Positions 1-64,000 of a DNA stretch of 64,000 nucleotides are shown here, in pieces. Position numbers and translations under genes: made by a program. The DNA comes from Deltaproteobacteria bacterium (GTDB lineage Bacteria; UBA10199; GCA-002796325; JACPFF01). Each line of letters begins with the position of its first letter. Within the stretch, counting starts at the first letter, position 1. The notes under the pieces were generated by a model. The model made no database searches. It was not told the DNA's origin and saw only the letters and a program-made list of their open reading frames with translations. Where the stretch lies: contig JACQUX010000019.1 in the NCBI GenBank assembly GCA_016210045.1, positions 4,102 through 68,101 of the forward strand. The letters are read 5' to 3'.

Positions 1-147
1 ACAGGGGACTGGTGGCTAGTGACTGGTGGCTGGTAAAAAACGTACGAGTCAAAGTAGTAACACTGGGCGAAAAGCCCAGTGAAAGCGACCTATATAAAGG
101 AGCACGACCACCAAGCCCGAGGCAACACGAGGGCCCCCCGAGTGGCC

Positions 148-218
148 GATATTATGTAACATGGCGGCCGTAAGCGGACCCCATACGCCCCTTGGCGGCC
201 GCCATGTTACATAATATC
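148..218. repeat. Perfect 23-bp inverted repeat (GATATTATGTAACATGGCGGCCG / CGGCCGCCATGTTACATAATATC) with a 25-nt loop, ending 4 nt upstream of the shc ATG
   Basis: Read directly: 148-170 is the exact reverse complement of 196-218. Confidence 0.85.
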
Positions 219-222
219 TCTT

Positions 223-2205
223 ATGCGACGTAATATAGTAACCAAGCCGGACCTCGACGCCACCCTCAGTGGAGCCCTTGACCGTGGGGTCAGCCGACTG
301 CTCTCGCACCAAACCCCAGATGGCTACTGGTGGTATACGCTCGAGGCCAACGAATCGATCGGTGCGGAATATATCTTCCTTGAACATTGCCTCGGCATCC
401 GCACTGCCGGCACATGGGAGCGACTCAGCGCCCGAATGTTGAGCGAACAACATGAAGACGGCAGCTGGCCACTCGCATACGGCTGTCCCGGCGATCTGAA
501 CGCCACGTTAGAATGTTACGTCGCGCTGCGGATGACCGGCCATGCGCCCGAGTCCGCACCGTTATTGCGCGCTCGGCAGTTCATCGTCCGCAATGGCGGT
601 TTGGAACAGGCCCGCGTCTTCACCCAGATCCATTTCGGCCTACTCGGCCTCGTCCCGTGGACACGTCCGCCGGCGATGCCGGTCGAAATTATGCTGTTGC
701 CCAGCTGGGCCCCGTTTTCGATCTATTCGTTCTCCAGTTGGGCGCGGGCTTGCATCGTCCCAATCCTGGTCGTGATGGCGCGCCATCCAGTCTACCCACT
801 GCATCTCCCGCATTTAGTCGCCGAACTGGTGGCCGATCCCGCAGCCGCCGACGCGACCCGGGAACCGCGCGGCGATATTTGGCGGGAATTTTTCCACTGG
901 GTCGATCGGATGCTGAAGCTCACGCAGCCGGTCGTCAAGCGATTGCCAACCAAGGAAATGGCGCTGGATCGCGCCATTGAATGGGTCCGCACCCATTTGG
1001 CCCGCACCGAAGATATTTTCCCCGCGCTCGCGTTTGGCGCGTTGGCGCTGCGGGCGATGGGCCTCCCGGTGACCGACCCGAGCATCACGAAGGCGTTGCG
1101 GGCGCTGCAACGCTTCCAACACACCTATGCCGGTCCCCTCCCCGCGCTGCCCTGCCCTGATCCGCAACTCGATCCCGACGAACGCTGGCGCTACGAACGT
1201 TCGCGCATCGTGTCGGACGCGCCGCAGTTGCACCAGCAGTGCTGCATTTCGCCGGGTTGGGACACGCCGTGGGCGCTGTGTGCGTTGCGCGCGGCCGGCG
1301 TGACACCGCGCCATCCGGCGATTGCCAAGGCCTGCACGTGGTTGCTGCAGCAACAAGTCGTCGGCTGTCACGGCGATTGGCACAAGAAAAACCCGGACGG
1401 TATCCCCGGCGGATGGTCGTTTGAATTCGAAAACGATTACTTCCCCGATATCGACGACACGCTGCAAATTATTCTCGCCCTCGAGGGCCAGCGGGATGCG
1501 GAGTCGGCGGTAGAACGCGCGTTGCGCTGGTGTCTCAGCATGCAAAACGACGACGGCGGATTCGCCGCGTTCGACAAGAACAATTCGCTCGCGTTGGTGA
1601 ACAAGATCCCGTTTGCCGATCACGGCGCCTGTCTCGATCCGTCGACGCCCGATATCACCGGCCGGATGTTGTTGTTACTGGCGCGGCGTGGCTACACCGG
1701 ACGCGACCGCGTGGTGGCCCGCGCGTTAACATATCTCAAGAAGACCCAAGAAGCGGATGGGTCCTGGTTTGGCCGTTGGGGCGTGAATTATCTTTACGGG
1801 ACGTGGGCGGTCCTCAGCGGATTCGCCGCCCTCAGCCATCCGACCCAATCGCGCGAAGTGACGCGGGCCCTCCACTGGCTGCGCGCGGCGCAACAAGACG
1901 ACGGCGGGTTCGGCGAATCGGTTGCGAGCTATCCGGAGAACGGCTACGTCGCGGCGCCGAGCGCTCCGTCCCAAACCGCATGGGGTTTAATGGGCCTGCT
2001 CGCCGCCGGCGCCGCGGCGAGCGACGCGGCCGTCCGTGCCGCGCAGTTTCTGTTAGAGCGACAACAGCCCGACGGCGGCTGGGACGAACGCGCGTTTACC
2101 GGCACCGGCTTCCCCGGCCACTTCTATCTCCGCTACCACGGCTATCGTCACTTCTTCCCCGTCTTGGCGCTCGCGAAATATCGGGCAGCCATATCTTTGG
2201 CTTGA
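223..2205 (+). CDS. shc: Squalene-hopene cyclase
   Basis: 660 aa; multiple QxxxGxW/QW repeats; DIDDT aspartate-rich catalytic motif (FPDIDDTLQI); typical length. Confidence 0.9.
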   Translation: MRRNIVTKPDLDATLSGALDRGVSRLLSHQTPDGYWWYTLEANESIGAEYIFLEHCLGIRTAGTWERLSARMLSEQHEDGSWPLAYGCPGDLNATLECYVALRMTGHAPESAPLLRARQFIVRNGGLEQARVFTQIHFGLLGLVPWTRPPAMPVEIMLLPSWAPFSIYSFSSWARACIVPILVVMARHPVYPLHLPHLVAELVADPAAADATREPRGDIWREFFHWVDRMLKLTQPVVKRLPTKEMALDRAIEWVRTHLARTEDIFPALAFGALALRAMGLPVTDPSITKALRALQRFQHTYAGPLPALPCPDPQLDPDERWRYERSRIVSDAPQLHQQCCISPGWDTPWALCALRAAGVTPRHPAIAKACTWLLQQQVVGCHGDWHKKNPDGIPGGWSFEFENDYFPDIDDTLQIILALEGQRDAESAVERALRWCLSMQNDDGGFAAFDKNNSLALVNKIPFADHGACLDPSTPDITGRMLLLLARRGYTGRDRVVARALTYLKKTQEADGSWFGRWGVNYLYGTWAVLSGFAALSHPTQSREVTRALHWLRAAQQDDGGFGESVASYPENGYVAAPSAPSQTAWGLMGLLAAGAAASDAAVRAAQFLLERQQPDGGWDERAFTGTGFPGHFYLRYHGYRHFFPVLALAKYRAAISLA

Positions 2206-2236
2206 CCAAACCGTATTTGGTCGTTACGCTGTCTGT

Positions 2237-2458
2237 ATGAGTTCCCGACCGACGTTGCGCAAAAAGACGCTGTTATTGCCGCAAGATGTCCTGACGCAGG
2301 CCCAGGCCTTTCTCAAAGTCCGCACGGAACGGGAAACGGTGATCCGCTCGCTGGAAGAAGTCCTGTGGCGGCGTCACTTGCAATGTTTCTTAGCACGACG
2401 CCCGTGGAAAGGCTTCCGTCTCACTCAGCGCGATCTGGCCCGGATGCGTCGGGAGTAA
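2237..2458 (+). CDS. Type II antitoxin (VapB-like), partner of the downstream PIN toxin
   Basis: 73-aa basic protein; stop is 3 nt before the PIN-domain gene start; classic small-upstream/PIN-downstream arrangement. Confidence 0.6.
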   Translation: MSSRPTLRKKTLLLPQDVLTQAQAFLKVRTERETVIRSLEEVLWRRHLQCFLARRPWKGFRLTQRDLARMRRE

Positions 2459-2461
2459 CAC

Positions 2462-2836
2462 GTGTATCTGATCGACACTTCGGCCTGGATCAATTTTCTC
2501 CGCAAGCGCGATGATCGCTTAGTGCCGTTTCTGGAAAGTCGAACGGCAGCCCATACGGATATTGTGGTTTTCGAGCTGTTGTCAGGCATTCCGAGTGCTG
2601 ATCAATCGGAACTGAACCGTTTTCTCGCACTGTTCGCGTCGCTCCCGCTGACACAGGCTGCCGCGCTCAAAGCCGCAGCGGTCGCCAGCACGATGCGTCG
2701 TGCCGGCACGCGCCCTCAGACCACGGACATGTTAATCGCCGGCGTCGCTTTGATTCACGATGCGACTCTCATCCATCGCGACAGCGATTTTGAACGGATC
2801 AAGCGGTATTGCCCCTTATCGACGATTGAACTGTGA
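2462..2836 (+). CDS. vapC: PIN-domain ribonuclease toxin VapC
   Basis: 124 aa; conserved acidic residues at D5 (LIDTS), E (VFELL), D (TDMLIA), D (HRDSDF), typical of VapC PIN. Confidence 0.8.
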   Translation: MYLIDTSAWINFLRKRDDRLVPFLESRTAAHTDIVVFELLSGIPSADQSELNRFLALFASLPLTQAAALKAAAVASTMRRAGTRPQTTDMLIAGVALIHDATLIHRDSDFERIKRYCPLSTIEL

Positions 2837-2856
2837 GCGCATCGCATCGGACACCA

Positions 2857-3168
2857 TCACGATTTCCCCTTCCGCTCTCGCGGGCGCAGCCGGATGCGGG
2901 CTTCGATTTCGAGTTCGTGGTCGCGGAATAAATTCTTGGCCAGTTGCACGACATCGACACTCTGAAAGGCGCGCTGGATCTCGTGACGGATCAGTTTGAG
3001 GATCTCGTGTTTTCGTTTGTCGACTTGCGCCAGCACAAACGCGGTGGCGTCGCGTGGCAGGCTCAGCTCCTGGATCGCCTTGCGGACCCCTTCTTCAGTC
3101 ATCCAGAGCGCGCCGACACCCATGCGGATCAGCTTACTGAGTCGACCAGGGGCATCGCGCTCGCTCAT
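2857..3168 (-). CDS. Hypothetical small helical protein (phasin-like?)
   Basis: 103-aa ORF; 4-nt overlap (ATGA-type) with the downstream SRPBCC gene suggests an operon; no confident family. Confidence 0.4.
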   Translation of the reverse strand: MSERDAPGRLSKLIRMGVGALWMTEEGVRKAIQELSLPRDATAFVLAQVDKRKHEILKLIRHEIQRAFQSVDVVQLAKNLFRDHELEIEARIRLRPRERKGKS

Positions 3169-3626
3169 TGGCGTCCCTTTGTTTTGCGCGGGCGGCCGGT
3201 TTTCACTTTCGCCTCCGCGCGCGCTTTAAAGGCCGCGAGCGTCGCGGGGAGATTCCCTTCGACCAGGGCGTTTGTGACCATTTTCGGCACCAGCATCCCG
3301 AGTCCGATATCGACCGTGTACGTCGCTTCCGTGCCACCGTTGGCGGTCTTCAATGCCCAGCTGCCATCGTTACTGCGCATGAATTGGCCTTGGACCAAAT
3401 GCCAGCGCACGCCCTGCGGCGGTGCGAGTTGCATCCGCAACGTGTAGTGGATCGTGGTCATCAGTTGGAGGCGAAACTCCACGTCTTGGCAATCGCCGTC
3501 GGTCCGCACCACACGTGCCGACGTGACATCGCTTAAGAATTCCGGATAGGCGGCGAAATCCGTAATGACCGCAAATACCCGCTCGATTGGGGCATTAATC
3601 AGTATCGTCCGTGTCACACTCGCCAT
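3165..3626 (-). CDS. SRPBCC (START/Bet v1-like, polyketide cyclase/dehydrase-type) ligand-binding protein
   Basis: About 150 aa from MASVTRTILINAPIERVFAVITDFAAYPEF..., which is the characteristic N-terminus of cyclase/dehydrase/CoxG-type SRPBCC proteins. The ORF-track start at 3689 is probably an extension. Confidence 0.65.
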   Translation of the reverse strand: MASVTRTILINAPIERVFAVITDFAAYPEFLSDVTSARVVRTDGDCQDVEFRLQLMTTIHYTLRMQLAPPQGVRWHLVQGQFMRSNDGSWALKTANGGTEATYTVDIGLGMLVPKMVTNALVEGNLPATLAAFKARAEAKVKTGRPRKTKGRQ

Positions 3627-3628
3627 AG

Positions 3629-3751
3629 GGGGCCTCGCATAATACCCCATCTGCGTCGTTGCCCGACAAGCCGCGATCCTCACGTACAACCGAGTACGCT
3701 CCGGTCGCGGCTTGCCGGGCGCCTCGCATCTGGGGCATTCTTCAAGGCCCC
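3629..3751. repeat. Complex hairpin repeat element, copy 1 (family shared with 57033-57150)
   Basis: Conserved 5' block CCCATCTGCGTCGTTG, a 16-bp stem (GCCCGACAAGCCGCG/CGCGGCTTGCCGGGC) enclosing a conserved 30-nt loop ATCCTCACGTACAACCGAGTACGCTCCGGT, and outer GGGGGCC/GGCCCCC arms. Confidence 0.7.
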
Positions 3752-3761
3752 CGACAGATAG

Positions 3762-4733
3762 TTACGTATTCGGAATGCGACTCTTATGATGGCATTCGAT
3801 ATACCGGACCGTCCCGGTCTTGCCGCGCATCACGACGGAGTTCGTTTCATAGCGGATGCCGCCTAAGAACCGCACGCCTTTCAAGAAGTCGCCGTCCGTG
3901 ACGCCGGTCATCGAGAACACGACCGGGCCGCGCGCCAAGTCCTGCAGCGTATAGACACGGTTCAAATCCGTGATGCCCATTTTTTTGGCCCGCGCCCGTT
4001 CGTCGTCGTTGCGGAAGATGAGTCGGCCTTGAATGTCGCCGCCCATACACATCAGCGCAGCGGCCGCCAACACCCCTTCCGGCGCCCCACCGATCCCCAT
4101 CAGCAAGTCGACGCCGCGCGACGGACGACAGGTCGCGATTGCGCCGGAGACATCGCCGTCCGGGATCAGCTTGATCCGCGCTCCGGAGCGACGCACTTCC
4201 ATGATCAGGTCTTCGTGGCGCGGGCGATCGAGAATGACCACGGTCAAATCTTCGACGCCGCACCGCTTCGCCTTCGCGATCCGCTTCAAATTTTCCGTCG
4301 GCGTCGCTTCCAAATTGATCAGGCCTTTTCCGGCCGGCCCGACGGCGATCTTGTCCATATAGACATCCGGCGCATTGAGGAATCCGCCGCGTTCCGTGGC
4401 TGCAATGACGGCGCTCGCGTTGTTGCCGCCGCGCGCGGTGATCGACGTGCCTTCCAGGGGATCGAGTGCAATGTCCAACTCCGGACCCTTGCCGGTGCCG
4501 ACTTCCTCGCCGATGTACAACATCGGGGCCTCGTCGCGTTCCCCTTCACCGATCACGATACGTCCGCGGATCTCGAGCATATTGAGTCGGTCGCGCATCG
4601 CATTCACGGCGACTTGGTCGGCCTCGCGTTCGTTGCCGCGGCCCATCAAGCGTGCGGCCGCGATCGCGGCGGCCTCGGTGACTCGTACCAATTCTAACGC
4701 CAAGTTGCGGTCGGTGAGTGTGGTCGTGTCCAT
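3762..4733 (-). CDS. glpX: Fructose-1,6-bisphosphatase class II (GlpX)
   Basis: Strong similarity along the length to GlpX (LALELVRVTEAAA..., PMLYIGEEVG, LNAPDVYMDK, IPDGDV). Start taken at the MDTTTL internal Met. Confidence 0.9.
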   Translation of the reverse strand: MDTTTLTDRNLALELVRVTEAAAIAAARLMGRGNEREADQVAVNAMRDRLNMLEIRGRIVIGEGERDEAPMLYIGEEVGTGKGPELDIALDPLEGTSITARGGNNASAVIAATERGGFLNAPDVYMDKIAVGPAGKGLINLEATPTENLKRIAKAKRCGVEDLTVVILDRPRHEDLIMEVRRSGARIKLIPDGDVSGAIATCRPSRGVDLLMGIGGAPEGVLAAAALMCMGGDIQGRLIFRNDDERARAKKMGITDLNRVYTLQDLARGPVVFSMTGVTDGDFLKGVRFLGGIRYETNSVVMRGKTGTVRYIECHHKSRIPNT

Positions 4734-4780
4734 AAAACGCTCCTTCAGTTTGCGTAAGCAGTGCCGCAGCAAGTGCATGC

Positions 4781-5677
4781 TCACTCCTCACGCGTTTTCG
4801 CTCGGATCCACTGGGATTCCGCCATATAGGAACTGCGCACAAAAGGGCCGGAGAAGACGTGCCGAAACCCGAGCGCTGCACCGAATTGTTGATACTGCGC
4901 GAATTGCGCGGGTGGGACAAATTCTGCGACCGGGTAGTGCTGTGCCGTCGGCTGGAGATATTGGCCGATCGTGACGACGTCGCAACCGACGTCGCGCAAA
5001 TCGCGCAGCGCCTGTTCCATCTCGGTCGGCGATTCGCCCAGCCCGACCATCAGGCCGGATTTCGTCATGGTCTGCGGGAACAAGGTCTTGAAATGTTGCA
5101 ACACGGCCAGCGAGCGATCGTAGCGGGCCTTGCTGCGAATCTGTGGCGTTAAGCGCCGCACGGTTTCCAGGTTGTGATTAAAGATGTCGGGTGCGGCGAC
5201 ACCGACGATTTGCAGGCAATCCGTGCGGTCGTGAAAATCGGGCACTAACACTTCGATCGTCGTAGATGGCGTGGCGGCACGAATGGCGTGGATCGTCGCG
5301 GCGAAATGGGCGGCGCCCTCATCCGGGAGATCGTCGCGCGCGACCGACGTGACGACCACGTGATGCAGCCCCATGGCGGCGACTTGTTCCGCGACGTGGC
5401 GCGGTTCATCCGGATCCAACGGCGCGCCGCGCCCATGTTGCACGGCGCAGAAGCGACACGCGCGAGTACAGACCTCGCCGCAGATCATGAACGTGGCCGT
5501 GCCGCGCGAAAAGCATTCGCCGATATTGGGACAGCGCGCCTCTTCACAGACGGTCGTCAAGCGTCGTGCCCGCAAATGGCTCTTCAACGCGTGGATGGCC
5601 TGGTAATCCCCCGCCGATTTTTTCAACCACGGCGGAAGGCGGCCGATCCGGCCTTGTGGGGCGTTAGGCTGCGTCAC
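4781..5677 (-). CDS. lipA: Lipoyl synthase
   Basis: CEEARCPNIGECF and radical-SAM motif CGEVCTRACRFC; PPWLKK N-terminal motif. The start is ambiguous (GTG at 5677 or ATG at 5776); the 438-aa ORF-track extension is non-coding. Confidence 0.85.
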   Translation of the reverse strand: MTQPNAPQGRIGRLPPWLKKSAGDYQAIHALKSHLRARRLTTVCEEARCPNIGECFSRGTATFMICGEVCTRACRFCAVQHGRGAPLDPDEPRHVAEQVAAMGLHHVVVTSVARDDLPDEGAAHFAATIHAIRAATPSTTIEVLVPDFHDRTDCLQIVGVAAPDIFNHNLETVRRLTPQIRSKARYDRSLAVLQHFKTLFPQTMTKSGLMVGLGESPTEMEQALRDLRDVGCDVVTIGQYLQPTAQHYPVAEFVPPAQFAQYQQFGAALGFRHVFSGPFVRSSYMAESQWIRAKTREE

Positions 5678-5763
5678 GAAGCGCCTCTTAGTCGCGAACG
5701 TGCGGTGCGTCAATGGAAAGCGGCTTTCTCCTAGTGACTGGTGAAGCGGGCTGGCAAGTCGAT

Positions 5764-6180
5764 TCAGCGCCCACATTTGCCGCGTATCGTGCTGGCGTAG
5801 TGATGGGCCACGCAGCGGACGGGATTGTCCGCTAAAAAAAGCCACTGCGAACATGTGGCTTCGAGGGCCTGGCGGAAACGGTTTTGCGCCTCGGCATCGG
5901 ATTCGCAATGGAGATCGACCGACAATGTCGCTTCGCCGAATTTTTGTCTGAACGTATAGCTGCCAAATTCTGAATCGGAGTATTCCTTGTCTCCGCTGTC
6001 TTCTTTCACAACACCGTTCTCCATCAGGAACGACCCATGGCTCGAGGAAGTTGTGATCGTACAGCCGATCCCAGCGAGGCAGACTAGAGCCGCCCAACGC
6101 GTCAGTCCAATAGCGATTGGATCGACAGGCCGTGCTGCGGCGCGACCGACACTCCGTCGTCCCGACGGAGATGCCAGCAT
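5764..6180 (-). CDS. Small lipoprotein, hypothetical
   Basis: Signal peptide with lipobox LAGIGC; locally lower GC. Start at MLASPSG assumed. Confidence 0.45.
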   Translation of the reverse strand: MLASPSGRRSVGRAAARPVDPIAIGLTRWAALVCLAGIGCTITTSSSHGSFLMENGVVKEDSGDKEYSDSEFGSYTFRQKFGEATLSVDLHCESDAEAQNRFRQALEATCSQWLFLADNPVRCVAHHYASTIRGKCGR

Positions 6181-6372
6181 CGTGAAATGCGATCCGCGCG
6201 GATTTGGCGCCACCGCGGTCCCAACTCCCTCAGACCGCCGAGTCCGTGCCGCGTGCACTGCATGCACGCCATTCCGAAACACTCGAATATTGCCCATATG
6301 CCCTGCCCTCCTTCGCTCCCATTATCGGCCGCATGCTGAATAAGTTGCGTGGAGAGATATCTGCGTGATCCA

Positions 6373-8526
6373 TCACCCCACCTGCCCTAATTGCAGCCGC
6401 TCGCCCCAGTGGGCGATGACGGCGGTGCGGAGAGCGGGGTTGGCGGCGAGCGTCGGGTCGTCGTGGATCAGTTGGAATGCGGCGTCACGGGCCTCGCGCA
6501 GGACGTCGGCGTCTTCGAGCAACCGCGTGACACGAAAACCGGGGAGACCCGATTGGCGAGTGCCGAGGAATTCGCCGGGACCGCGCAGCCGCAGATCCTC
6601 TTCGGCTATCCGGAAGCCGTCGGTCGTTTCACACAAGACTCTCAAACGCGCATAGGCCTCGTCGCCCAAGCGATTACTGCTGACGAGAATGCAATACGAT
6701 TGATGCATGCCGCGTCCCACGCGGCCGCGGAGTTGATGCAATTGCGATAATCCAAAACGTTCCGCGTGCTCGATCACCATTACCGACGCATTCGGGACGT
6801 CGACGCCCACTTCCACTACTGACGTCGTCGCGAGGATCTGCGCGTCACCCGACTTGAAGGCTTGCATCACGGCGGCCTTTTCGTCGGTCTCCATTCGGCC
6901 GTGCAGCAGGGCCACGCGATAGGTCGGGCCAAAGGCCACCGTCAGTTCAGCCGCCATATCCGTGGCGTTTTTCAGATCCACTTTTTCGCTTTCGGCGACT
7001 AACGGATAGACGACGTAGGCTTGGCGTCCGCGGGCCAGTTCTTTGCGCATCCCGTCGTACAAGCGCACGCGCTGCACTTCAGTGTAGTGCTTCGTGACGA
7101 TCGGCGTGCGGCCGACCGGCAATTCATCCAACACCGACGTGTCGAGGTCGCCGAAATAGGTCATCGCGAGCGTCCGCGGAATCGGCGTGGCCGACAGGAC
7201 CAACAAATGTGGGCACGTTGCCTTTTGGTGCAACACGAAACGCTGCATCACACCAAAGCGGTGTTGCTCGTCGATCACGATCAGTCCGAGACGCGCGAAT
7301 TGGATATCGTCTTCCAGCAATGCGTGTGTCCCGATCAGCAACGGCAATTCCCCGGCGCCCAGCTGCGCGACGATTTGGCGCCGTTCCGCCGTGCGGGTCT
7401 TGGCCGTCAGCAGCGCCAACGGGATCCCGAGTTGGGCACACCACGGAGTCAGCGTCTGCCGATGTTGTTCGGCCAAGATCTCAGTCGGGGCCATAAACGC
7501 AACTTGCCAGCCGGCCGCGATCGCCTGCACACAGGCCCCAGCGGCAACGGCGGTCTTGCCGCTGCCGACATCGCCTTGCACTAAGCGTTGCATCGGACGG
7601 CCGGATTGTAAGTCGGTCGCGATTTCGGACCAGACGCGCCGTTGCGCCACCGTCAGCGTGAACGGGAAACAGCTGCAGAGCGCGGTTTCGCGGGCTGGGT
7701 CCCACGGGATGCGCGCGGCGCTCCGTTGTTCCACTTGGGCACGCCGCAACGCGAGGCCCAGTTCAAGCAACAGGGCCTCTTCAAAAATGAGTCGTCGGTG
7801 CGCGGCACTGCGACGCGCGTTCAACGCGGCAACATCCGTGGTTGCCTCGGGAAAATGCAGCGCCTCCAGCGCCTCGCGTCGACCGATCAGTTGATAGTGG
7901 TCCGCCAACGCTGGCGGGAGCGGGTCCGTCAGCTGCGGGGCAAAACGGTCCCAGGCGACCGCGACGATCTTGCGCACGAGGCGCTGGCTGACCCCTTCGG
8001 TCAACGGATAGACCGGCAACAGGCGTGCCGCCGTGTTGGCGTCGGTGCCGTCGTCGACGGCTTCAATTTCTGGATGAATGAACTGTTTGACGCCGCCGAA
8101 CTGCGTGACCTCGCCGTAGAGCAGGACCCATTGGCCGACCGGGAGGATGCGTCGCAAATAGTCCTCGCGAAAATGAAACCACTTGGCCACTACTGGGCCG
8201 CTCCCGTCGTCGCACAACACCTCGAACACCGGCCGCCGTTGTCGGCCGATCACGCCGGCCCCGCACGATCGGACCCGCGCGAGCACGCTGCGCTCCGGTC
8301 CCACCGCCACATCTCCGGTGCGGTCAATCTGACGACGGTCGATATAGCGATGCGGCAAGTGCCACAACAGATCGGCGACAGTGCGGATTTCCAGACGCAG
8401 GAGCCGTGCCGCAAGCCCAGGACCGACCCCTTTCAGATATTGCACCGGGGTTGAGAGGTCCTGCACTCGCGGCGGAAAGTTAGTCGCCGTTGAGGACGGT
8501 AAATTCTGTACGGCGGTTTTTGGCAC
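6373..8526 (-). CDS. recG: ATP-dependent DNA helicase RecG
   Basis: 717 aa; wedge-domain N-terminus (LKGVGPGLAARL...LPHRYIDR); DEAH-type helicase motifs (GDVGSGKT, VIDEQHRFG, QLRGRVGRG). Confidence 0.9.
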   Translation of the reverse strand: MPKTAVQNLPSSTATNFPPRVQDLSTPVQYLKGVGPGLAARLLRLEIRTVADLLWHLPHRYIDRRQIDRTGDVAVGPERSVLARVRSCGAGVIGRQRRPVFEVLCDDGSGPVVAKWFHFREDYLRRILPVGQWVLLYGEVTQFGGVKQFIHPEIEAVDDGTDANTAARLLPVYPLTEGVSQRLVRKIVAVAWDRFAPQLTDPLPPALADHYQLIGRREALEALHFPEATTDVAALNARRSAAHRRLIFEEALLLELGLALRRAQVEQRSAARIPWDPARETALCSCFPFTLTVAQRRVWSEIATDLQSGRPMQRLVQGDVGSGKTAVAAGACVQAIAAGWQVAFMAPTEILAEQHRQTLTPWCAQLGIPLALLTAKTRTAERRQIVAQLGAGELPLLIGTHALLEDDIQFARLGLIVIDEQHRFGVMQRFVLHQKATCPHLLVLSATPIPRTLAMTYFGDLDTSVLDELPVGRTPIVTKHYTEVQRVRLYDGMRKELARGRQAYVVYPLVAESEKVDLKNATDMAAELTVAFGPTYRVALLHGRMETDEKAAVMQAFKSGDAQILATTSVVEVGVDVPNASVMVIEHAERFGLSQLHQLRGRVGRGMHQSYCILVSSNRLGDEAYARLRVLCETTDGFRIAEEDLRLRGPGEFLGTRQSGLPGFRVTRLLEDADVLREARDAAFQLIHDDPTLAANPALRTAVIAHWGERLQLGQVG

Positions 8527-9823
8527 GGCCTTCGACGGTGTTGTTGTCGGCGATCGGACGCGACTTGCCGTAACCGGCCGGCATGAGGCGACTCCCTTCG
8601 ATCCCCTTCTTGATCAAGTAGGCCACTACGGCCCGGGAACGTTGTTCGGAGAGTCGCTGATTATATGCATCGCCGCCGATTCCATCGGTATGGCCTTCCA
8701 CGCGGACTTGGCGAATCCCGGCGTGACGGCGCATCAGTTCGGCCACATCGTCAAGGATCGGGTACGAGACCGGACGGATTTCGCTCGAGTTAAACGCGAA
8801 GTGGATCTTTTGGCTGATGACGATTTTTTCTTCGACCTGCACATTGACGACTTCCTTGATCTTGACGATCTTCGGGGTCGGATAGCTGACGCCCAAGATG
8901 GCACGGGCTTGTGGGGCACCAACACCGCGCGTAATCCCGCCGCCGCCCATTAATGTGATCGCCAGTCCACGCGCCGCCGGCGCGCGTTGCGGAGTCCACT
9001 GAACGCCGCCGAGGATTTCCAACGGCGTCTGCGTGGACACTTTGAACGCGCTCTTCGCGACCGTTTCCACGAGCCCTTCACCCAAGATGGCCCATTCATC
9101 GGTGATCTTCACGCGCCCGCCGATCCCGAAACGGAGCAGATCGTCGATCACTGCGCTGGCGTTGCCGGCGAAATATTGGTTTTGTCCGGCCACAAATTGA
9201 TACCCGAGGTTCGCGCCCAACCACAGACGATCGTTCGGGTTGGCTTCCAGCGCAACAGTCACACCCGGCGTCCAGCGCTCGCCACTGATGAACGTGCCCC
9301 GGCGACCGCTGGCGAAGACGAAATGCGGCACGACCGCAATGCCGAAGTTATAGCGTTCGATGTCGAGCAAGCGGAATTTGGTTTCGAGACGGATGTCGCC
9401 CAGCCCCGCTTTTTGCTGCTTGGCGGCAGCGCCACCGGTCAGCAGTTGGGTGTTCGGGTCGAAGTAGACTTGCCAAAACGTGACGGGCACGGATGCGCCG
9501 ACGGTAAACCAATCGGTGATTCCGTACGAACCGACCGCAGTGCCGGAGAGTTCGTCACGGACGATGTCGAAGCGAACACCGGTCGCGGTGTTGCGCAATT
9601 GCAACGGACGGCGTCCGTAGTTGAGATAAAATCCGACGGCCCAACGGCCTTTCAGCAGCGTCTCCGCATCGTGGACGCTCATGTACCGACCGGTGTCCGT
9701 GGCGGGATCGAATAGCGAGTGGTCCGGACGCGGATCGCGAGCGGCCTGCGCAGTCAGCGGAAGCATGCCGATGAGACTCAAGATCAGCGCCCTACTCCAC
9801 ATCCCCCACCGTGTTTGTCGCAT
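8480..9823 (-). CDS. Outer-membrane beta-barrel protein with C-terminal OmpA-like peptidoglycan-binding domain
   Basis: Signal peptide (...LTAQA); C-terminal OmpA_C motifs (GHTDGIGGDAYNQRLSEQRSRAVVAYL, NRRTEF). Confidence 0.8.
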   Translation of the reverse strand: MRQTRWGMWSRALILSLIGMLPLTAQAARDPRPDHSLFDPATDTGRYMSVHDAETLLKGRWAVGFYLNYGRRPLQLRNTATGVRFDIVRDELSGTAVGSYGITDWFTVGASVPVTFWQVYFDPNTQLLTGGAAAKQQKAGLGDIRLETKFRLLDIERYNFGIAVVPHFVFASGRRGTFISGERWTPGVTVALEANPNDRLWLGANLGYQFVAGQNQYFAGNASAVIDDLLRFGIGGRVKITDEWAILGEGLVETVAKSAFKVSTQTPLEILGGVQWTPQRAPAARGLAITLMGGGGITRGVGAPQARAILGVSYPTPKIVKIKEVVNVQVEEKIVISQKIHFAFNSSEIRPVSYPILDDVAELMRRHAGIRQVRVEGHTDGIGGDAYNQRLSEQRSRAVVAYLIKKGIEGSRLMPAGYGKSRPIADNNTVEGRAKNRRTEFTVLNGD

Positions 9824-9886
9824 GTTCCGCCTCCTTAGACCGTTCCGAAAATTTCTCGGCGCATAATAGTGAGCGACTCCTAAATG

Positions 9887-10255
9887 TCAATCCGACACCG
9901 TCACAAAAGGGCGAATCTTTTCTAATACGCGCGGACCGATGCCCGAAACGGCCAGCAACGCGTCGCTGGTGGCGAACGCGCCATGCTGCGCGCGGTGTTG
10001 CACAATCCGTTCGGCCAATGCCGGACCGATGCCTGGCAGCAACGCCAACGCCGCGGCGTCGACGTGATTGATGTCGAGACGTTGCCCCAACAAGATTTGC
10101 GTCTCGGGGCGCGTCGCCGCGTGAGTTGGCAGTGTGTAGGCCTGCGGCAGTGGCGTGGCGGCCGGCGGCCACCACAGTGTGCCGGCCACCGCAACGGCCA
10201 ACAGCGTCGTCGCGGCCAGTAACGGCGACACGGAGGCCGGCCGAGCGCAGCTCAT
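9887..10255 (-). CDS. comEA: ComEA-like helix-hairpin-helix DNA-binding protein
   Basis: [29 protein letters not shown]...[15 protein letters not shown] tandem HhH motifs; signal/anchor N-terminus. Confidence 0.75.
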
Positions 10256-11478
10256 GGCTGCCTCGCCGCGTCCAGACCGAACGCGTGATGCAACGCGTTC
10301 ACGGCCGTGCGCATTTCGTGCATGTCGACGACCACGGAGACCTTAATTTCAGACGTGGAAATGAGTTGGATGTTGATCCCGGCCGCGGCCAACACATCGA
10401 ACATCCGCGCCGCAACGCCGGCGTGGGAACGCATCCCGATCCCGATAATCGAGATCTTCGAGACATCGCCGGCCGCTTGCACTTGGCGCGCGCCGATCTC
10501 CCGAGCTGCGGCTTCGCTGACCTGCATCGTCTTTTTCAAATCTTCCTTCGCAACCGTGAACGCCAACTCCGACTCCCCCGCCTCGTTCTTCGTCTGGACG
10601 ATCATGTCGACATTGATATTGGCGCGGGCCAATGGCTCGAACAGCCGTGCCGCCAGACCAGGTCGGTCGGGGATTTGCCGCACCGCGATCTTCGCTTCGT
10701 TAACGGTGTACGTCACAGCCGAGACCAAAGTAGCTTCCACACGCGGATCATCGGTTGTGACACACGTCCCCGGATCAGATGTTTCGATCGCGGAGCGGAC
10801 GTGGAGCGGGATTGCGAAGCGGGCCGCAAGCTGCACGGAGCGCATTTGCAGCACTTTTGCGCCGGCACCGGCCATTTCGAGCAGTTCTTCGTACGCCATC
10901 CGTTCAATTTTGCGCGCCTGCGGACAGACATTTGGATCGGTGGAATAAATGCCGTCCACGTCGGTGTAAATTTCGCACTGCTCGGCGTGGCAAGCCGCCG
11001 CAACTGCGACGGCCGAGGTGTCGGAACCGCCGCGCCCCAACGTGGTAATCGCGCCGTTCTCGTCGACGCCTTGAAAGCCGGGCAGTACCACGACGTGCCC
11101 CGCTTCCAATGCCTGCAAGATGGGCGTCGTCTGGATCCATTGAATGCGCGCGCGGCTAAACACGCCGTCGGTGAGGATCGGGAGTTGATAGGCCAAAAAG
11201 GAGCGCGCTCGCACTCCGCTCCGTTCCAATGCGCACGCCAACAGACCGACGGTCACTTGCTCCCCGGTGCTGACGACGACATCGGCTTCGCGTTCGTTCG
11301 GTTCCGGCGCTACGGCCTGGACCAGGCCGAGCAGTCGATCGGTTTCCCCCGCCATTGCGGAGACGACGACGACGACGCGATGCCCCGCCGCGCAAGTCGC
11401 CGCAACGTGCGCGGCGACCCGTCCGATCCGCTCCACTGAGCCGACCGACGTGCCGCCATATTTTTGTACGATCAGCAT
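10252..11478 (-). CDS. lysC: Aspartate kinase
   Basis: [15 protein letters not shown]-terminus, kinase core, two C-terminal ACT domains; 408 aa. Confidence 0.9.
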
Positions 11479-11484
11479 GATCTG

Positions 11485-12186
11485 TTATTTCGCCGGCATT
11501 TCGGTGACGAACAAGCGTTCCACCACTTCATACGTATCGGGATCGATGTAGCGATCTGCGGCGCTGATCCCGGTCCCCTCGACCATGGCTTGATGGATCA
11601 CCACGTCGGCGTAGTCTTCCAAACGGATCTTACTCTGCAACTCCGGCCGATCGCGCAACACCGGTTGGAGGATCCGTTGCACCGGCACCGCGATCCGTTG
11701 CACGCGATACCCGCGCTGCTCATAGAATTCAATGAAATCCTGTAATGAGTTCGTGGCCAAATAAATCTTCGCGTCCGGGACCCGCCCCATATCGCCGCCG
11801 TAGGCCTCGGCCATCTTTTCCTTTAGACGTTGCGTTAAGTCCTCGGCCATAAACGCACCCGGCGGGATCGGTGGCGGCTTGCTGGTCGCTAAATCGGTCA
11901 GCAGCTCGTCCGGTTCCGGCGTGGTCGGGAGCCGCACCGGTGGTTTCACCGGCGGCGTCGGCTCGTGTTTCGCGACGGTAACGGGCGGTTTCACTGGTGG
12001 GGTCGGTGGGGGCGGCGGCGGCTCCGGCTGCGGGAGTTGCAACACCAACGCCGGACTTTCCACCGTTGTCACCCGATCCCGCCCCGCCCACGGACAGCCG
12101 GAACAGGAGGGAAGGAGGGAAAGGCAAAGTGCAAAATGCAAAATGCAAAGTGCAAAATGACGGATCGGGGTCCGCCAATTTTGCAT
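11485..12186 (-). CDS. Secreted/lipoprotein with Pro-rich linker (PEPPPPPPTPPVKPPV...) and an uncharacterised C-terminal domain
   Basis: Signal-like N-terminus (HFALCILHFALCLSLLPSCSGC) encoded by the heptad palindrome; Pro-rich spacer. Start uncertain (12186 or 12207). Confidence 0.55.
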   Translation of the reverse strand: MQNWRTPIRHFALCILHFALCLSLLPSCSGCPWAGRDRVTTVESPALVLQLPQPEPPPPPPTPPVKPPVTVAKHEPTPPVKPPVRLPTTPEPDELLTDLATSKPPPIPPGAFMAEDLTQRLKEKMAEAYGGDMGRVPDAKIYLATNSLQDFIEFYEQRGYRVQRIAVPVQRILQPVLRDRPELQSKIRLEDYADVVIHQAMVEGTGISAADRYIDPDTYEVVERLFVTEMPAK

Positions 12187-12215
12187 TTTGATTTTTGCAT
12201 TTTGCATTTTGCAAT
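12124..12215. repeat. AT-rich imperfect palindrome built from TGCAAAA heptad repeats (4-5 units per arm, 20-nt spacer)
   Basis: Read directly: GCAAAGTGCAAAATGCAAAATGCAAAGTGCAAAATGA ... TTTTGCATTTTGATTTTTGCATTTTGCATTTTGCAAT. Confidence 0.85.
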
Positions 12216-12345
12216 ACCCGCCATTACCCCCGCTTCGGCGTCACCTTATGGACCGCAAACCCCGCCGCATCGATTCGCTCGCACCGGCACAGCCGGATGC
12301 TCGCTAAAGTCGGGGGAAGCCCCGCTCCCCCCGACCCCCCCCATC

Positions 12346-13731
12346 TTAGGGGCGTTTCGGCCCCACTTTATGCACGGCAAACCCTGCCGCATCTTCGACG
12401 GCTTCTTTTACCACTTCGCTCAAGGTGGGGTGGGAGAAAATGGTGTGGGCGACGTCTTCGACGCTCAGGCGCTGCTGGATCGCGAGACAGAGTTGCTGTC
12501 CGAGATCCGTGGCCTCCGCACCGATCACATGGCCGCCGAGCAGCACGCCATTTTCATCGGTGTAGACTTGGGCCGCGCCGTCGGTTTCACCGGCGCACAG
12601 GGCCTTGCCGACCGCGGCATAGGTAAAGCGGCCGGTTTTGTAGCGCACGCCGGCGGCTTGTAGGCCTTTTTCCGTTTCGCCCACCGCGCAGACTTCCGGC
12701 GTCGTAAACACGGGACGCGGGACGGCGTGATAATCCATCGTGACGTGACCGCCCAAACAATTCTTGACCGCCACTTCGGCCTCCGCCGATGCGACGTGCG
12801 CCAGCATCATCCCGCCGACGACGTCGCCGATGGCGTAGATGCCCGGCACGGTGGTTTGCATCCCGGCATCGACCGGAATGAAGCCGCGTTCATTCAGCAA
12901 GCCTAACGCCTCGGCGCCGAGCCCTTCGGTGTATGGTTTGCGTCCCACCGACACCAACACGCGATCTGCCTCGACACGCGTCCCATTCGCCAACGTGGCG
13001 GCTGCGCCATTGGTCGTCTCCAGCTGCTCGACCGTGGTGCCGGTGTGCACCGTAATACCGCGCTTGGCGAAGCTGCGCGCCAACGTGCGGCCGATGACTA
13101 AGTCTTCGCCGGGCAGCAGACTTTCCGTCGCTTCGACCAGTGTCACTGCGGCGCCGAACGATTGCATCATGCTCGCAAACTCGCAGCCGATAATGCCTCC
13201 GCCGATGATCAGGAGTCGCGCCGGGACGTGTTGCCATTCCAACATGTGATCGCTAACCACCACGGTCGTGCCGTCGATCGGCAATCCCGGCAGCGTGCGC
13301 CACGTCGAGCCGGTGGCAATGATGATATTTTTCGCCGCCAACGTGTCGCCGTTGACGACCACTTGACCCGCTGCAGGGATGCTGGCCGTGCCGCGAATCA
13401 GTTCGACGCCGTGCCCTTTTAACAGCTGCTCCACGCCCCCGCGCAACATCGTGACGATCTTGTTTTTCCGTTCCATCAGCGCGGCCACGTTGATGCCGAG
13501 CGCGGCCGGATCGACCCCTTGCACGCCGAATGTCGCCGCATGTCGCACCGCTTCGAGCCGCGTCGCACTGGCAATCAAGGCCTTGCTCGGAATGCAGCCG
13601 ACATTCAGACACGTCCCGCCGGCGTGGCCCTTTTCGACTACCGCCACGCGTTCCGCCCCATACTGCCGTGCCCGAATGGCTGCCACATAGCCCCCCGGAC
13701 CCGCGCCCACCACAATCAGATCATAGCTCAT
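12346..13731 (-). CDS. lpdA: Dihydrolipoyl dehydrogenase (E3)
   Basis: MSYDLIVVGAGPGGY FAD motif, redox-active CLNVGCIPSK disulfide, NAD-binding and dimerisation regions; 461 aa. Confidence 0.9.
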   Translation of the reverse strand: MSYDLIVVGAGPGGYVAAIRARQYGAERVAVVEKGHAGGTCLNVGCIPSKALIASATRLEAVRHAATFGVQGVDPAALGINVAALMERKNKIVTMLRGGVEQLLKGHGVELIRGTASIPAAGQVVVNGDTLAAKNIIIATGSTWRTLPGLPIDGTTVVVSDHMLEWQHVPARLLIIGGGIIGCEFASMMQSFGAAVTLVEATESLLPGEDLVIGRTLARSFAKRGITVHTGTTVEQLETTNGAAATLANGTRVEADRVLVSVGRKPYTEGLGAEALGLLNERGFIPVDAGMQTTVPGIYAIGDVVGGMMLAHVASAEAEVAVKNCLGGHVTMDYHAVPRPVFTTPEVCAVGETEKGLQAAGVRYKTGRFTYAAVGKALCAGETDGAAQVYTDENGVLLGGHVIGAEATDLGQQLCLAIQQRLSVEDVAHTIFSHPTLSEVVKEAVEDAAGFAVHKVGPKRP

Positions 13732-13852
13732 AGGTCATCCCTCCCGAATTGAGGCGGCACGAAGTAGCGTGCGCGCCGGAAAAATACCAGGAGAAATATT
13801 GGGAAGGCCAGCGGATTGCGTCCGCCCGGAGCTCGTGCTAGGCGCAACGGCA

Positions 13853-15472
13853 ATGCCCCACCGTTCCATCATCCACACCGATCTGCTGGTGCTCGGTTCC
13901 GGCGTCGCGGGTTTGAGCCTCGCGCTCAGCGTGGCCGACCAGATGCGCGTCGTCGTGGCCGCTAAATGCGCCGCGGCGGAGACCAATACCAATTATGCCC
14001 AAGGCGGCATTGCCGCCGCGTTAGCGGGCGAAGCGGCGATTACAGGACACATCCGCGACACTTGCGAATCCGGCGACGGACTCTGCCACGCGGATGCCGT
14101 GCGAACCATCATCCAGGAATCCGCCGCGGCGATCGATCAACTCACGGCGTGGGGCGTCGATTTCGCCCGCACGACGCGCGGTGATTTCGATTTGGCCCGC
14201 GAAGGCGGTCATGGCGAACGGCGTATCTTGCATGCTGGCGACCGCACCGGCCACTCCATTCAACAAGCGTTACTGGACCGCGCGATGCAGCATCCGCGGA
14301 TCACCCTCCTCCCGTTGCATAGCGCCGTCGATTTGATCACCAATCGCACGTTGGCGCGCGCGGCACCGCCGGATGAACGCCCCATGCCGACACACGTCTA
14401 TGGCGCTTATCTCCTCGATCGCGGACGGAACACGGTGAAGACCATCGCGGCCCGCGCAGTCTGTCTGGCCACTGGCGGGGCCGGCAAGGTCTATCTCTAC
14501 ACCACGAACCCCGATGTGGCGTGCGGCGACGGAATCGCGATGGCCTATCGGGCCGGCGCGGCGGTCGCAAATTTAGAATTCATGCAATTTCATCCGACGT
14601 GTCTCTTTCATCCCGCGGCGAAGTCGTTCCTGATCTCCGAAGCGGTGCGCGGCGAAGGCGGGCTGCTGCGATTAGTTACCGGCGAACGTTTCATGGCCCG
14701 CTACGACGCCCGCGGCGAACTCGCCACGCGCGACATCGTGGCGCGAGCCATCGACGCGGAGTTGAAACATCACGGCCACGACTATGTCGTGCTCGACATC
14801 AGCCATCGACCGGCGGACTTTGTTCGCGAACGCTTCCCGTCAATTTATGCCACCTGTCTGCGTTACGGGATCGACATCACCACGCAGCCGATCCCGGTCG
14901 TGCCGGCGGCGCACTATTTGTGCGGCGGTGTCGTCACTGATCTCCGCGCGCGTACCAACCTCGATGGGCTGCTGGCCTGCGGCGAAGTGGCCCACACCGG
15001 ACTGCACGGCGCCAATCGTTTGGCATCCAATTCGCTGCTGGAAGGCATCGTAATGGCCCGGCGCGCCGCTGAAACTGTGCGTTTACGGCTGGCCGCAGCG
15101 CGGCCGGCAGAGCCGGAGATCCCGTTGTGGGACGCCGGCGGCGCCACAGACTCCGACGAAAGCGTCGTCATCTCCCACAACTGGGACGAGATTCGGCGCA
15201 CCATGTGGAACTACGTCGGAATCGTCCGCTCCGACAAACGCTTAGCCCGCGCCGCCGCGCGGCTGGCGTTGTTGCAACAAGAGATTCAAGAATATTACTG
15301 GAACTTCACGGTCACGAACGACTTGATCGAACTGCGCAACATCGCGTTAGTCGCCCAACTGATGGTCCAATGCGCCCAACAGCGCCGCGAAAGCCGCGGC
15401 CTCCACTACAACCTCACCACCCCCCAAAAACTCCCCACCGCCGCAGACACCGTATTGCGCCGGTTTGCATAA
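13853..15472 (+). CDS. nadB: L-aspartate oxidase
   Basis: HTDLLVLGSGVAGLS FAD-binding N-terminus; succinate dehydrogenase/fumarate reductase flavoprotein-like core (HYxxGG). Start taken at MPHRS. Confidence 0.85.
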   Translation: MPHRSIIHTDLLVLGSGVAGLSLALSVADQMRVVVAAKCAAAETNTNYAQGGIAAALAGEAAITGHIRDTCESGDGLCHADAVRTIIQESAAAIDQLTAWGVDFARTTRGDFDLAREGGHGERRILHAGDRTGHSIQQALLDRAMQHPRITLLPLHSAVDLITNRTLARAAPPDERPMPTHVYGAYLLDRGRNTVKTIAARAVCLATGGAGKVYLYTTNPDVACGDGIAMAYRAGAAVANLEFMQFHPTCLFHPAAKSFLISEAVRGEGGLLRLVTGERFMARYDARGELATRDIVARAIDAELKHHGHDYVVLDISHRPADFVRERFPSIYATCLRYGIDITTQPIPVVPAAHYLCGGVVTDLRARTNLDGLLACGEVAHTGLHGANRLASNSLLEGIVMARRAAETVRLRLAAARPAEPEIPLWDAGGATDSDESVVISHNWDEIRRTMWNYVGIVRSDKRLARAAARLALLQQEIQEYYWNFTVTNDLIELRNIALVAQLMVQCAQQRRESRGLHYNLTTPQKLPTAADTVLRRFA

Positions 15473-15508
15473 CCATGCACCACGCATGCGTGTGAACATT
15501 TTATTCCG

Positions 15509-15649
15509 CAAGGGGCGGGGAAGCGCCCCTCGGGCCGTTCGCCTCGCGTTACGGCGCTCGACTCACTGAGACCTCGCTCGGTCGGGCTTCAACACCATCG
15601 TGCTCCCTCGCTCAGACTCGCCCGATGGGCACTCCCCCGCCCCTTACGG
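15509..15649. mobile_element. MITE-like element, copy A (about 141 bp) with 11-bp terminal inverted repeats AAGGGGCGGGG...CCCCGCCCCTT
   Basis: About 90% identical to the reverse complement of 17238-17460, minus an ~85-bp internal segment. Confidence 0.8.
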
Positions 15650-15676
15650 AGCCTCTTTCCACTTTGCAAAGTTTTC

Positions 15677-16552
15677 TCACTTGGCTCGATTGTCTTGCAA
15701 GGACTTCACATCAAACAGCTCTTCCGCTCGCTGAAAGTCGAGTTTCCTGAATTGGTGTTTTGCGGGTTGGGGACTGCTCACAATCCATTCGACTGAGAGT
15801 TGATTGCCCTCGGGCGGCCATTTAGTTAACCGCACAAAGGGCACGGTGGGCAGTCCTGCAATATCAAATCGTTTTGCCGGCGCTGGGTGCAACACCCCAA
15901 AAACCGAACAGTGGTCGTTGAGCAGTGCAGCAAGGAGCAGCGCTGAAATGCTTTGGCGGCACGGCTCGATGGCGCCATTCTTCGGTCTAATGAATACAGA
16001 TTCTTGTAAGTGAGTGACCTGCGAAAAACACTCCGTGGGTGAATTGATCGGGACGGATAGGAGCGTATCGCTGAGGAGAGCCGCTTGCGCCGCATGACGG
16101 CCAAACAAAACGTCACAACCAGGGTGACTGGTCGCAATAGCCAGGATGCGGGGCATAGGCGAATTCTTAAATTGGGGAGCCTTATCGGAAGCTTTTTGTC
16201 GAATTTTCGCCGTGCAGAAATTAAAATCGAAAGTTTCGCCGTTGTCTGGAATGTCATTGTTCCAATCCGACGCTCTGACCACGCTCTCTTCTTCAAGAGC
16301 CGTCACTTCCACAAGAAACCGGTTCCCGTTTGTTGTGCAAAGAAAATCAGGGCCGCCAGTTCCTCGTGTTTCATGAGGTTCGACCCTATTGCAGTGCGCT
16401 TGGAGGAAAGCAAACAGCGCCGCCTCAGCTCTTCCGGACTCAGGAGCAGCTTTATTGCGGTCGTAGTAAGGTTTAGAGAGATTGGGATAGTATTTGCGAA
16501 GATAGGCGCCATATAAGTCGACTGCCGCATCAAGGGTGCTTTCTTCCCACAT
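15677..16552 (-). CDS. Hypothetical protein, 291 aa, low-GC cargo gene (possible PD-(D/E)xK-like PDF...LVEVT segment, speculative)
   Basis: Long ORF in a region about 12-15% lower in GC than its surroundings, so probably genuine and foreign; no recognisable family. Confidence 0.55.
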   Translation of the reverse strand: MWEESTLDAAVDLYGAYLRKYYPNLSKPYYDRNKAAPESGRAEAALFAFLQAHCNRVEPHETRGTGGPDFLCTTNGNRFLVEVTALEEESVVRASDWNNDIPDNGETFDFNFCTAKIRQKASDKAPQFKNSPMPRILAIATSHPGCDVLFGRHAAQAALLSDTLLSVPINSPTECFSQVTHLQESVFIRPKNGAIEPCRQSISALLLAALLNDHCSVFGVLHPAPAKRFDIAGLPTVPFVRLTKWPPEGNQLSVEWIVSSPQPAKHQFRKLDFQRAEELFDVKSLQDNRAK

Positions 16553-16664
16553 GTTTCGCCTTTACCCCTACGCCATCAAACCCGCAAGAGTAGCGAAGCA
16601 GGCGACTGCACTCCTCAACAGATTTTGTCTATAGGAAATGGGCGACACATTCTCCAGCGGGCCG

Positions 16665-17183
16665 TTAAGGCAACAGAAAGCCGCGTACGCTGAGGTCTTC
16701 ATTCAGGTCGGGCCAGTGAATGCCGTAGCCGCCCGGGGCTAATTCAAAATGGTCCAGTTGCTGCCGCGACGCCGTTGCCAGACGCGGGTACCACGCCAGC
16801 GGAACGGCGATCTCCCGACCGTCGCTCACTTGCACGCGCATGGCATCATCCGTGAATGTCACACGCACAATACTGGGCAAACGACCATTCGTATCGTTGT
16901 CTAGATTTGAAGAGAACATCCGACTCCTGCTTGATTTCGTCGAGGTGACGGTTGGTGAGAGCCTTTGTTCTGCACAATTTTTGATAAATTTCTCCCACCA
17001 CCATTTCGACAGAATGAATGCTCCAGGGGTAGTAAGAATTGAAAGATATGCGAAAAGCGCAATCGTATCACCATCACCAGCCAAATCCCCAGTTTCTCCG
17101 ATTGCTCCTAAGATGCCTAATCCAAAAAGAAGTAGCGGTAGCCACAGAACATAAACCCCAACCAACGTAAAATACTCTTTCAT
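16665..17183 (-). CDS. Membrane-anchored DUF2442-domain protein (2 TM helices + C-terminal DUF2442)
   Basis: C-terminal RVTFTDDAMRVQVSDGREIAVPLAWYPRL...GYGIHWPDLNEDLSV matches the DUF2442 signature. The AT-rich N-terminal 90 codons encode two hydrophobic helices. The ORF-track start at 17324 runs into the MITE. Confidence 0.65.
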   Translation of the reverse strand: MKEYFTLVGVYVLWLPLLLFGLGILGAIGETGDLAGDGDTIALFAYLSILTTPGAFILSKWWWEKFIKNCAEQRLSPTVTSTKSSRSRMFSSNLDNDTNGRLPSIVRVTFTDDAMRVQVSDGREIAVPLAWYPRLATASRQQLDHFELAPGGYGIHWPDLNEDLSVRGFLLP

Positions 17184-17237
17184 AAGGAATCCCCTCCTAT
17201 CGATGACCAATCGATGACCAAGGGGAAAAATTGGGCC

Positions 17238-17460
17238 CCGGAAGGGGCGGGGGCGTGACCCTCGGGCGAGTCTGAGCGGGTAAGGACGCCATCGCGCAGC
17301 GATGGCCTGGTCCGCGGCAGTCATGTCGGAAACGCAACGCGTTTCCGTCCTTTGTTCAGAGCACTATGGTGTTGAAGCTCGACCGAGCGAGGTCTCAGTG
17401 AGCCGAGCGCCGTAACGCGAGGCGAGCGGCCAGAGGGCCACACCCCCGCCCCTTCCGGGG
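17238..17460. mobile_element. MITE-like element, copy B (about 223 bp), inverted relative to copy A
   Basis: Termini GGAAGGGGCGGGGG...CCCCCGCCCCTTCC; internal GGAAACGCGTTGCGTTTCC hairpin, which is absent from copy A. Confidence 0.8.
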
Positions 17461-17496
17461 CACCGACTCTTCCAACGAGATTTCCCTTTGTTCCGA

Positions 17497-19605
17497 CTAC
17501 ACATTCTCCAACGGGCCGTTGTAGTCGATGGCTTCTTTGCGCGAGAGGCGGATCTTGCCGCTCTTGCCGTCGATCTCGAGGACCTTCACTACCAACTCAT
17601 CCCCCTCTTTCAACACCTCCGACACTTCCTTGATCCGCTTCTCGGAAATTTGCGAGATATGCAGCAGGCCATCGGTGCCCGGCAGGATTTCGATGAACGC
17701 ACCGAACTCGACAATCTTTTGCACGATGCCGCGATAGAACTTGCCAACTTCCGGCGTCGCCGTCACCGACTTCACCATCTTCATCGCGCGCTCGCCCGCG
17801 TCTTGATCCACGGCGGCGATCCGCACCGTGCCGTCTTCTTCTACGTCGATCTTCGCCCCCGTCTGTTCCTGGATGCTGCGGATCATCTTGCCGCCCGGGC
17901 CGATCAGCGCGCCGATCTTTTCTTTGTCGATCTGCACGGTGCAAATCTTCGGCGCGTAGGTCGAGAGTTCCGGCCGCGGTGCGGCGAGGACCTTGTTCAT
18001 TTCGCCGAGGATATGCAGTCGGGCCTGCCGCGCTTGCGCCAGCGCCTCGCGCAGGATGGTTTCGGTCAGTCCGGCGATCTTGATGTCCATTTGCAGCGCG
18101 GTCACGCCGTATTGGGTGCCTGCAACTTTGAAGTCCATATCGCCGAGATGGTCTTCGTCGCCGAGGATGTCGGAGAGAATTGCATAGCGGCCTTGCTCTA
18201 AGATCAGGCCCATCGCGACGCCGGCGACCGGCGCCTTCACCGGCACGCCGCCGTCCATCAACGCGAGGCTGGCGCCGCAGACCGTGGCCATCGAGGAAGA
18301 GCCGTTCGATTCGAGGACTTCCGAAACGACGCGGATCGTGTACGGAAATGCGTCTTCCGTGGGGAGGATCGCTTTCACCGCACGTTCCGCCAACGCGCCG
18401 TGGCCGATTTCACGGCGGCTGGGGCTGCGCAATGGCTTGGTTTCACCGACGCAAAACGGCGGAAAATTATAGTGGAGCATGAAGCGTTTGAAATATTCGC
18501 CGGTGATGTTGTCGATGAGCTGTTGATCGTCCGACGTGCCGAGCGTGGTCGTGGCCAACGCTTGGGTCTCGCCGCGGGTAAAGAGCGCGGAGCCGTGGGT
18601 CCGTGGCAGCAAACCAACGCCGATGCTGATCGGGCGGACGTCCGTGGTGGTCCGGCCGTCGATCCGGCGCCCCTCTTGCAAGATCATTTGGCGCATTTGC
18701 GTGCTCTTCAGCCCTTCGTACGCCGCATCGACTTGTTGTGCGAGTCCGGTAGTGTCGTCGGTCGGGACCAAAGCCGTCTTCAGTTCGGTGGCGATCTGGC
18801 CGAGTCGTTCATAGCGCGTCTGCTTGTTAGCGATCGTCAGCGCCTCTTTCACTTTGCCTTGGGCCGTGGTCCGGACTTGATCGGTCAACGCGGCCGTCGT
18901 GGTATCTTCAGTGACCGCCCACTTCGGCTTGCCGCATTGCCGTTGCAGATCTTCTTGCAGATCGAGCAACACTTGCATTTGCTGATGCGCGAACAAAATG
19001 GCGCGGAGCATTTCTTCTTCCGGCACCTCTTTCGCGCCGCCTTCGACCATGACGATCGCGTCGCGGCTCCCGGCCACAATCAGGTCGAGGTCGCTCTCCG
19101 CCATTTGCGACGGCGTCGGGTTGCAGATCAGTTGGCCGTTAATGCGTCCAACACTTACGCCGGCAATGGGGCCCAAGAACGGGATCGGCGAGAGGAGTAG
19201 CGCCGCCGAGGTGCCGGTCATCGCTAAGATGTCGGCGTCGTTTTCGGCGTCGCATGAAAGGACGGTCGCCATGATCTGGATGTCTTTGTGCCACGATTCC
19301 GGGAACAACGGCCGGATGGGGCGATCGATGAAACGGCTGGTCAGGATTTCTTGTTCGGTCGGCCGCCCTTCCCGCTTGAAGAAACCGCCGGGGATCTTGC
19401 CGGCCGCGAACGTCTTTTCGATGTAGTCGACCGTCAGCGGCAGGAAGTCGCAACCGACGCGTGGCGTTTCCTTGCCGCACGCGGTGACAAGCACGATGGT
19501 GTCGCCGTAACGAACGGTGACCGCGCCATGGGCCTGTTTGGCCATCAGGCCGGTTTCGATGGTGAGCGGGCGCCCCGCAAAGGTCGTTTCGACTCGGTAC
19601 GTCAT
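17497..19605 (-). CDS. pnp: Polynucleotide phosphorylase
   Basis: 702 aa; two RNase PH domains, KH and S1 C-terminal domains; conserved throughout. Confidence 0.95.
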   Translation of the reverse strand: MTYRVETTFAGRPLTIETGLMAKQAHGAVTVRYGDTIVLVTACGKETPRVGCDFLPLTVDYIEKTFAAGKIPGGFFKREGRPTEQEILTSRFIDRPIRPLFPESWHKDIQIMATVLSCDAENDADILAMTGTSAALLLSPIPFLGPIAGVSVGRINGQLICNPTPSQMAESDLDLIVAGSRDAIVMVEGGAKEVPEEEMLRAILFAHQQMQVLLDLQEDLQRQCGKPKWAVTEDTTTAALTDQVRTTAQGKVKEALTIANKQTRYERLGQIATELKTALVPTDDTTGLAQQVDAAYEGLKSTQMRQMILQEGRRIDGRTTTDVRPISIGVGLLPRTHGSALFTRGETQALATTTLGTSDDQQLIDNITGEYFKRFMLHYNFPPFCVGETKPLRSPSRREIGHGALAERAVKAILPTEDAFPYTIRVVSEVLESNGSSSMATVCGASLALMDGGVPVKAPVAGVAMGLILEQGRYAILSDILGDEDHLGDMDFKVAGTQYGVTALQMDIKIAGLTETILREALAQARQARLHILGEMNKVLAAPRPELSTYAPKICTVQIDKEKIGALIGPGGKMIRSIQEQTGAKIDVEEDGTVRIAAVDQDAGERAMKMVKSVTATPEVGKFYRGIVQKIVEFGAFIEILPGTDGLLHISQISEKRIKEVSEVLKEGDELVVKVLEIDGKSGKIRLSRKEAIDYNGPLENV

Positions 19606-19824
19606 AATGTTCTCCTAGTTTGAGTACACTTGCAGTCGCGCGGCATCGTGACGAGATACACCCGTACCCCACTGACGCCATCGCACGACGCGAAATGGTC
19701 TTGCTTCATTTGAGTATGACTTCAGAAGTGGCTGCTGCGGAAATGGCCTGATAACTTTATTGACCGGCGGCACTAGCCAAGCCACCGTCGACCAACAAAA
19801 TTATCAGCGCACGCACCGAAACAA

Positions 19825-20094
19825 CTACTTCCGAAGGCCTAATGCTCCCAACACCCGCTGATACCGCTCCCGACTTGTTTGGCGGAGATAGCTCAACAAC
19901 TTGCGTCGCTGCCCGACGATTTTGAGAAGGCCGTGGCGCGAGCCGTGGTCCTTTTTATGTTTTTCAAAATGGGCGTTTAGTTGGCTGATCCGTCCCGAAA
20001 GGATGGCGATTTGGATCTCCGGCGAGCCGGTGTCGCTGGGATGGGTGCGAAATTTGCTGATCAACTCCTGCTTTTTTTCCATATGTTCGCTCAC
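19825..20094 (-). CDS. rpsO: 30S ribosomal protein S15
   Basis: 89 aa, canonical S15 sequence (GSPEIQIAILSGRISQLNAHF...). Confidence 0.95.
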   Translation of the reverse strand: MSEHMEKKQELISKFRTHPSDTGSPEIQIAILSGRISQLNAHFEKHKKDHGSRHGLLKIVGQRRKLLSYLRQTSRERYQRVLGALGLRK

Positions 20095-20129
20095 AGTGGG
20101 GCCCCGCTAACACGCCCCTTCATGGGTTG

Positions 20130-21122
20130 TCAAGAAGCAGCCCTATTTGCTCGCTTCTGTAAGGCCTCGGCTACGCTCTTGAGGATGGTGTCCCGCGCCG
20201 TTGCCATCGGTCCCGACAGCATGCAACCGGCCGCGTGTTCATGCCCTCCGCCGTCGTATTTCGCGGCGATGACCGCGACGTCGACTTCGCGCTTGGAACG
20301 GAGACTGGCCTTCCAGCGTCCGTCCGGCAGTTCTCGCAGCAATATGGCCACTTCAACACCCGCAATCGAGCGCGGGTAATTCACAAAATCTTCCGCATAT
20401 TCGGGGAGCGCTTCGGCCTCCCGCAACATGTCTTGGCTTAAAAGGATCGTGGCCACGCGCCCTTGCACACTCAGTTCCAAGGTCTCTAAGGTCAGACGGA
20501 GCAAATGGAGCACCGCCGGGTGGTGTTGTTCAGTCAGCGCGGAGGCGACTTGCCATGGGTCAGCCCCGCGCGCCACCAATTCGGCCGCTAATTGAAAGAC
20601 GGCCGGCGTCGCGTTCGAGTAGCGGAATTGGCCGGTGTCTACCACCAACGTGCAATACAACAGCGTCGCGAGTTCCGGCGTGGTCGGGACCCGCATCCGT
20701 TGCAGCAGATGGTAGACGATCTCGCCGGTGGCCGCCGCACGCGGTTCAATGCAATGGGTCTCGACGTGTTCGCCGGAGGAGACGTGATGATCGACAATAA
20801 ACAGCGGGAGGCGCTTCGCCAACTCTGCGATCGGTTCTCCGGCCCGATCCGGTCGGTTGCAATCGGCCAAGATGACGGCATCGATCCCGACGCTCTCGCC
20901 CAGCGAACGCACGACGCGGTCGGCATAGGGGAGAAAACGGAGATTGGCCGGAACGCCGTCGGCATTAAAGACCGTGACTCGTTTGCCGCAGTGGATCAGT
21001 CCGAGCCCGAGCGCTAACGAGGCCCCGATGGCGTCGCCATCTGGACGGATGTGAGAGGCGATGCAGTAATGCTGATGGCGACTGAAAAAAGCGGTCGCGC
21101 GCGCCAGCGCGGTTTCGGTCAT
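20130..21122 (-). CDS. DHH-family phosphoesterase (NrnA-like nanoRNase/pAp phosphatase)
   Basis: DHH motifs (HIRPDGDAIGASLAL, DHH, GGGH C-terminal DHHA1). Confidence 0.8.
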   Translation of the reverse strand: MTETALARATAFFSRHQHYCIASHIRPDGDAIGASLALGLGLIHCGKRVTVFNADGVPANLRFLPYADRVVRSLGESVGIDAVILADCNRPDRAGEPIAELAKRLPLFIVDHHVSSGEHVETHCIEPRAAATGEIVYHLLQRMRVPTTPELATLLYCTLVVDTGQFRYSNATPAVFQLAAELVARGADPWQVASALTEQHHPAVLHLLRLTLETLELSVQGRVATILLSQDMLREAEALPEYAEDFVNYPRSIAGVEVAILLRELPDGRWKASLRSKREVDVAVIAAKYDGGGHEHAAGCMLSGPMATARDTILKSVAEALQKRANRAAS

Positions 21123-21499
21123 GATTCATCCTGTTCGGCCGGGGAGTCGATTTGGAGTTCACGGAGTAAATCGTTAATCCGTTCGCCGTGCTCGATGGCG
21201 TCGTCGAAGTGAAACTTGAGCTCCGGGGTAAACTTCAGCGCGATCTGTTCGTTGATGGCGTGTTTCATCAGGCCGGCCGCGTGTTCCAGCGCACGTTGGC
21301 ACTCGTGGATCGCCGCTTCCGGTCCGCGTAAAAAATAATGGATCCGCGCCAAACGCAAGTCCCGCGCCACTTTCACGCGGGTAATCTGCAAACCGACTAA
21401 GCGCGGATCGCTGAAGCGTTCATGGCAGAGCTGCGCGACGATCTGCCGAATTTGTTCCGCAACGCGTGACGCGCGGTCGAATGGACGATGTGGCTGCAT
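21119..21499 (-). CDS. rbfA: Ribosome-binding factor A
   Basis: RVAEQIRQIVAQL...LVGLQITRVKVARDLRLARIHY, canonical RbfA; 4-nt overlap with the downstream gene. Confidence 0.9.
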   Translation of the reverse strand: MQPHRPFDRASRVAEQIRQIVAQLCHERFSDPRLVGLQITRVKVARDLRLARIHYFLRGPEAAIHECQRALEHAAGLMKHAINEQIALKFTPELKFHFDDAIEHGERINDLLRELQIDSPAEQDES

Positions 21500-21520
21500 C
21501 TGGGTGTGCGCTCTCCCTGC

Positions 21521-24115
21521 CTATAACACTGCGGCGGTTTCTTCCACTTGGAAGGACTCGATCACGTCGCCCGGTTTCAGGTCTTGGAATCCCTCCAGCC
21601 CGATCCCGCACTCTTGCCCGTTCGTCACTTCGCGGGCGTCGTCTTTGAAGCGCTTCAGCGAGGCGAGGCGTCCGGTGAAGATCACCACGGAATCGCGCAA
21701 TAGTCGCGCCTTCGCGGAACGATTGATCAGTCCATCCGCCACTTGGCAGCCCGCAATGGTGCCGATCTTCGAGACTTGGAAGATTTGGCGCACGTCGGCC
21801 CGGCCCAAGATTTTTTCGGTGCGTGTCGGTTCCAACAACCCGGCCATGGCCTTCCGCACGTCGTCGATCAGTTCATAGATGATGCTGTATTGTTTGATCT
21901 CGATTTGCTCGCTTTGGGCCAACCGCCGCGCCTTCCCATCCGGCACCACGTTGAAGCCGATCACGAGCGCACGCGAGGCCGAGGCCAACAACACATCGCC
22001 TTCGGTGATCCCGCCAACCGCACGATGCAGGACTTCCACCGTGACTTTTTCGGTGCCGCTGCGTTCCAGCGCTGCGACGACGGCCTCGACGGAGCCTTGC
22101 ACGTCGCCCTTCACAATCACGCGCAGCACTTTGGCCTGATCGGCGGCCGTTTGTTTAAAGAGATCTTCCAGGCTCGCGCGACCCGATTTAGCCAATTGGC
22201 TTTCGCGCTGCTTCCGCGTTCGGGTCTCGATCACGACCTTGGCCGCGCGTTCATCCGCGGCCTCGACGAGTGGATCCCCCGCCACCGGCACGGCATCCAG
22301 CCCTAAGACTTCGGCGGCACAGCCAGGACCTACGGAGTCGATCGGCTCACCCCGTGGATTCACTAACGCCCGTACTCGTCCCGACGCGGTGCCACACACC
22401 ACAGTCGCCGCGCGCCGCAACGTCCCGGACTGTACCAAGATCGTCGCGACCGGACCTCGACCGCGATCGAGCCGCGCCTCGATGACGCGGCCTTCCGCCA
22501 TCCCGGCGGGATCGGCGCGCAGTTGGAGCACTTCCGCTTGCAACAGGATCATTTCCAACAGTTGATCGATGCCTTGCCGACTCTTGGCGGAGGTCGGGAC
22601 CAAAATCGCGTCGCCGCCCCAATCTTCCGCCACCACGCCGTGTTCCGAAAGTTCCCGTTTGACACGGTCCGGATTCGCATCGGCCTTATCCATTTTATTC
22701 ACGGCCACGATGATTGGCACGCCTGCCGCCTTCGCGTGATTGATCGCCTCGATGGTCTGCGGCATCACGCCGTCGTCTGCTGCGACGACAAGAACGACTA
22801 AGTCAGTCACTTGAGCCCCGCGCGCACGCAGCGCGGTAAATGCCTCGTGACCCGGGGTGTCGAGGAACGTAATGAGTCCCTTAGAGGTCTGGACCTGCGA
22901 GGCCCCGATATGTTGGGTGATCCCGCCCGCCTCCCCGCCGGCGACGTCGGTCGCCCGAATCGCGTCCAGCAGACTAGTCTTACCGTGATCTACGTGGCCC
23001 ATCACGGTGACGATCGGGGCGCGGATCGGGAGGATTGTCCCCACCGAAGCCACCGGAGCCACCACTTTCCCCTTGAGCAGCGCCGCTTCATTGATTGCCG
23101 TGCGTTCCACTTCGTAGCCATGTTCTTGCGCTAACAACGTGGCGGTGTCGGGATCGATGTTTTGGTTGATCGTCACCATCGTGCCGAGTTGCATGAGTTG
23201 GCGGAGCAACTCCGACGCCTTCACTCCCATGGCTTGAGACAGTGCGCTGACGGAAATCGCCTCTTCGATTTTAATAACTTTTTTCTCTGATTTAATCTGC
23301 GTAATTTGCGTTTTCTTAAAGTCTTTCCGGAGCGTCTTTTTCCGCTTCAACCCGGTGGGACGAAACACCCGTTCCATTGGATGGGGTTGGGAATATCGGG
23401 GGGCCATGACTGGCGGCAATGGTGTCGTGACCGGGAGCACGAGCGGCACTTTGACCGGCACGGCGACCGGCGTCGCAGGAACTACGGGCTCTGCCGTCGG
23501 AGCTGCAGTAACGGTCTCTGCCTCTGCGGCTACCACTGGCACCTCGGCACCTTCTTCCAACGGCGCTTCAACCGCCGCTTCGCCGCCGGCTTCGGCATTG
23601 ACAGAGACTTCATCGACGAAGCGGAACAAACCACCCGCTTTGCGGATGTCTTCCGTCTCCCATTCGGCGCGACTCTTCTTCCGACGTAACGGCTTCCGTA
23701 ACCGGGCCTCGATTTCGGCCTTGGTCTCGGGCCGGGGCGCCCCCGGAGTGCCGGGACGTGCGACCATCCCAGGACGCTGGGCGCCGGGGCCGGTCAGCGG
23801 GATCTTGCTGAGCAGCGATTTGGCTGCGGTCGTCGCTGGCGTAGTTACGGCCGTGCTTTGCACCGCGCCCGCTGGTGGGGCGACTGCCGCTGCGGCGCTG
23901 GTCGCCGTCGTTGGCGGCGACATTTCAGTGCCTGCTGTCGCTGTGGCGCCCTGGGCCTCCGCCGCAACCGCAGCGGGGGGTTCCGGCGCGGGTGGCGGCT
24001 CGGTGACGACGCGGGCACGGCGACGAATGACCGTCGCGGCAACCCGTTTCTCGACCACCTCGGTCCGCTCACCACCCCCGACTGGAGGGGTTTCACTGTG
24101 CGTAGATAATGTCAT
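21521..24115 (-). CDS. infB: Translation initiation factor IF-2
   Basis: 864 aa; Ala/Pro-rich N-terminus; G-domain (GHVDHGKTSLLD, DTPGHEAF, NKMD); C-terminal beta-barrels. Confidence 0.95.
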   Translation of the reverse strand: MTLSTHSETPPVGGGERTEVVEKRVAATVIRRRARVVTEPPPAPEPPAAVAAEAQGATATAGTEMSPPTTATSAAAAVAPPAGAVQSTAVTTPATTAAKSLLSKIPLTGPGAQRPGMVARPGTPGAPRPETKAEIEARLRKPLRRKKSRAEWETEDIRKAGGLFRFVDEVSVNAEAGGEAAVEAPLEEGAEVPVVAAEAETVTAAPTAEPVVPATPVAVPVKVPLVLPVTTPLPPVMAPRYSQPHPMERVFRPTGLKRKKTLRKDFKKTQITQIKSEKKVIKIEEAISVSALSQAMGVKASELLRQLMQLGTMVTINQNIDPDTATLLAQEHGYEVERTAINEAALLKGKVVAPVASVGTILPIRAPIVTVMGHVDHGKTSLLDAIRATDVAGGEAGGITQHIGASQVQTSKGLITFLDTPGHEAFTALRARGAQVTDLVVLVVAADDGVMPQTIEAINHAKAAGVPIIVAVNKMDKADANPDRVKRELSEHGVVAEDWGGDAILVPTSAKSRQGIDQLLEMILLQAEVLQLRADPAGMAEGRVIEARLDRGRGPVATILVQSGTLRRAATVVCGTASGRVRALVNPRGEPIDSVGPGCAAEVLGLDAVPVAGDPLVEAADERAAKVVIETRTRKQRESQLAKSGRASLEDLFKQTAADQAKVLRVIVKGDVQGSVEAVVAALERSGTEKVTVEVLHRAVGGITEGDVLLASASRALVIGFNVVPDGKARRLAQSEQIEIKQYSIIYELIDDVRKAMAGLLEPTRTEKILGRADVRQIFQVSKIGTIAGCQVADGLINRSAKARLLRDSVVIFTGRLASLKRFKDDAREVTNGQECGIGLEGFQDLKPGDVIESFQVEETAAVL

Positions 24116-25566
24116 TGCATGGCCTCGCTCTGCTCAGGCACTGCGGCAGCAGCGGCTTCTGCCTCGGCTGCGGCTGCGGCAGCAGCCGCTTCAGCGGCGC
24201 GCGCCGCCTGTTCCTCTGCCGCCACTTGTGCGAGCAGCGTCTCGGTCCTGAGACCACTCTCGATCGTTTGTTTCGCCTTGTTAAAGAATCCACGCAAGAG
24301 TTCCGTCGACATCCCGGGAAGTTCGATGAATTCATCTTCACCGGCCGCCAAGATATCTTCCAATGTGCGATAGCCGTGGCTGTACAAAATCAGCGAGGTT
24401 GGATCGTCGACTTCGAGCACGCGGCTCAGGACTTTGCGGTGACGACTGGCCAGCTCTTCCACCTTCGATTCGCTGAGCACGTCGATGTTCCATCCGGTCA
24501 GTTGCGCGGCCAAACGAACGTTTTGCCCGCGCCGCCCAATGGCCAACGAGAGCTGATCGTCCGGGACCACGACTTCCATCGAGTGGTCTTTTTCCCGAAT
24601 GATCACTTTCACCACTTCCGCCGGGGCCACGGCATTGCAGACAAAACGCGCCGGATCTTCGTCCCATTGCACGATGTCGATCTTTTCGCCGCGCAGTTCC
24701 TGCACCACGTTTTGCACTCGCGAGCCTTTCATTCCAACACACGCGCCGACCGGATCGACATCCGAATCTTTGGAATAGACGCCAATTTTGGTGCGAACGC
24801 CGGCCTCGCGTGCGACCGTTTTAATTTGCACGATATCTTCCGCGATCTCTGGAACTTCCATTTCAAAGAGTTTCACTACGAGTTGCGGATGACGGCGGGA
24901 CAGCACCACTTGCGGACCGCGCCCTTCCCGATTCAGCGTCATGAAGTAGCCTTGCACCCGTTCGCCTGGCTGCGAGCGTTCTCCCGGGATTTGTTCCGTT
25001 CGCGGGATAATCGCTTCAGTCCGACCTAAGTCGACGACGATGTCGCCGCGCTCCACGCGCCGCACAATTCCAGTGACGATCTCGCCGACGCGGTCTTGGA
25101 ATTCCTCGCAGACGATGTCGCGTTCGGCATCGCGCATCTTGGAGATAATGACTTGCTTCGCGGCCTGTGCGGCAATGCGCCCGAAGACCTTTGGATCCAT
25201 TTTGACGCCGATGCTGTCGCCGATTTGGGCCTCGGCGTCCAGCGGAGCGGCCTCGGTCGGCGTCATTTCGCGGTACGCGTCTTGGACGATCTCGACGACG
25301 GTCTTAAATTGGAAGAGTTCGATTTCGTTGGTCTCGCGATTGTAGTGGGCCTCGAGTTCGCCTAAGTGTCCCCACTTTTTGCGCGCAGCACTTAAAAACG
25401 CGGCCTCGATGGCCTCGATCAGGCGATCTTTCGGGATTCGGCGATCGCGACTGACTTGTTCCAGGATGCGGTCCATTTCCTGAAACATCGGCGGTTCAGC
25501 CGGTGCCTTCTTGCTTTTCTTGGTTGTCTTTGCGGTCTTCGTTTTCTTTGCCGTTGCTGTTGCCAC
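24112..25566 (-). CDS. nusA: Transcription termination/antitermination factor NusA
   Basis: S1, KH1/KH2 and Ala/Glu-rich C-terminal tail; 4-nt overlap with infB. Confidence 0.95.
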   Translation of the reverse strand: MATATAKKTKTAKTTKKSKKAPAEPPMFQEMDRILEQVSRDRRIPKDRLIEAIEAAFLSAARKKWGHLGELEAHYNRETNEIELFQFKTVVEIVQDAYREMTPTEAAPLDAEAQIGDSIGVKMDPKVFGRIAAQAAKQVIISKMRDAERDIVCEEFQDRVGEIVTGIVRRVERGDIVVDLGRTEAIIPRTEQIPGERSQPGERVQGYFMTLNREGRGPQVVLSRRHPQLVVKLFEMEVPEIAEDIVQIKTVAREAGVRTKIGVYSKDSDVDPVGACVGMKGSRVQNVVQELRGEKIDIVQWDEDPARFVCNAVAPAEVVKVIIREKDHSMEVVVPDDQLSLAIGRRGQNVRLAAQLTGWNIDVLSESKVEELASRHRKVLSRVLEVDDPTSLILYSHGYRTLEDILAAGEDEFIELPGMSTELLRGFFNKAKQTIESGLRTETLLAQVAAEEQAARAAEAAAAAAAAEAEAAAAAVPEQSEAMQ

Positions 25567-25580
25567 AATACCACTCCTTG

Positions 25581-26096
25581 TTAATTCACCACTTTTTCGG
25601 CTCGGCGTTTTCCGATCACAATCGGGTCTGCCAAATTAGTTCGTGCGACGACGGCCAGCGGGATGCGTTGCAGACCGGTTTCGCAGGCGAGCAAAATTTC
25701 ATCGGCACTTAATCCCTGCAACGTCCCCTTCCAGTGATTGCGGCCCGCAAACGGTTCCCGCGTCCGCACTTCGATGGTGTGACCCGCAAAGCGTTCATAA
25801 TCGGCGCGTTGCTTCAGCGGACGGTCGGGGCCCGGCGAGGAGATCTCGAGGTCGTAGGCCACAGGGATCTGCACGTCGACATCAAAGACACCAGAAAGCG
25901 CTCGCGAGATCCGCGCACAATCGTCGATTGTGACGCCGGCTTCAGCAGCGGATCCGGAGAGTCGATCGATCCGGAGTTGCACCGTCCAGCGACGCGGGCC
26001 TAGGACGATTTTGACGTCGACCAACTCACACCCAAACTGCGCCACCACCGGCGTTGCGACCCGTTCGATGGAGGTCACCCACTCTGCCCGATCCAT
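25581..26096 (-). CDS. rimP: Ribosome maturation factor RimP
   Basis: VAQFGCELVDVK...LEISSPGPDRPL RimP signature. Start taken at MDRAEW. Confidence 0.8.
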   Translation of the reverse strand: MDRAEWVTSIERVATPVVAQFGCELVDVKIVLGPRRWTVQLRIDRLSGSAAEAGVTIDDCARISRALSGVFDVDVQIPVAYDLEISSPGPDRPLKQRADYERFAGHTIEVRTREPFAGRNHWKGTLQGLSADEILLACETGLQRIPLAVVARTNLADPIVIGKRRAEKVVN

Positions 26097-26255
26097 AAAG
26101 GAGCGCCAAAAAAAAGTGGGCGTAACTGCCGCCCACGGATACATCCATAGGAACTGGCGGCGTTTAACCATATCGGCTCCCCTATTGGCAAGGCAATTTT
26201 GGGGGCGGGGCTACGGACGTTGCCACCAGCCACCGTTTGCGATATCCCACGTGCG

Positions 26256-26966
26256 ATGCGTATCGCCGCTGTCGGATTTATGAATGCGTGGCCGTTGACC
26301 GTCGGACTGCCGTGGGCGGTCACGCCGCTGCTCCCGGCTGCGATGACGCGCGCGCATCTCCGTGACTGCGATCTCGTCCTGGCCCCGGTGATCGCGGTGG
26401 CTGGGGATCCGGCTTGGGAGCTGCTCCCGGAGGCACCGGCGATCGGTTGTCGTGGCGCGGTCCAAAGTGTTCGGCTCGATATCGCTGCGGGACACGATGT
26501 GACGACGCTGCGGCATGTGGCGTTGAGTCCGGAGTCGCAGACGTCGAATATGTTGGCGCAGGTCCTGCTGACAGGACGGTGGCAACGGCCCAACGGCTCG
26601 GTGCACTATGCAACAGCGCTCCCCAACGCCGATGCGACGGTGATCATCGGCGATCGGGCGTTAATGACGCCGCCCCCGCCGCAATCAATCGATCTCGGCG
26701 CGGCGTGGTATGAGTGGACTGGGCTTCCGTTCGTGTTCGCGGCCTGGTTCCGACGCAGCGGCGCGGCACTCGTCTCGGGACTGGAAGCGCAGTTATGCGC
26801 GGTCCGCGACCACAATCTCGCCGATCTCGATCCACTGCTGCGCGCCCAAGGCCTGGCCCCGGACGGGTATCGCGACTACTTGACCCGGCGTCTGCATTAC
26901 GGTTTCGGCCCCACCGAACAAGCGGGATTGGCGCATTTCCTGACGTTGGCGGCGCGTCTGCTTTAG
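26256..26966 (+). CDS. MqnA/MqnD-family protein (futalosine-pathway menaquinone biosynthesis; chorismate dehydratase-like)
   Basis: N-terminal RIAAVGFMNAWPL and C-terminal LGAAWYEWTGLPFVFAAWF match MqnA/MqnD family signatures. Confidence 0.6.
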   Translation: MRIAAVGFMNAWPLTVGLPWAVTPLLPAAMTRAHLRDCDLVLAPVIAVAGDPAWELLPEAPAIGCRGAVQSVRLDIAAGHDVTTLRHVALSPESQTSNMLAQVLLTGRWQRPNGSVHYATALPNADATVIIGDRALMTPPPPQSIDLGAAWYEWTGLPFVFAAWFRRSGAALVSGLEAQLCAVRDHNLADLDPLLRAQGLAPDGYRDYLTRRLHYGFGPTEQAGLAHFLTLAARLL

Positions 26967-27097
26967 GCCCGCGAACGTCGATGGCGGATGGAACGCAACA
27001 CGTCTTTGCGTTCCGAAGTGCAGCATAATGCGATTGCCCTGGACGCCGCGCCCTACTATGTTCGTGCGTAGGCTTGTGGAGTCCCACGGGAGGGCCG

Positions 27098-28081
27098 ATG
27101 CGATTTCCCTTCATCAGTAGTGGTTTGATGGTCTCGCTCCTCTTCACGTCCAACGTCGCTCGCACCACCACGCACATTTCCGCGCAGTGGCGGTGGCCGA
27201 GTACCCGGGAGTTGTTCGAGCGGCCCGTTATTGTCATCGCCACGGTCAGGTCCGGCGGCACCTATTCGGCGGTCGTGCATGTGGATCAGTGGGTCCGCGG
27301 CAAGACGAAGCGGACCATCACGGTCACCGCATTCAACGATCGGTTCCAGTCGGCGTCCGGGGTCCGCCATGGTGCCTTCTATAACGGCGAACAATACCTG
27401 TTATTTCTCAATCCATCGACGAAGACCCACCCGAAGACGCAGGAGGTCCTGGCGGGCGATTACTCGCGCGTCAACCGTTTTTTGGTGCCGGCCCCGTTCG
27501 CTGGGCATTTCCGGGTCTACCCGGCGACGATTGTCGGTTCGTTAATTGACCACAGTGCCGATCGCGCCTTCCCGACGGATGAGCTGCTCGATATGGTGCG
27601 CCTCGCGGTCGTGCCGCCGGACCCCGCACGCCCGGCCGCTGAAAAATATGGGCGCTTTCTTTCGGTGTTGCGGAGTGTGGGCGAGCAAAAGAAGGCCGAC
27701 GCAGCCATGGAAGCCCGCCAACATCTGGGATTGGCGCTGCTGGCGTTACACGGCTCGAGCGCAGACGTCGCCTTGCTGGAGCCCTTCTTGAACCACCCAA
27801 ATCCGGCAATGCGGAGGGAGGCCGTCAGGACAGTGCAGCTTCTCCCCTATCCGCAGGCCGACCATTTATTGGCCCGCTTTCTCTTCAACGATACGCCTGA
27901 CATCGTGTCGGAAGCGGCGTATGTGCTGGGACGGCGCGGCAACGTCCAGGCCCTCCCCGATCTCCAACGCGCGTTACGACACGCGGACCGCTTTCAGACC
28001 CCACTACAGCGCTCCATTGCCGACGCGATCAAAAAACTCCAGGCACGGCGCACGACCGATCATGGATCAACACCGCAGTAA
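27098..28081 (+). CDS. Secreted HEAT/PBS-lyase-repeat protein, hypothetical
   Basis: Signal-like N-terminus; C-terminal repeats (HPNPAMRREAVRTVQLL..., NDTPDIVSEAAYVLGRRG...ALPDLQRAL) of HEAT-like type. Confidence 0.55.
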   Translation: MRFPFISSGLMVSLLFTSNVARTTTHISAQWRWPSTRELFERPVIVIATVRSGGTYSAVVHVDQWVRGKTKRTITVTAFNDRFQSASGVRHGAFYNGEQYLLFLNPSTKTHPKTQEVLAGDYSRVNRFLVPAPFAGHFRVYPATIVGSLIDHSADRAFPTDELLDMVRLAVVPPDPARPAAEKYGRFLSVLRSVGEQKKADAAMEARQHLGLALLALHGSSADVALLEPFLNHPNPAMRREAVRTVQLLPYPQADHLLARFLFNDTPDIVSEAAYVLGRRGNVQALPDLQRALRHADRFQTPLQRSIADAIKKLQARRTTDHGSTPQ

Positions 28082-36916: not shown

Positions 36917-37621
36917 ATGTTCTGGAAAAACATCCGTCCCCTCTGTTCGCTGCTGGTCGCCTGCTGCTGGATCGGCACCGCCGCGAGCCAAGAACCCCCT
37001 CCCCTGTCATTGGAAGACACCGCCGCTGCGCTGCAACGGCAACTTCTCGGCGCGAATGCCGCGACCGAGGCCATCCCGCTTCGACTGCGGGCCACGTTTG
37101 CGTTGCCAACAGTTCCCGCGTTCCCTGCGCTGCGGGTCAGCGGTCGTGGGACAATCCCGTACCAACTGCAAGCGGATCAGATTCTGCTTCGCAATTCCGA
37201 CTTGCCCCGATTACGTGGCACGCTCCAAGGTCCGGATATCCCCGGGGGACCTTATAAGCTCAGCTTCAACGGGCATGCCGGCAGCCGGAGCACGATCACT
37301 TGGGACCCGGATGCCATTGCGATCACACTGCACGGCTTGCAACTCGACGCCAAGGTCTTTGCCGCCAACGGCACCGCACCACTGCTCCGTTTCGCCCTCC
37401 CCCCGATCCGTCTCACGACGGGGACGATTCAAATCGCCTCCGCCGCAGGCGGACCCGCCTCTGGCGGGGGCAAACCCGTGACCGGCATCCTCCAATTAAA
37501 AGAGCGCCGCGCCACCCTCGTTGGCACATTTCGTATGCCCAAAACCGGCCTCCCCCCACTCGACGCCAAACTCCACGGCCAAACCGTCCTGCTCACCTTG
37601 CAAGGGCAAGTGGTGGAATAA
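36917..37621 (+). CDS. Hypothetical secreted protein
   Basis: Signal peptide (MFWKNIRPLCSLLVACCWIGTAASQ); no family recognised. Confidence 0.45.
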   Translation: MFWKNIRPLCSLLVACCWIGTAASQEPPPLSLEDTAAALQRQLLGANAATEAIPLRLRATFALPTVPAFPALRVSGRGTIPYQLQADQILLRNSDLPRLRGTLQGPDIPGGPYKLSFNGHAGSRSTITWDPDAIAITLHGLQLDAKVFAANGTAPLLRFALPPIRLTTGTIQIASAAGGPASGGGKPVTGILQLKERRATLVGTFRMPKTGLPPLDAKLHGQTVLLTLQGQVVE

Positions 37622-37630
37622 AAATCCCCC

Positions 37631-37664
37631 TCCCGCCTTGACTTTCTCCGCCCCCCTCCCATAT
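37631..37664 (+). promoter_or_regulatory. Sigma-32 (RpoH)-type heat-shock promoter candidate upstream of dnaK
   Basis: CCTTGAC (-35-like, compare CCCTTGAA) - 15 nt - TCCCATAT (-10-like, compare CCCCATNT), about 115 nt upstream of the dnaK ATG. Confidence 0.5.
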
Positions 37665-37780
37665 GAGGCGGCGATTCTTTGCGGGGGCTCACGTCGCCCC
37701 CTCCAGTGGCAAAGCCACTGGAGCCACCCCCTCAACGCCGCTGTGCGGCTGTGCGACAACGCGACACATTAGGAGAACAC

Positions 37781-39691
37781 ATGGGAAAAATCATTGGCAT
37801 CGACTTGGGTACGACGAATTCGGTGGTCGCCATTATGGAAGGTGGGCAACCGAAGATCATTCAAAACGAAGAGGGGGCGCGGTTAACGCCTTCCGTGGTG
37901 GCGTTTACGGACCAAGGCGAAATCCTGGCCGGACAGACCGCGAAGCGCCAAGCCATCATCAATCCGCATCGCACCGTCTATTCGATCAAACGCTTCATGG
38001 GTCGGCGGCGCAGTGAAGTACCCGACGAGATCAAGATGGTCCCCTATGAAGTCGCGGAGCGCGAAAACGGCGACGCCGGCGTGAAGATCGACAACAAAGT
38101 CCATACGCCGCCGGAAATTTCGGCCCACGTCTTGCGTAAATTGAAAAAGGCCGCGGAGGATTATTTAGGCGAAGCCGTTACCGACGCGGTGATTACCGTG
38201 CCGGCGTATTTCAACGACAGCCAACGCCAGGCCACGAAAGACGCGGGCCAGATCGCCGGGTTGACGGTGCGCCGCATCATTAACGAACCGACCGCGGCCG
38301 CGTTGGCCTACGGGCTGGACAAGAAGAAAGATGAAACCATTGTCGTCTACGACTTCGGCGGCGGGACGTTCGACATCTCGGTGTTGGAAGTCGGCGAGAA
38401 TGTCGTCGAAGTGATCGCCACTAACGGCGACACCCATTTGGGCGGCGACAACATCGATCAACGGCTGATCGATTACATCATGACGGAGTTCAAAAAAGAT
38501 CAAGGCATCGATCTGGGCGCCGACAGTCGCGCGTTGCAGCGGTTGAAAGAAGCCGCCGAAAAAGCGAAGTGTGAACTCTCTTCGCTGATGGAAACTGAGA
38601 TCAATCTCCCATTCATCACGGCCGATCAAACCGGCCCGAAGCACTTAGTGATGAAACTCTCTCGCGCGAAATTCGAATCGCTGGTGATGGACATCTTCGA
38701 ACGCACGTTGGAGCCGTGTAAACGCTGCCTCGCGGATGCGAACAAGAAGCCGGCCGACATCGACGAAGTCATTCTGGTCGGTGGCTCGATCCGCATTCCG
38801 AAGGTCCAAGAACTGGTGCGCAACTTTTTCGGCCGCGATCCGCATAAAGGCGTCAATCCGGACGAAGTCGTTGCGGCAGGCGCCGCAGTACAAGGCGGCG
38901 TGTTGGCCGGCGAAGTGAAAGATATGTTGCTGCTCGATGTCACGCCGCTGTCATTGGGGATCGAGACGCTGGGCGGCGTAATGACGCGCCTGATCGAACG
39001 CAACACCACGATTCCAACCCGCAAGTCGCAAGTCTTTTCGACGGCGGCGGACGGCCAGACCAGTGTCGAAATTCACGTGATGCAAGGCGAACGCGAAATG
39101 GCCGGCGACAATCGGTCGTTAGGGCGCTTCATCCTCGACGGCATTCCCGGCGCGCCGCGTGGCGTACCACAAGTGGAGGTCACGTTCGACCTCGACGCCA
39201 ACGGCATCTTGAACGTCGGCGCGCTCGATAAGGCGACGAACAAGAAACAACACATCACCATCACTTCGTCCGGCGGACTCAAGAAAGACGAAGTCGAACA
39301 AGCGGTGCGCGATGCGAAGCAGCACGAGAGCGACGACAAGAAGCGGCGCGAAGAAATTGAATTGCGCAATCAGGCCGATGCGTTGGTCTATGGGACCGAG
39401 CGGACGGTGAAAGAAAATCGCGATAAATTGCCCGCGGAAGACGTGCAGCCGGTCGATGCCGCGCTGGAGGCCTGCAAGAAAGCGATCGAATCGAAAGATA
39501 CGGCCGCGATCAAGACCACGATGGAGCAATTGCAGCAGACGTCGCATCGCATGGCCGAGGCGTTGTATCGGGCCAGCGCGGCCAAAGAGGCCAAGACCGC
39601 CGGCAACGGCGAAGCGAAAACCGGCACCGACGACAGCGCAGCCCCCCGCGATGAAAAAGTCGTCGACGCAGAATTCGAAGAGGTCAAGTAG
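37781..39691 (+). CDS. dnaK: Chaperone DnaK (Hsp70)
   Basis: [17 protein letters not shown] start preceded by AGGAG RBS; full Hsp70 ATPase and substrate-binding domains; 636 aa. Confidence 0.95.
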
Positions 39692-39698
39692 CGACAGC

Positions 39699-40298
39699 TC
39701 AAGTAGCGAGCGCGACGTCGATCAAGCCGCAGAGAGTAGTGAAGACGGCCAGCGTGGCCACGAGTTGCTCGTGGCCACTTTGGTGTGTGGTGGTCAATTC
39801 GGCAAAGACGCCACGCCGATCCACTTCAATTTGCAAATGCGCGTTCGCCAACGGACGCAGCCGTTCCCGGAAATACGGCTGTAACACTCGTCGTGCGAGG
39901 CTATCATCGGTCGTTGCCACCGTGACGGCCCGATCGAAAGTGGAATCACCGGTCAAATGAATCTCGGCCCCATACCATTCGCGCATTCTCCCCGGCCGCT
40001 GATCGCATTGTAGCAATAACCGGCCCGACCAATCGTCATGCAGTTCCGTATGCAGCTTCCACGTCGTGGTCTCCGCCGTCGGTTCGCAGGTCAGATGAAT
40101 CGCATAGCCGCAATGGCGTCCGTCCAACGCCGGCGACGGGAAACCGTGTACCCGCGCGACTTCCAGCGGCAGCTGAGGTTTCATCAGCGCCAGCGTCTCT
40201 TGACACGTCCGCGCGCGCCGGCGCACGCGCCGGCTCCCCCACGCCACCGCGCACGCGACCAGCACGAAGCAAGCCCCGATCCATGACCACTGCATCAT
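39699..40298 (-). CDS. Hypothetical membrane-anchored protein
   Basis: N-terminal TM helix; 4-nt overlap with upstream rsmI; no family. Confidence 0.45.
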   Translation of the reverse strand: MMQWSWIGACFVLVACAVAWGSRRVRRRARTCQETLALMKPQLPLEVARVHGFPSPALDGRHCGYAIHLTCEPTAETTTWKLHTELHDDWSGRLLLQCDQRPGRMREWYGAEIHLTGDSTFDRAVTVATTDDSLARRVLQPYFRERLRPLANAHLQIEVDRRGVFAELTTTHQSGHEQLVATLAVFTTLCGLIDVALAT

Positions 40299-40984
40299 CG
40301 CTTGTGCTCCGGTGCGCCCGCGACCAACACGACGATCTCACCACGCGGCGGCGCAGCCTGTGCCGCACTGAGTAACTCCGCCAGTGTGGCGCAGCGGATG
40401 GTTTCGTACTGCTTCGTTAATTCTCGGGCCAACGCGGCCGGCCGATCGCCGAAACACGCGAGCATTTCTTGCAAGTAACGCGCGACGTCCCATTTCGCGA
40501 CGTAAAAGACCAACGTATGCGGTATGGCCGTCAGCTGTTCCAAATAGGTGCGGCGCCGTCCCATTTTTTCCGGCAGGAAGCCAACGAACGTAAACGCATG
40601 CGTCGGCAATCCGGCGGCGCTCAACGCCGTGATCGCCGCGCAAGGCCCAGGGATCGGAACAACGGGGATCGACGCCTCGCGCGCGGCTTGAGCGACCTGC
40701 AAGCCGGGATCCGCGATCGCGGGCGTGCCGGCGTCGGAGACCAATGCCACTGATTCCCCGCGCTGCAACAATTGCAGCAAGCCTGCGGTCGATGCGCGTT
40801 CGTTATGCCCGTGACAACTGATCACGCGCGTGTGGATCTCGAGATGCGTCAGCAGTTTGCGCGTGTGCCGTGTATCTTCCGCGGCGATCCAATCAACCTC
40901 TCGCAGCACCCGCACCGCACGCGCAGTGATGTCCTCTAAATTGCCGATCGGAGTGGCGACGATGTACAGCGTGCCGACAGACAT
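40295..40984 (-). CDS. rsmI: 16S rRNA (cytidine1402-2'-O)-methyltransferase
   Basis: MSVGTLYIVATPIGNLEDIT tetrapyrrole-methylase-type N-terminus typical of RsmI. Confidence 0.85.
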   Translation of the reverse strand: MSVGTLYIVATPIGNLEDITARAVRVLREVDWIAAEDTRHTRKLLTHLEIHTRVISCHGHNERASTAGLLQLLQRGESVALVSDAGTPAIADPGLQVAQAAREASIPVVPIPGPCAAITALSAAGLPTHAFTFVGFLPEKMGRRRTYLEQLTAIPHTLVFYVAKWDVARYLQEMLACFGDRPAALARELTKQYETIRCATLAELLSAAQAAPPRGEIVVLVAGAPEHKR

Positions 40985-40992
40985 ACACTCCC

Positions 40993-42642
40993 TTAGGCCG
41001 GGAAGAATTTATTGACGATCGAAAAACGGCGCCCCATCCCGAAGGCCTTGGCCGTCACCTTGATGCCAAGCGGGGCCTGTTGCCGTTTATACTCATTGCG
41101 ATGTACGCGCCGCACGACATCGTCCACCATCTGCCGATCCAGCCCTTGGGCGACGATCTCCTCGATCCCTTGCTGCCGCTCGATATACAATTTCAAGATC
41201 CGGTCGAGAATCGGGTACGCCGGCAACGAATCGGCATCGACTTGATTCGGTCGCAACTCCGCGGATGGCGGGCGTTGCAGCGTGTGTTCCGGGATGACGA
41301 CCCGGTCACGATTGATGAAATGCGCTAGTTCATAGACTTGCGTCTTCGGAACATCCGAGAGCATCGCCATCCCACCGGTCATATCGCCGTACAAGGTACA
41401 ATACCCGACCGCCAATTCCGATTTGTTCCCGGTTGACAGCAGCAACGCGCCGCGCCGGTTGGAAAGCGTCATCAGAATGGTCCCGCGAATTCGTGCTTGT
41501 AAATTCTCTTCAGCCAGATCGGGCGCTTCCAACGGCTGTCCGCTGCCGACCTGTTCGCGAAAGGCCGCGTACGCCTCGCCGATCGGGATGACTTCAAACT
41601 GGATCCCGAGTGTATGCGCTAACAACTCTGCGTCAGTGACGCTTTCCGGGCGCGTAAACGGCGATGGCATCGCGACGGCCATGACTTGCTCCGGACCCAA
41701 CGCCTCTGCGGCGATACAGGCAACGACCGCGGAATCGATGCCGCCGGAGAGGCCGAGGATCGCCTTCGTGAATCCGCATTTGTGGAAGTAGTCCCGCACG
41801 CCGAGACTGAGCGCATGAAACACTTGTTCGATCGGCGGCGGATCGAGCAGTGCCGTGGCGGGACCGCGTAACTCCGTGTCACTGAGGAGGACACGCGCTT
41901 CGGCAAAGCGCGGGCCTTGCCACACGACATCGCCATCGGCGTTCAGCGCCATGCTGTGACCGTCAAAAACCAACTCGCCGTTGCCGCCGACCAGGTTCAC
42001 GTAGAGAATCGGATAGCCATAGGCCTTTGCGGCGCGACGCAGCAGCTCGCGGCGCAGATCGACTTTCCCCACCGAGAATGGCGAGGCGGAAATATTGATC
42101 ACGAGTTCTGCGCCGCCTTCGTAGAGTTGGCGCATCGGATCGACCGCATAGAGTCGGCGCCCATTGCTCGGTTCATACAGCGCCCAGCAATCCTCACAAA
42201 TGGAGAGGCCGATCCGCTTACCGCGATACGCCACGACTTGGTGTGTCTGCGCCGGGGCAAAATGGCGTCCTTCATCGAAGACATCATAGGTGGGCAACAA
42301 CGTCTTGGCTTGACTCAGCACGAACTGACCGTTGTCCAGCAACGCCGCGCTGTTGTGTAACGCGCGGCCGCCGGCAGCGGGATTGCGGGCGACGTAGCCC
42401 ACGACGACACCGATCCCTTGCGCCGCAGCGCGGATCTGATCCAGTGCGGCGAGATTGGCAGCGATGAAATCGGGCAACTCCAGCAAGTCACGCGGCGGAT
42501 AGCCGGTCGTCGCCAGTTCTGGAAAAATGATCAGATCGGCGCCTTGCGCACGTCCCCACGCAATATGCTCGCAGATCCGCTGCGTATTGCCGGCGAAGTC
42601 ACCGATGGTGAGATTGAGTTGGGCAATCGCGTAGCGCATCAT
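40993..42642 (-). CDS. nadE: Glutamine-dependent NAD+ synthetase
   Basis: N-terminal CN-hydrolase domain plus C-terminal NAD synthetase domain (SGGIDS P-loop); 549 aa. Confidence 0.9.
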   Translation of the reverse strand: MMRYAIAQLNLTIGDFAGNTQRICEHIAWGRAQGADLIIFPELATTGYPPRDLLELPDFIAANLAALDQIRAAAQGIGVVVGYVARNPAAGGRALHNSAALLDNGQFVLSQAKTLLPTYDVFDEGRHFAPAQTHQVVAYRGKRIGLSICEDCWALYEPSNGRRLYAVDPMRQLYEGGAELVINISASPFSVGKVDLRRELLRRAAKAYGYPILYVNLVGGNGELVFDGHSMALNADGDVVWQGPRFAEARVLLSDTELRGPATALLDPPPIEQVFHALSLGVRDYFHKCGFTKAILGLSGGIDSAVVACIAAEALGPEQVMAVAMPSPFTRPESVTDAELLAHTLGIQFEVIPIGEAYAAFREQVGSGQPLEAPDLAEENLQARIRGTILMTLSNRRGALLLSTGNKSELAVGYCTLYGDMTGGMAMLSDVPKTQVYELAHFINRDRVVIPEHTLQRPPSAELRPNQVDADSLPAYPILDRILKLYIERQQGIEEIVAQGLDRQMVDDVVRRVHRNEYKRQQAPLGIKVTAKAFGMGRRFSIVNKFFPA

Positions 42643-42655
42643 GCCGCCGATCGAG

Positions 42656-42979
42656 TTATGCGAGCAACTGCCCGAGTTTCAACGCCGCGCCCATATCGCC
42701 TTTCACTTTCAATTTGCCGGTCAAGAAGGCCTGTTGCGCGTTCAACTGTCCGTTGATCATCGCTTCAAAATCGGTGGCAGTCATTAGCAGTGTCACTTTC
42801 GGCGTCGCCACACTCCCGCCTTGGACCTTTCCCTCGCTCGTCGTGAGGTCGAGCGTCCATTGGCCGCCGCCCTCCCCGCTCAAATCGAAAACGACTAACC
42901 CGTTAATAGATTGTTGCACTGCCGGCTTCGCCTGCACCCGCTGCGGAATGACCTGCTCGATGATCTGTTGTGCACCCAT
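42656..42979 (-). CDS. SCP-2 sterol-carrier-like domain protein
   Basis: FLTGKLKVKGDMGAALKLGQLL C-terminal SCP2 signature. Confidence 0.7.
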   Translation of the reverse strand: MGAQQIIEQVIPQRVQAKPAVQQSINGLVVFDLSGEGGGQWTLDLTTSEGKVQGGSVATPKVTLLMTATDFEAMINGQLNAQQAFLTGKLKVKGDMGAALKLGQLLA

Positions 42980-43018
42980 GATGCTCTCCTTTCGGTTGAA
43001 CAGTAACGGTTACGATAT

Positions 43019-43333
43019 CTATATACGGCGCGGACTCAGGAGTGGGAGGACGACCCGGCGACCGTGCAACACCCCCCACAACGCAGAGCTCCATGCGAGT
43101 CCGAGGGCGATTGCAAATAACGGTTGCAAATCGTGTAACAGTCGCGACGCCCAGACACTCCATAATCCCGCCACGGCTTCACTGACGCCTAATCCACACA
43201 GTCCGACGCAGTAGACGCAGCCCACTCGGGCGGCCTGTCGGGCATGAAACCGCAGTTCCCGATCCCAACTCCAACAAAACGGCACCGCACTCAGCGGTGC
43301 CAGTAGGTAGCAGAACAGCGCGCGACGCCGCAT
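43019..43333 (-). CDS. DUF4870-like small membrane protein (paralog 1)
   Basis: FHARQAARVG motif and hydrophobic helices, similar to the downstream paralog. Confidence 0.5.
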   Translation of the reverse strand: MRRRALFCYLLAPLSAVPFCWSWDRELRFHARQAARVGCVYCVGLCGLGVSEAVAGLWSVWASRLLHDLQPLFAIALGLAWSSALWGVLHGRRVVLPLLSPRRI

Positions 43334-43335
43334 CG

Positions 43336-43737
43336 TCAGGTCCCTTCCGAATGCGCCTGTTTGGCCGCATATTCGCCGATAAACGGGATCTTCCAGGTCT
43401 CGAATTGATACGCCTTGATCAAGCAAATGATCCAGATCGAGAGAATGCTCAAGCCCACCACTCCGCGCACGAAATCAAAAAATGTCCCAAAAATCCCGAC
43501 CACGCGTCCGGCCAGTTCGCCGATAAACCACAGGCCCATCATGACGACCCAGGCCACGCCGCCCAGCAAGATACTCTGCCAGGCATGAAAGCGCACCACC
43601 GGTTCCTGCTTTTCGATCACGACAAACACGATCCCGGCGACGGGAAAGCCGCAACTCAGAAACATCAGCAGATAGCATAGCAGGCTCGCGATATTCGGAG
43701 CGAGACCGCTAGAGCCGGGCATTGGCTTCTCGGACAT
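43336..43737 (-). CDS. DUF4870-like small membrane protein (paralog 2)
   Basis: LLCYLL...RFHAWQSILLG motif; 3 TM helices. Confidence 0.55.
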   Translation of the reverse strand: MSEKPMPGSSGLAPNIASLLCYLLMFLSCGFPVAGIVFVVIEKQEPVVRFHAWQSILLGGVAWVVMMGLWFIGELAGRVVGIFGTFFDFVRGVVGLSILSIWIICLIKAYQFETWKIPFIGEYAAKQAHSEGT

Positions 43738-45550
43738 AGGCAGCTCCCTGGGAGGCGTCGGTGGCATACATCGATTCAAAGAGGTCGCGGTAGCGTTCGT
43801 ACGCGACCTTACGGCGAATCTTCAGTGTCGGCGTCAGCTCGCCGTGCTCGATGGCAAAATCACGCGGCAAGATGCGAAACTTTTTGACCTGTTCGAACGA
43901 CGCGCGATCGCGATTCACCGCATCGACCGTGACTTGCACTAAGGCCACGATGCGGGGCTCGCCGGTCAGCGCTTCCCAATCCGCATAGGGGATTTTGATC
44001 CGCTGCGCATACGCCTCGACGGCCGGTCGGTCGAGCGTTACGAGCGCAGTCACGAAATTGCGTCGATCGCCATACAACAACGCATCGCTGATATACGGCG
44101 ACGTCTTGAGTTGGTTTTCAATCGGTTGCGGCGCGACATATTTTCCCGCGGACGTTTTGAGCAAATCTTTCTTACGATCCGTGATCCGCAAGAATCCATC
44201 GCGGGAAAATTCGCCGATGTCACCGGTATGGAACCAACCATCCGGTTCCAACACCGCCGCCGTCTCTTCCGGCCGCTGAAAATAGCCGCGAAACACCGTG
44301 GGACCGCGCACCAGAATTTCACCATCGTCGGCCATCCGCACGTGCACCTGCGGCAACGGCTTCCCAACCGTGCCGAAGCGATAATCATCGAGATGATTCA
44401 ACGTGACGGCCGCCGCCGTTTCGGTCAATCCATAGCCTTCCAGGATCAAGATCCCGAGACTTTCAAAAAAACGCGCGACCTCCGCCGCGAGCGGCGCCCC
44501 GCCCGATACGGCGGCGATCAAATTGCCACCCAGCCGCGCCTTCACCGGCCGCGTGATCAGTCGCGCCAACGGCAATCGGCAACGCAGGCCGAGCGTTAAA
44601 TGTCCGCCGCGTGCCCCGGCCCGCGCCGCTGCCTCGCCGACTTGCATCGCCCAATGAAAGAGGCGTTGTTTCCAGGCCGGCGCGGCGGCCAGGGTATTGA
44701 GGATGCGCGCCTGGACTTTTTCATAAATGCGCGGCACCGCGGCGAAGAAGTGCGGGCGGGTCTCTTGGAGGTTCTCGCCGATTTTCTCCAGACTCTCCGC
44801 GTAACTGGCAACATGCGCCGAGGCAATTTGAAAAAATTGCATCGCGCGCGCGACAATATGCGCCAACGGCAGAAACATCAGGCATTCCGAATGCGGCGGA
44901 AAACAAAATACGTCGTGGAGTCCGGCCACTTCGACAGTAAAGTTTTCGAACGTCAGTTCGACCCCTTTCGGTGTCCCGGTCGTTCCGGAGGTGTACACCA
45001 GCGACGCCAGATCCGCCGCCCCGCGCGCGCGCCAGCATTGCTCGTAAACGGATTGGTCCCCCGATGACAGCGCACCGCGCTCGATGATCGTCGAGAGCGT
45101 TGTGACGGGGATCGGCGATGCGATCGCCGCCGCATCCATTTCAGCAAAGACGATGAGCTGTTCCAACGCAGGGCATTCGCGGTGCAACAGCTCGATCACG
45201 GCGAGTTCGGGCAATCGTTCGACAAAGAGAAAACGACACGCCGGCTCCTGCACGATAAAGAGCGCCTGCGTCGGCGGCAACGTCTGGTAGATCGGGACCA
45301 CCACGCCGCCTGCGGCCAAACTCGCCAGATCGGCTAAACTCCACTCATAGCGAGTACTGCTCCAGATCGCGACACGATCGCCGACGTCGAGTCCGCGTTG
45401 CCGCAGCCAGGTCGCGAGCGCGGCCACGCGCCGGCCGACTTGTTCCCAAGTTAGCGTCTTCCACCCCACGCCGGACGCCTTAAAGCGCCAGCAGGGTTGC
45501 GACGCGAAATGCACAACATTTTCGTGGAATTGAGCGAGAAAAGTCCCCAT
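43709..45550 (-). CDS. Long-chain-fatty-acid--CoA ligase (AMP-dependent synthetase)
   Basis: AMP-binding motifs (YTSGTTGTPKGV, TGD); 613 aa. Confidence 0.85.
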   Translation of the reverse strand: MGTFLAQFHENVVHFASQPCWRFKASGVGWKTLTWEQVGRRVAALATWLRQRGLDVGDRVAIWSSTRYEWSLADLASLAAGGVVVPIYQTLPPTQALFIVQEPACRFLFVERLPELAVIELLHRECPALEQLIVFAEMDAAAIASPIPVTTLSTIIERGALSSGDQSVYEQCWRARGAADLASLVYTSGTTGTPKGVELTFENFTVEVAGLHDVFCFPPHSECLMFLPLAHIVARAMQFFQIASAHVASYAESLEKIGENLQETRPHFFAAVPRIYEKVQARILNTLAAAPAWKQRLFHWAMQVGEAAARAGARGGHLTLGLRCRLPLARLITRPVKARLGGNLIAAVSGGAPLAAEVARFFESLGILILEGYGLTETAAAVTLNHLDDYRFGTVGKPLPQVHVRMADDGEILVRGPTVFRGYFQRPEETAAVLEPDGWFHTGDIGEFSRDGFLRITDRKKDLLKTSAGKYVAPQPIENQLKTSPYISDALLYGDRRNFVTALVTLDRPAVEAYAQRIKIPYADWEALTGEPRIVALVQVTVDAVNRDRASFEQVKKFRILPRDFAIEHGELTPTLKIRRKVAYERYRDLFESMYATDASQGAAYVREANARL

Positions 45551-45583
45551 GCAACGGGGTGTAACGTGAGAGAGGGGTGTGGG

Positions 45584-46141
45584 TCAAGCCCGCTCGATGT
45601 AGTCGCCGGTCGAGGTATCGATTTTCACTTTTTCGCCGACTTGGATGAAATTCGGGACTTTCACGTTGAGTCCGGTTTCGAGCGTCGCCTGCTTGTACGA
45701 GGCGGCGGCGGTCGCAAAGCGCACCGTCGGCTCCGCCTCGGTGACGGTCAACGCGATGCTGGGCGGCAACACGACGCTCACCGGCCGCCCGTCATAAAAT
45801 TCCGCGACCACTTTCAAATTAGGGAGCAGATAGGATTTGCCGTCGCCGATCAGATCGGCGCCGAACGTGACTTGTTCGTAATTCTCGGTATGCATGAAAT
45901 GATAATGTTCTCCGTCGGCGTACAAGAATTCCATTTCGTGCTGTTCCAAAATCGCGCGCTCGACCTTTTCATCCGAGCCGAACCGCCGCTCTTCTTGATT
46001 GCCGGAGAGTAAATTGCGGAGCTGCGTCTGAATGATGCCCCGCTTATTGCCCGGCGTAATGTGCGTCACGTTCATCACGCGACAGAGTTTCTTGTCGAGC
46101 TCAAGAATCATCCCGACACGGATCTGCGTGGCTGCGATCAT
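45584..46141 (-). CDS. efp: Elongation factor P
   Basis: 185 aa; KPGKG-equivalent loop (ITPGNKRGIIQT); canonical EF-P. Confidence 0.9.
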   Translation of the reverse strand: MIAATQIRVGMILELDKKLCRVMNVTHITPGNKRGIIQTQLRNLLSGNQEERRFGSDEKVERAILEQHEMEFLYADGEHYHFMHTENYEQVTFGADLIGDGKSYLLPNLKVVAEFYDGRPVSVVLPPSIALTVTEAEPTVRFATAAASYKQATLETGLNVKVPNFIQVGEKVKIDTSTGDYIERA

Positions 46142-46168
46142 GCGATTTTCCCCACACTCTATGGCTGA

Positions 46169-48373
46169 TTAGTTTGCGGTTCGGTCTTTGAGGAGCCAAC
46201 CCCGGCCCACGGCAAAGGTGGCGACCACTAAGGCGCCGAAACAGATATACGGGAAGAGGTCGCTTTCGGCAAGCCCCGGGAACCACTGGCTCAAGTCGAG
46301 GGCCTTCCCCCATTGCTCCTTCACCGACATCAAGGCCACGAGGATTCCGGCAATCGCGCCGCCGGCAATCAGACCCGACGACCAGAGCACGCCGGGCGAG
46401 CCTTCGGCCTCGGCATCGCTCTGTCCGCGACGCGTCACGCGCTCGACGAAGTAGCGAATCATGCCGCCGAAGAAAATCGGCGCCGATGACGAGAGCGGCA
46501 AATAGACGCCCACCGCAAACGGAAGCGACGCCACGCCACAGAGTTCCATTAGCACGGCGATAAAGACGCCAATCAGCACTAAGCCCCATGGGAGTTTTTG
46601 TGTCATCACGCCGTCGATGATCAAGGCCATCAACCGCGCCTTCGGGGCCTCGTACTTCGTGACTGTGGTCCCGTCGTCGCGCGCCTTCAGCGTGCCGTTG
46701 ATGCCCGGATCCACTAAATAGGCCAAGTGGCCCGTGTCGTCGGCCAGATATTTTCCCGCCGCGACTTCGCCCTGTGCCTCGGGGAGTTGCACAACATGAT
46801 ATTCTTTCTGATCGATTGCACGTTCCGGTCCACCCACATGCTCCTTCAGCGTCATCGCGCTGACATCGACCGTGAATTTGGGGAAATCGACTTTATGGTA
46901 GATCGTCGAGGCATTGTTCAACACCAACAACGTGTAGCCGATCACGAGCGCGGAGGTCACTGAACCCAAGATAATGCCGATCTGTTGCGCCATCGGCGTC
47001 GCGCCAACCAGGAATCCGGTCTTCAAGTCTTGTGACGTCGTTCCGCCATTCGAGGCCGCAATGCAGACGATCGCGGCGACGCTGAGCGCCGTGAGGCGAT
47101 AACCCGCGCCCATCCAACCGACAGCGACGAAGATCAAACACGTCAGGAGCAATGTGGCGACGGTCATCCCGGAGATCGGATTCGAAGACGATCCGATTTC
47201 GCCGGTGATCCGTGAAGAAACCGTGACGAAGAGAAAACCGAACAGCACGATCAGGATCGCGCCCAGTAAATTCATATGGAAGGTCGGCGCAAACCAGATG
47301 GCGAGGGTCAACAAGCCAACGCCGCCCAACACGATCCGCATCGGGATGTCGCGCTCGGTGCGCCGTCGCACGGCACCGGCGACGCTCACACCGGCCGCGC
47401 GCACATTGCGCAGCCCCGCGACCAACGACCGCGCAATCACGGGGAGGCTGCGGATCATGCTGATGATCCCGCCCGCCGCCACGGCACCGGCGCCGATATA
47501 CAATACGTAATTCCGCCAAATTTCGTACGGCTTCATTTCGGCGATCAATTTCGTCGCGGGAAAGAGTGGCGTCGATTGATAGCTGCCGAACAATGTGATG
47601 GCCGGAATGAGTACGAATGCGGACAACACGCCGCCGGCCACCATGATGCTCGCAATGCGCGGACCGATCACGTAACCAACCCCGAGCAGCTCCGGCGCGA
47701 CCTCGGTCGCAAAGACGGCATTCTTGTACCACGCCAGCGCGTATTCCGGGACATCCTTCCACAACTTCATACCGATATTGAGCAGCTTGTAGACGAAGCC
47801 GATACCAAATCCGATGAAGACCGTCCGCGCGCTGGTGCCCCCTTTTTCGCCGACGATCAAGACCTCCGCGCACGCCGTGCCTTCCGGATAGACGAGTTCT
47901 TTTTCGGCCCGGACAATCAACGCCCAACGGAGCGGGATCATCATTAAGATGCCGAGGATGCTCCCCAGCAGTGCGACAAGCATCACGCGGGCCAACTCCA
48001 TGTTGTAGCCGAGGATCATCAACGCCGGCATCGTGACGGCGACACCGAATGCAATCGACTCGCCGGCCGACCCAGTCGTTTGCACGACGTTATTTTCCAG
48101 AATCGTCGCGCGGCGGACGTTAAACGCTTTCGAGAAGAGACGGAAGATCGTGATCGACATCACCGCGATCGGGATGGACGCGCTGACGGTCATCCCCACT
48201 TTCAACGCCAAGTAGAGACTCGAGGCCCCGAAGACGATGCCCAATACGCAACCGACAATCAGCGGGAGCGTCGTGAGTTCGGGAATACGGAGGTGATCAG
48301 CGATAAACGGCTTATGTGCTGTTTCCGATTCGGTCTTTGCCACCTTCACAGCCAACCTCCGCGTCGACGACAT
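46169..48373 (-). CDS. OPT-family oligopeptide transporter
   Basis: 734 aa, about 16 TM helices, OPT-superfamily sequence features. Confidence 0.8.
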   Translation of the reverse strand: MSSTRRLAVKVAKTESETAHKPFIADHLRIPELTTLPLIVGCVLGIVFGASSLYLALKVGMTVSASIPIAVMSITIFRLFSKAFNVRRATILENNVVQTTGSAGESIAFGVAVTMPALMILGYNMELARVMLVALLGSILGILMMIPLRWALIVRAEKELVYPEGTACAEVLIVGEKGGTSARTVFIGFGIGFVYKLLNIGMKLWKDVPEYALAWYKNAVFATEVAPELLGVGYVIGPRIASIMVAGGVLSAFVLIPAITLFGSYQSTPLFPATKLIAEMKPYEIWRNYVLYIGAGAVAAGGIISMIRSLPVIARSLVAGLRNVRAAGVSVAGAVRRRTERDIPMRIVLGGVGLLTLAIWFAPTFHMNLLGAILIVLFGFLFVTVSSRITGEIGSSSNPISGMTVATLLLTCLIFVAVGWMGAGYRLTALSVAAIVCIAASNGGTTSQDLKTGFLVGATPMAQQIGIILGSVTSALVIGYTLLVLNNASTIYHKVDFPKFTVDVSAMTLKEHVGGPERAIDQKEYHVVQLPEAQGEVAAGKYLADDTGHLAYLVDPGINGTLKARDDGTTVTKYEAPKARLMALIIDGVMTQKLPWGLVLIGVFIAVLMELCGVASLPFAVGVYLPLSSSAPIFFGGMIRYFVERVTRRGQSDAEAEGSPGVLWSSGLIAGGAIAGILVALMSVKEQWGKALDLSQWFPGLAESDLFPYICFGALVVATFAVGRGWLLKDRTAN

Positions 48374-48427
48374 AGATCCTCCTCGGCGCCGTGTGTATAC
48401 TTACGGCGATCCGAACGACTCACTCCG

Positions 48428-49111
48428 TTATTCGGTGACGGTCGGCGTGTTCACGTAATACGTTCCCAGCAACGTGACCCCATTCGCCCCGGCCTTCATG
48501 CCTAAGATCACGCGCGCGGCACTGGCGACATCGTTGTTGGCGGCAAACGTCAAATCATAGGAACCGGCATTCGTGACTGCCCCGTCTTCGCCGACGGCGT
48601 TGAAACGCTCGATCACCACGGCGCCGGATTGCACGGCATAGGTCTGGCTCCCATCGCTATAGGCGACGGAGCAAACGCTGAAACTTTTTTCACCGGTCTG
48701 CTTGATCACGATGGTCAGTTGTTGCACTGCTTCGCCGACCACGAGTCCGGCGCTACTCGGCGCGATCGTGATCTCGTTAGTGAATTGGCCTAACGCCTTC
48801 ACCGCGACGGTGTTTGAGCCCTCGCTGCTATAGCCACTGTTTTCCGTGACTGAGGCGACTTCTGCGGCGGACACGGTGACGGCCGTTGCGGCGTCACAGG
48901 TCGTCGCATCGGTGCTGTAGTCCACGCTCCCGACAGTGGTCGGTTCGGCGGTCGGCGTTTCCTCTGCCGGCGCGGCTTCGGGCATCAGATTCAAAGAGCT
49001 GAGAATTTCCTGTTCCTGGGGATGATCGTTAAAGGCCTCACAGCCCGCGCCGAGCAAGCTCAGCGCACAAAGACACACGAGATAACTCGTGGGGAACCGA
49101 TTTGACCGCAT
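48428..49111 (-). CDS. Hypothetical lipoprotein
   Basis: Lipobox LSLLGAGC; Thr/Ala/Val-rich secreted domain. Confidence 0.5.
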   Translation of the reverse strand: MRSNRFPTSYLVCLCALSLLGAGCEAFNDHPQEQEILSSLNLMPEAAPAEETPTAEPTTVGSVDYSTDATTCDAATAVTVSAAEVASVTENSGYSSEGSNTVAVKALGQFTNEITIAPSSAGLVVGEAVQQLTIVIKQTGEKSFSVCSVAYSDGSQTYAVQSGAVVIERFNAVGEDGAVTNAGSYDLTFAANNDVASAARVILGMKAGANGVTLLGTYYVNTPTVTE

Positions 49112-49217
49112 AGGAAGCTCCTTTCTTTCTATCTGTTGTTCGGCCCCCCGCCGAAAAAGTTGCGTAAAAAAAACGAACCATTTTTTTGTCGTGCAATATC
49201 AATAGATTACAAAGGAG

Positions 49218-50078
49218 TCATTTTCGCGCACCATTCCGAGCGCGCGATCGCGTCGCGGCTTCATACAGCGGCATCACCTCCGGCAAATAAGCGCGTAATC
49301 GCTCTGCCCTCACGCCACTGCTGGGATGTGAAGCATATATGCTGTTTTGCGCTCCACGCCGACTTGCAGCCCGCTCCCAAAGAACAATTGCCGTCCGTGG
49401 GTCATACCCAGCCTTCGCCATATACGTCAAGCCGATTCGATCCGCTTCGAGTTCATTGCGTCGACTGTAACTCGGAATAAAGACATTCACGCCTTCGGAG
49501 AAGATCTGTTGAAACAGATTGCCGCCTTCAACCGATTGCGTTGCGATAATGGAACTCGCAACACTTCCGGCGAGCGCCATCGTCATATTGCGCGTGAGCG
49601 ATTCCGTGACATGGCGCGCCGTGGCGTGGGCGATTTCGTGCGCCAACACCGCAGCCAGTTCATCGTCGCTCCGTTGCTGGACCAGTCCGTGTTGTGCATC
49701 CCACAATCCGGTGTACACCATGATCTGACCGCCCGGCGCGCACCACGCATTCACGATCGGCAGCTGCGCCAAACGGACGACGTACGGAAAATTCGGCCGA
49801 TGCGACACGACCGCCAACCGCGCCACGATGCGCTTCAGCCGTTCATACATCGCGGCGTCGGCCTTTGTGTCGGTCGCCACCGCACGCGGACGCGCTGCGA
49901 GCAACGCCACGCGCTGTGCCTCCATGACTTGTTGACCGAATTTGATGTCGTCTTGAAGCGAAAACCAATTGTAACTCTTCTTGCCGCTGATCAAATCGAG
50001 GGCGCAGCTCCCACTGCTGAAACTCAGCAGCAGGAGCCAGCCGACCGCCATGCGGCGGATGCCGGTAGCAACGTTCAT
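49218..50078 (-). CDS. M48-family zinc metallopeptidase
   Basis: HEIAH (LAHEIAHATARH) motif and signal peptide. Confidence 0.8.
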   Translation of the reverse strand: MNVATGIRRMAVGWLLLLSFSSGSCALDLISGKKSYNWFSLQDDIKFGQQVMEAQRVALLAARPRAVATDTKADAAMYERLKRIVARLAVVSHRPNFPYVVRLAQLPIVNAWCAPGGQIMVYTGLWDAQHGLVQQRSDDELAAVLAHEIAHATARHVTESLTRNMTMALAGSVASSIIATQSVEGGNLFQQIFSEGVNVFIPSYSRRNELEADRIGLTYMAKAGYDPRTAIVLWERAASRRGAQNSIYASHPSSGVRAERLRAYLPEVMPLYEAATRSRARNGARK

Positions 50079-50650
50079 GAAGGCTCCAACACTAATCGTT
50101 CGATCTCCGCGACAATCTCCGGATCATCCCAACGAATGGCGCCGGTGATGCGCCGCACCACACGGCCGGAGCGATCGACCAGGAAACTCTCCGGGATCAC
50201 ATACGTGCCATACAGATCGGCGACGCGACCGTCGCTATCGAGGAGGATCGGAAACTGCATCGGCACCCGCTGCTGAAATTGCGCGATTGTACCCCACGGA
50301 TCTGGTTGATCGCCATCTTCGCTGATCGCGAGGATCTGGAAGTCACGGCCCGCGAAGTGCGCTGCCAAGCGGTTCAGCGAGGGGATCTCCATGAGACAGG
50401 GGCCGCAGGTCGTCGACCAGAAATTGATTAGCCGCACGTGTTTGGGGAAAAGATTCAACGAGACAAGCGTGCCCGCCGGCAAATCGACACGCGTGTCGGC
50501 AGCTACGGGGAGTGAAAATGCCGGAGCGATCGCCCCGAGGCCCAAGCCATCTGTGGGGGCCCGTTGACTGATGAAGGCCGCTATGCCAGCCGCAACCACG
50601 GCAATAAGCCAGACACGCCCTGTGAGATGGAAAAACGCGCGGCGAGCCAT
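50075..50650 (-). CDS. TlpA/ResA-like thiol:disulfide oxidoreductase
   Basis: Thioredoxin fold with WSTTCGPC active site; N-terminal anchor. Confidence 0.8.
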   Translation of the reverse strand: MARRAFFHLTGRVWLIAVVAAGIAAFISQRAPTDGLGLGAIAPAFSLPVAADTRVDLPAGTLVSLNLFPKHVRLINFWSTTCGPCLMEIPSLNRLAAHFAGRDFQILAISEDGDQPDPWGTIAQFQQRVPMQFPILLDSDGRVADLYGTYVIPESFLVDRSGRVVRRITGAIRWDDPEIVAEIERLVLEPS

Positions 50651-51190
50651 TTAGCCTTGGGCTTTAGCGGTCTTTGGCGCGCGCGCACTTGATGGCTTGG
50701 CCTGCTTCGAGGCCGCGCCTTCCGACTTGGCCGTGCGTTTCGCCGCAGGCGCACCGCCCGTTGCGGAACCACCACGTCGGGGACGCGCAGCCTTCCGCTT
50801 CGTGCCCTTCTCGGCCGCCACCTCGGCGGCGCCGTTCGCTGCAAGATATTCCAAAATCGCCATCGGGGCATTGTCGCCGTGCCGGAACCCGAGTTGCACG
50901 ATCCGGGTATAGCCACCGCTGCGCTCTTTGAAGCGTTCCGGCATGGTCGCAAACAGTTTTTTTAGCGCCCCTTGGTTTTGCACGAAGCGCGCGGCCTGTC
51001 GCCGTGCCGCCAACGAACCTCGCTTGGCCCAGGTGACCATCCGGTCCGCCAGCCGCCGTACTTCTTTGGCCTTCGGCAACGTCGTTTCAATGCGTTCGCG
51101 CATGATCAACGAGGTGACCATGTTCCGCAACAAGGCCAAGCGATGTGGCGTGGTCCGCCCAAGTTTCCGAAATGCGATCTGGTGCTGCAT
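50651..51190 (-). CDS. rplQ: 50S ribosomal protein L17 (with basic C-terminal extension)
   Basis: Canonical L17 N-terminal 120 aa. Confidence 0.9.
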   Translation of the reverse strand: MQHQIAFRKLGRTTPHRLALLRNMVTSLIMRERIETTLPKAKEVRRLADRMVTWAKRGSLAARRQAARFVQNQGALKKLFATMPERFKERSGGYTRIVQLGFRHGDNAPMAILEYLAANGAAEVAAEKGTKRKAARPRRGGSATGGAPAAKRTAKSEGAASKQAKPSSARAPKTAKAQG

Positions 51191-51220
51191 AGAATCCGCT
51201 CCTTAGTCACTACAAGCTTG

Positions 51221-52231
51221 TTACTCGACATCCTTCGGTTTGAATTGCTCCGCATGCTTCGGATCAAAGCCTTCGACGCGCATGCCGAGCGACAACCCCA
51301 TGTTCAGCATGATTTCTTTGATCTCGTTCAGCGACTTGCGACCGAAGTTTTTGGTCTTCAACATTTCTTGTTCGGTCATTTGGCACAATTCGCCGATATA
51401 TTTGATCCCGGCATTCGCGAGGCAGTTCGCAGAACGGACCGACAATTCCAACTCGTCGACGCGACGGAACAAATTTTCATTGAGGATCGGCTGTTCTTCC
51501 ACGCGCAGTTCTTCCGTCGGCTCCGGCACTTCGTCGAAATTGATGAACACTTGCAACTGTTCTTTCAAGATCTTCGCGGCATAGGCCATCGCGTCGTCGG
51601 GACGGACCGAGCCGTCGGTCCAGATCTCGAGATTGAGACAATCGTAGTCGGTGATTTGACCGACGCGCGCGTTCGTGACGGTGAAGTTCACGCGCCGGAT
51701 TGGGGAAAACACCGCGTCGATCGCCATCATGCCGACCGGGAACTCGTTCTCCTTGTGGCGTTCCGCCGAGACGTAACCCTTCCCCATCCGCACCAGCAGT
51801 TCCATGTTCAACTTGGCACCTTCGCCCAGCGTGGCCAACTTCAACGTCGGATTCATGACTTCGACTTGCGATGAGACTTCAATATCGCCGGCCGTCAGGA
51901 TTTTCGGCCCACTGGCCTTCACGGTCAACGTGGCTTCCTGCACCTCATGGATCTTGAAGCGCACTTGTTTCAGATTCAGGAGGATATCGCTGACGTCTTC
52001 TTCGACGCCGGTAATCGTCGAAAATTCGTGCAACACGCCGTCGATTTTCACGCCGACGATCCCACTCCCTTGCAATGAAGAGAGTAGAATGCGCCGCAAG
52101 CTGTTGCCCAACGTCATCCCGAAGCCACGTTCGAGCGGACGCACTTCAAATTTTCCGTAGGTCCCGCTGACCTCTTCACGCAACAACCCGCGGGGACGAA
52201 TCAGACTGCGCCAGTTCCGATAAAGATGCAT
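51221..52231 (-). CDS. rpoA: DNA-directed RNA polymerase subunit alpha
   Basis: N-terminal dimerisation domain and alpha-CTD; position after rpsD. Confidence 0.95.
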
Positions 52232-52262
52232 AGATCCTCCAGGAGGCACCGTGGCCCCAATG

Positions 52263-52892
52263 TTACTTCGAGTACAATTCGACGATCAGTTGCTCCCGCA
52301 CCGGCAACGTGATGTGTTCACGCTGCGGCAACGCAACGACCTTGGCACTGGCCGCATTTTTGTCCAGCTGGAGCCAATCGGGAACGCCACCGCGACGCTC
52401 CACGCCCTCTAAGGATTCCACGACGGTCGTCAATTTCCGACTCGGTTCGGCCACGGCGATCTCGTCGCCCTCGCGCAAGCTGTACGAGGGAATGGAGACC
52501 CGTTTGCCGTTCACGTTCACATGCCCATGACGTACCAACTGGCGAGCCGCGTTGCGCGAACGCGCCAGTCCGGCACGTTGCACGGCGTTATCGAGTCGCA
52601 GTTCCAACAGGCGCAGCAGGTTTTCGCCGGTGATGCCCTTCATCCGCTCCGCGCGTTCGAACGTGCCGCGAAATTGACGTTCCAAGATGCCATAGAGCCG
52701 CTTCACCTTCTGCTTCTCCCGCAACTGCACGGAATATTCCGTTGGCTTGGTCCGTTTTTCGCCGTGCTGCCCCGGCGGGGTGGCACGCCGTTCGAAGGCA
52801 CATTTATCGGTGAAACACCGATCGCCCTTTAAGAAGAGCTTCATTCCCTCTCGCCGGCATTGCCGACACACTGAATCCGTACACCGTGCCAT
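52263..52892 (-). CDS. rpsD: 30S ribosomal protein S4
   Basis: [26 protein letters not shown] zinc-ribbon N-terminus. The ORF-track extension upstream runs through the repeat element. Confidence 0.95.
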
Positions 52893-52910
52893 ACCACAAT
52901 CCCTTTCCTT

Positions 52911-53025
52911 GCTCTCCCTCTCCCTTTGGGGAGAGGGAAGTCCGCAACATGCGGACGGGGTGAGGGGGAGCGCATACCAAGACATTCCTCCCCCTCACCC
53001 AACCCTCTCCCCAAGGGGAGAGGGG
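52911..53025. repeat. Hairpin array element (CCCTCTCCC-TTT-GGGGAGAGGG; GGGGTGAGGGGGAG-loop-CTCCCCCTCACCC; CCCTCTCCCC-AA-GGGGAGAGGGG) in the rpsK-rpsD intergenic region
   Basis: Read directly; a second copy of the same motifs is at 54036-54090. Confidence 0.8.
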
Positions 53026-53034
53026 AACATAGAC

Positions 53035-53493
53035 TTACACCCTCCGTCGCTTAGGCGGCCGACACCCATTGTGGGGAATCGGAGTTTCATCTCGAATCGA
53101 CGTCGCTTTCAAACCCGTTTGCCCGATCGCCCGCATGGCGGATTCGCGGCCGGCACCCGGGCCCTTCACCAACACCGTGACTGTTTTCATCCCCATATCG
53201 CGAGCTCGCCGGCAGGCATCTTCCGACGCCACTTGCGCCGCGAACGGAGTCCCTTTACGCGATCCTTTAAAACCGCGCGCCCCGGCCGACGACCAGCACA
53301 GCACGTTCCCTTGCAGATCGGTGATCGTGATGTGGGTGTTATTAAACGTCGCCAGGATATGCACCACTCCGGTCGGCACATTCTTTTTGCTCTTTCGCTT
53401 CCCTTTGACCGGGGTCGCGGCGGCGGCGACTTCAGGCTTCGCCGCTTCCGCAGCGGTCGCTGGTGGCGTCTGTTTTTCTTGGTTCGTCGACAT
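53035..53493 (-). CDS. rpsK: 30S ribosomal protein S11 (with Ala/Pro/Lys-rich N-terminal extension)
   Basis: [17 protein letters not shown]...[15 protein letters not shown]. Confidence 0.95.
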
Positions 53494-53508
53494 AATGCCA
53501 TCTCTCCT

Positions 53509-53892
53509 TTACTTCGCGGTTGGGGCTTTCTTTCTTCCGGCAATTGGGACTCGTTTGCGACCCTTCGCGGTGCGCGCGTTCGAATGCGTCCGGCCCTTCA
53601 GCGGCAAGCGTCGGATGTGTCGCGACCCACGGTGCGAACCGAGGTCCTTCAACATCTTGATGTTGGCACCAATCTGCCGCCGCAACTCTCCCTCGACGGG
53701 ATATTTGCCTTCGATGATTTCACGAATCCGTGCGAGTTGCGCCTCACTGAGCTCGCTGGATTTCGTCGCCGGATCAATGCCGGCCTCTTCGACGATCGAG
53801 GATGCTAACGTCGGGCCGATCCCATAGAGATAGCGGAGCGCAATATCCGTCCGCTTTTGTCCAGGAATGTCCACCCCTGCAATACGCACCAT
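53509..53892 (-). CDS. rpsM: 30S ribosomal protein S13
   Basis: MVRIAGVDIPGQKR... Confidence 0.95.
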   Translation of the reverse strand: MVRIAGVDIPGQKRTDIALRYLYGIGPTLASSIVEEAGIDPATKSSELSEAQLARIREIIEGKYPVEGELRRQIGANIKMLKDLGSHRGSRHIRRLPLKGRTHSNARTAKGRKRVPIAGRKKAPTAK

Positions 53893-53901
53893 AATGGGCT
53901 C

Positions 53902-54015
53902 CTATCCCTGCCGTTGCTTATGCTTCGGATTCGAGCAAATCACTCGCACCACCCGCTTGCGCCGCAGGACTTTGCATTTTTCACAAATTTTCTTCACCGA
54001 CGACCGAACCTTCAT
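53902..54015 (-). CDS. rpmJ: 50S ribosomal protein L36
   Basis: Below the ORF-track cut-off; translated by hand: [37 protein letters not shown]. Confidence 0.9.
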
Positions 54016-54035
54016 AAAAGAACTCCTTCCTTATT

Positions 54036-54090
54036 CTCCCTCTCCCCTTTGGGGAGAGGGCAGCCTTCCGAGCGGGGTGAGGGGGAGCCC
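54036..54090. repeat. Second copy of the CCCTCTCCC/GGGGAGAGGG + GGGGTGAGGGGGAG hairpin element (infA-rpmJ intergenic)
   Basis: CTCCCTCTCCCCTTTGGGGAGAGGG ... GGGGTGAGGGGGAGCCCTCAC read directly. Confidence 0.75.
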
Positions 54091-54093
54091 TCA

Positions 54094-54312
54094 CTACTTC
54101 GCCCGATACGTGATCCGTCCGCGGGTCACATCGTAGGGCGATAGCTCCACGGTGACTTTGTCTCCCGGCAGGATCTTGATGTAATACATCCGCATCTTGC
54201 CCGAGATATGCGCCAATACCTTATGTCCATTCTCCAGCGCCACTCGAAACATTGCGTTCGGTAACGTTTCCAGTACGGTTCCTTCCACTGCGATCGTATC
54301 CTGTTTTGCCAT
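54094..54312 (-). CDS. infA: Translation initiation factor IF-1
   Basis: 72 aa, canonical IF-1. Confidence 0.95.
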
Positions 54313-55079
54313 TACTGACTCAGTATCACCGGGCCCTGCTGCGTCAGGGCCACCGAATGTTCAAAATGCGCGGATCGCGATCGATCGAGTGTCACGACCG
54401 TCCACCCATCTTCGAGGACCTTGACCTCCGGTCCTCCCATATTCACCATCGGCTCCAGAGCCAGGACCAATCCCGGCGTCAACCGCATGCCTGTCCCCGC
54501 CTTCCCAAAATTCGGCACTTGCGGATCTTCGTGGAGCGCGCGCCCGATGCCGTGCCCGACAAAATCACGCACCACCGAGTAACCATGGGCCTCGACATGT
54601 TGCTGCACGGCGGCCGAGATATCGAATAACCGACTCCCGACGTGCATCGCAGCGATGCCGCGATATAACGACTCCTCGCTCACGCGCAGAAAATCTTGGA
54701 TCGCCTGCGGCGGTTCACCGTCGCCGATATAAAATGTCCAGGCATGATCGCCATGGAACCCTTCCAAACATACCCCGCAATCGATGGAGATGATGTCTCC
54801 CGCCGCCAGACTGCGCTGCGGGTTCGGGATGCCATGCACCACTTCTTCGTTGATCGAGGTGCAGAGGGCGTGTTGATAGCCCTGATACCCTACGAACGAC
54901 GGGACCGCGTGATGGGCCCGAATCCACTCCTCTGCCATCCGGTTCAGATCGTGCGTCGTGACCCCAGGCTTCAGATGTTCACGCAGCCGCTGCATGACCT
55001 CTACGACAATCGCGTTTGCGCGCCGTAACCGGTCGATCTCTTGTGCCGACTTGAGAAAGATCATGACACTTGCGACCAA
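54312..55079 (-). CDS. map: Methionine aminopeptidase type I
   Basis: Pita-bread fold metal ligands; 255 aa. Confidence 0.9.
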
Positions 55080-55702
55080 ATCGCCGCAAAAACTAAATCG
55101 GGTCCCCCAACGCCAGCGACTCGGCGCAGGATCCCTTGTCGTTCATAAAAATCAACTAACGGCGCCGTGGCCGCGGCATAGACCGCCAACCGCTTCCGGA
55201 TGGTGGCCTCGTTATCATCGCTCCGCTGGATCAGGGCGCCGCCGCACTGATCGCACTTGTCGACCACCTGAGGTGGGGAGAAGCGCAGATGATAACCGGC
55301 GTGACACGCCGCACATTCGCGACGCCCCGAAAGTCTTGCCACGATCTCCGGTTCCGGTACGTCCAACAAGACGGCGTGTTCCACGCGCCCGCCGTGCTGA
55401 CATAACATCGTGGCGAGCGCCTCCGCCTGCGCCGTCGTTCGAGGGAAGCCGTCCAACACAAATCCGCTGCCCACTGCGGCGCGATTCAACTGTTCCTGAA
55501 TCAGGCCGATCATCACCGCGTCGGGCACCAATTCTCCGCGGTTCATATAGCCTTCCGCCGACCGGCCGAGCTGCGTACCATCTCGCACCGCAGAACGCAA
55601 CAATTCCCCGGTGGTCAATCGCAGGGCTTTGGCCTGAGTCGCCAACCGAGCGGCCTGGGTCCCTTTGCCGCTCCCCGGCGGGCCTAAGAGGATGACCTGC
55701 AT
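55061..55702 (-). CDS. adk: Adenylate kinase (with Zn-binding lid CxxC...CxxC)
   Basis: MQVILLGPPGSGKGTQA P-loop; lid cysteines. Confidence 0.95.
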   Translation of the reverse strand: MQVILLGPPGSGKGTQAARLATQAKALRLTTGELLRSAVRDGTQLGRSAEGYMNRGELVPDAVMIGLIQEQLNRAAVGSGFVLDGFPRTTAQAEALATMLCQHGGRVEHAVLLDVPEPEIVARLSGRRECAACHAGYHLRFSPPQVVDKCDQCGGALIQRSDDNEATIRKRLAVYAAATAPLVDFYERQGILRRVAGVGGPDLVFAAIWSQVS

Positions 55703-55705
55703 GAC

Positions 55706-57013
55706 TTACCCTCTCCGCCCTCGGAAGCGCGTGGCGCCGCCCTTTTGGCCCAACACGCCTTCGTAATGATGCGACAAGAGATGGGCTTCCATCTGGGAGA
55801 CCGTGTCCATTGCGACACCGACCATGATCAACAACGATGTGCCACCGAAGGTAAAGGCGATGCCCGGTGGGACTTTCATCCAGGTAGTGAGGATTTGAGG
55901 CAACAAACACACTAGCGTAATGTAAAGCGCCCCGCCGACGGTGATCCGGCTCAAGATGCGATCGAGATAATCGGAAGTCGCCTTGCCGGGACGGATCCCC
56001 GGGATATAGCCGCCATGTTTTTGGATATTTTCCGCGACATCCACCGGATTGAAGGCCACGGCGGTGTAGAAAAAGGTGAAGAAGACGATCATGACGGCGT
56101 ATAGGCTGTGGTGAATCCAGCCGGCGTTTAGCTGTTGTGCCAACTCCTGCATCCAACCGCCGCCGGCGAACTGGGCAATCGTGGACGGAAATAAAATCAG
56201 CGACTGGGCGAAGATCGGCGGAATCACGCCGGCCATGTTGATCTTCAACGGCAAGTGCGACTCTTGCCCCCCGTACAACTTCCGCCCGACGACACGTTTG
56301 GCATATTGGACCGGAATGCGGCGAAAGCTCCGCTCGAAATAGACGATGGCACCGATGATCGCGAAGATCAGCCCGAGCAACAGAATAAAACCGAGCAGCT
56401 CGCCGTACTGACCACGCTCCGCCCACGCCGCGCGGAAACTGGCCGGAACCCGCGCGACAATTCCGGCAAAGATGATCATCGAGATGCCGTTCCCAATGCC
56501 ACGCTCCGTAATTTGTTCCCCGAGCCACATCAAGAATGCCGTGCCGGTGGCCAATGTCAGCATGCTGAGCAGATAGAATCCGAGACCGCCGACGCCGGGC
56601 AGCAACACGCCTTGTTGCGCGAGTCCATAACTGATGCCGAACCCTTGGACCATACTGAGTACGAGCGTCCCGTAGCGCGTGTATTGCGTAATCTTACGGT
56701 GACCCGCTTCTCCCTCTTTTTTCAGTTGCTCGATGGCCGGGACGGCGATCGTCAACAGTTGGAGGATGATCGACGCGCTGATGTAGGGCATGATCCCGAG
56801 CGCAAAGACGGAAAAGTTTTCGAGGGCGCCGCCGGAGAAGAGGTTAAAAATGTCAAAGACCGTGCCCTGCTTCAGGATGTTTTCCAACGCCTTGGTATCG
56901 ACGCCGGGCGCGGGGACATACACGCCGAGGCGGTAGATCCCCAGCATCAGGAGCGTAAAAACTACCCGATTGCGCAACTCGGGAATTTTCGCGATGTTCC
57001 CAACGACCGCCAC
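55706..57013 (-). CDS. secY: Preprotein translocase subunit SecY
   Basis: 435 aa, 10 TM, canonical. Confidence 0.95.
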   Translation of the reverse strand: MAVVGNIAKIPELRNRVVFTLLMLGIYRLGVYVPAPGVDTKALENILKQGTVFDIFNLFSGGALENFSVFALGIMPYISASIILQLLTIAVPAIEQLKKEGEAGHRKITQYTRYGTLVLSMVQGFGISYGLAQQGVLLPGVGGLGFYLLSMLTLATGTAFLMWLGEQITERGIGNGISMIIFAGIVARVPASFRAAWAERGQYGELLGFILLLGLIFAIIGAIVYFERSFRRIPVQYAKRVVGRKLYGGQESHLPLKINMAGVIPPIFAQSLILFPSTIAQFAGGGWMQELAQQLNAGWIHHSLYAVMIVFFTFFYTAVAFNPVDVAENIQKHGGYIPGIRPGKATSDYLDRILSRITVGGALYITLVCLLPQILTTWMKVPPGIAFTFGGTSLLIMVGVAMDTVSQMEAHLLSHHYEGVLGQKGGATRFRGRRG

Positions 57014-57032
57014 CCTGCCCCCTTGGCGGGTT

Positions 57033-64000: not shown

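Follow-up and report, generated by a model that had tools for sequence, protein, structure and literature searches.

What kind of element keeps one loop nearly unchanged in two distant spacers of a bacterial genome, when the stems enclosing that loop differ completely and yet still pair? The question arises at the spacer downstream of glpX in the stretch of 64,000 nucleotides analysed here (the window), which an earlier note, written from the letters alone, had linked to a second spacer, which we place between rplO and secY. We find that the two window copies are members of a widespread, poorly annotated family of ~130-base intergenic hairpins. Our best explanation, which we hold with middling confidence, is that this family represents a non-autonomous, insertion-type hairpin element of ~120-150 nt that is pan-bacterial in its reach and that is subject to a strand-specific structural constraint.

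Two related hairpins in minus-strand operons

Both copies occupy intergenic spacers of minus-strand operons, as the earlier note had stated, and these spacers are glpX/SRPBCC and rplO/secY. Their parts and neighbouring genes are as follows.

3165-3626, minus strand: SRPBCC / polyketide_cyc2 gene, cistron downstream of copy 1 (PF10604 and PF03364)
3627-3761, minus strand: segment inserted with copy 1, the entire glpX-to-SRPBCC spacer of 135 nt (filled/empty site alignment)
3628-3752, minus strand: copy 1 hairpin, outer stem to outer stem (fold and match to covariance model R1)
3628-3637, minus strand: 3' arm of the copy 1 outer stem on the mRNA strand, CGAGGCCCCC (read from the sequence)
3646-3661, minus strand: conserved junction block of copy 1, plus strand CCCATCTGCGTCGTTG, minus strand CAACGACGCAGAUGGG
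3662-3676, minus strand: variable inner stem of copy 1, arm one (partner 3705-3719)
3677-3704, minus strand: tip module of copy 1, reading CCGGAGCGUAC-UCGGUU-GUACGUGAGGA
3705-3719, minus strand: variable inner stem of copy 1, arm two (partner 3662-3676)
3762-4784, minus strand: glpX (class II fructose-1,6-bisphosphatase), cistron upstream of copy 1 (PF03320, E 7e-141)
55706-57013, minus strand: secY, downstream of copy 2 (PF00344)
57026-57151, minus strand: copy 2 hairpin in the rplO-secY spacer (fold and match to model R1)
57044-57059, minus strand: conserved junction block of copy 2, plus strand CCCATCTGCGTCGTTG
57076-57102, minus strand: tip module of copy 2, reading CCGGAGCGUAC-UCGAU-GUACGUGAGGA
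57179-57634, minus strand: rplO (ribosomal protein L15), upstream of copy 2 (PF00828)

The resemblances that drew attention to these spacers are borne out. The shared 16-nt block has exactly two occurrences, at 3646-3661 and 57044-57059, and the nearly identical loop of about 30 nt corresponds to plus-strand tips that read ATCCTCACGTACAACCGAGTACGCTCCGGT in copy 1 (3676-3705) and ATCCTCACGTACATCGAGTACGCTCCGGT in copy 2 (57075-57103). The 29/30-nt consensus of the two is ATCCTCACGTAC-A(A/T)C(C)GA-GTACGCTCCGGT, within which TCCTCACGTAC-N5/6-GTACGCTCCGG is common to both, and the loop pattern has 0 matches in shuffled sequence. Also upheld is the claim that the enclosing stems of ~15 bp differ yet pair, each with one A.C mismatch on the plus strand that becomes a G.U pair on the minus strand. 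Accordingly, RNA of the minus strand folds much better, with -96.8 kcal/mol (z -10.3) against -77.1 (z -7.5) for the plus strand of copy 1, and with -87.4 kcal/mol (z -10.9) against -67.8 (z -8.2) in copy 2.

Beyond the inner stem lies an outer stem, which comprises 10 bp in copy 1 (3628-3637/3743-3752) and 18 bp without mismatch in copy 2 (57026-57043/57134-57151), and therefore each element is a rod-like hairpin of ~125 nt. The outer stem, a length of ~125-147 nt, the insertion status, the pan-bacterial reach and the near absence of the family from Rfam were all outside the view of the earlier note. On the minus strand, the tip module of copy 1 consists of a 6-bp apical stem with a variable loop, a GGA/GA internal loop and a CC/GG helix, and the junction block at 3646-3661 pairs with 3720-3735 (minus strand CCCCAGAUGCGAGGCG) around a GA/GA tandem mismatch.

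When the window was searched with model R1, which is described below, only the two copies were found, at 88.5 bits (E 2.5e-22) and 74.3 bits, scores that are partly circular since both copies are in the seed alignment, whereas the exact core matches are independent of the model. Both matches run the full length of the model (1-115 of 115), that on copy 1 spanning 3633-3748, and the next best match in the 64 kb reaches 11.5 bits (E 0.69). Neither window copy has a promoter-like site or a U-tract terminator on its mRNA strand; given this and the minus-strand operons, the better-folding strand is the transcribed strand for both copies.

A family spread across bacterial phyla

A pattern search shows how far the tip extends. 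Scanning metagenomes and species-representative genomes with TCCTCACGTAC-N2-7-GTACGCTCCGG yielded at least 120 loci from metagenomes (soil, sediment, groundwater and gut) and at least 120 from the genomes. The carriers fall into at least nine phyla: Bacillota, Pseudomonadota, Bacteroidota, Planctomycetota, Nitrospirota, Chlorobiota, Myxococcota, Binatota and Thermodesulfobacteriota. Among them are Bacillus, Sporosarcina, Cytobacillus, Eubacteriales, many Enterobacterales, Burkholderiaceae, Xanthomonadales-like gammaproteobacteria and Myxococcales, as well as Syntrophus, Nitrospirota, Scalindua, Bacteroidales, Cardinium, Chlorobiaceae and Binatia. A 22-nt core is identical from Bacillus to E. 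coli to Bacteroidales.

In all loci the tip is flanked by arms that are divergent in sequence but that pair with each other. Many loci also share junction motifs, so that the better-folding strand reads ..CCAGAUGCAAGGCG-(stem)-core-(stem)-CAACGCNGCAGAUGG.. overall. We define the hairpin-repeat family (R1) by the core CCGGAGCGUAC-N4-7-GUACGUGAGGA placed at the tip of a four-helix hairpin and by the junction motifs CAAGGCG / CAACGCNGC, and both window copies have all of these features. The tip loop is variable, with a length of 4-7 nt.

Conservation of pairing on one strand

We aligned 41 diverse members, the two window copies among them, with MAFFT and obtained an RNAalifold consensus of 24 pairs, 14 of them with compensatory changes; one example pair is GC in 27 members, UA in 7 and AU in 7, and is broken in 0. 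The covariance model R1 built from this alignment recovered 112 copies in 100 genome loci. In the alignment of these 112 copies, which was fitted to the model and whose pairing figures are to be read with that caveat, 92.6% of cells pair, whereas shuffling the columns leaves 68.5% and sliding the partners by 1-3 columns leaves 20-36%, and double changes occur in 21 of the 24 pairs (covariation score 0.44 versus 0.10).

A less biased sample of the tip is provided by 11 second copies that lack the exact core. In these diverged copies the apical stem covaries, with GUAC/GUAC replaced by GUGC/GCAC or GUGUAU/AUACAC, the CC/GG helix changes to GG/CC, and G.U changes to A-U. The purine loop, 5'-G-N-A opposite 5'-G-A, is retained in the same 11 copies. 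Because the tip of the diverged copies covaries while its loop is kept, the constraint is on the fold, and on one strand. Specifically, the tandem GA/GA mismatches are confined to the CCGGAG...GAGGA strand, and the reverse-complement (CCGGAGCGUAC...GUACGUGAGGA) strand is the more stable in 161 of 216 instances, by a mean of 6.5 kcal/mol. In the variable helices, G.U pairs number 80 versus 39 for A.C.

Selection acts on the fold of one strand, and the four helices require pairing only. The G-N-A / G-A purine loop and the 6-bp apical stem with its G.U pair are nearly invariant across phyla. The proposal in the earlier note of a selected RNA or DNA structure in a repeat family is therefore sustained by at least 240 loci with the tip and by stems that covary beyond controls, and it is further backed by the sX9 relative and by the presence/absence polymorphism expected of an interspersed repeat, both described below. 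It is important to note a caveat to selection, namely that compensatory change in a DNA palindrome may stem from arm-templated correction in which selection has no part.

Insertion of complete hairpins

The gene order lipA-glpX-SRPBCC is shared by a close relative (GlpX 96% identical), whose junction reads TAA-CC-ATG where the window has 135 nt. The glpX-SRPBCC spacers in loci L262, L263 and L264 measure 2, 24 and 3 nt, the latter two being from more distant relatives. To judge from the aligned junctions, the empty site in the close relative marks copy 1 as a recent insertion of the whole hairpin, including its outer stem, into a 2-nt gene junction. The tetranucleotide CTAT is present at both copy 1 junctions, and it would constitute a target duplication only if the ancestral spacer had been CT rather than CC.

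Copy 2 is absent from eight relatives (SecY 67-79% identical), whose rplO-secY spacers of 0-102 nt have no model match and which are too divergent to delimit the ends of the insertion; the element is present in the same-species contig L252. On the basis of these comparisons among relatives, both window copies are lineage-specific insertions.

A third site that is polymorphic comes from E. coli, where the copy between glnA and glnL is present in 993 of 5426 genomes. Aligned with O157:H7, the filled site differs by a clean segment of 145-147 nt placed right after a small hairpin, with no clear target duplication at this junction. Likewise, no conserved tetranucleotide was identified at the two insertion junctions compared. 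Thus the presence/absence polymorphism typical of miniature inverted-repeat elements (MITEs) is seen for copy 1, copy 2 and the glnA-glnL copy, whereas target duplication and family-wide terminal inverted repeats are not, and outer stems differ between copies. Extra copies are clustered within some loci, with head-to-tail arrays, as in L200, L012 and L209; the array of L200 comprises three such units, each ~117 nt long. In an organism whose PheS is 56% identical to that of E. coli, a copy lies between rplT and pheS in the opposite orientation. The element arrives as a full hairpin unit in very short intergenic junctions and is then carried within the operon.

Relation to the RSA repeat and to sX9

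RSA is an enterobacterial repeat that has been known since the 1990s and that has no known function. One of the metagenome loci proved to be E. coli, with CsrC and Spot 42 on the same contig and the element between glnA and glnL. In a census with a 136-nt query, the element was present in all 5426 of 5426 complete E. coli genomes, with a median of 5 and a maximum of 8 copies. Strains derived from K-12 have it in 6 places, and RefSeq annotation gives the six E. coli contexts as glnA-glnL, pheM attenuator-pheS, ucpA-cysP, qseE-qseG, hemE-nfi and ycbX/rlmKL. The core CCGGAGCGTAC-N4-5-GTACGTGAGGA is exact in 6/6 of these contexts, the remainder is ~85% identical, and the tip loop varies.

The RSA repeat is listed for K-12 as 150/151 bp in 6 copies (PMC5172473, Table 1), and it is also named BEE95, one of the 'dispersed enterobacterial intergenic elements', in the reference list of PMC3751351. 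Our E. coli homologues, at 145-147 nt in 6 copies, appear to fit RSA/BEE95, an equation that we draw from copy number and length rather than from a consensus sequence. The E. coli records read have no RSA feature in their RefSeq annotation. The E. coli copies carry exactly the window core and likewise form intergenic hairpins of ~125-147 nt, but only the core and the junction motifs are in common. In its inner part the E. coli type carries a conserved internal loop, GCGC..GAGCAC, at the place where the window copies have a fully paired stem; furthermore, RSA has been described as enterobacterial, whereas the present hairpin family spans many phyla.

The window has no Rfam match at the gathering threshold, and around copy 1, with E up to 10, the scan returned only mir-431 noise and no sX9. 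Copies from E. coli, Yersinia, Photorhabdus and Bacillus also matched no family. A weak ylbH-leader match was confined to the Xanthomonas-like locus L009 (26.6 versus 50 bits), and a Bacillus copy did not repeat it. The link to Rfam comes from this same locus L009, which has the same tip and hairpin and which scores 47.5 bits against the sX9 (RF02228) gathering score of 44, a score that neither window copy reaches. The sX9 model covers 76 nt, starts inside the tip and runs down one arm in the TCCTCACGTAC orientation. As sX9 begins within the tip and represents no more than the 3' half of the element, it may be a processing product. It was detected in Xanthomonas as a 75-nt RNA (PMC3300014), it was scored as non-disruptable by Tn-seq (bioRxiv 10.1101/2023.08.03.551896), and it ranks among the 20 bacterial sRNAs that are annotated most often (PMC9029176), as expected if the sX9 model catches the widespread core.

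Except for sX9 the family is outside Rfam, and it is therefore unannotated in most genomes, including in E. coli the pheST leader and the glnALG, hemE-nfi, qseEGF and cysP intergenic regions. What is new here is an Rfam-invisible member of the barely characterised kind to which sX9 and probably RSA belong, for which the pan-bacterial reach, the GA-loop tip and the recent insertion are the points of note.

Comparison with known systems

Among known repeats, REP elements and their BIME arrays offer parallels in behaviour. They too are transcribed, intergenic, imperfect palindromes just past stop codons in operons, they are multi-copy in clusters or arrays and in either orientation with presence/absence polymorphism, and they have probable effects on mRNA decay and coupling. 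However, REP elements are 20-40 nt long, have hundreds of copies and a GTAG/CTAC head, and are species-specific, whereas the element described here is 120-150 nt long, is low-copy in E. coli, and has four nested helices and a core that is identical across phyla. We therefore reject a classic REP/BIME, given 125 nt, four helices, only 2 copies in the 64 kb and 5-8 per E. coli genome.

ERIC/IRU, Correia/NEMIS, RUP and bcr1 are similar in being strain-polymorphic, non-coding insertions of ~100-150 nt that form long hairpins when transcribed. These families are marked by terminal inverted repeats that are well defined, by duplication of a TA or other target and by a narrow range of hosts, whereas our element has outer stems that differ between copies, no reproducible duplication and pan-bacterial hosts. 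A classic MITE is rejected because the E. coli junction has no target duplication and family-wide terminal inverted repeats are absent. The subterminal hairpins of IS200/IS605 and the related PATEs are alike in that recognition relies on hairpins, the two strands are unequal and insertion leaves the target unduplicated, but no TnpA or TnpB is associated with the element across 240 loci.

Several other candidates were considered and set aside. There is no intrinsic terminator at copy 1, and the sole terminator match near copy 2 is on the plus strand (57014-57030) and within chance expectation. For an integron attC site, the GTT../..AAC-like motifs are in reverse order and the context is a housekeeping operon. 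A riboswitch or other cis-regulatory leader does not agree with the diverse neighbours, the use of both orientations and the location of most copies downstream of genes. The two tip halves, when joined (GUACGNGAGGA+CCGGAG), match the sarcin-ricin loop of E. coli 23S rRNA (2655-2671) at 17/18 positions, and no further rRNA similarity of the element was found beyond this match. A mimic or antisense of that loop was rejected because the diverged copies swap CC/GG for GG/CC and covary in the apical stem, and thus conserve pairing rather than rRNA-like sequence. A CsrA double-GGA site or a Shine-Dalgarno decoy would leave the rest of the core unexplained, and the element is abundant in Burkholderiaceae, while to our knowledge beta-proteobacteria mostly lack CsrA. 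By eye, the helix length does not fit group II intron domain V, and the bulge size does not fit a K-turn.

A proposed insertion-type element and its alternatives

If the family is an insertion-type element, its invariant tip would be a handle for a trans-acting partner that copies, moves or keeps it. The lack of a fixed gene partner speaks for such an element: when 3417 ORFs from 240 loci were clustered all against all, no neighbouring protein family recurred, and the clusters recovered were only generic ABC-ATPase, sensor-kinase and PpdK ones with no consistent placement. The same holds for the lack of a promoter or terminator on the relevant strand at either window copy. Several observations weigh against this explanation. 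No transposase, including Y1/RAYT, TnpA and TnpB, recurs near these loci. Neither a terminal inverted repeat signature nor a reproducible target-site duplication accompanies the element. A 22-nt core shared across phyla would be hard to maintain for a co-evolving transposase and points to a universal cellular partner. Furthermore, the E. coli copies keep to the same loci throughout thousands of genomes, which makes mobility a rare event there, and the fixed site ahead of 23S in Bacillaceae looks domesticated rather than selfish.

The cross-phylum core and the fixed rRNA-operon site are more readily accommodated by the main alternative, which we consider doubtful, though worth serious attention: the hairpin might be a host-functional structured RNA module whose GA-type loop and apical stem bind a universal RNA-binding protein or ribonucleoprotein, with perhaps a role in processing, stability, rRNA maturation or translation, and for which dispersal would be secondary. 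A core invariant in at least nine phyla, the covariation of all helices and the restriction of the GA/GA mismatches to one strand, the better-folding one, all argue for such a module, as do the detection of sX9 as an RNA and its Tn-seq result. The element is also rare on plasmids (138 of 72,556 records, mostly very large ones) and on viral contigs (only 25).

Further evidence of this kind comes from the rRNA operons of Bacillaceae, whose fixed site is an exception to the otherwise variable context. We located eight rRNA-operon copies, seven upstream of 23S and one upstream of 16S, and the better-folding strand is in the pre-rRNA in 8/8. The core centre lies 50-55 nt from the mature 23S in the seven copies, or 46-55 nt from the mature rRNA when the 16S copy is included. 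In locus L171 the end of the element is 7 nt short of 23S, and this 23S-upstream position (~7 nt) is fixed in several genera, in one orientation. Transcription likewise runs in the better-folding orientation through the two window copies and, in E. coli, through those at glnA-glnL and pheM-pheS.

Yet the remaining orientations speak against a host RNA module. The E. coli ucpA-cysP, qseE-qseG and hemE-nfi copies, sX9, and the copies that flank rnpB (on both sides in L101, and in L191) or follow tRNA genes (L043, L083 and L090) are all opposite to transcription. Overall there is no orientation bias relative to genes across 165 instances, as judged with crude ORF calls on metagenome contigs, and the fold asymmetry does not track gene direction. 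Nor is there a conserved gene association, and close relatives lack the element at both window loci, so it is dispensable there. The narrower proposition that the tip serves bacteria at large as an RNA ligand, bound by a universal cellular machine (for example a factor associated with the ribosome, with RNA polymerase or with an RNase), strikes us as unlikely; if it were true, these hairpins would count as functional RNA modules of a class so far overlooked, and not as junk repeats.

The same lack of preference with respect to genes might be expected if the relevant molecule is DNA. Under this explanation, a single-strand hairpin or cruciform would be bound or cut by a DNA enzyme, for example an HUH/Y1 transposase of the REP-RAYT or IS200/IS605 kind, a topoisomerase or a recombinase, and the RNA fold would be a by-product. 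The strand asymmetry belongs to the element itself, whatever the direction of the genes, as in attC sites or IS608 ends, where one DNA strand is the active one, insertion involves no clear target duplication, as for IS200/IS605-type elements, and the 4-7-nt variation in the loop suits a hairpin rather than a duplex operator. In B. halodurans, moreover, the element is found at the ends of rrn operons B, D, F and G, where it forms the 5' exon of the group IIC intron B.h.I1, which lies downstream of it at all four ends. A B.h.I1 primer sequence matches the element (PMC1702495), and this primer was the only result of a literature search by sequence string.

Nevertheless, we judge a purely DNA-level element to be distinctly improbable. 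No Y1/RAYT or other transposase recurs near the 240 loci, and a core kept identical from phylum to phylum contrasts with REP-RAYT pairs, which vary from one species to another. Tandem G.A motifs, when conserved, typify RNA hairpins more than DNA ones. In addition, the pheM-pheS and ucpA-cysP copies of K-12 face opposite ways on what we take to be the same replichore.

Far less probable still is an independent small-RNA gene, or an intrinsic terminator or attenuator that regulates its neighbours. This idea draws on the L009 score above the sX9 gathering threshold, and on the fact that gene-adjacent copies have their core centre ~40-77 nt past the stop codon, so that the hairpin begins right behind the gene. 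It is at odds with the window copies, which match neither sX9 nor any other Rfam family and whose mRNA strands lack the promoter-like sites and U-tracts that such a gene or terminator would lead one to expect, and with sX9 itself, whose start inside the tip suggests processing. Finally, chance similarity or a simple segmental duplication within the genome, as two copies only in 64 kb might suggest and as the earlier note had offered as grounds for refutation, has a negligible probability given the unrelated flanks of the two copies, their homologues at 240 or more loci in many other phyla and the 0 matches in shuffles.

Whichever explanation applies, the element appears to link three items that have so far been annotated separately or not at all, namely the RSA repeat, sX9 and the Bacillaceae rRNA-operon hairpin that serves as the 5' exon of a group IIC intron. 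A core that is identical across phyla, combined with helices that covary freely, is normally the signature of universal RNAs, and yet this element comes and goes as mobile DNA does. To find what the tip interacts with would be to uncover either a mechanism of mobility or a universal RNA-protein interaction, and in both cases a new one.

Expected effects in the two window operons

For the insertion-type element that we favour, the consequences for the host operons can be projected from REP elements, whose effects on mRNA decay and coupling serve as a model. The window copies are probably co-transcribed with their neighbours and probably affect mRNA processing and translational coupling. By this analogy, the effects to be expected are loss of coupling, altered initiation downstream, and protection from or cleavage by RNases. 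Both copies would be transcribed between cistrons as rods of about -90 kcal/mol in the better-folding orientation, and like REP elements they could serve as exonuclease barriers or as sites for double-strand-specific RNases.

At copy 1, the hairpin replaced a coupled stop/start junction of 2 nt, so translational coupling has probably been lost. The outer-stem arm at 3628-3637 contains GAGG, 7-8 nt ahead of the AUG of the downstream gene (3624-3626). This GAGG is the presumptive ribosome-binding site of the SRPBCC gene, and the outer stem would therefore bury the new site. At copy 2, the ribosome-binding site of secY, AAGGGGG, begins 2 nt past the hairpin.

Insertion sites of the hairpin element

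The rplT-pheS spacer houses a copy of the hairpin element both in E. coli (L245; L-numbers denote other loci, namely metagenome contigs or genome regions) and in the distant bacterium represented by L084, whose PheS and L20 proteins are 56% and 65% identical, respectively, to those of E. coli. The two copies lie in opposite orientations. This recurrence in such distant bacteria, coupled with the reversal of orientation, suggests repeated insertion at the same kind of site.

L084 ~1330-1450, rplT-pheS spacer copy
L245 1501-1626, E. coli rplT-pheS spacer copy

In the E. coli glnA-glnL spacer, the region of the GlnZ sRNA occurs as three alleles. The O157:H7 allele is short, the K-12 allele contains a REP, and in the third, found in 993 genomes, the hairpin element resides between the glnA stop codon and the GlnZ seed. 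The glnA 3'UTR/GlnZ precursor of strains carrying this third allele would include the element.

L121 1501-1741 compared with L251 1840-2125, alleles of the E. coli glnA-glnL spacer

Hairpin elements adjoining structural RNA genes

The rRNA operons of several Bacillaceae genera contain the element, always in a single transcript orientation. These copies end a few nucleotides 5' of mature 23S rRNA (7 nt in L171), and in L124 the element is located upstream of 16S rather than 23S. The Bacillaceae copies lie within the presumed pre-rRNA processing stalk.

L171 3189-3302, Bacillaceae rRNA operon copy
L178 1873-1985, the same
L193 7367-7479, the same
L184 30-142, the same
L145 98-210, the same
L124 5340-5454, the same

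The RNase P RNA gene (rnpB) is directly flanked on both sides by hairpin element copies in L101 and is immediately followed by a copy in L191. Every one of these copies takes the TCCTCACGTAC orientation with respect to rnpB.

L101 2816-3445, copies adjoining rnpB
L191 3301-3409, copy adjoining rnpB

Tandem arrays

Head-to-tail arrays of the element occur in L200, L012 and L209. There are three units of ~117 nt each in L200, which derives from an uncultured alphaproteobacterium, and two copies ~196 nt apart in L012.

L200 1075-1427 and 2628-2746, multiple copies
L209 1103-1349, multiple copies

Resemblance to the sarcin-ricin loop

When joined across the inner stem, the two halves of the conserved tip match GTACGAGAGGACCGGAG in the sarcin-ricin loop at 17 of 18 positions. 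The sole difference falls at A2660, the site of ricin depurination in E. coli 23S rRNA. Covariation among diverged copies of the element suggests that this match is a coincidence.

L244 5114-5130, sarcin-ricin loop segment matched (E. coli 23S rRNA 2655-2671)

Other repeats in the window

Runs of an ~8-nt unit occupy two successive intercistronic spacers of the minus-strand spc operon, which is unusual for the spacers of a ribosomal-protein operon. The unit reads GUGCUUAA / AGUGCUUAAGUGC on the mRNA strand and CACTTAAG on the plus strand, with 8 copies reported.

59109-59152, minus-strand operon, unit run in the S8-L6 spacer
59552-59625, minus-strand operon, unit run in the S14-S8 spacer

Long direct repeats comprise blocks that are 86-94% identical at ~1.09-1.15-kb spacing, and there are also four 65-nt units spaced by 168 nt. 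Both are probably part of a large repetitive protein-coding gene.

28087-30644 and 33390-33958, long direct repeats and 65-nt units

Follow-up and report, generated by a model that had tools for sequence, protein, structure and literature searches.

A heptad-repeat palindrome probably co-opted as the start and signal peptide of a conserved lipoprotein gene

The in-frame fusion of palindromic repeats to protein-coding genes is a known phenomenon, exemplified by YPAL and the Rickettsia palindromic elements (RPE). RPE are unique-sequence elements of about 100-150 bp that lie within protein bodies, in conserved genes of which orthologues without the insert exist. The signal peptide of Yersinia YPO1552 is partly MITE-derived, and further ORF fusions are on record for YPAL/RU-2 and other MITEs (Delihas; PMC2229807). 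A different group of repeats consists of tandem heptanucleotides, among them the STRR repeats of cyanobacteria, the GGGAATC repeats of Xanthomonas and the GGGGAYT repeats of Nostoc, all intergenic (PMC4692102), and the TAACTGA heptamers of Beggiatoaceae, which are likewise intergenic and contain stop codons in the forward orientation (PMC4679880); Calothrix is also among the hosts of such poorly understood intergenic heptamer repeats (PMC4692102, PMC4679880).

Here we describe a palindrome built of TGCAAAA heptads in a window of 64 kb, by which we mean the whole stretch of DNA that was analysed, and compare it with these systems. Like YPAL/RU-2, the palindrome and its relatives are dispersed, would give a long stem-loop transcript, are mostly intergenic and are sometimes fused in frame with a gene, and in both cases part of a signal peptide comes from the hydrophobic translation of the element. 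The arms, however, are tandem arrays of a 7-nt unit instead of unique sequence, conservation does not extend to the spacer, neither TA ends nor a target-site duplication could be made out, all three frames are open and equivalent, and the hosts are GC-rich uncultured bacteria. As with RPE, a palindromic repeat lies inside a conserved gene with orthologues that lack it, but here the element forms or replaces the N-terminal leader, including the start codon. At the lipoprotein gene the palindrome is thus an in-frame fusion of the RPE/YPAL type, and we regard its heptad-array form as a new variant of that phenomenon.

The likeness to the Xanthomonas, Nostoc, STRR and Beggiatoaceae repeats is that all are 7-nt tandem units in 2-6 copies, strongly intergenic, and found at the same junctions of related genomes with variable length and sequence; inverted pairs occur among the Xanthomonas GGGAATC repeats too. 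With a period of 7, at least 2-3 copies and recurrence at many unrelated, mostly intergenic loci, the present repeat belongs with these families. It differs from them in its unit (TGCAAAA, AT-rich in GC-rich genomes), in the almost invariable convergent pairing of an A-rich arm (A-arm) with a T-rich arm (T-arm), and in the repeated translation of the T-arm as a signal-peptide core. The Correia/NEMIS and ERIC repeats are also co-transcribed palindromes found where genes meet, and as RNA hairpins they can alter how stable an adjacent mRNA is or how it is processed; Correia and ERIC are set apart, however, by their defined terminal inverted repeats, by TA duplications and by RNase III or mRNA effects that are already known. 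REP/BIME sequences are likewise short imperfect palindromes past stop codons, for which terminator or mRNA-stabilising roles have been proposed; REP, however, are 20-40 bp long, GC-rich, tagged with GTAG or CGTC and linked to RAYT transposases, whereas the arms described here are AT-rich tandem arrays of 28-40 nt with GTAA...TTAC ends or none.

The features of the locus, in window coordinates, are as follows.
10252..11478, minus strand: lysC, aspartate kinase, the conserved downstream neighbour, starting 6 nt past the lipoprotein stop.
11485..12207, minus strand: conserved lipoprotein gene, 240 aa, with a signal peptide, a Pro-rich linker and an alpha/beta C-terminal domain.
12092..12122, minus strand: outer left stem of the extended palindrome, encoding LSLLPS/CSGCP, a lipobox-like signal-peptide end.
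12123..12159, minus strand: U-rich 3' arm of the coding strand, about five (A/C)TTTTGC heptads, encoding HFALCILHFALC, the hydrophobic core of the predicted signal peptide.
12160..12178, strand not assigned: GC-rich spacer, encoding WRTPIR, with a small stem-loop of 6 bp at its apex (minus strand: GGCGGA/UCCGUC).
12179..12213, minus strand: A-rich 5' arm of the coding strand, TGCAAAA TGCAAAA TGCAAAAA TCAAAA TGCAAAA.
12214..12243, minus strand: outer right stem of the extended palindrome, with the relic lpdA C-terminus VTPKRG and its stop, a TAATG stop/start overlap, and TTG 12214.
12224..12290, minus strand: decayed duplicate of the lpdA 3' end, …DAAGFAVHKVTPKRG and a stop, from which 19 nt present in the live copy have been deleted.
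12309..12335, minus strand: 13-bp GC-rich hairpin, then UUUAG, just past the present lpdA stop; a candidate lpdA terminator or stabiliser, separate from the palindrome.
12346..13731, minus strand: lpdA, dihydrolipoyl dehydrogenase, the conserved upstream neighbour.

Read directly on the plus strand, the left arm (12123-12159) is GGCAAAG TGCAAAA TGCAAAA TGCAAAG TGCAAAA TG, the GC-rich spacer of 19 nt (12160-12178) is ACGGATCGGGGTCCGCCAA, and the right arm (12179-12213) is TTTTGCA TTTTGA TTTTTGCA TTTTGCA TTTTGCA. Tandem Repeats Finder assigned the arms a period of 7, with 5.7 and 5.1 copies, and an inverted-repeat finder paired 30 nt of them at 90% complementarity. The same program recovered a wider imperfect pair, 12097-12158 with 12178-12239 (62 nt, 76%), which brings the palindrome to about 150 nt; the one announced in the earlier note is real, and larger than the 90 nt claimed for it. 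The window has a GC content of 60.2% and contains only six stretches of 40 nt or more in which GC does not exceed 30%, the palindrome among them. A heptad 13-mer, with up to two mismatches allowed, matched ten times in the window, eight of these at the palindrome, against a mean of 1.29 in shuffled sequences, none of 100 of which reached ten. The heptad arrays also have a 21-bp sub-periodicity, or about two helical turns.

Folding of the minus-strand RNA bore out the strong hairpin expected from the earlier reading: the core (12120-12216) reached -44.5 kcal/mol (z -8.6) and the longer stretch 12090-12245 reached -75.9 kcal/mol (z -8.7), with -80.5 kcal/mol (z -9.7) for the plus strand of the latter. 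Against Rfam, the palindrome matched nothing but generic hairpin models (miRNA precursors), scoring 15-34 bits where the cut-offs are 60-184, and a promoter and terminator scan made no call at the palindrome. A fold-back assembly artefact was considered and is unlikely, because the arms are not exact reverse complements and analogous architectures recur at other loci in independent assemblies. Contigs of the same species, found by exact-protein look-ups, end in or near the palindrome, where short-read assemblies break.

Upstream of the A-rich arm lies the relic of lpdA, which is 83% identical to the live copy over 41 nt, with the 19-nt deletion further upstream. Its TAA (12226-12224) overlaps an ATG (12224-12222) as TAATG, and the A-arm begins 8-9 nt beyond it; the present lpdA stop is at 12346. 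This position past the relic stop had escaped the earlier note, as had the membership of the palindrome in a large dispersed family.

The ORF of the lipoprotein gene reads through the palindrome as MQNAKIKMQN...HFALCILHFALC, just as the earlier note had said. Two in-frame ATGs, 12207-12205 and 12186-12184, fall within the A-rich arm, whose translation, MQNAKIKMQN, is the n-region of the predicted signal peptide. The only in-frame starts are ATG 12207, ATG 12186 and a TTG that would leave an uncharged leader of 12 residues; there is no other plausible start upstream of the lipobox, which places the start codon within the A-rich arm. We found 16 homologues of the lipoprotein, with a common leader ending C-x-G-C-P, a Pro-rich linker and a conserved C-terminal domain, some 125 aa in length, that AlphaFold modelled at pLDDT >90 and that had no match in Pfam, NCBIfam, PDB sequences or PDB structures (Foldseek). 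In the window, LLPS/CSGCP aligns with a lipobox Cys conserved in 14 of the 16 homologues, although the Pro at -2 falls outside the consensus used ([LVI][ASTVI][GAS]C, Cys invariant); in the homologue alignment a VT.V.S motif and the lipobox Cys are conserved just 3' of the T-arm. The leader matches the signal peptides of orthologues in hydrophobicity and charge, with 2-4 K/R and no D/E and a maximal 9-residue hydropathy of 2.48, against 2.54-3.08 in the orthologues, and AlphaFold modelled residues 14-30 as a helix. Its GC3 is 0.38, compared with 0.74 for the rest of the gene, and it uses rare AT-ending codons. An exhaustive profile search with the 40-aa leader gave only eight weak and uninformative matches. 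As far as sequence can tell, then, the U-rich arm encodes the hydrophobic core of a predicted lipoprotein signal peptide; the placing of start codons in the 5' arm and of the signal-peptide core in the 3' arm has stood up, with the conserved lipobox Cys directly after.

Eight loci compared from a genome collection all lack the heptad palindrome and have an ordinary leader; lpdA directly precedes the lipoprotein gene in most of them (the junction in L006 being TAAGTG), and lysC lies 3' of the lipoprotein gene in most relatives. With the order lpdA-lipoprotein-lysC conserved and the genes abutting, there is thus no intergenic room at the first junction. The junctions in L005-L011 lack the heptad palindrome and have ordinary signal peptides. 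A palindrome lies over the start in three orthologues, each with different units: that of the window; L001-L003, where TGAAAAA x3 faces TTTTGCA x4 with no GC spacer; and L004, whose units are of the CACCAAA type and whose 44-nt arms flank a spacer of 20 nt. At the same junction, L008 and L012 have GC-rich palindromes of a REP-like kind that are unrelated to these. As palindromes of several kinds are found there, the lpdA-lipoprotein junction is a recurrent home for palindromic repeats.

A stretch of 26 nt in the T-arm is identical between the window and L001, across a deep divergence in which the proteins are about 57-60% identical, and L001 keeps the T-arm-encoded peptide even though its hairpin folds no more stably than shuffled sequences do (z -0.16). 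An insertion that was just passively tolerated leaves this identity without explanation; together with the rare AT-ending codons, it suggests that selection may act at the nucleotide level. L013 has an identical A-arm, and L001, L002 and L003, which come from three datasets, differ by at most three substitutions and no indel across 12.7 kb. Stop/start overlaps of the form TAATG or ATGA are found at the 5' edge in the window (where the stop is that of the relic), in L001 and in L121, which suggests, at the sequence level, coupled or co-transcriptional initiation.

Further TGCAAAA arrays, for which a genome search had been proposed, turned out to be lacking in the window, which holds a single copy, and abundant elsewhere, so that family membership rests on other genomes. 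A metagenome scan with the exact pattern TGCAAAATGCAAAATGCAAA, which is (TGCAAAA)x2.9, matched at least 120 contigs, mostly GC-rich; 72 contigs among the matches listed have at least 55% GC, where by our own estimate less than one chance match is expected. Heptad arrays of TGCAAAA were also present in 34 stretches of a viral collection. Among the matches listed, the usual layout is an A-rich arm, a variable spacer and a T-rich arm, in the order A-arm to T-arm in 38 cases and T to A in two (p = 1.5e-9), with spacers of 8-110 nt (median 32) that are mostly GC-rich. Arms mix the units TGCAAAA, TTCAAAA, TGCAGAA, TGTAAAA and TGAAAAA, many copies end GTAA/TTCAAAA…TTTTGAA/TTAC, and several contigs carry two or three copies. 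About half of the spacers fold as GC-rich hairpins at -10 kcal/mol or below and about half have no stable hairpin; one sub-group has a common spacer core, GGGGTGAA…TTCACCCC, and spacers are otherwise unrelated between copies. Most copies among the matches listed lie between ORFs, with 31 tandem, nine convergent and four divergent pairs of flanking genes, and in 27 of 48 cases the A-arm begins 0-12 nt past the stop of the upstream gene, the same geometry as that of the relic lpdA stop in the window. Membrane or secreted genes lie downstream of about 17 of 39 family members by eye, a count too weak for a claim of enrichment.

The palindrome is thus, from its sequence, one copy of a widespread dispersed heptad-repeat family that is usually intergenic in GC-rich environmental bacteria. 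The family is apparently undescribed: no paper turned up in the searchable literature for the repeat in either orientation or for its translated peptides. A search with synthetic heptad peptides retrieved mostly short spurious ORFs and a few named sources, including Thermoanaerobaculia and Chloroflexales, too sparse for a taxonomy. As in a MITE, there are inverted terminal repeats and a predicted stem-loop transcript; near-identical full-length copies with a conserved interior were not found, the spacers differing in both length and sequence. No flanking direct repeat that could be a target-site duplication is present at the window copy, the TAA/TTA ends seen elsewhere may belong to element or target, and no transposase or other copying machinery was seen. 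Since the spacer of one copy bears no relation to that of another, and since heptads can differ at orthologous junctions (L063 has ACTCAAA and L066 has TCCCAAA plus TTTTGCA, in flanks about 84% identical), it is also conceivable that arrays could arise in place, by slippage and template switching between arms, instead of by insertion.

The heptads have coding properties that do not depend on frame. (TGCAAAA)3 contains ATG in all three frames, encodes C-K-M-Q-N-A-K and has no stop, and (TTTTGCA)3 encodes F-C-I-L-H-F-A in all three frames, again with no stop. With an ATG in every frame and Lys, Asn, Gln and Met encoded, the A-rich arm gives a start and a positive n-region; with Phe, Cys, Ile, Leu, His and Ala encoded in every frame, the T-rich arm gives a hydrophobic h-region; and, in the absence of stops, the element when read through is therefore a ready-made signal peptide. 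In the window palindrome, too, all three frames are open, each with a start codon at the 5' edge. Among the matches listed, 19 of 39 T-arms are open in frame with the gene leading away from them. By inspection and re-translation, the T-arm forms the hydrophobic core of an N-terminal leader at no fewer than seven independent loci, as follows.
The window and L001.
L078 and L086, an orthologue pair whose flanks are 67% identical in nucleotides: …FCILHFAFCMTAVQA/QQQ and …FAFCILHFAFASGASA/QGP.
L035 and L062.
L121: …FAFCILHFAFFLAAC, with the lipobox FFLAAC.
L048: …ILHFASEASA/QQ.
L128.
L054.
At the remaining T-arm loci there is a clear start codon 3' of the arm, and the arm is untranslated.

On this evidence it is likely that a dispersed repeat element has been co-opted as the start and signal peptide of the lipoprotein gene, and that the palindrome is not a device specific to that gene. 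A copy of the heptad palindrome would have lodged at the lpdA-lipoprotein junction in this lineage and, finding no intergenic room, would have become the 5' end of the lipoprotein gene, its encoded leader being joined to the gene's own lipobox, LLPS/CSGCP. The RNA hairpin would then be a property of the element and not something evolved for this gene; it presumably hinders the free loading of ribosomes, in which case initiation is probably co-transcriptional or coupled. Heptad slippage, for its part, would change the start codon used and would not turn the gene off.

Several other readings deserve to be weighed against co-option. For the family as a whole, a terminator-like, attenuator or RNA-stability role is a possible, if unproven, one and our best functional guess, favoured because of the strict polarity and the stop-adjacent placement. 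Applied to the lpdA-lipoprotein junction, this would make the palindrome a transcription terminator, attenuator or RNA-stability hairpin in which A-tract, hairpin and U-tract look alike on both strands, a reading that could coexist with a coding role; in an attenuator variant, a ribosome starting in the A-arm would block the hairpin and make read-through into the lipoprotein gene and lysC dependent on translation. The order A-arm to T-arm in 38 of 40 listed cases (by symmetry, on both strands), arrays beginning 0-12 nt past stop codons, GC-rich hairpins of -10 kcal/mol or below in about half of the spacers, the place of the window copy just past the relic lpdA stop, and its 6-bp GC stem followed by AUUUUGCACUUUGC all agree with it, and the frequent non-identity of arm units would fit a need for A/U-richness over perfect pairing. 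But the other half of the spacers have no stable hairpin, arrays of 28-35 nt far exceed what a U-tract needs, the 31/9/4 split of flanking gene orientations is close to a generic intergenic mix, and at this locus the terminator scan made no call, the inner stem having only 6 bp and then AUUUUGCA. A strong terminator would moreover cut off lysC, 6 nt past the lipoprotein gene in a conserved cluster, and a separate GC hairpin already follows lpdA. As the function of the whole family at this junction we therefore hold it to be somewhat unlikely, though worth serious consideration, and the suggestion of the earlier note that the palindrome terminates lpdA itself is weakened. The position of lysC immediately downstream sits awkwardly with any terminator-like role.

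More specific to the gene is the idea, raised in the earlier note, of a dedicated translational control hairpin, such as an RNA thermometer or a switch opened by a helicase or protein, selected for hiding the ribosome-binding site and start of the lipoprotein. Start codons do lie inside a -44.5 kcal/mol stem, the window, L004 and, in degraded form, L001 have palindromes of different sequence at one and the same place, and hairpins persist in the orthologue pair L078/L086; yet most orthologues lack the palindrome, L001 retains the peptide with a fold indistinguishable from shuffles, no Rfam family matches, and the same type of element is mostly intergenic beside unrelated genes, so that we judge this improbable. 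Only slightly better founded, and still doubtful, is a broader proposal in which heptad palindromes are frame-independent cassettes of start, n-region and h-region, maintained at the nucleotide level, whose hairpin limits translation of the downstream and often exported protein to coupled or co-transcriptional initiation, making them at once a source of signal peptides and a regulatory device. The same note had offered a phase-variable tract, in which the lipoprotein would go on or off as heptads are gained or lost and the reading frame shifts. A 7-nt unit is not a multiple of three, tandem arrays are prone to slippage, and unit number differs between species at orthologous loci; but arrays of five units are short, and simulated changes of one or two heptads either way in the T-arm, or of one in the A-arm, always left an in-frame start (ATG 12224, TTG 12214 or ATG 12207), an open frame and the same kind of leader. 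The near-identical contigs L001-L003 and the identical A-arm of L013 likewise speak against changes in length, on the thin data of a few assembled contigs, and we give phase variation very little credence. Equally remote is a DNA binding array, of the iteron or response-regulator kind, for a protein that recognises convergent TGCAAAA: the unit is conserved across many contigs in strict convergent orientation, and the sub-periodicity of about two helical turns would suit it, but units vary freely (TTCAAAA, TGCAGAA, TGTAAAA), orthologous junctions carry unrelated heptads, and neither a partner protein or linked gene nor promoter-like sites nearby were found.

If co-option is the right reading, the locus offers a concrete route from a non-coding repeat to a working protein-targeting signal, with export here being predicted. 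An AT-rich palindrome of this kind, read 5' to 3', is automatically rich in Lys and Met and then hydrophobic, and the conversion of repeat to signal peptide would have recurred across unrelated genes in uncultured bacteria of high GC content. The strict polarity from A-arm to T-arm and the adjacency to stop codons call for a functional explanation. On a practical level, short-read assemblies break at members of the family, and gene callers are misled into predicting many spurious ORFs of the type MQNAKCKMQN... or FAFCILHFAF....

Within the heptad-palindrome family, one sub-family, represented by five metagenome contigs (L043, L048, L052, L060 and L108), has a spacer of about 70 nt in common, and this spacer holds a conserved hairpin core, ACGGGGTGAA-N10-13-TTCACCCC. 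The common spacer hairpin suggests that some members of the family carry a structured or mobile core. In two further metagenome contigs (L063, 860-1000, and L066, 6500-6660), orthologous gene ends have flanks that are ~84% identical, whereas the A-rich heptad arrays that follow differ, being built of ACTCAAA units in L063 and of TCCCAAA units with a TTTTGCA arm in L066. Turnover of unit type at a fixed junction is therefore fast.

Heptad elements also occur in the viral collection. A single 98-kb contig, IMGVR_UViG_3300033121_001564 (GC 0.64; stretches L138, L142 and L151), holds at least three copies; these have GTAA…TTAC ends and contain the TGCAAAG variant units that are also present in the window. 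Long (TGCAAAA)n arrays that are one-sided occur in AT-rich giant-virus bins.

Short-read (Logan) contigs L013, L014, L015 and L004 end within or adjoining such palindromes. Assemblies probably under-represent elements of this kind. The full-length lipoprotein of the window is missing from the protein collection because short-read contigs break in or beside the palindromes. Its conserved C-terminal domain (window 11485-11860; ~125 aa) is modeled as an alpha/beta fold with pLDDT > 90, and had no match in Pfam, NCBIfam, PDB sequences or Foldseek-PDB. In every case its coding sequence lies between lpdA (or glnD) and lysC.

At the lpdA-lipoprotein junction, the 3' end of lpdA is duplicated in the window (12224-12290 versus 12346-12415). 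Of the two copies, the downstream one has decayed, with a 19-nt deletion and 83% identity over 41 nt; it retains the terminal TAA, which overlaps an ATG, and its frame is open from the stop region of the live lpdA onward, shifted by one base relative to the lpdA frame. Contig L013, from the same species, shows a one-base indel (T) relative to the window at ~12334, adjacent to the G-run beside the GC hairpin after lpdA, and is otherwise 99.97% identical across the 3.4-kb overlap. In the orthologous loci of two lower-GC relatives, L008 (~1230-1330) and L012 (~2590-2680), the junction is occupied by GC-rich palindromes of an unrelated, REP/MITE-like kind, such as GTCATCCCCGCGAAAGCGGGGAT…ATCCCCGCTTTCGCGGGGATGAC.

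Elsewhere in the window, two spacers of the spc operon for ribosomal proteins, rpsN-rpsH and rpsH-rplF, are filled, on the minus strand, by arrays of 8-nt units (CACTTAAG / GCACTTAA):

59098-59141, 8-nt-unit array 1
59577-59614, 8-nt-unit array 2

Both arrays, of ~4.5-4.8 copies, have the same orientation, and they stop shortly 5' of the start codons of rpsH and rplF.
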